Source of the DNA: a virus
Strand: one strand, 5' to 3'
Length of the DNA stretch: 14,706 bases
Virus genome (UHGV): UHGV-0056970
Part shown: one piece after another, positions 1 to 14,706 of the stretch
How the letters are laid out: each line of letters starts with the position of its first letter
Numbering within the stretch: position 1 is the first letter of the stretch
Made by a program: the position numbers and the translations under genes
The notes under the pieces: generated by a model
The model's database searches: none
The model's input: only the letters and a program-made list of their open reading frames with translations
Told to the model about the DNA's origin: nothing

Positions 1-7105: not shown

Positions 7106-7738
7106 TTACCTTTTTCGCCTGTAAATTCTATGTTCGACCATTACGCCGATAATTTTCAACGGGCGTTCAGAGCTATTAATGGTGGGGTAGTCGTCATTAA
7201 GGGGGACCAGTTCATATTGCTGGCGGCCTGAAATATCGGTAAATGTAGGACGGTACTTTTTAAAAGTAGCCTCATTTTCACCATTTTTAGCAACAACAAA
7301 CTCGCCCGGAACGGGCTCTAACTCTGGATCAACAATGATAATGTCGCCTTCTTTAAAGTCAGGCTCCATTGAATCACCTTCTATCCTTAGTGCAAAAGTA
7401 AACTCAGAAATATCAAGGTCAGTCATGATGTATTCGAAGCTACCATCAAATGCATCAATAGGGTGTTTTTCTGCTAACGCCCCAGCCTGGACGTAACTGA
7501 TCAAAGGTACTTTCCTTGAATTCACATCGTCCAGAGCCATGAAAGGCCCACCGTTCATCAACCATGTTGGGTCGCACTTAAGTGCTTTGCTTATTCCTAC
7601 TATGTTGCGAGGCTTTTTAGTTTTTCCATCCTCAATGCTGGCCCATGATTGTTGCCTTATTCCTGCCTTTTCAGCTGCTTGCTCTTGAGTAAGACCAAGT
7701 TCGATTCTTTTTTGTTTTACGCGTTCTGCAAGGCTCAT
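7106..7738 (-). CDS. cI: CI/LexA-type prophage repressor (HTH_XRE N-terminal domain, S24 peptidase C-terminal domain)
   Basis: 210 aa. N-terminal HTH (LGLTQEQAAEKAGIRQQSWASIEDG). Ala-Gly cleavage-site candidate (YVQAGALA). Catalytic Ser in GDSMEP and downstream Lys (TFKKY), the Ser-Lys dyad of self-cleaving repressors. Divergent from a cro-like gene across an operator-rich intergenic region. Confidence 0.9.
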   Translation of the reverse strand: MSLAERVKQKRIELGLTQEQAAEKAGIRQQSWASIEDGKTKKPRNIVGISKALKCDPTWLMNGGPFMALDDVNSRKVPLISYVQAGALAEKHPIDAFDGSFEYIMTDLDISEFTFALRIEGDSMEPDFKEGDIIIVDPELEPVPGEFVVAKNGENEATFKKYRPTFTDISGRQQYELVPLNDDYPTINSSERPLKIIGVMVEHRIYRRKR

Positions 7739-7766
7739 AGCTCCTCCATTCCCATGGCCTCATGGT

Positions 7767-7826
7767 CACAGTTTAAACTGTGATTGACAAACAGTAGTAT
7801 CTGTTCAAAAATACAGATAAAACTGT
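7767..7826. promoter_or_regulatory. Immunity-region operators: three dyad sites (ACAG-N6-CTGT) spanning the divergent cI/cro promoters
   Basis: Site 1 7767..7782 CACAGTTTAAACTGTG (perfect 16-bp palindrome); site 2 7791..7804 ACAGTAGTATCTGT; site 3 7813..7826 ACAGATAAAACTGT. Centre-to-centre spacing about 22-23 bp. TTGACA at 7784..7789 sits between sites 1 and 2; site 3 abuts the cro RBS. Confidence 0.6.
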
Positions 7827-7835
7827 GGAGGTGTT

Positions 7836-8066
7836 ATGGAATCAATTTCTCAAAGATTAAAGAATAAACGTGAAGAGATGAATCTCTCACAAGCGCAATT
7901 GGCTGAATTGGTCGGAATGACCCAGCAGTCATTACAAGCGATCGAGGCGGGTTTAACAAAGAGACCCCGTTACATCATTGAATTGTCTTCAGCCCTGCAT
8001 TGCGATCCTCATTGGTTGCTCTATGGCGAGGGTGCTAATCAGAACGATAGCGCTTCAGGGGTGTAA
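7836..8066 (+). CDS. cro: Cro-like HTH_XRE transcriptional regulator
   Basis: 76 aa. HTH (LSQAQLAELVGMTQQSLQAIEAG) paralogous to the cI N-terminus. RBS GGAGGTG. Divergent from cI. Confidence 0.8.
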   Translation: MESISQRLKNKREEMNLSQAQLAELVGMTQQSLQAIEAGLTKRPRYIIELSSALHCDPHWLLYGEGANQNDSASGV

Positions 8067-8094
8067 CAGAAACCACAGAGGTAGGGGGTAAGCC

Positions 8095-8646
8095 GTGGGT
8101 ATAGAACCAGAATGGAAAGTTGATAAGCAGCCGCCTTGGCTGGTAGCTGCGATTAAAAAAACGATCACTGATTTGGACGGGGGGTATGCAGAAGCAGCTG
8201 AATGGCTTGGCGTTACTGAAAACGCATTGTTTAACCGCTTACGTGCCGATGGTGATCAAATTTTCCCTCTGGGCTGGGCAATGGTTCTACAGCGTGCTGG
8301 TGGGACGAATCATATCGCCAATGCGATAGCGCGCCACTCGAACGGGGTCTTTGTGCCGCTGGCAGACATTGAGGATGTAGACAACGCCGATATAAACCAG
8401 CGCCTGATGGAGTCTATCGAGTGGATCGGAAAGCACTCACAGTATCTCCGTAAAGCTACAGCTGACGGTGTTATTGACCAGGCAGAACGCGAGCAGATCG
8501 AGGAGAACAGTTATCAGGTGATGGCGAAATGGCAGGAACATTTGACATTGCTTTTCCGTGTCTTTTGCCAGCCAGAAAAGAGTGACGCCCGCGAGTGTGC
8601 AGCTCCGGGCGTCGTGGCGAATAAATCTTTGTGTATGGAGAAATAA
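8095..8646 (+). CDS. Phage CII-like regulatory protein (tentative)
   Basis: 183 aa directly after cro, in the position of lambdoid cII-type regulators. GTG start with RBS AGGGGG. Family assignment from memory only. Confidence 0.45.
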   Translation: MGIEPEWKVDKQPPWLVAAIKKTITDLDGGYAEAAEWLGVTENALFNRLRADGDQIFPLGWAMVLQRAGGTNHIANAIARHSNGVFVPLADIEDVDNADINQRLMESIEWIGKHSQYLRKATADGVIDQAEREQIEENSYQVMAKWQEHLTLLFRVFCQPEKSDARECAAPGVVANKSLCMEK

Positions 8647-8818
8647 TCCGCATGAGCAATTTAATCGTAAATCTTCAATTACCGCAACTACGGATGTACC
8701 CGATCCCGGGCGTTTCGTCGTTTCGGTATGAGCGCATGGTATGCGGTAAATGGGTCGAGTGTAACCACAGTCGGGCACGCGGAGTTGTGGGGGTCTTTAA
8801 CCGGAGGGCAAAAGCGTT

Positions 8819-8998
8819 ATGCGAGAAGTTAACCGGAAGTTCAAAGACCACTACGGCAATCCAGTCAGAGTTATCCGCTGGGAGCCTGAGACACGTCGCG
8901 TCATCTACCTGCGGGAAGGCTATTCCCACGAGTGCTTTAGCCCACTCGATCAGTTTCAACGCAAGTTCAGGGAAGTAGAGGGCAGCCATGAGCAGTAA
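8819..8998 (+). CDS. Small phage protein (59 aa), DUF4222-like
   Basis: RBS GGAGGG then ATG at 8819; MREVNRKFKDHYGNPVRVIRWEPETRRVIYLREGYSHECFSPLDQFQRKFREVEGSHEQ. Stop overlaps the start of the replication gene (ATGAGCAGTAA). Not in the supplied ORF track (under 60 aa). Competes with a longer ORF in another frame (8631..8978). Confidence 0.45.
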   Translation: MREVNRKFKDHYGNPVRVIRWEPETRRVIYLREGYSHECFSPLDQFQRKFREVEGSHEQ

Positions 8999-9899
8999 AT
9001 TACACGGCCTCGTATGGGAAGCATGCGCTTTCAAAGGGCTGATAATCTCAGAAATAGCGGTCATGGCTCGCCTGGCAGATTTCAGTAATGACGAAGGTGT
9101 GTCATGGCCAGCGGTAACCACTATTCAGCGACAGATCGGCGCCAAGAGCGAGAATACTGTCCGCAGCGCTATCAAAAAGCTTCAGGCTAAAGGCTGGCTG
9201 AAGAAGCAGGAACGGCGCGTGGGCGGAAAGAATAATTCAAACGTTTATAAACTCAATGTGGACATGCTTGAACGTGCAGCATCTGAAGCAAAAATCTTCT
9301 ACGCAACGCCACGTGAACAATCAAAATTTGATGCCTCAGAATTTGAGGGTTCAAAATTTGAGGGGTCAAATTCTGATGCCTCAAATAATGGGTCTGTACC
9401 CCCTCAAATATTGCGGGAGGACCCCTCAATGGTTGAAGGCGATCCGTCATTAGATCCGTCATTAGATCCGTCATCTAAAAAACCTTCTTGTCGGGCTCCT
9501 GCGGAACCCGACGATAAGCCGGATCCTGAAGTTGTTATTACCGATAACGCGATCGAAGTTCTGGCACACCTGAATCTGGTCAGCGGTTCCCGTTACCAGA
9601 AATCTAAGACCTCACTGGAGAACATTCGCGCGCGCCTCCGTGAAGGTCATACCGTTAGCGACTTGAAACTGGTAATCGACGTCAAACATGAGCACTGGCA
9701 TGGCAACGACGAGCAATACCAGTACATGCGACCCGAGACACTTTTCGGCCCTAAAAAATTCGAGGGATATCTGCAAAGCGCTATCCGTTGGGATGCCAAA
9801 GGCCGCCCGCCAAGGGAGTTGTGGGACAAAACCAGACCGCGGGATGTTAATTCAATTAGTCCAGTACAAACCACGATTCCACGGGGGTTCCGGGGATGA
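8988..9899 (+). CDS. Replication initiator, lambda O-like (N-terminal HTH/DNA-binding, repeat-containing linker, conserved phage C-terminal domain)
   Basis: 303 aa. The linker region is encoded by tandem 15-bp and 12-bp DNA repeats (iterons), as with lambda ori inside gene O. The C-terminal region (LKLVIDVKHEHWHGNDEQYQYMRPETLFGPKKFEGYL) looks like the conserved C-terminus of phage replisome organisers. Stop overlaps the next start (ATGA). Confidence 0.65.
   Translation: MSSKLHGLVWEACAFKGLIISEIAVMARLADFSNDEGVSWPAVTTIQRQIGAKSENTVRSAIKKLQAKGWLKKQERRVGGKNNSNVYKLNVDMLERAASEAKIFYATPREQSKFDASEFEGSKFEGSNSDASNNGSVPPQILREDPSMVEGDPSLDPSLDPSSKKPSCRAPAEPDDKPDPEVVITDNAIEVLAHLNLVSGSRYQKSKTSLENIRARLREGHTVSDLKLVIDVKHEHWHGNDEQYQYMRPETLFGPKKFEGYLQSAIRWDAKGRPPRELWDKTRPRDVNSISPVQTTIPRGFRG
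9321..9476. repeat. Iteron array (candidate origin of replication) inside the O-like gene
   Basis: Five in-phase tandem 15-bp units at 9321..9395 (TCAAAATTTGATGCC / TCAGAATTTGAGGGT / TCAAAATTTGAGGGG / TCAAATTCTGATGCC / TCAAATAATGGGTCT), two degenerate units at 9404..9418 and 9426..9440, then three 12-bp units GATCCGTCATTA at 9441..9476. Confidence 0.55.
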
Positions 9900-10354
9900 A
9901 CATAGCCAAGTCGATCTTTGAATTTATTGAGAAGAATCCAGGCAAAATGCTGCGCGATATCACTGCGGCATTTCCTGAAACCAAACCGGTAACAGTGAAG
10001 AGCGCTGTTCATCGCCTGTACTACGACGGGGAACTTGCCAGCGTTGAAGTTACTGGTGGGTTTATCTACTTCGTAGCGGGATCCATTGATATTGAAGAGT
10101 ACCTGCCTGGTGGGCTTTCGGGGGAGATTCTTGCCCTTGAAGCGACAGCCAAAAAGCTGGAAGAGAAACGCTATTACCGCCGTGCGGCGACAGTATGGCA
10201 GCAACTTTGTGACAGCAACTGTACGGCTAAAGCAAGAGAGCGGTACCTGCGTCTTAAGAATGCTTCTGTTCGAAACGCCAGAAACATGAATGATTCCGCC
10301 GGGTCATGCTATCTGGCCGAGAATTACTGCGGAGGTGACTTGTGCTCCGATTGA
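9896..10354 (+). CDS. Putative transcriptional regulator (winged-helix-like N-terminus, PerC/ANR-like C-terminal motif), tentative
   Basis: 152 aa. ATGA start-stop overlap with the upstream gene. C-terminal RRAATVWQQLCDSNCTAKARERYLRLKN resembles the RAA..W motif of PerC-family prophage regulators (recollection, not searched). Confidence 0.4.
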   Translation: MNIAKSIFEFIEKNPGKMLRDITAAFPETKPVTVKSAVHRLYYDGELASVEVTGGFIYFVAGSIDIEEYLPGGLSGEILALEATAKKLEEKRYYRRAATVWQQLCDSNCTAKARERYLRLKNASVRNARNMNDSAGSCYLAENYCGGDLCSD

Positions 10355-10536
10355 AGAAGATTTTGATAAGTCTCCGGCGCCTTGTGCATTTGCATCACTG
10401 GCGTAACTGGTGGCAGCACGAAGTTATTTTTCGCAGAAAATATGCACTCCTCAGAAATGACCTTTTCAGCTTTGATCGCCGTTACTGGTTACTGAAAGCA
10501 CTTGTTGATGCTGATCAGCGCAGGGGAAAACTATGA
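10342..10536 (+). CDS. Hypothetical small basic protein (64 aa)
   Basis: GTG start 6 nt after GGAGG. Stop overlaps the ATG of the downstream Dam gene (ATGA), consistent with translational coupling. No recognisable family. Confidence 0.35.
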   Translation: MLRLKKILISLRRLVHLHHWRNWWQHEVIFRRKYALLRNDLFSFDRRYWLLKALVDADQRRGKL

Positions 10537-11486
10537 GTCAGGAAGTACAAGAAGCTATGACCGCAGAAGAGCAAACTTTAACAAAAACCGTCAGCCCTTA
10601 TTGCCTGGCACTTGAGGAACAGCGCCAGCGTAGTGCGCATTATTTAAAAGAAGTCGGGGATCAATGGCGTACCCCTGATCTGCTGTTCTGGGGCGTTAAC
10701 GCTATGTTTGGCCCGCTGGTACTGGACCTGTTTGCAGACGACAGCAATACAAAATGTCCGGCATGGTATACCGCTGAAGATAATGCGCTGACGCAGGACT
10801 GGTCTGGTCGTTTGGTAGAACTCGGAGGAGCGGCCTTTGCTAATCCGCCGTACAGCCGTTCGCAGTACCATGAAAAACAAGCCATCACTGGCATGACTCA
10901 TATTATGAACTATACCGCCGAGCAGTGTGAAAAGGGTGGTCGTTACATTTACCTCGTGAAGTCAGCAACAAGTGAAACATGGTGGCCGGAATATGCCGAT
11001 CACATCATGTTTATTCGTGGTCGTATTGGATTCGATCTCCCAACGTGGTTTGTGCCGGCCGACGAAAAGCAGAAGCCCACCAGCGCCTTCTTTGCCGGGG
11101 CCATTGCGGTATTTGATAAGACCTGGCGCGGTGAACATTTTAGCTATATCGATCGCGTTGAGCTGGAAGCAAAAGGGCGCGCAAGTATGGCGCTGGCTGA
11201 GTTTGCTGCAGGAAAATTCCTGTCACCAGTTTCGCCAGTTCAGTCTCCTGAAGTGATCATCCCCGATGCTGTTGCATCATTGGCTGAGCCTGAATCCCGG
11301 ATCTGGCCACTGGAAGTTGGACTCGTCTTTGGACAGGTACAAGGCGCAGAGGATCTGGAGTTCTCCCAGCAGAACAAGCTGAAGGCCCACATTAACCAGT
11401 TGTGGCTGGAGCGCGTGCCCACCAGCGAAATCATCACCGTTGCTGGTGGGCTGGTCGGCAGCATGAGGGGGACCGCTCATGCGTGA
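10533..11486 (+). CDS. Phage N6-adenine DNA methyltransferase (phage Dam family)
   Basis: 317 aa. WRTP...LDLFA...FANPPYS (NPPY catalytic motif) in the arrangement typical of phage Dam methyltransferases. Overlaps the downstream C5-methyltransferase start by 8 nt. Confidence 0.8.
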   Translation: MSQEVQEAMTAEEQTLTKTVSPYCLALEEQRQRSAHYLKEVGDQWRTPDLLFWGVNAMFGPLVLDLFADDSNTKCPAWYTAEDNALTQDWSGRLVELGGAAFANPPYSRSQYHEKQAITGMTHIMNYTAEQCEKGGRYIYLVKSATSETWWPEYADHIMFIRGRIGFDLPTWFVPADEKQKPTSAFFAGAIAVFDKTWRGEHFSYIDRVELEAKGRASMALAEFAAGKFLSPVSPVQSPEVIIPDAVASLAEPESRIWPLEVGLVFGQVQGAEDLEFSQQNKLKAHINQLWLERVPTSEIITVAGGLVGSMRGTAHA

Positions 11487-13461
11487 GATTATTGTCGATA
11501 ATTTTGCTGGTGGCGGTGGCGCCAGTACAGGTATTGAGCTGGCGATAGGGCGTAGCGTTGATATCGCGATTAACCACGATGTTAACGCCGTTGCTATGCA
11601 CCGCACTAACCATCCCGACACGCTTCACTATTGCGAAAGTGTGTTTGATGTATCCCCATTAGCCGCTACCAGTGGCAAGCCTGTCGGCCTGGCATGGTTC
11701 TCGCCTGACTGTCGTCACTTTTCTAAAGCGAAAGGTGCTAAACCAGTAGAGAAAGCTATTCGAGGGCTGGCATGGATCGTCATTCGTTGGGCGCTGGATG
11801 TTGGCCCGCGAGTCATGATGCTGGAAAACGTCGAAGAGTTTAAAACGTGGGGCCCGTTACTCGCGGCAGAAATGCGACCGGATCCGGCACGCATCGGTGA
11901 AACTTTCAATGCATTTGTCGGGATGCTTACCACCGGTATTCCAGCAGATCATCCTGCACTGGTGGAGTGTTGCGAGTTTCTGGAGTTTTCAGCGGATAGC
12001 GAGCAGGCCAAGCGCTTAATTGCCGGGCTGGGTTATGTCGTCGATTTTCGCGAGCTGCGCGCCTGCGATTATGGCGCGCCAACCATCCGTAAGCGGTTCT
12101 TCATGGTGATGCGCCGGGACGGGAAACCGATAGTCTGGCCGGAAGCCACGCACGGGGATCCGAAGTCTGCCGCCGTGCTGGCGGGCCAGCTTGAGCCGTG
12201 GCGTACAGCTGCGGAATGCATAGACTGGTCAATCCCCGCGCCGAGCATCTTCGGTCGCAAAAAGTCACTGGCAGAGAATACGCTAAAACGGATTGCCCGC
12301 GGCATTCAGCGCTTTGTTATCGAAAGTGCTTCGCCATTCATTGTGAAGTGCAATCACACAACGACACGTGGCAAATACGACTGTTTCCGGGGACAGGCGC
12401 TGGACGATCCGCTACAGACGATTACGAAAACCCACGGCTACGCAATTGCGGTACCTCATCTGACAAAATTCCGAACCGGAGCTACCGGGCAGGAAGTTAC
12501 CGATCCGTTGCCGACGGTGACGGCCGGTACCGCAAAACGCCCGGGCGGGAATGGTCACGCTCTGGGTATTGTTGAAGCAGAGCTGGCGCCGTTCCTGGCT
12601 GGCAATGGCGGCAGCGAGTACCAGGCTAAACCACGCCCGCTCGATAAACCCGCTCACACCATCCTGAAAGAATCGCGCGCCTGTGTCGTCGCTCCGGTTA
12701 TCGCCCGGCAGTTCGGCGCCAGCATCGGACACCGCGCGGATGAGCCCAGCGCAACAATCACAGCTGGTGGCGGCGGTAAATCGCAACTGGTGACGCCTAC
12801 TCTGATCCAGATGGGCTACGGCGAACGCCTAGGGCAGGAGCCGCGCGTATTAAACCTGAATAACCCACTGGGAACTGTAACCGCCGGCGGAAACAAATTC
12901 GCAACGGTGAGCGCATTTCTGGCAAAACACTACGGAGGGAATTATCAGGGCGCCGGCGTGGGGTTGGATGAGCCAGCGCATTCAGTAACGACTGTCGATC
13001 ACCACGCATTAGTCGCTTCTCATCTGGTTAAACTGCGCGGAACCTGCCGCGATGGCCAGCGCACTGACGAGCCGATGCCGACTATCACTGCCGGTGGCCA
13101 GCACGTAGGGGAGGTTAAAACGACTCTGGCGGTCGAGGACTATGACGAAGAGCGAGCGCAGCAGGTGATGGCGTTCCTGCAGGAATACTGCGGAGAAGAA
13201 TGCACCGGGCTGGTGGAAATCGGCGGAGTGACATATCGCATTGTCGACATTGGAATGCGCATGCTGCAGCCACACGAACTTTACCGGGCGCAGGGCTTCC
13301 CCGAGTGGTACATCATTGACCAGGATTACCGCGGCGTGAAATACGCGAAAGATAAGCAGGTTGCGCGCTGTGGCAATGCCGTCCCGCCGCCGTTCGCCGA
13401 AGCGCTGGTTCGCGCCAACTTACCCGAAATGTGCGTGAACAGAGAGGAGCAGGCAGCATGA
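11479..13461 (+). CDS. DNA (cytosine-5) methyltransferase with an unusually long variable region
   Basis: 660 aa. Motif I FAGGGG (res 9-14), catalytic Pro-Cys motif region FSPDCRHFS, motif VI LENVEEF, C-terminal QGFPEWY and GNAVPPPF. About 370 aa lie between the N-terminal catalytic motifs and the C-terminal motifs. Confidence 0.85.
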   Translation: MREIIVDNFAGGGGASTGIELAIGRSVDIAINHDVNAVAMHRTNHPDTLHYCESVFDVSPLAATSGKPVGLAWFSPDCRHFSKAKGAKPVEKAIRGLAWIVIRWALDVGPRVMMLENVEEFKTWGPLLAAEMRPDPARIGETFNAFVGMLTTGIPADHPALVECCEFLEFSADSEQAKRLIAGLGYVVDFRELRACDYGAPTIRKRFFMVMRRDGKPIVWPEATHGDPKSAAVLAGQLEPWRTAAECIDWSIPAPSIFGRKKSLAENTLKRIARGIQRFVIESASPFIVKCNHTTTRGKYDCFRGQALDDPLQTITKTHGYAIAVPHLTKFRTGATGQEVTDPLPTVTAGTAKRPGGNGHALGIVEAELAPFLAGNGGSEYQAKPRPLDKPAHTILKESRACVVAPVIARQFGASIGHRADEPSATITAGGGGKSQLVTPTLIQMGYGERLGQEPRVLNLNNPLGTVTAGGNKFATVSAFLAKHYGGNYQGAGVGLDEPAHSVTTVDHHALVASHLVKLRGTCRDGQRTDEPMPTITAGGQHVGEVKTTLAVEDYDEERAQQVMAFLQEYCGEECTGLVEIGGVTYRIVDIGMRMLQPHELYRAQGFPEWYIIDQDYRGVKYAKDKQVARCGNAVPPPFAEALVRANLPEMCVNREEQAA

Positions 13462-13934
13462 CTTCCTTGACCTTAAGGCAGCAGGAGGTACTGGACCTCC
13501 TGATCGAATATCAGCGTAAACATGGTTTTCCGCCTACAACTTACGAACTGACCATCATGCTGGGGTGCCGGTCCCCCAATGCAGCAGCAACGCACCTCAA
13601 GGCGTTGGAGAAAAAGGGTGTTATCACAATCACCCGCGGGGTTTCTCGCGGTATCAGTATCACCCCTTCGCTGCTGGCCAGAGAAATATCGGTCAATCTC
13701 AACAGCATCGTAAAAGTGAAACTTAATGAAGTTTCCCTCAGACATTTGGAAAAACAACACGAGCAGAATCGAATCCAGCACCCGAGGATCTTCGGGGACT
13801 TTTCGCCCCCGATAACAGACGAAAATGGCTATACGTCAATGACCCTGTGGAGCCTTATGTCCGACCTTGGCCCGCTCTGCTATTGCGGAGGAGATGTTCC
13901 GTTTGAGTTGAAAATAGTGCTGGAGGCAGAATGA
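13458..13934 (+). CDS. LexA DNA-binding-domain protein lacking the S24 peptidase domain
   Basis: ATG at 13458 (RBS GAGAGGAG; ATGA overlap with the methyltransferase stop). The N-terminal 70 aa (LTLRQQEVLDLLIEYQRKHGFPPTTYELTIMLGCRSPNAAATHLKALEKKGVITI) closely resemble the E. coli LexA N-terminal domain. The C-terminal 90 aa have no Ala-Gly / Ser-Lys autocleavage features. Confidence 0.6.
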   Translation: MTSLTLRQQEVLDLLIEYQRKHGFPPTTYELTIMLGCRSPNAAATHLKALEKKGVITITRGVSRGISITPSLLAREISVNLNSIVKVKLNEVSLRHLEKQHEQNRIQHPRIFGDFSPPITDENGYTSMTLWSLMSDLGPLCYCGGDVPFELKIVLEAE

Positions 13935-14329
13935 AGTTTATTCTTCCATTCCCACCCAGCGTGAACACCTACTGGCGGTCCCCAAATAAGGGGCCAGCAA
14001 AAGGTAAACACCTTGTCAGCGCAGCCGGCCGTAAATTCAAACATGCAGTACGTTCAGCGATCATTGAGCAACTGCGTGCAATACCAAAACCATCTACCGC
14101 GTGAGCAACTGTAGAAATTATTCTCTATCCGCCAGACTATCGCCGGCGTGACCTGGACAATTACAACAAGGCACTTCTTGATGCTTTGACTTATGCCGGT
14201 ATCTGGGAGGACGACAACCAGGTTAAGCGTATGGCTATTGAATGGGGTGAAATCGTCAAAGGAGGCAGGGTAGAAATCACCATAGTCTGCTATCAAAAAG
14301 TGGTGGATGTATGTACAGCTGTGGGTTGA
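13931..14329 (+). pseudogene. rusA: rusA-like Holliday-junction resolvase gene interrupted by an in-frame TGA
   Basis: ATG at 13931 overlaps the upstream stop (ATGA). Translation MKFILPFPPSVNTYWRSP...PKPSTA hits TGA at 14102..14104, then continues in the same frame as ATVEIILYPPDYRRRDLDNYNKALLDALTYAGIWEDDNQV... to the stop at 14327..14329. The RusA catalytic Asp cluster (RDLDN, WEDD) lies downstream of the stop. Confidence 0.6.
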
Positions 14330-14418
14330 AAGATTTGCGAGTTGGCAGTAATGTCGAATGGTGCAAACGAAACGGGCGTGCAGGCCCTTTCGTCACTTCA
14401 GAGTGTATGGAGATAAAT

Positions 14419-14706: not shown

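What the first reader, a model, noticed from the sequence alone, without database searches (positions are those of the whole stretch)
7767..7826. Tripartite operator with ACAG-N6-CTGT dyads; operator juxtaposition creates a LexA-box-like CTGT-N8-ACAG
Three dyad sites, one a perfect 16-bp palindrome, are spaced about two helical turns apart between divergent cI and cro, and a fourth identical copy sits at the PL-like promoter. That gives a lambda-like OR/OL logic with a different half-site. Sites 2 and 3 together form CTGTTCAAAAATACAG (7801..7816), which fits the SOS-box pattern CTGT-N8-ACAG and could be bound by host LexA or by the phage LexA-DBD protein at 13458..13934.
Basis: partly seen in the sequence, partly recalled or inferred. 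Interest (0 to 1): 0.45.

Follow-up and report, generated by a model that had tools for sequence, protein, structure and literature searches.

The report
Phage 434-type operators with ACAG half-sites
This is the on/off switch of a dormant virus in a gut-type bacterium, built exactly like the textbook phage 434 switch but with one changed letter in each repressor binding site. The resemblance to a host LexA site is most likely a side effect of that layout.

Summary
ACAG-N6-CTGT occurs four times in the window against 0.10 expected: three times between divergent cI and cro, and once at the leftward promoter.

The region is a phage 434-type right operator. The cI and Cro DNA-binding domains align without gaps to 434 repressor and 434 Cro. 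The DNA aligns base for base with the real 434 OR: OR3, N9 holding the -35 TTGACA, OR2, N8 holding the -10, then OR1. The only systematic change is operator position 4, ACAA to ACAG. It goes with Gln33 to Ser/Ala in the repressor recognition helix in all 17 relatives and in Hafnia phage Meifeng.

CTGT-N8-ACAG is there and covers the PR -10, but it follows from the inherited 434 spacing plus the position-4 change. Its LexA heterology index is 13.44, which is borderline. That equals the expectation once the operator cores and the -10 are fixed (13.9 ± 3.0). Relatives range from 10.0 to 18.2, and one has N9 and no box.

The phage LexA-DBD gene is absent from 16 heterologous relatives and travels with a methylase module. 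cI keeps the Ala-Gly, Ser and Lys autocleavage motifs, so no LexA input is needed.

Verdict: an ordinary switch and a new immunity type of a known kind.

The parts
7106..7738 (-). cI repressor, 210 aa: a 434-like HTH domain plus an S24 autopeptidase domain
   Evidence: Pfam HTH_3 and Peptidase_S24. It is 41% identical to 434 cI over the full length. The DNA-binding domain aligns without gaps to 1per (E 1.5e-12). The Ala-Gly, GDSM and TFKK motifs are kept.
7836..8066 (+). cro, 76 aa, 434 Cro-like
   Evidence: HTH_3. It aligns without gaps to 434 Cro, 1zug/3cro (E 5e-19).
7766..7783 (.). The core ACAGTTTAAACTGT is at 7768-7781, inside an 18-bp perfect palindrome. It fills the spacer of the inferred PRM.
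   Evidence: It aligns to 434 OR3, ACAAGAAAAACTGT. Half-sites are conserved and the centre varies across relatives.
7791..7804 (.). OR2 equivalent (site 2), ACAGTAGTATCTGT. It lies in the 17-bp spacer of PR and abuts the PRM -35.
7813..7826 (.). OR1 equivalent (site 3), ACAGATAAAACTGT. It starts immediately after the PR -10 and covers the expected transcription start.
   Evidence: It is ACAGATAAAACTGT in most relatives and varies only in the central 6 bp in the Pantoea, Erwinia tracheiphila and Proteus loci. It is identical to OL1.
7784..7812 (+). PR promoter: -35 TTGACA at 7784-7789, a 17-bp spacer, and -10 AAAAAT at 7807-7812
   Evidence: Promoter scan, 10 of 12 matches. The -35 is invariant in most relatives and in 434.
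7762..7790 (-). Inferred PRM: -35 TTGTCA at 7790-7785, a 17-bp spacer that is OR3, and -10 GACCAT at 7767-7762. It sits back to back with PR.
   Evidence: This is an inference from reading the sequence. The same layout is present in 434 (-10 GAAGAT). The xAxxAT hexamer just outside OR3 is kept in every relative whose OR3 flank I read (10 of the related loci, plus 434). The consensus scan did not report it, as expected for an activator-dependent promoter.
7799..7818 (.). LexA-box-like 20-mer ATCTGTTCAAAAATACAGAT, with core CTGT-N8-ACAG at 7801-7816. It is made of the right half of OR2, the PR -10 and the left half of OR1.
   Evidence: HI 13.44. The null expectation is 13.87 ± 2.95.
6968..6981 (.). 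OL1, ACAGATAAAACTGT, in the spacer of PL
   Evidence: A site is present at the equivalent place in most relatives.
6992..7005 (.). OL2 candidate, ACATACAAAGCTGT, with one mismatch. It starts 24 bp from the start of OL1 and touches the PL -35.
   Evidence: Most relatives have a site, usually exact, at the same +24 offset.
7023..7036 (.). Degenerate OL3 candidate, ACTAAAAAAACTGT, with two mismatches
   Evidence: Several relatives carry a one-mismatch site at +30/+31 from OL2. In the window the assignment rests on reading the sequence and is weak.
6963..6992 (-). PL promoter: -35 TTGACG at 6992-6987, an 18-bp spacer, and -10 TATTAT at 6968-6963
   Evidence: Promoter scan, 10 of 12 matches.
7072..7091 (-). 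Intrinsic terminator-like hairpin downstream of cI
8095..8646 (+). cII-like activator, the next gene of the PR operon
   Evidence: PF06892 and phrog_101.
13458..13934 (+). Phage protein with a LexA DNA-binding domain and no S24 domain. It belongs to a separate methylase-linked module and is not shown to be part of the switch.
   Evidence: PF01726 E 7e-20. 1lea E 9e-17.

Best explanation
The region 7762-7835 is the right operator of a prophage with a phage 434-type immunity region. The host is probably Klebsiella.

**Layout.** Three 14-bp operators, ACAG-N6-CTGT, are read by the cI repressor and by Cro.
- OR1 (7813-7826) and OR2 (7791-7804) bracket and fill the PR promoter. cI bound there shuts off cro and the lytic early genes.
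- OR2 abuts the -35 of the back-to-back PRM, so cI there is placed to activate its own gene.
- OR3 (7768-7781) fills the PRM spacer. Cro, or excess cI, bound there turns cI synthesis off.
- OL1, OL2 and a degenerate OL3 control the leftward promoter in the same way.

**Induction.** It goes through RecA-stimulated self-cleavage of cI, which keeps the Ala-Gly site and the Ser/Lys dyad.

**Difference from 434.** Operator position 4 is G·C instead of A·T. This goes with a small residue (Ser or Ala) in place of Gln33 in the repressor recognition helix, and Ala in place of Leu35 in Cro. That defines a separate immunity specificity.

**The LexA-like motif.** CTGT-N8-ACAG follows automatically from the 434 spacing. 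In 434, OR2 and OR1 are 8 bp apart because the gap holds the -10 hexamer. Once the half-site ends in G, the junction reads CTGT-N8-ACAG.

**Shown versus inferred.** Shown: the sites, their conservation, the protein homology, the geometry and the promoter matches. Inferred: who binds where, cooperativity, PRM activation, and the role of residue 33.
For: - **Site enrichment.** 4 exact sites against 0.10 expected.
- **Genes.** cI has HTH and S24 domains, cro has an HTH domain, and a cII-like gene follows downstream.
- **Protein homology.** Ungapped alignments to 434 repressor and 434 Cro structures (E 1.5e-12 and 5e-19). cI is 41% identical to 434 cI over the full length, with the cleavage motifs kept.
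- **DNA alignment with phage 434 OR.** The order is the same: OR3, N9 with TTGACA, OR2, N8 with the -10, then OR1.
- **Promoters.** PR and PL consensus promoters are placed on the operators.
- **Relatives.** 16 heterologous relatives from about 10 genera have cI 62-89% identical. They keep the outer ACAG/CTGT and the spacing while the central 6 bp vary, and they carry OL sites about 770 bp away.
- **Covariation.** Helix 3 reads QQ(S/T)W(A/Q/G)(S/A) in all 17 ACAG-type repressors and QQSIAS in Meifeng. It reads QQ(S/A)I(E/Q)Q in the ACAA-type phages 434, RCIP0034 and S.Inf 5-2.
- **LexA-like box is not special.** HI is 13.44 against a constrained null of 13.87 ± 2.95. Relatives span 10.0-18.2, and L015 has N9.
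Against: - No binding data exist for this repressor. The operator assignment rests on homology and conservation.
- PRM is only a weak match (-10 GACCAT) and the consensus scan did not find it.
- The contact made by 434 Gln33 at position 4 is recalled from the 434 co-crystal literature, not tested here. The only support from a paper read here is the general statement that inner operator positions are read through thymine methyl groups (PMC3317979).
- An HI of 13.44 does not exclude weak LexA binding.
Confidence: 0.85

Rival explanations
1. Host LexA binds CTGTTCAAAAATACAG over the PR -10 and acts as a second repressor of the lytic promoter that is also released by the SOS response. This could happen, for example, in newly infected cells before cI accumulates.
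For: - The core CTGT-N8-ACAG is present and sits exactly on the -10, as in genuine SOS boxes.
- HI 13.44 falls just inside the cluster that PSOSP's Mean Shift method calls LexA-binding. The last binding value is 13.60 and the first non-binding value is 13.95.
- The pattern is kept in 15 of 17 related loci, and some are better boxes: L006 at 10.0 and Proteus loci at 10.7.
Against: - The HI is what the operator cores plus the -10 give by themselves (null 13.87 ± 2.95; observed mean of 10 distinct relatives 13.17).
- HI ranges up to 18.2 in close relatives, and L015 has N9 with all three operators intact.
- More than half of the penalty comes from the flanks AT...AT, which belong to the OR2 and OR1 centres. 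The OR1 centre AT is kept in most relatives.
- The site overlaps OR2 and OR1, so LexA and cI would exclude each other.
- cI has its own RecA-dependent cleavage motifs, so SOS input needs no LexA.
Confidence: 0.09
2. The phage-encoded LexA-DBD protein (13458-13934) binds the CTGT-N8-ACAG junction, or the CTGT half-sites, and modulates the switch.
For: - The protein has a bona fide LexA DNA-binding domain (E 7e-20; ungapped to E. coli LexA residues 1-68), with helix 3 SPNAAATHLKAL against SPNAAEEHLKAL.
- The OR junction is the best LexA-like site in the window.
- In prophages with the identical cI, the gene is called in 6 of the 8 loci shown.
Against: - The gene is absent from the flanks of all 16 heterologous relatives that keep the operators and the N8 junction.
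- It occurs in SfV, SfIV, mEp460 and Stx2 phages with unrelated immunity regions, always beside methylase genes.
- It lacks the LexA dimerisation and S24 domain, so its site spacing is unknown.
- Glu44-Glu45 of LexA are Ala-Thr here. From memory, Glu45 is a base-contacting residue.
- Its co-occurrence with the identical cI reflects near-identical prophages, not independent association.
Confidence: 0.04
3. The dyads are chance or low-complexity repeats with no regulatory role.
For: None beyond the AT-richness of the region.
Against: - 0 of 200 shuffles gave more than one site, against 4 observed.
- Half-sites and spacing are conserved while the centres diverge, across about 10 genera.
- The region aligns base for base with the experimentally defined 434 operators.
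Confidence: 0.01

Closest known systems
Phage 434 right and left operators with 434 cI and 434 Cro (structures 2OR1, 1PER, 1RPE, 3CRO)
   Same: - The cI and Cro DNA-binding domains are homologous, and the QQS start of helix 3 is kept.
- The operators are 14 bp, with conserved outer 4 bp and a variable centre that 434 repressor does not contact.
- The order and spacing are identical: OR3, N9 with -35 TTGACA, OR2, N8 with the -10, then OR1.
- PR and PRM sit back to back.
- OL sites lie at the leftward promoter.
- cI carries an S24 autocleavage domain.
   Different: - The half-site is ACAG rather than ACAA. In 434, ACAG occurs only in one half of OR3.
- Gln33 becomes Ser in cI, and Leu35 becomes Ala in Cro.
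- cI is only 41% identical overall, so this is expected to be a separate immunity type.
- The junction reads CTGT-N8-ACAG instead of TTGT-N8-ACAA.
Lambda OR/OL switch
   Same: It has a tripartite OR between divergent cI and cro, OL at PL, and RecA-mediated cI cleavage. The C-terminal domain is homologous (3bdn, E 1.9e-14).
   Different: Lambda has 17-bp operators of unrelated sequence and a Cro with a different fold. The spacing differs.
E. coli-type LexA SOS box (TACTGTATATATATACAGTA) and LexA-controlled phage promoters such as CTXphi rstA, GIL01 P1 and coliphage 186 tum
   Same: The CTGT-N8-ACAG core has an AT-rich spacer and overlaps a -10.
   Different: - HI is 13.44, at the boundary of known functional sites.
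- The flanks are AT/AT instead of TA/TA.
- There is no enrichment for LexA-preferred bases beyond the operator and promoter constraints.
- The box is not conserved in strength or even in spacing among relatives.
- The listed phage examples are recalled from memory. Only GIL01 appeared in a search here (PMC4551915).
Hafnia phage vB_HpaM_Meifeng and the CobraSix / ST16-OXA48phi5.2 / vB_YenM_29.18 immunity regions
   Same: They share the ACAG-N6-CTGT triple operator and a Ser or Ala at the Gln33 position.
   Different: These are genome records only, annotated simply as repressor and Cro. No paper in the searchable library mentions these operator sequences. Meifeng's repressor has a different C-terminal domain.

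Membership tests
434-type lambdoid immunity switch (OR/OL with cI and Cro) | Divergent cI (HTH plus S24 peptidase) and cro (HTH) genes flank a short intergenic region | tested here: met
   Pfam domains. The intergenic region is 97 bp, 7739-7835.
434-type lambdoid immunity switch (OR/OL with cI and Cro) | The DNA-binding domains are homologous to 434 repressor and 434 Cro | tested here: met
   Ungapped phmmer alignments to 1per (E 1.5e-12) and 1zug (E 5e-19). BLASTP against 434 cI gives 41% identity, E 1e-38.
434-type lambdoid immunity switch (OR/OL with cI and Cro) | Three 14-bp dyad operators with conserved outer 4 bp and a variable centre | tested here: met
   Of the 17 loci, 16 carry three such sites and one (L013) carries two.
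434-type lambdoid immunity switch (OR/OL with cI and Cro) | Same geometry relative to the promoters as 434: OR3, N9 with the -35, OR2, N8 with the -10, then OR1 | tested here: met
   Alignment with OL657227 and the promoter scan.
434-type lambdoid immunity switch (OR/OL with cI and Cro) | Operators of the same type at a leftward promoter (OL) | tested here: met
   OL1 is exact and OL2 has one mismatch at the PL consensus promoter. The same holds in relatives.
434-type lambdoid immunity switch (OR/OL with cI and Cro) | Repressor carries the RecA-dependent autocleavage motifs: Ala-Gly, Ser and Lys | tested here: met
   QAG, GDSM and TFKK align with the lambda and 434 motifs.
434-type lambdoid immunity switch (OR/OL with cI and Cro) | Repressor and Cro actually bind these sites, with cooperative OR1-OR2 binding and PRM activation | not testable with these tools
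   This needs footprinting, EMSA or reporter assays.
Immunity group of phage 434 itself (homoimmune with 434) | Half-site is ACAA and the recognition helix is QQSIEQ | tested here: not met
   The half-site is ACAG in all four exact sites, and helix 3 is QQSWAS. Heteroimmunity is therefore expected.
LexA SOS box (Enterobacteriaceae type) | A CTGT-N8-ACAG (CTG-N10-CAG) core | tested here: met
   7801-7816.
LexA SOS box (Enterobacteriaceae type) | Heterology index within the range of sites that bind LexA | tested here: inconclusive
   HI is 13.44. The matrix was recovered exactly from PSOSP Table S1 (rms 0). The boundary lies between 13.60 and 13.95.
LexA SOS box (Enterobacteriaceae type) | Position overlaps a promoter | tested here: met
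   It covers the PR -10 at 7807-7812.
LexA SOS box (Enterobacteriaceae type) | Box quality is conserved or better than expected from other constraints, which would show selection for LexA binding | tested here: not met
   The null with cores, -10 and OR1 centre fixed gives 13.87 ± 2.95, and 45% of draws are at or below 13.44. Relatives span 10.0-18.2, and L015 has N9.
LexA SOS box (Enterobacteriaceae type) | LexA binds the site and regulates the promoter | not testable with these tools
   This needs EMSA, or a reporter compared in lexA(Def) and lexA+ hosts.
LexA family repressor (for the ORF at 13458-13934) | N-terminal LexA winged-helix DNA-binding domain | tested here: met
   PF01726 E 7e-20. 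1lea E 9e-17, aligned residues 1-68.
LexA family repressor (for the ORF at 13458-13934) | C-terminal S24 peptidase and dimerisation domain | tested here: not met
   There is no Peptidase_S24 hit. The C-terminal half matches only hypothetical proteins of Bacillus and Vibrio phages.
LexA family repressor (for the ORF at 13458-13934) | Association with this operator type across phages | tested here: not met
   There is no tblastn hit in the 16 heterologous relatives. The gene is found with other immunity regions next to dam methylase genes.

The most novel reading that the evidence does not exclude
A one-base change in operator specificity in the 434 lineage (ACAA to ACAG) turned the OR2/-10/OR1 junction into an SOS-box core. 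Under this reading, host LexA binds the PR -10 in this phage and in its better-scoring relatives (HI 10-12) when cI is absent. The lysis-lysogeny decision at infection would then sense the host's SOS state directly, through a second repressor. The phage's non-cleavable LexA-DBD protein might compete at the same site.
Probability: 0.08. Interest if true: 0.55.

Novelty: new member of a known kind. Interest (0 to 1): 0.27.

Why it matters
**What it offers.** This is a natural relative of the best-studied HTH-operator pair, phage 434. One contacted base pair (position 4, A·T to G·C) and one recognition-helix residue (Gln33 to Ser or Ala) change together across about 10 genera. That gives a clean and testable case of how immunity specificities diverge while the switch architecture stays fixed. 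The exact cI protein is indexed in hundreds of blocks of the assembly collection.

**A practical caution.** Tools that classify prophages by scanning promoters for low-HI LexA boxes, such as PSOSP, will score this family as borderline positive for a structural reason that has nothing to do with LexA.

**Overall.** Apart from these two points, the locus is an ordinary lambdoid switch.

Tried and rejected
- **Rfam.** A scan of the whole window found no family, so the conserved 6877-6957 leader stays unexplained. Folding it as minus-strand RNA was no better than shuffles (z -0.8).
- **E. coli genomes.** Megablast of the immunity region found only the conserved leader, not the cI/cro module. This immunity type is therefore absent, or below megablast sensitivity, in the E. 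coli complete-genome set.
- **Literature, operator sequences.** A search for the operator sequences and for the related phage names found only genome papers and one chance hit in a citrus marker paper.
- **Literature, contact residues.** Two look-ups for the 434 Gln28/29/33 contacts and the LexA Glu45 contact returned nothing usable. Those contacts are cited from memory.
- **Other LexA-like sites.** I looked for better ones in the window as targets for LexA or the LexA-DBD protein. The next best are 6576 (HI 13.67, just outside the 3' end of the leftward 77-aa ORF) and 180 (HI 15.2). Neither is at a promoter.
- **Selection against LexA binding.** I considered this because the 434 junction with A4 changed to G in silico would score HI 6.67. 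I rejected it as unsupported: the observed HIs match the null, and Meifeng has CTGTAT with HI 12.0.
- **First script.** It failed because all loci are stored in one FASTA file. It was rerun successfully.

Full report
**1. Observation**

The sequence between 7739 and 7835 separates a leftward ORF (7106-7738) from a rightward ORF (7836-8066).

The pattern ACAG-N6-CTGT occurs exactly four times in the 14.7-kb window: at 6968, 7768, 7791 and 7813. The expectation is 0.10, and no shuffle out of 200 gave more than one match.

The three intergenic sites have centres 23 and 22 bp apart. Site 1 is an 18-bp perfect palindrome, TCACAGTTTAAACTGTGA at 7766-7783, which is longer than the 16 bp reported. The copy at 6968 matches site 3 over 17 nt.

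CTGT-N8-ACAG occurs at 7801-7816. A second match at 12381 lies inside a methylase gene and has a GC-rich spacer.

**2. What the genes are**

- The leftward ORF has HTH_3 and Peptidase_S24 domains. The rightward ORF has HTH_3 only. The next rightward gene is cII-like.
- Against solved structures, both DNA-binding domains align without gaps to phage 434 proteins. cI matches 434 repressor (1per, E 1.5e-12) and 434 Cro. Cro matches 434 Cro (1zug/3cro, E 5e-19) and 434 repressor.
- Full-length cI is 41% identical to 434 cI (E 1e-38). It keeps the Ala-Gly cleavage site (QAG), the GDSM serine and the TFKK lysine. These also align with the same motifs in lambda cI.
- RecA-stimulated self-cleavage of cI is therefore the expected route of induction. 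This is an inference from the conserved motifs.

**3. Architecture**

A consensus scan places PR at -35 TTGACA (7784-7789) and -10 AAAAAT (7807-7812). It places a leftward PL at -35 TTGACG (6992-6987) and -10 TATTAT (6968-6963). Both match 10 of 12 positions.

I fetched the real phage 434 immunity region (OL657227) and aligned it. The two regions align base for base:

- 434: TCACAAGAAAAACTGT-ATTTGACAA-ACAAGATACATTGT-ATGAAAAT-ACAAGAAAGTTTGT
- window: TCACAGTTTAAACTGT-GATTGACAA-ACAGTAGTATCTGT-TCAAAAAT-ACAGATAAAACTGT

The 9-bp gap holds the shared -35, and the 8-bp gap holds the PR -10.

On the other strand, TTGTCA (7790-7785), then 17 nt that are OR3, then GACCAT (7767-7762), reproduce the 434 layout TTGTCA-17-GAAGAT. 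An xAxxAT hexamer is kept just outside OR3 in every relative whose OR3 flank I read (10 of the related loci, plus 434; sequences). I assign this as PRM by inference. The scan did not call it, as expected for an activator-dependent promoter.

At PL, OL1 (exact) lies in the spacer. OL2 (ACATACAAAGCTGT, one mismatch) starts 24 bp further on and touches the -35. A degenerate third site follows at +31.

**4. Comparative evidence**

Phage records gave three relatives: CobraSix, ST16-OXA48phi5.2 and vB_YenM_29.18. A scan of species-representative genomes gave 13 more, with cI 62-89% identical to the window's. They come from Mangrovibacter, Citrobacter, Pseudescherichia, Enterobacter, Pantoea, Tatumella, Erwinia, Proteus and Yersinia.

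In these loci the outer ACAG and CTGT and the spacing are kept, while the central six bases vary. OR1 is ACAGATAAAACTGT in most of them. One to three further sites lie about 770 bp downstream of the cI start, which is the OL position. Exact sites are almost absent elsewhere in the 16-kb loci. This is the signature of operators read at the outer four base pairs, as in 434.

The recognition helix covaries with operator position 4:

| Operator type | Helix 3 | Phages |
|---|---|---|
| ACAG | QQ(S/T)W(A/Q/G)(S/A) | all 17 loci of this group |
| ACAG | QQSIAS | Hafnia phage Meifeng, which has a different C-terminal domain |
| ACAA | QQ(S/A)I(E/Q)Q | 434, Klebsiella phage RCIP0034, Salmonella phage S.Inf 5-2 |

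The residue that differs is the equivalent of 434 Gln33. From memory of the 434 co-crystal structures, this residue lies over base pair 4. A paper read here states that inner operator positions of such repressors are specified through the thymine methyl group (PMC3317979), and a G·C pair lacks that group. The link between residue 33 and position 4 is an inference supported by the covariation.

The exact cI protein is listed in 641 blocks of the assembly collection, on 5.2-5.9 Mb chromosomes. The 97-bp intergenic region (7739-7835) is identical, or differs by one or two bases, in the eight loci read. Parts of the window are 98-99% identical to Klebsiella phage Kp4866-6. The host is therefore probably Klebsiella.

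**5. The LexA-like box**

The heterology index (HI) is additive over positions. I recovered its matrix exactly, with residual zero, by regression on 140 sequence/HI pairs from Table S1 of PMC12527982. That table reproduces the classical values, such as recA 4.31 and sulA 4.65.

The 20-mer ATCTGTTCAAAAATACAGAT scores 13.44. It is the best site in the window, but it sits at the boundary. In that table the last site clustered as LexA-binding has HI 13.60 and the first non-binding site has 13.95. More than half of the penalty (7.6 of 13.4) comes from the AT/AT flanks, which are the centres of OR2 and OR1.

I tested whether the score needs LexA to explain it. I fixed only the CTGT and ACAG cores, the xAxxAT of a -10 hexamer and the OR1 centre AT, and drew the remaining bases from the local composition. 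This gives HI 13.87 ± 2.95, and 45% of draws score at or below 13.44.

Ten distinct relatives average 13.17 and range from 10.0 to 18.2. L015 keeps all three operators but has a 9-bp gap, so it has no box at all. The 8-bp gap is already present in 434, where it reads TTGT-N8-ACAA.

The box is therefore explained by the inherited spacing plus the position-4 change. There is no sign of selection for LexA binding. Weak LexA binding cannot be excluded. If it occurs, it would compete with cI at OR2 and OR1.

**6. The phage LexA-DBD protein**

- The ORF at 13458-13934 has a genuine LexA DNA-binding domain (PF01726, E 7e-20; ungapped to E. coli LexA residues 1-68). Helix 3 is SPNAAATHLKAL against SPNAAEEHLKAL in LexA. 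There is no S24 domain.
- tblastn finds no copy in the 16 heterologous relatives of the immunity region.
- The DNA-binding domain does occur in SfV (orf42), SfIV, mEp460 and Stx2 phages, beside dam methylase genes and with unrelated immunity regions.
- It accompanies the identical cI only in near-identical prophages.
- There is therefore no comparative link between this protein and the operators, and its target is unknown.

**7. Comparison with known systems and novelty**

The system works like the phage 434 switch and belongs to that family by every sequence feature I could test. The exception is the half-site, so it is not in the 434 immunity group.

No paper in the searchable library contains these operator sequences. 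The related phages appear only in genome surveys.

I classify it as a new member, meaning a new immunity specificity, of a known kind. Interest is modest. It is a tidy natural specificity switch. It is also a caution for HI-based prophage classifiers.

**8. Leads that went nowhere**

- Rfam found nothing in the window.
- The conserved leader at 6877-6957 does not fold better than shuffles.
- Two literature look-ups for contact residues were empty.
- E. coli complete genomes lack this cI/cro module at megablast sensitivity.

Noticed in passing
window 6877-6957: An ~80-nt non-coding stretch lies between PL and the first leftward ORF (6626-6859). It is 89-99% identical in 1385 E. coli genome records and in many unrelated temperate phages, including ST64B, ZF40, mEp237, SEN34, phiNP and YeP1-3, and it is never annotated. 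It has no Rfam family, and its minus-strand RNA fold is no better than shuffles (z -0.8). It is far more conserved than the neighbouring genes, and I cannot explain it. It may be a PL leader or a protein-binding element.
   Followed up: partly
window 13458-13934: A LexA DNA-binding domain (aa 1-68) is fused to a ~90-aa C-terminal domain. The only phage matches to that domain are hypothetical proteins of Bacillus SPbeta-like/SBSphiJ phages and Vibrio phages. In SfV, SfIV, mEp460 and the Stx2 phages only the N-terminal ~70 aa of the protein finds a match. The gene always sits downstream of Dam/DNA methylase genes. Its function is unknown.
   Followed up: partly
L057 901-959 (Hafnia phage vB_HpaM_Meifeng, MW749008): It has the same ACAG-N6-CTGT triple operator, mirrored, with 22- and 23-bp spacing. 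The repressor's helix 3 is QQSIAS, but its C-terminal domain differs from the window's cI. Its junction CTGTATTGTTCTACAG has HI 12.0.
   Followed up: partly
L055 (Klebsiella phage RCIP0034) and L056 (Salmonella phage S.Inf 5-2), cI/cro intergenic regions: These 434-like switches have ACAA-type sites and helix 3 QQAIQQ. They support the rule that Gln at the 434 position 33 goes with A at operator position 4, and Ser or Ala goes with G.
   Followed up: partly
L007 (Enterobacter MAG) versus window 7739-7767: In this relative, OR3 starts about 64 bp further from the cI start codon than in the window, so PRM would have a longer leader. Another relative, L013 (Proteus columbae), has lost one of the three operators.
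   Followed up: no
window 6626-6859 and L050-L052 8880-9675: The slot between cI and the PL operon varies among prophages with the identical cI. Some carry a 77-aa ORF of unknown function (phrog_12911), and others carry a SieB-like superinfection-exclusion gene on the opposite strand.
   Followed up: no
window 10533-13461: Two adjacent DNA methyltransferase-like genes occupy this stretch, with Dam/PAPS-reductase-like and DNA_methylase hits. They are 317 and 660 aa and lie in the early-right operon directly upstream of the LexA-DBD gene. Together the two genes take up about 20% of the window.
   Followed up: no

What the first reader, a model, noticed from the sequence alone, without database searches (positions are those of the whole stretch)
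8631..8998. Competing overlapping reading frames upstream of the replication gene
The 59-aa DUF4222-like frame (8819..8998) has a strong RBS and a plausible conserved-looking sequence. A longer ORF in another frame (8631..8978) overlaps it completely; its 5' part (from ATG 8652) reads like protein but its 3' part is low-complexity Ser/Ala-rich. This may be one real small gene plus frame noise, or a frameshifted upstream gene.
Basis: seen in the sequence. Interest (0 to 1): 0.2.

Follow-up and report, generated by a model that had tools for sequence, protein, structure and literature searches.

The report
Two real genes sharing one DNA stretch
Both reading frames seem to be used: a homologue of the E. 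coli e14 prophage cell-division inhibitor YmfM runs on, in a second frame, through a small well-conserved gene (DUF4222, the RgdR family), and selection keeps that second frame free of stop codons until just before the phage replication gene.

Summary
ORF 8631/ATG 8652..8978 and ORF 8819..8998 overlap out of frame for 160 nt, in a Klebsiella lambdoid prophage between a YmfL/CII-like gene and the replication gene.

The short frame is a solid DUF4222 protein (Pfam E=3e-17). It has an SH3/Tudor-like fold, pN/pS 0.13, and is 41% identical to the characterised regulator RgdR.

The long frame is the homologue of e14 YmfM/SfiC. It has a confidently folded 62-residue N-domain (pN/pS 0.39 in that frame only) and a 46-residue tail predicted to be disordered, encoded over DUF4222.

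The tail shows no amino-acid constraint, but it is not noise:
- In 74-97 distinct relatives the frame is always open, against about 0.05 expected.
- It always ends at the same stop, 9 nt upstream of and in frame with the replication-gene ATG.
- DUF4222 codon choice avoids every synonymous codon that would create a stop.
- DUF4222 genes with no upstream gene reading in (RgdR, Morganella, Rha/ANT-preceded) do carry stops in that frame.

Most likely this is a genuine nested gene pair. The open tail probably serves as a ribosome relay to the replication gene; that step is inferred.

Curated K-12 annotates only ymfM and PGAP only DUF4222. The published ymfM experiments did not separate the frames.

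The parts
8095..8646 (+). ymfL / CII-like regulatory gene. It lies immediately upstream, and its stop TAA (8644-8646) is 5 nt before the ymfM-like ATG.
   Evidence: NCBIfam phage_reg_YmfL E=8e-57. Pfam Phage_CP76 E=3e-9.
8652..8978 (+). ymfM-like gene (the 'Y frame'), 108 aa, with stop TAG at 8976-8978. The mechanical ORF opens at GTG 8631, and GGAG sits at 8637-8640.
   Evidence: ORF. PHROG 1170 E=2.5e-14. The N-domain is 35% identical to e14 YmfM, E=8e-9. A profile search finds 373 protein clusters; nearly all of the 120 listed are 108-112 aa.
8652..8837 (+). Folded N-domain of the YmfM-like protein, residues 1-62: three beta-strands and a long helix (39-62). The helix ends about 6 codons into the overlap.
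   Evidence: AlphaFold block-mean pLDDT is 93-95 for residues 11-50 and 85 for 51-60. pN/pS is 0.39 in this frame against 1.56 and 1.03 in the others. The domain occurs as a stand-alone 53-69-aa gene in other phages. The N-part alone hits PHROG 20047.
8838..8975 (+). Tail of the YmfM-like protein, residues 63-108. It is predicted to be disordered and is Ser/Thr/Ala/Gly-rich. It is encoded in the +1 frame of DUF4222.
   Evidence: pLDDT <50 for residues 65-108. S+T+A+G is 59%. There is no amino-acid-level constraint: pN/pS is 2.19 against 2.24 for the unused frame. The frame is nevertheless open in 92/92 unique relatives.
8803..8808 (+). Shine-Dalgarno sequence (GGAGGG) of the DUF4222 gene, lying inside ymfM-like codons (..N R R..).
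   Evidence: Sequence. An SD-like motif of at least 4 nt is present upstream of the DUF4222 start in 72 of 74 unique relatives.
8819..8998 (+). DUF4222 gene (RgdR family), 59 aa, with stop TAA at 8996-8998. It lies in the -1 frame relative to the ymfM-like gene.
8819..8978 (+). Dual-coding overlap (160 nt). DUF4222 codon position 3 is YmfM codon position 2.
8828..8830 (+). DUF4222 codon 4 (GTT, followed by AAC). This is a stop-risk site: GTA or GTG here would give TAA or TGA in the ymfM frame. The same applies to codon 18 (8870-8872, GTT+ATC) and codon 28 (8900-8902, GTC+ATC). It applies conditionally to codons 16 (8864), 19 (8873) and 31 (8909).
   Evidence: In 74 unique sequences these three sites use only T/C-ending codons (0/222 purine-ending), although GTG+GTA make up 45% and CTG 49% of usage in the flanking genes. 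Covariation at codon pairs 16/17, 19/20 and 31/32 is.
8976..8978 (+). Stop codon of the ymfM-like frame (TAG), made from DUF4222 codons GTA-GAG. It is 9 nt upstream of, and in frame with, the replication-gene ATG.
   Evidence: The DUF4222 codon here is always xTA (74/74, zero parsimony events) although the residue varies between I, L and V. The position is fixed in all relatives.
8988..9899 (+). Replication initiator gene (HTH_36 plus Phg_2220_C), with ATG 8988 and GAGGG at 8978-8982. It is in the same frame as the ymfM-like gene.
   Evidence: Pfam. In relatives with at least 5 unrelated replication-gene N-termini, the ATG is always at this position and in this frame.

Best explanation
The interval holds a genuine out-of-frame nested gene pair, in the early-right operon of a lambdoid (e14/mEp-like) Klebsiella prophage.

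Gene 1 (8652-8978) is the homologue of the e14 cell-division inhibitor YmfM/SfiC. It has a folded ~62-residue N-domain followed by a 46-residue tail that is predicted to be disordered.

Gene 2 (8819-8998) is a DUF4222/RgdR-family SH3-like protein. It is translated from its own Shine-Dalgarno sequence and ATG inside gene 1, in the -1 frame.

DUF4222 is the sequence-constrained partner. The YmfM tail is an overprinted extension whose amino-acid sequence is free, but whose reading frame is kept open by selection on DUF4222 synonymous codons.

The most likely reason is inferred, not shown. Ribosomes that start at ymfM (itself abutting the ymfL stop) must run to the fixed stop at 8976-8978, which lies in the replication gene's SD region, 9 nt upstream of and in frame with its ATG. 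There they hand over to the replication gene by termination-reinitiation. The conserved stop also prevents an in-frame YmfM-replication protein fusion.

Shown: both ORFs, their homologies, their folds, stop avoidance, the fixed stop, and the junction geometry.

Inferred: that both frames are translated in this phage, and that coupling is the selective reason.
For: 1. DUF4222 is a real protein. Pfam E=2.9e-17; pN/pS 0.13; a confident SH3/Tudor-like model. A homologue, RgdR, was purified and mutagenised in that frame (PMC3378721).

2. The N-domain is coding in the long frame. pN/pS is 0.39 against 1.0-1.6 in the other frames; pLDDT is 93-95 for residues 11-50; it is 35% identical to the e14 YmfM N-domain. 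Expression of the ymfM ORF causes filamentation (bioRxiv 10.1101/2020.11.19.390815).

3. The long frame is open across DUF4222 in 92/92 unique cores of this clade. Given the DUF4222 protein and codon usage, 0.05 is expected. The third frame is always closed. These sequences form 12-19 lineages at 10-15% nt distance.

4. Codon-level signature:
- Val/Leu codons followed by an A-starting codon are never purine-ending (0/222).
- GTG at codon 16, ATA at codon 19 and CTG at codon 31 occur only when the next codon starts with C. Pooled Fisher p=1e-16, not corrected for phylogeny.
- On a tree, all 13 changes at risk sites are pyrimidine-to-pyrimidine, while 22 of 38 changes at control fourfold sites go to a purine. 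The probability of this is about 1e-5.

5. The stop of the long frame is invariant in position (xTA-G/A, 74/74) while the DUF4222 residue there varies.

6. The replication-gene ATG is always 9 nt after that stop and in that frame, across at least 5 unrelated replication modules. The DUF4222 stop meanwhile floats 8-89 nt downstream.

7. Natural controls. DUF4222 genes with no ORF reading in carry stops in that frame: RgdR has 6, the Morganella clade is closed in 41/41, and 5 of 6 Rha/ANT-preceded lineages are closed. In the Morganella clade (41 of 42 unique junctions), the Yersinia clade (35 of 35), RgdR and two checked Rha/ANT-preceded loci, DUF4222 itself is joined to the replication gene by ATGA.

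8. Three very divergent N-domain types all read on in the same frame to the same stop.
Against: - There is no expression or proteomic evidence for either frame in this phage.
- In this window alone the open frame has a chance probability of 0.10.
- The tail shows no amino-acid constraint, and DUF4222 synonymous divergence is not reduced (pS 0.655 against 0.66-0.68 in the flanking genes). The only signal for the tail is ORF maintenance.
- The coupling explanation rests on geometry only. DUF4222 ribosomes also pass the replication-gene start, and the replication gene has its own SD here (GAGGG).
- Stand-alone N-domain genes exist, so the tail is not needed for the N-domain in general.
- The Providencia/Proteus-like clades keep the same frame open (29/29, expected 0.025) without an N-domain fusion. 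This fits a relay only if a separate ATG there is used.
- The Yersinia clade is mostly open (28/34) without any start codon.
- The Fisher tests ignore shared ancestry.
Confidence: 0.6

Rival explanations
1. The tail peptide itself is functional. It would be a disordered C-terminal region of the YmfM-like division inhibitor, needed for example as a protease handle or degron, a spacer, or an interaction region with loose sequence requirements. Truncation is selected against for that reason, not for ribosome delivery.
For: The length is very uniform: nearly all of the 120 listed proteins (373 clusters in all) are 108-112 aa. The tail is predicted disordered and STAG-rich, and disordered regions can tolerate high pN/pS. 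In the mEp460/ST64B clade the same segment links the N-domain to Ash+Rha domains in one 383-aa ORF.
Against: pN/pS of the tail frame (2.19) equals that of the unused frame (2.24). Fourfold DUF4222 sites use all four bases, so tail residues switch chemical class freely. Much of the Ser richness is a by-product of stop avoidance (xTC+A gives TCA). N-domain-only genes of 53-69 aa exist in related phages. This reading does not explain why the stop is always 9 nt before, and in frame with, the replication ATG.
Confidence: 0.2
2. One real small gene plus an accident. DUF4222 and the N-domain gene are real, but the N-domain ORF simply runs on to the first available stop. The open frame would be a by-product of DUF4222 sequence and shared ancestry, with no selection.
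For: The single-sequence chance of an open frame is 0.03-0.14. There is no amino-acid constraint on the tail. The sequences are related.
Against: Context-dependent codon choice at six sites. All 13 changes at risk sites are pyrimidine-to-pyrimidine, against 58% of changes going to purines at control sites. Synonymous sites are near saturation between lineages (pS about 0.66), yet 92/92 are open. Stops accumulate in uncoupled DUF4222 genes, including at the same Val-Ile site (GTG ATT). The stop position is invariant while the DUF4222 residue there changes.
Confidence: 0.08
3. Programmed ribosomal frameshifting. Ribosomes starting at the ymfM-like ATG would slip -1 into the DUF4222 frame (or DUF4222 ribosomes +1 into the long frame), making a fusion protein, as in phage tail-chaperone G/GT genes.
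For: The two frames are in a -1 relation. The DUF4222 frame is open for 87 nt upstream of its ATG. One database protein (P0124) is an N-domain/tail/DUF4222 C-terminus chimera.
Against: No X XXY YYZ heptamer is conserved in the long frame; the best is 21/74, near the 3' end. There are no conserved homopolymer runs. DUF4222 has its own SD in 72/74 sequences. A shift site would not require the whole long frame to stay open. P0124 is a single Logan-assembly sequence (one member, one 4-kb contig) and looks like a deletion. There is no Rfam element.
Confidence: 0.03
4. Only the long frame is real, and DUF4222 is a spurious Pfam family built from the alternative frame of ymfM-like genes.
For: Phage annotators often call only the long frame (phages Eeyore and SKA5; K-12 curated annotation).
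Against: Variation is concentrated at DUF4222 third positions (0.45 against 0.12 and 0.08 at positions 1 and 2) and pN/pS is 0.13. DUF4222 genes exist with no overlapping ORF (RgdR, Morganella, L322 type). The fold prediction is confident. RgdR has been characterised experimentally.
Confidence: 0.01

Closest known systems
YmfM / SfiC of E. coli K-12 cryptic prophage e14 (b1148, 'cell division inhibitor YmfM')
   Same: Same position, between ymfL and the replication gene. Similar length (112 against 108 aa). The N-domain is 35% identical (E=8e-9). An intact 59-aa DUF4222 frame is nested in the same way, with a TTG start and an AAGGAG SD. The stop lies at the same place, 9 nt before the replication-gene ATG.
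   Different: The N-domain belongs to a different, divergent sequence type. Division inhibition has been shown only for e14 ymfM. It was shown with a clone of the whole ORF, which also carries 53 of the 59 DUF4222 codons, and with a deletion that removes both frames. Function in this Klebsiella phage is untested.
RgdR (ECs1581) of EHEC O157 prophage Sp7/OI-51, the only characterised DUF4222 protein
   Same: Same Pfam domain (E=2e-23 for RgdR, 3e-17 here). The core is 41% identical. Both lie immediately upstream of a replication gene.
   Different: RgdR is 99 aa and sits in a P4-like element. It is joined by ATGA to a primase gene and is not overlapped: its +1 frame has 6 stops. Its RGD motif is absent here. 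Its reported activities (LEE1 activation, motility repression, non-specific DNA binding; PMC3378721) cannot be transferred to this protein without a test.
Lambda Rz/Rz1 and other out-of-frame nested phage genes (recalled from general knowledge)
   Same: A small gene with its own start lies inside a larger gene in another frame of a lambdoid phage. Annotation pipelines tend to keep only one of the two.
   Different: Rz and Rz1 are both sequence-constrained functional partners. Here the overprinted part of the outer gene shows ORF maintenance only. The inner gene also extends 20 nt beyond the outer one, into a third gene.
Translational coupling by termination-reinitiation at stop/start junctions in polycistronic operons (general knowledge)
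   Same: The stop lies 9 nt upstream of the next ATG, inside its SD region. Neighbouring junctions in this operon are similarly tight: ymfL stop, 5 nt, then ATG here; ATGA in e14 and mEp460.
   Different: The coupled upstream frame runs for 53 codons across another gene. Coupling has not been measured.
mEp460 / ST64B / SfV 'Rha family' 383-aa proteins
   Same: They start at the ymfL stop, have a degenerate N-domain, and read in the same frame across an intact DUF4222 gene.
   Different: There is no stop after the overlap. The frame continues into Ash (PF10554) and Rha (PF09669) domains. An internal GTG/TTG start for Ash-Rha cannot be excluded.

Membership tests
DUF4222 (PF13973) | Match to the Pfam model above the gathering score | tested here: met
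   62.4 bits against a cut-off of 27, E=2.9e-17, residues 3-54.
DUF4222 (PF13973) | Evolves as a protein in that frame | tested here: met
   pN/pS is 0.13. Pairwise differences at codon positions 1/2/3 are 0.12/0.08/0.45.
RgdR regulators | RGD tripeptide just before the conserved core, reported as important for T3SS activation | tested here: not met
   The alignment to ECs1581 starts after the motif. The window protein reads MREVNRKF at that place (PMC3378721).
RgdR regulators | Regulatory activity (LEE1 activation, motility repression, DNA binding) | not testable with these tools
   Needs experiments.
YmfM / SfiC (e14 cell-division inhibitor) | Sequence homology of the non-overlapped N-domain. 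Tail similarity is forced by DUF4222 and does not count. | tested here: met
   35% identity over 61-65 aa, pairwise E=8e-9. The N-part alone also hits PHROG 20047.
YmfM / SfiC (e14 cell-division inhibitor) | Synteny: directly after ymfL and directly before the replication gene | tested here: met
YmfM / SfiC (e14 cell-division inhibitor) | Blocks Z-ring formation when expressed | not testable with these tools
   Shown only for the e14 ORF clone.
Functional out-of-frame overlapping gene pair | The alternative frame is open more often than the primary protein sequence and codon usage predict, across diverged relatives | tested here: met
   92/92 open against 0.05 expected. Codon covariation and a parsimony test support this.
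Functional out-of-frame overlapping gene pair | Reduced synonymous rate, or amino-acid constraint, in the second frame | tested here: not met
   pS is 0.655 against 0.66-0.68 in the flanking genes. pN/pS of the tail frame is 2.19, about the same as the unused frame.
Functional out-of-frame overlapping gene pair | Both frames translated | not testable with these tools
   Each has an SD and a start codon. No ribosome profiling or proteomics was available; no paper holds both 'ymfM' and 'ribosome profiling'.
Programmed -1 ribosomal frameshift (G/GT type) | A conserved slippery heptamer in the zero frame within the overlap | tested here: not met
   No heptamer occurs in more than 21 of 74 sequences, and none at a shared position near the start of the overlap.
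Translational coupling (termination-reinitiation) | The stop of the upstream frame lies within a few nucleotides of the downstream start | tested here: met
   TAG 8976-8978 and ATG 8988. The 9-nt spacing and shared frame are conserved in all nested-type relatives.
Translational coupling (termination-reinitiation) | Downstream translation depends on upstream translation | not testable with these tools
   Needs reporter fusions.

The most novel reading that the evidence does not exclude
The +1 frame of DUF4222 genes may be a 'translated conduit'. It would be conserved only as an open frame, with no peptide constraint, and its job would be to carry ribosomes from the upstream early gene to the start of the phage replication gene.

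It would do this either as a tail of YmfM (this clade), as a linker into Ash-Rha (mEp460 clade), or as a separate ATGA-coupled mini-ORF (Providencia, Proteus-like, Erwinia).

A corollary concerns E. coli. The phenotypes assigned to ymfM/SfiC were obtained with constructs that also carry or remove the nested RgdR-like DUF4222 gene. The division-inhibition (or another) phenotype could therefore belong partly or wholly to the other frame.
Probability: 0.3. Interest if true: 0.6.

Novelty: new member of a known kind. Interest (0 to 1): 0.45.

Why it matters
1. It resolves a systematic annotation conflict. For the identical K-12 sequence, the curated record lists only ymfM and PGAP lists only a DUF4222 protein. 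In the rows sampled across the roughly 2,000 matching E. coli genomes, PGAP lists DUF4222 and never ymfM. Phage annotators pick either one. Both genes probably exist.

2. It flags a confound. Published ymfM/SfiC over-expression and deletion experiments did not separate the two frames. The nested gene belongs to the family of RgdR, a prophage regulator of virulence and motility.

3. It offers a clean natural system for studying overprinting:
- nested and un-nested arrangements of the same two modules;
- stop-codon avoidance visible codon by codon;
- a testable hypothesis, that an ORF can be maintained for ribosome delivery to a replication gene rather than for its peptide.

Tried and rejected
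- **Programmed frameshift.** I scanned 74 unique sequences for X XXY YYZ heptamers and homopolymer runs. None is conserved.
- **RNA element.** An Rfam E-value scan of 7700-9400 gave no match.
- **Internal promoter or terminator.** The consensus scan of 8000-9400 found no promoter-like site and two terminator-like sites, no more than the shuffled sequences gave.
- **Synonymous-rate suppression in the overlap.** Not found; pS equals that of the flanking genes, but the pairs are near saturation, so power is low.
- **Amino-acid constraint on the tail.** Not found.
- **Distant relatives by alignment.** The alignment-based locus search in IMG/VR returned only the closest 80 again. I had to query with individual distant proteins instead.
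- **Literature.** No paper holds ymfM together with DUF4222, RgdR or ECs1581, or ymfM together with ribosome profiling. The screen paper PMC6206680 does not resolve frames.
- **mEp460-type 383-aa ORF as proof of translation.** I considered this and downgraded it, because in-frame GTG/TTG codons near the DUF4222 stop could start Ash-Rha (read from the sequence).
Full report
**Setting**

The window is a lambdoid prophage, 98.5% identical over 8072-9900 to Klebsiella phage Kp4866-6. Around the finding the gene order is:
- cI-like repressor, 7106-7738 (-)
- Cro-like HTH, 7836-8066
- YmfL/CII-like gene, 8095-8646 (NCBIfam E=8e-57)
- the two competing frames
- a replication initiator with HTH_36 and Phg_2220_C domains, 8988-9899

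**Observation**

Both ORFs exist as described.

The long frame opens at GTG 8631. Its homologues start at the ATG that corresponds to 8652, which lies 5 nt after the ymfL stop and has GGAG at 8637-8640. It ends at TAG 8976-8978.

The short frame runs from ATG 8819 (GGAGGG at 8803-8808) to TAA 8996-8998. It lies in the -1 frame relative to the long one.

The overlap is 160 nt, not the whole short ORF. The short frame also overlaps the replication gene by 11 nt.

**What each frame is**

The short frame is DUF4222: Pfam E=2.9e-17 and PHROG 1343 E=3e-31.

The long frame has no Pfam or NCBIfam hit. It matches PHROG 1170 over its full length, and its first 54 residues alone match PHROG 20047.

It is the positional and sequence homologue of E. 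coli e14 ymfM, annotated 'cell division inhibitor YmfM'. The non-overlapped N-domains are 35% identical (E=8e-9). In e14 the same 59-aa DUF4222 frame is intact inside ymfM, with a TTG start and an AAGGAG SD.

Annotation is split:
- Curated K-12 has only ymfM.
- PGAP on the identical sequence has only DUF4222, and the rows sampled across about 2,000 E. coli genomes read the same way.
- Phage submitters call either one.

**Comparative data**

I collected 106 loci with a close DUF4222 relative, then further clades.

In every member of the window's clade, the long frame ('Y') starts 167-179 nt before the DUF4222 start. It ends at one and the same aligned position. The third frame is always closed.

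The Y protein has at least three very divergent N-domain types, yet all read on in the same frame. A profile search finds 373 protein clusters; nearly all of the 120 listed are 108-112 aa.

**Which frame is constrained where**

Upstream of the overlap, pN/pS is 0.39 in Y and 1.0-1.6 in the other frames.

Inside the overlap it is 0.13 in the DUF4222 frame, 2.19 in Y and 2.24 in the unused frame. Variation sits at DUF4222 third positions.

DUF4222 synonymous divergence is not lower than in the flanking genes (0.655 against 0.66-0.68).

So the Y tail has no detectable amino-acid constraint.

AlphaFold agrees. The Y protein has block-mean pLDDT of 93-95 over residues 11-50 (three strands and a helix to residue 62) and below 50 for residues 65-108. 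DUF4222 folds as an SH3/Tudor-like barrel with pLDDT 83.

**The tail is still not noise**

Given the DUF4222 protein and local codon usage, the Y frame should be open with probability about 0.05, or 0.10 for this window. It is open in 92/92 unique cores, which form 12-19 lineages at 10-15% nt distance.

The signal is visible codon by codon:
- Val/Leu codons 4, 18 and 28 are each followed by an A-starting codon. They use only T/C endings (0/222 purine-ending). In the flanking genes GTG+GTA make up 45% and CTG 49% of usage.
- GTG at codon 16, ATA at codon 19 and CTG at codon 31 appear only when the next codon begins with C.
- When the next codon is AGA, AGG or AAA, the C-ending synonym is used. 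Pooled Fisher p=1e-16, uncorrected for ancestry.
- On an NJ tree, all 13 changes at the three always-at-risk sites are pyrimidine-to-pyrimidine. At control fourfold sites, 22 of 38 changes from a pyrimidine go to a purine. The probability is about 1e-5.
- The codon that makes the Y stop is always xTA (74/74, no change on the tree), although the DUF4222 residue there is I, L or V.

**Natural controls**

Where no ORF reads into DUF4222, the Y frame decays:
- RgdR has 6 stops.
- The Morganella clade is closed in 41/41. There the N-domain homologue is a separate 66-aa gene in the third frame.
- A subfamily has a Rha/ANT gene inserted between a stand-alone 59-63-aa N-domain gene and DUF4222. It has 1-5 internal stops in 5 of 6 lineages, including GTG ATT at the conserved Val-Ile site.

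**Junction geometry**

In the nested clade the replication-gene ATG always lies 9 nt after the Y stop and in the Y frame. This holds whichever of at least five unrelated replication modules follows. The DUF4222 stop floats 8-89 nt downstream, giving DUF4222 lengths of 59-86 aa.

In the Morganella and Yersinia clades, 11 of 19 Providencia junctions, RgdR and two checked Rha/ANT-preceded loci, DUF4222 itself is joined to the replication gene by ATGA, and that gene lies in the third frame.

This is why I favour a ribosome relay, ymfL to ymfM to the replication gene. The conserved stop also prevents an in-frame fusion. This step is inferred from anatomy only.

**Things that do not fit neatly**

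- The Providencia and Proteus-like clades keep Y open (29/29, expected 0.025) although the N-domain gene ends in the third frame. In most of them its stop overlaps a Y-frame ATG (AATGA or TGATG), 8 nt after the DUF4222 start. Erwinia and Hafnia are similar. That is compatible with a separately initiated relay ORF, but it is unproven.
- The Yersinia clade is mostly open (28/34, expected 0.13) with no start codon. This may be recent decay.
- In mEp460, ST64B and SfV, Y has no stop and runs into Ash+Rha domains as a 383-aa ORF across an intact DUF4222. An internal GTG/TTG start cannot be excluded.

**Rivals**

A functional but sequence-tolerant tail peptide remains possible (confidence 0.2).

Pure accident is unlikely, given the covariation and the controls.

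Programmed frameshifting lacks a conserved slippery site.

A spurious DUF4222 is contradicted by its constraint, its fold, the free-standing members, and RgdR experiments (PMC3378721).

**Known versus new**

ymfM/SfiC and RgdR/DUF4222 are each known. I found no paper that connects them or mentions the overlap.

The ymfM papers cloned or deleted the whole ORF. That clone carries 53 of 59 DUF4222 codons with their SD.

Out-of-frame nested genes are a known kind in phages, so this is a new member of that kind. Its unusual feature is an overprinted frame conserved only as an open frame.

Noticed in passing
window 8675-9121 (-): A 148-aa antisense ORF spans the whole DUF4222 region. Its codons are in register with DUF4222 codons, so it is the usual 'shadow' ORF: its stops would need TTA, CTA or TCA sense codons. 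Shorter versions occur in relatives.
   Followed up: partly
window 9321-9385 and 9441-9476: Tandem repeats lie inside the replication gene: a 15-nt unit in 4.3 copies and a 12-nt unit (GATCCGTCATTA) in about 3 copies. They may be origin iterons, as in lambda ori inside gene O.
   Followed up: partly
window 8988; relatives L080, L071, L097, L012, L016: The mosaic joint between phages lies exactly at the replication-gene ATG. At least five unrelated replication-gene N-termini follow the same upstream sequence. As a result the DUF4222 C-terminus varies from 59 to 86 aa, because it reads into whatever follows.
   Followed up: yes
L107 1852-3003, L108 1858-3015, L109 2970-4118, L024: In the mEp460, ST64B and SfV-type phages, the frame that overlaps DUF4222 has no stop. 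It continues into Ash (PF10554) and Rha (PF09669) domains. PGAP calls the 383-aa ORF 'Rha family phage regulatory protein' and, in the one PGAP-annotated locus examined (L109), lists no DUF4222 gene.
   Followed up: partly
L111, L194-L213, L265-L276, L025, L110: In Providencia, Proteus-like, Erwinia and Hafnia phages, a Y-frame ATG sits 8 nt after the DUF4222 start (formed by AAT/GAT GAA codons). It overlaps or abuts the stop of the upstream gene (ATGA, TGATG, TGA-ATG). The Y frame is stop-free in 29/29 unique Providencia and Proteus-like sequences, against 0.025 expected.
   Followed up: partly
L001 1526-2066 (E. coli strain 1943): ymfL is frameshifted there and fuses with the ymfM-like frame into a 290-aa ORF. 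PGAP marks ymfL as a pseudogene and annotates only DUF4222 downstream.
   Followed up: no
protein P0124 (Logan assembly): This 105-aa protein is N-domain + part of the tail + DUF4222 C-terminus. It looks like a deletion that joins the two frames, or an assembly error.
   Followed up: no
L334 4305-4604 (E. coli O157 Sakai ECs1581 = RgdR): DUF4222 genes sit directly upstream of a replication gene both in lambdoid phages (O-like) and in a P4-like element (primase, with an ATGA junction). This suggests a replication-linked role in addition to the reported T3SS regulation.
   Followed up: partly

What the first reader, a model, noticed from the sequence alone, without database searches (positions are those of the whole stretch)
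13458..13934. Phage protein with a LexA DNA-binding domain but no autocleavage domain
The first 70 residues look like the LexA N-terminal winged-helix domain, but the C-terminal 90 residues lack the S24 Ala-Gly / Ser-Lys features. Such a protein could occupy SOS boxes without being RecA-cleavable and so hold down host SOS genes or the prophage's own LexA-box-like operator during induction, or act as an uncleavable regulator of late genes. It is translationally coupled to the methyltransferases and rusA.
Basis: partly seen in the sequence, partly recalled or inferred. Interest (0 to 1): 0.55.

Follow-up and report, generated by a model that had tools for sequence, protein, structure and literature searches.

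The report
Uncleavable phage LexA-like DNA-binding protein
A Klebsiella prophage early gene encodes a protein that joins the DNA-binding head of the SOS repressor LexA to a small, uncharacterised phage domain instead of the self-cleaving tail; it is a real, conserved gene whose DNA target and role are still untested.

Summary
ORF 13458..13934 (+) encodes 158 aa. Residues 1-69 are a full-length LexA winged-helix domain (Pfam PF01726, E 6e-20; about 54% identical to E. coli LexA). There is no S24 peptidase domain, no Ala-Gly site and no Ser/Lys dyad.

The C-terminal 80 residues are not a degenerate LexA tail. They form an independent, acidic alpha/beta domain found mostly as stand-alone ~85-aa phage proteins: 506 cluster representatives, no Pfam family, phrog_5792 (function unknown), and no match to any solved fold.

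The gene sits in the early-right operon and shares ATGA overlaps with dcm and rusA. It is under strong purifying selection (dN/dS 0.07).

The same slot upstream of rusA holds four variants in other enterobacterial phages:
- the LexA head plus a 40-aa helical tail (SfII, mEp460, Stx2 phages);
- the head plus this domain;
- this domain alone;
- the head fused to RusA.

Three residues cited as important for LexA's DNA binding are replaced (R28T, E44A, E45T), so simple occupation of SOS boxes is doubtful. The "SOS box" at 7801..7816 is formed by two adjacent CI/Cro operator arms and scores weakly.

The best-characterised analogue is GIL01 gp6. I found no functional study of the enterobacterial family. 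This is a new variant of a known kind, of moderate interest.

The parts
13458..13934 (+). Gene for the 158-aa LexA-head / phage-domain protein (stop codon included)
   Evidence: ORF and translation. Full-length homologues of 157-162 aa occur in Klebsiella, Raoultella, Citrobacter, Salmonella, Cronobacter and Franconibacter prophages. dN/dS is 0.066.
13444..13449 (+). Shine-Dalgarno GAGGAG, 8 nt before the ATG
   Evidence: Read directly from the sequence.
13458..13664 (+). Residues 1-69: LexA-type winged helix-turn-helix DNA-binding domain
   Evidence: PF01726 E 6.4e-20. PDB LexA chains E about 1e-16. phrog_362 E 1.8e-31. AF2 topology H6-22, H28-35, H40-52, E56-58, E66-68.
13572..13613 (+). Residues 39-52: recognition helix, SPNAAATHLKALEK (E. 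coli LexA has SPNAAEEHLKALAR)
   Evidence: Alignments. S39, N41 and A42 are kept; E44 is Ala and E45 is Thr.
13665..13691 (+). Residues 70-78: flexible linker
   Evidence: Lowest pLDDT block in the full-length model (62). Locally relaxed dN/dS of 0.37 for residues 70-79.
13692..13931 (+). Residues 79-158: acidic alpha/beta domain of a widespread phage family that is usually stand-alone (phrog_5792-like; no Pfam family)
   Evidence: 506 representatives at E<=1e-3, mostly 80-100 aa. No Pfam hit. phrog_5792 and phrog_29443. AF2 pLDDT 93. No PDB fold match. pI 5.2, family median 5.5.
10533..11486 (+). Phage Dam (N6-adenine) methyltransferase, upstream in the same operon
   Evidence: PF05869 E 1.8e-42. 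TIGR01712 E 3.9e-55.
11479..13461 (+). C5-cytosine DNA methyltransferase; its TGA stop overlaps the ATG of the LexA-like gene
   Evidence: PF00145 E 7e-19. ATGA overlap read.
13931..14329 (+). rusA (Holliday-junction resolvase); its ATG overlaps the stop of the LexA-like gene. This copy carries an in-frame TGA at 14102-14104.
   Evidence: Sequence. Alignment to the intact Kp4866-6 rusA. PF05866 on the orthologue in L005.
7801..7816 (.). It is made of two adjoining CI/Cro operator arms and is a weak LexA-box match.
   Evidence: 11.8 bits against 13.9-26.6 for real sites.

Best explanation
**Shown.**
- The gene encodes a two-domain protein: a LexA-derived winged-helix DNA-binding head, a flexible linker, and an unrelated small acidic phage domain.
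- It has no S24 peptidase domain, no cleavage site and no catalytic dyad.
- It lies inside the rightward early operon (cro-cII-O-PerC-Dam-Dcm-X-RusA-...-Q) and is translationally coupled on both sides.
- No sigma-70-like promoter on its strand was found in 9800-14706.

**Inferred.**
- It is made as a delayed-early protein after induction or infection, not in the lysogen.
- Lacking the cleavage apparatus, it cannot be inactivated through the RecA-stimulated self-cleavage that removes LexA and CI.
- It binds a palindromic operator as a dimer. The C-terminal domain stands in for LexA's S24 domain as the module that holds two heads together, or that recruits a partner.
- Because S39, N41 and A42 are kept but R28, E44 and E45 are replaced, the operator is probably related to the CTGT-type SOS half-site without being identical to it.
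- The protein would therefore act as a RecA-insensitive regulator, most simply a repressor, on a restricted set of phage or host sites rather than on the whole SOS regulon.

The actual DNA target and the sign of regulation are not known.
For: **Domain assignments.**

**Independence of the two domains.** Full-length pTM is 0.45 with a low-confidence linker. The C-terminal domain folds confidently on its own (pLDDT 93).

**Both domains are conserved.** dN/dS is 0.08 in the head. dN in the tail is 0.22, with synonymous sites saturated.

**Gene order.** The same order is found in four Klebsiella genomes, and the SfII, mEp460 and Stx2a_WGPS2 phages have the same arrangement without the Dcm gene. 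No plus-strand promoter-like site lies in 9800-14706.

**Interchangeable C-terminal partners on the same head, in the same slot.**
- A 40-aa helical tail.
- This domain.
- RusA. RusA is a homodimer by my own knowledge of the RusA literature.

**The C-terminal domain occurs as tandem copies in single polypeptides.** P0076 shows this directly, and several other proteins match in more than one stretch. This is consistent with self-association.

**The tail family is acidic** (median pI 5.5), so it is unlikely to bind DNA itself.

**Precedent.** GIL01 gp6 is a phage-encoded truncated LexA head that binds its own palindrome and regulates a phage promoter (PMC6182141).
Against: - No binding site was identified.
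  - No palindrome is over-represented in the genome of the near-identical phage Kp4866-6.
  - No conserved intergenic palindrome was seen in L005.
- Dimerisation by the C-terminal domain is inferred, not modelled.
- The C-terminal domain is widespread as a stand-alone protein in virulent phages (SPO1-like, T5-like and jumbo phages). It therefore has a function of its own, which need not be dimerisation.
- Sibling lineages keep E45 or D45, so specificity may differ between lineages.
- Expression timing is inferred from gene position only.
Confidence: 0.45

Rival explanations
1. True LexA mimic. The head binds canonical host SOS boxes. Because it is uncleavable, it re-imposes repression of the SOS regulon once the host LexA has been destroyed. 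That regulon includes LexA-controlled antirepressors of competing prophages and colicins. This would be a phage anti-SOS function.
For: - The head is 54% identical to E. coli LexA, with S39, P40, N41, A42, A43, H46, L47, K48 and the wing residues SRGI kept.
- Most sibling lineages keep E or D at position 45.
- Strong SOS boxes exist in related phage genomes:
  - inside the cI genes of SfII, mEp460 and Stx2a_WGPS2;
  - at the 5' end of the late-region methylase gene, including the near-identical Kp4866-6 (22.6 bits).
Against: - In this protein E45 is Thr, E44 is Ala and R28 is Thr. N41 and E45 are described as the key base contacts, and E45K as abolishing specific recA-box binding (10.1101/2020.07.14.201889; PMC3091678).
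- No family member keeps R28 or E44.
- GIL01 gp6 is 44% identical to its host LexA head yet recognises a different sequence (PMC6182141).
- The late-methylase SOS box also occurs in phages that do not appear among the listed LexA-head hits, such as phiKO2 and phiP27. It therefore needs no phage-encoded partner.
Confidence: 0.2
2. DNA-tethered effector. The working part is the C-terminal phage domain, a protein-binding module that functions alone in many phages. The LexA head only localises it on DNA, for example near recombination or replication intermediates handled by the neighbouring RusA.
For: - The domain is usually a stand-alone ~85-aa protein and is acidic.
- In six enterobacterial viral contigs the stand-alone form occupies exactly this slot, with its stop overlapping the rusA start.
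- It lies next to rusA in Vibrio phage 1.178.O and near it in Pantoea phage PdC23.
- The head is fused directly to RusA in Kluyvera and Klebsiella prophages.
Against: - RusA lies within 3 kb of the domain in only 7 of 78 viral loci. Neighbours are otherwise very diverse: 61 clusters among 73 downstream genes.
- No partner is known.
- The strong conservation of the recognition helix argues for sequence-specific rather than generic DNA tethering.
Confidence: 0.2
3. gp6-like activator. The protein binds a phage promoter and activates transcription, as GIL01 gp6 does at P3.
For: The precedent is PMC6182141. The protein is an early gene product with a truncated LexA head.
Against: - Identity to gp6 is only 29%, so the two were acquired independently, each from its own host's LexA.
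- Lambdoid late genes are normally turned on by Q antitermination (established knowledge), and Q genes are present in these prophages.
- No candidate site was found.
Confidence: 0.1
4. Accidental gene fusion or decaying gene with no function.
For: Deletion and fusion variants exist in this slot: a Dam fragment fused to the domain (P0056), frameshifted copies, and phrog_29443, which looks like a Dcm N-terminus joined to the domain.
Against: - dN/dS is 0.066.
- The two-domain architecture is kept down to 46% identity in at least four enterobacterial lineages, with hundreds of member sequences.
- The gene has a good Shine-Dalgarno sequence and is translationally coupled.
Confidence: 0.03

Closest known systems
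E. coli LexA, N-terminal DNA-binding domain (PDB 1LEA, 1JHF, 3JSO)
   Same: Same winged-helix fold. Gap-free alignment over residues 1-69 at 54% identity. S39, N41, A42, H46, K48, K53 and the wing SRGI are kept.
   Different: No S24 domain, no Ala84-Gly85 site and no Ser119/Lys156 dyad. R28T, E44A and E45T. It is phage-encoded in an early lytic operon, and its C-terminus is an unrelated domain.
GIL01 gp6 (Bacillus tectivirus; PMC6182141)
   Same: A phage-encoded LexA head without the cleavage domain. It is expressed early and regulates phage transcription by binding its own palindrome.
   Different: gp6 is 66 aa and head-only. It is 29% identical to this protein, derives from Bacillus LexA, sits in a non-lambdoid genome, and is a proven activator. 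This protein has an extra 80-aa domain and no known target.
'LexA DNA binding domain protein' of lambdoid phages (SfII_44, mEp460_046, Stx2a_WGPS2_21; PHROG 362)
   Same: The head is 66% identical. The gene occupies the same slot between Dam and rusA, with overlapping start and stop codons.
   Different: Those proteins are about 108 aa and end in a roughly 40-aa helical tail (…LLRALVAGEENAR…). Most keep E45. None of these proteins has been functionally studied in the papers I could search.
LexA-head::RusA fusion proteins (Kluyvera, Klebsiella; P0050, P0051, P0059)
   Same: Same head, same slot and same neighbouring genes.
   Different: The head is joined through a 12-aa linker directly to a complete RusA. 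The small phage domain is absent.
Stand-alone phrog_5792-like proteins (Pantoea PdC23 pdc_056, Bacillus phages Grass and SBSphiJ, Bas81_0038)
   Same: Homologous to residues 79-158 at 35-49% identity, with the shared motif N-x-N…VKL…PP-x-x-D-E-x-G-Y…QLW-x-LM-x-x-FG…PFE. The predicted fold is the same (BFVD TM 0.8).
   Different: They have no DNA-binding head and occur in virulent as well as temperate phages. Their function is unknown. Some are wrongly named 'LexA' or 'SOS regulatory protein' by annotation transfer.
Non-cleavable LexA mutants (e.g. S119A), and anti-SOS factors such as GIL01 gp7 or plasmid PsiB (my own knowledge, plus PMC6182141 for gp7)
   Same: They are functional analogues if the protein dampens SOS-controlled genes independently of RecA.
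   Different: Those act through an intact LexA or through RecA. This would be a separate polypeptide with altered contact residues. No such activity has been shown.

Membership tests
LexA repressor (NCBIfam TIGR00498, equivalog) | N-terminal LexA-type winged-helix DNA-binding domain (PF01726) | tested here: met
   PF01726 matches residues 1-65 of 65 profile positions, E 6.4e-20. PDB LexA chains E about 1e-16.
LexA repressor (NCBIfam TIGR00498, equivalog) | C-terminal S24 peptidase domain with the Ser/Lys catalytic dyad | tested here: not met
   No PF00717 hit, while the window's own CI scores E 6.6e-22 in the same search. LexA's C-terminal half aligns at 0.1 bits.
LexA repressor (NCBIfam TIGR00498, equivalog) | Ala-Gly autocleavage site in the linker | tested here: not met
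   There is no Ala-Gly dipeptide after residue 69 (translation).
LexA repressor (NCBIfam TIGR00498, equivalog) | Whole-protein score above the curated cut-off | tested here: not met
   62.2 bits against a cut-off of 110.95. Only profile positions 1-71 of 203 are matched.
LexA repressor (NCBIfam TIGR00498, equivalog) | Conservation of the residues that read the SOS box (S39, N41, A42, E44, E45) and of backbone contact R28 | tested here: inconclusive
   S39, N41 and A42 are kept. E44A, E45T and R28T are replaced. The residue list comes from PMC3091678 and 10.1101/2020.07.14.201889.
LexA repressor (NCBIfam TIGR00498, equivalog) | Binds CTGT-N8-ACAG SOS boxes and represses SOS genes | not testable with these tools
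   Needs EMSA, ChIP or reporter assays.
Truncated phage LexA homologues (GIL01 gp6 type) | Phage-encoded LexA head lacking the cleavage domain | tested here: met
   for the domains. Prophage context.
Truncated phage LexA homologues (GIL01 gp6 type) | Sequence relationship to gp6 itself | tested here: inconclusive
   29% identity over 65 residues, pairwise E 2e-6. That is lower than its 54% identity to E. coli LexA, so the two are most likely independent acquisitions.
Truncated phage LexA homologues (GIL01 gp6 type) | Binds a phage promoter palindrome and activates late transcription | not testable with these tools
   No candidate site was found. Needs experiment.
Lambdoid 'LexA DNA binding domain protein' (PHROG 362) | Profile match, plus position between the Dam methyltransferase and rusA in the early-right operon | tested here: met
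   phrog_362 E 1.8e-31 over residues 1-71. Gene order. In this window a Dcm gene is inserted between Dam and the LexA-like gene.
Lambdoid 'LexA DNA binding domain protein' (PHROG 362) | Short helical C-terminal tail (about 40 aa) | tested here: not met
   The tail is replaced by the 80-aa phrog_5792-like domain. The alignment stops at residue 68.
phrog_5792-like small phage proteins (unnamed family) | Sequence and fold match over the ~80-aa domain | tested here: met
   506 representatives. phrog_5792 E 2e-6 and phrog_29443 E 8e-45. BFVD hits at E 2.6e-9 and 1.5e-8, TM 0.8.

The most novel reading that the evidence does not exclude
Lambdoid phages of Enterobacteriaceae, including Stx2 phages, carry a family of RecA-proof LexA heads mounted on interchangeable dimerising or partner modules: a helical tail, a new-fold phage domain, or RusA. 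After induction these would take over SOS-type operators that the cleaved host LexA has vacated. Candidate sites are the consensus SOS boxes inside SfII-type cI genes and at the start of the late-region methylase gene. The proteins would thereby set the timing of the lytic programme, or silence the host SOS response and rival prophages.
Probability: 0.15. Interest if true: 0.7.

Novelty: new variant of a known kind. Interest (0 to 1): 0.4.

Why it matters
Truncated LexA heads sit in the early operons of many lambdoid phages, including Shiga-toxin phages. Databases call them "SOS-response repressor and protease LexA" although they have no protease domain.

If they bind SOS-type operators they would be insensitive to RecA. 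They could then shape induction kinetics, toxin expression, competition between prophages, or the host's mutagenic response. All of these are medically relevant in Klebsiella and STEC.

The C-terminal domain is a widespread phage protein family with no known function and no solved fold. Its fusion to a DNA-binding head is one of the few handles on what it does.

None of this has been tested, and the architecture has a characterised precedent in GIL01 gp6. The finding is therefore a solid lead rather than a surprise.

Tried and rejected
- **Remnant of S24 in the C-terminal half.** None was found.
- **Known fold for the C-terminal domain.**
  - Foldseek against PDB gave best E 0.42, TM about 0.3, to Spt5-NGN and RRM-like folds. 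Neither is significant.
  - The afdb50 library was unavailable.
- **Recurrent fusion partners of the C-terminal domain.** Pfam on 48 longer homologues gave only singletons and spurious repeat proteins.
- **General RusA linkage of the C-terminal domain.** Only 7 of 78 viral loci have RusA nearby. The linkage is real for the enterobacterial module only.
- **A repeated operator for the protein in the phage genome.** No palindromic 5-mer pair exceeds shuffled expectation in Kp4866-6, apart from a likely immunity operator. There are no convincing intergenic palindromes in L005.
- **The 7801..7816 box as a dedicated target.** It is weak and is explained by the operator layout.
- **The second exact CTGT-N8-ACAG at 12381.** It lies inside dcm, has a GC-rich spacer and scores -5.7 bits.
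- **Co-occurrence of the late-methylase SOS box with the LexA-head gene.** The lists overlap, but phages that do not appear among the listed LexA-head hits also have the box.
- **Defence or anti-defence annotation.** No PADLOC hit for the protein.
- **Literature on the enterobacterial protein.** Nothing was found.
- **Technical failures.** The search for related loci with the 88-sequence alignment failed and was repeated with 10 sequences. The LexA-DNA structure paper (Zhang et al. 2010) is not in the held library.
Full report
**1. Observation**

The ORF at 13458..13934 (+) is real.
- It starts with ATG, preceded by GAGGAG 8 nt upstream.
- Its start overlaps the stop of the upstream C5-methyltransferase gene (ATGA). 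Its stop overlaps the start of rusA (ATGA).
- Homologues begin M-(T/I/M)-(S/K)-L-T, which supports this ATG over the upstream GTG at 13431.

Residues 1-65 match Pfam LexA_DNA_bind over the whole profile (E 6.4e-20). Residues 1-69 align without gaps to E. coli LexA chains in the PDB (E about 1e-16), at 54% identity. AF2 gives three helices and a two-strand wing.

There is no S24 peptidase hit, although the window's own CI repressor scores E 6.6e-22 for S24 in the same search. The NCBIfam lexA model is matched only over positions 1-71 and falls well below its cut-off. There is no Ala-Gly after residue 69.

**2. The C-terminal half is a separate, widespread phage domain**

An exhaustive HMMER search with residues 66-158 found 506 cluster representatives at E<=1e-3. 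Most are stand-alone proteins of 80-100 aa. They share the motif N-x-N…V-K-L…P-P-x-x-D-E-x-G-Y…Q-L-W-x-L-M-x-x-F-G…P-F-E.

| Test | Result |
|---|---|
| Pfam on family members | no family |
| PHROGs | phrog_5792 and phrog_29443, both function unknown |
| AF2 with an 88-sequence alignment | confident alpha/beta model, pLDDT 93 |
| Foldseek against PDB | best E 0.42 |
| Foldseek against viral models | only uncharacterised proteins (Bacillus phage Grass, Pseudomonas PaBG, T5-like phages) |

The family is acidic: median pI 5.5, and 5.2 for this copy, against 9.7 for the LexA head.

In the full-length model the two domains are independent (pTM 0.45) and are joined by a low-confidence linker at residues 70-79.

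A weak resemblance of the D-E-N-G-Y stretch to an EF-hand loop fails at the metal-ligand positions and was rejected.

**3. Context and conservation**

The window is a lambdoid prophage arm:

| Coordinates | Strand | Gene |
|---|---|---|
| 2877-4043 | - | integrase |
| 7106-7738 | - | CI (HTH plus S24) |
| 7836-8066 | + | Cro |
| 8095-8646 | + | CII |
| 8988-9899 | + | O-like initiator |
| 9896-10354 | + | PerC-like protein |
| 10533-11486 | + | Dam |
| 11479-13461 | + | Dcm |
| 13458-13934 | + | the LexA-like gene |
| 13931-14329 | + | rusA |
| from 14419 | + | AntA-like gene |

No plus-strand promoter-like site lies in 9800-14706. The gene is therefore most likely transcribed with the PR early operon. 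That is inferred, not shown.

The order cII … O, PerC, Dam, Dcm, LexA-like, RusA, KilA-N, DUF968/HNH, Q recurs in Klebsiella genomes. Klebsiella phage Kp4866-6 carries a 99.4% identical copy.

Full-length two-domain homologues occur in prophages of Klebsiella, Raoultella, Citrobacter, Salmonella, Cronobacter and Franconibacter, down to 46% identity. NCBI names them "SOS-response repressor and protease LexA", which is a misnomer.

dN/dS against a 73%-identical copy:

| Region | dN/dS |
|---|---|
| whole gene | 0.066 |
| LexA head | 0.08 |
| linker | 0.37 |
| C-terminal domain | not computable (dN 0.22, synonymous sites saturated) |

**4. One slot, four architectures**

The position just upstream of rusA holds one of four variants:
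- (a) The LexA head plus a roughly 40-aa helical tail. This is seen in SfII, SfIV, SfV, mEp460, cdtI and many Stx2 phages, where the head is about 66% identical to this one, and in Salmonella, Enterobacter and Leclercia prophages.
- (b) The head plus the phage domain (this window).
- (c) The phage domain alone, 91 aa, with its stop overlapping the rusA start. Six enterobacterial viral contigs show this.
- (d) The head fused through a 12-aa linker to a complete RusA, in Kluyvera and Klebsiella. This was confirmed as one ORF in a complete genome.

A Raoultella/Klebsiella protein, P0048, has the same recognition helix (…SPNAAATH…) but the short tail. The C-terminal module has therefore been swapped on a constant head.

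Outside this enterobacterial module the phage domain shows no general linkage to RusA (7 of 78 viral loci).

**5. What the head is likely to read**

The literature in the held library lists S39, N41, A42, E44 and E45 as LexA's DNA-contacting residues (PMC3091678).
- N41 and E45 are described as the key base contacts, and R28 as a backbone contact.
- E45K is reported to abolish specific recA-box binding (bioRxiv 10.1101/2020.07.14.201889). [quoted passage not shown]

This protein keeps S39, N41 and A42 but has A44, T45 and T28. No member of the phage family keeps R28 or E44. Position 45 is E or D in most lineages, T in the Klebsiella lineage, and L in one other.

GIL01 gp6 is 44% identical to its host LexA head yet recognises a different palindrome (PMC6182141). 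I therefore infer a related but altered specificity. This is an inference.

**6. Candidate sites**

*The exact CTGT-N8-ACAG at 7801..7816.* It lies between the -35 TTGACA (7784-7789) and the cro start. It is composed of the right arm of one ACAG-N6-CTGT operator and the left arm of the next. Three such operators are centred near 7774.5, 7797.5 and 7820.

On a rough matrix built from E. coli SOS boxes recalled from memory, it scores 11.8 bits. The training sites score 13.9-26.6.

The two relatives whose cI-cro region I could read, SfII and L006, carry a LexA-head gene but no SOS-like box there.

*Strong SOS boxes in related phages.* There are two classes.
- The first lies inside the cI genes of SfII, mEp460 and Stx2a_WGPS2 (25.5-26.6 bits).
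- The second lies at codons 3-9 of a late-region DNA methylase gene downstream of Q. Kp4866-6 has it (22.6 bits).
  - It is conserved in E. coli, Klebsiella, Morganella and Hafnia phages and in phiKO2.
  - CTG and CAG are maintained by codon choice while the amino acids vary.

The second class also occurs in phages that do not appear among the listed LexA-head hits, such as phiKO2 and phiP27. It is presumably a host-LexA site. It is a candidate target for the phage protein, not an established one.

No repeated palindrome stands out in the Kp4866-6 genome.

**7. Comparison with known systems**

The protein is not a LexA family member in the equivalog sense. Three defining features were tested and not met: the S24 domain, the cleavage site and the model cut-off.

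It works most like GIL01 gp6, a phage-encoded truncated LexA head that regulates a phage promoter (PMC6182141). It is only 29% identical to gp6 and was evidently derived independently from an enterobacterial LexA.

It belongs to the lambdoid "LexA DNA binding domain protein" group (PHROG 362) by its head and its position, but differs in its C-terminal module.

Four literature searches found no functional work on the enterobacterial proteins.

**8. Verdict**

My best explanation, at confidence 0.45, is a RecA-insensitive, early-expressed, dimeric DNA-binding regulator. Its C-terminal phage domain replaces S24 as the oligomerisation or partner module, and its operator is related to, but probably not identical with, the SOS box.

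| Rival | Confidence |
|---|---|
| genuine SOS-box mimic | 0.2 |
| DNA-tethered effector in which the phage domain is the active part | 0.2 |
| gp6-like activator | 0.1 |
| non-functional fusion | 0.03 |

Novelty: a new variant of a known kind. Interest: 0.4.

Noticed in passing
window 13931-14329 (stop at 14102-14104): This copy of rusA carries an in-frame TGA, where the intact Kp4866-6 gene has CCA. A few neighbouring bases also differ, and the rest of the gene stays in frame. It is either a pseudogene or needs read-through.
   Followed up: partly
window 7766-7828: There are three operators of the form (c/a)ACAG-N6-CTGT(g/t), spaced about 22-23 bp apart between cI and cro, with a perfect -35 TTGACA at 7784-7789. 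They use the same tetranucleotide as the LexA half-site, but in the opposite arrangement.
   Followed up: partly
window 99-1010 (-) and 1091-2824 (-): A D12-class adenine methyltransferase matches PD-Lambda-5_B (E 2e-123). Next to it is a 577-aa AAA_15/AAA_21 ATPase. Both lie just beyond the prophage integrase. This is probably a PD-Lambda-5-type defence pair at the prophage end.
   Followed up: partly
L001:446-465 (SfII), L092:3546-3565 (mEp460), L093:2233-2252 (Stx2a_WGPS2): The cI genes of these phages contain a near-consensus SOS box in the part that codes for the linker between the HTH and S24 domains. On the coding strand it reads TACTGTATATAAAAACAGTA, which matches the umuDC box as I recalled it. 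It scores 25.5-26.6 bits. All three phages also carry the LexA-head gene.
   Followed up: partly
L090:32126-32145 (Kp4866-6); same offset in L092, L093, L094, L006, L095, L096, L098, L099: An SOS box of 18.6-22.6 bits sits at codons 3-9 of a late-region DNA adenine methylase gene downstream of Q. CTG and CAG are preserved by codon choice while the residues vary. It is also present in phiKO2 and phiP27, which do not appear among the listed LexA-head hits.
   Followed up: partly
L002:5001-5249 (Pantoea phage PdC23 pdc_056); L003:4977-5285 (Vibrio phage 230E39-1 P0070): Stand-alone copies of the C-terminal domain are annotated 'SOS regulatory protein' or 'SOS-response repressor and protease LexA'. 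At 82 and 102 aa they are too short to hold a LexA head as well as this domain, and neither phage turned up in the LexA-head search. The name was evidently transferred from the fused proteins.
   Followed up: yes
window 14419-14706 (+): The gene after rusA is AntA/AntB antirepressor-like (PF08346, E 6.6e-21). Related Klebsiella prophages have a KilA-N gene in this position instead.
   Followed up: no
window 14330-14418: The intergenic stretch after rusA contains an imperfect hairpin (cgaaacgggc…gccctttcg) with no following T-run. Its role is unknown (read).
   Followed up: no
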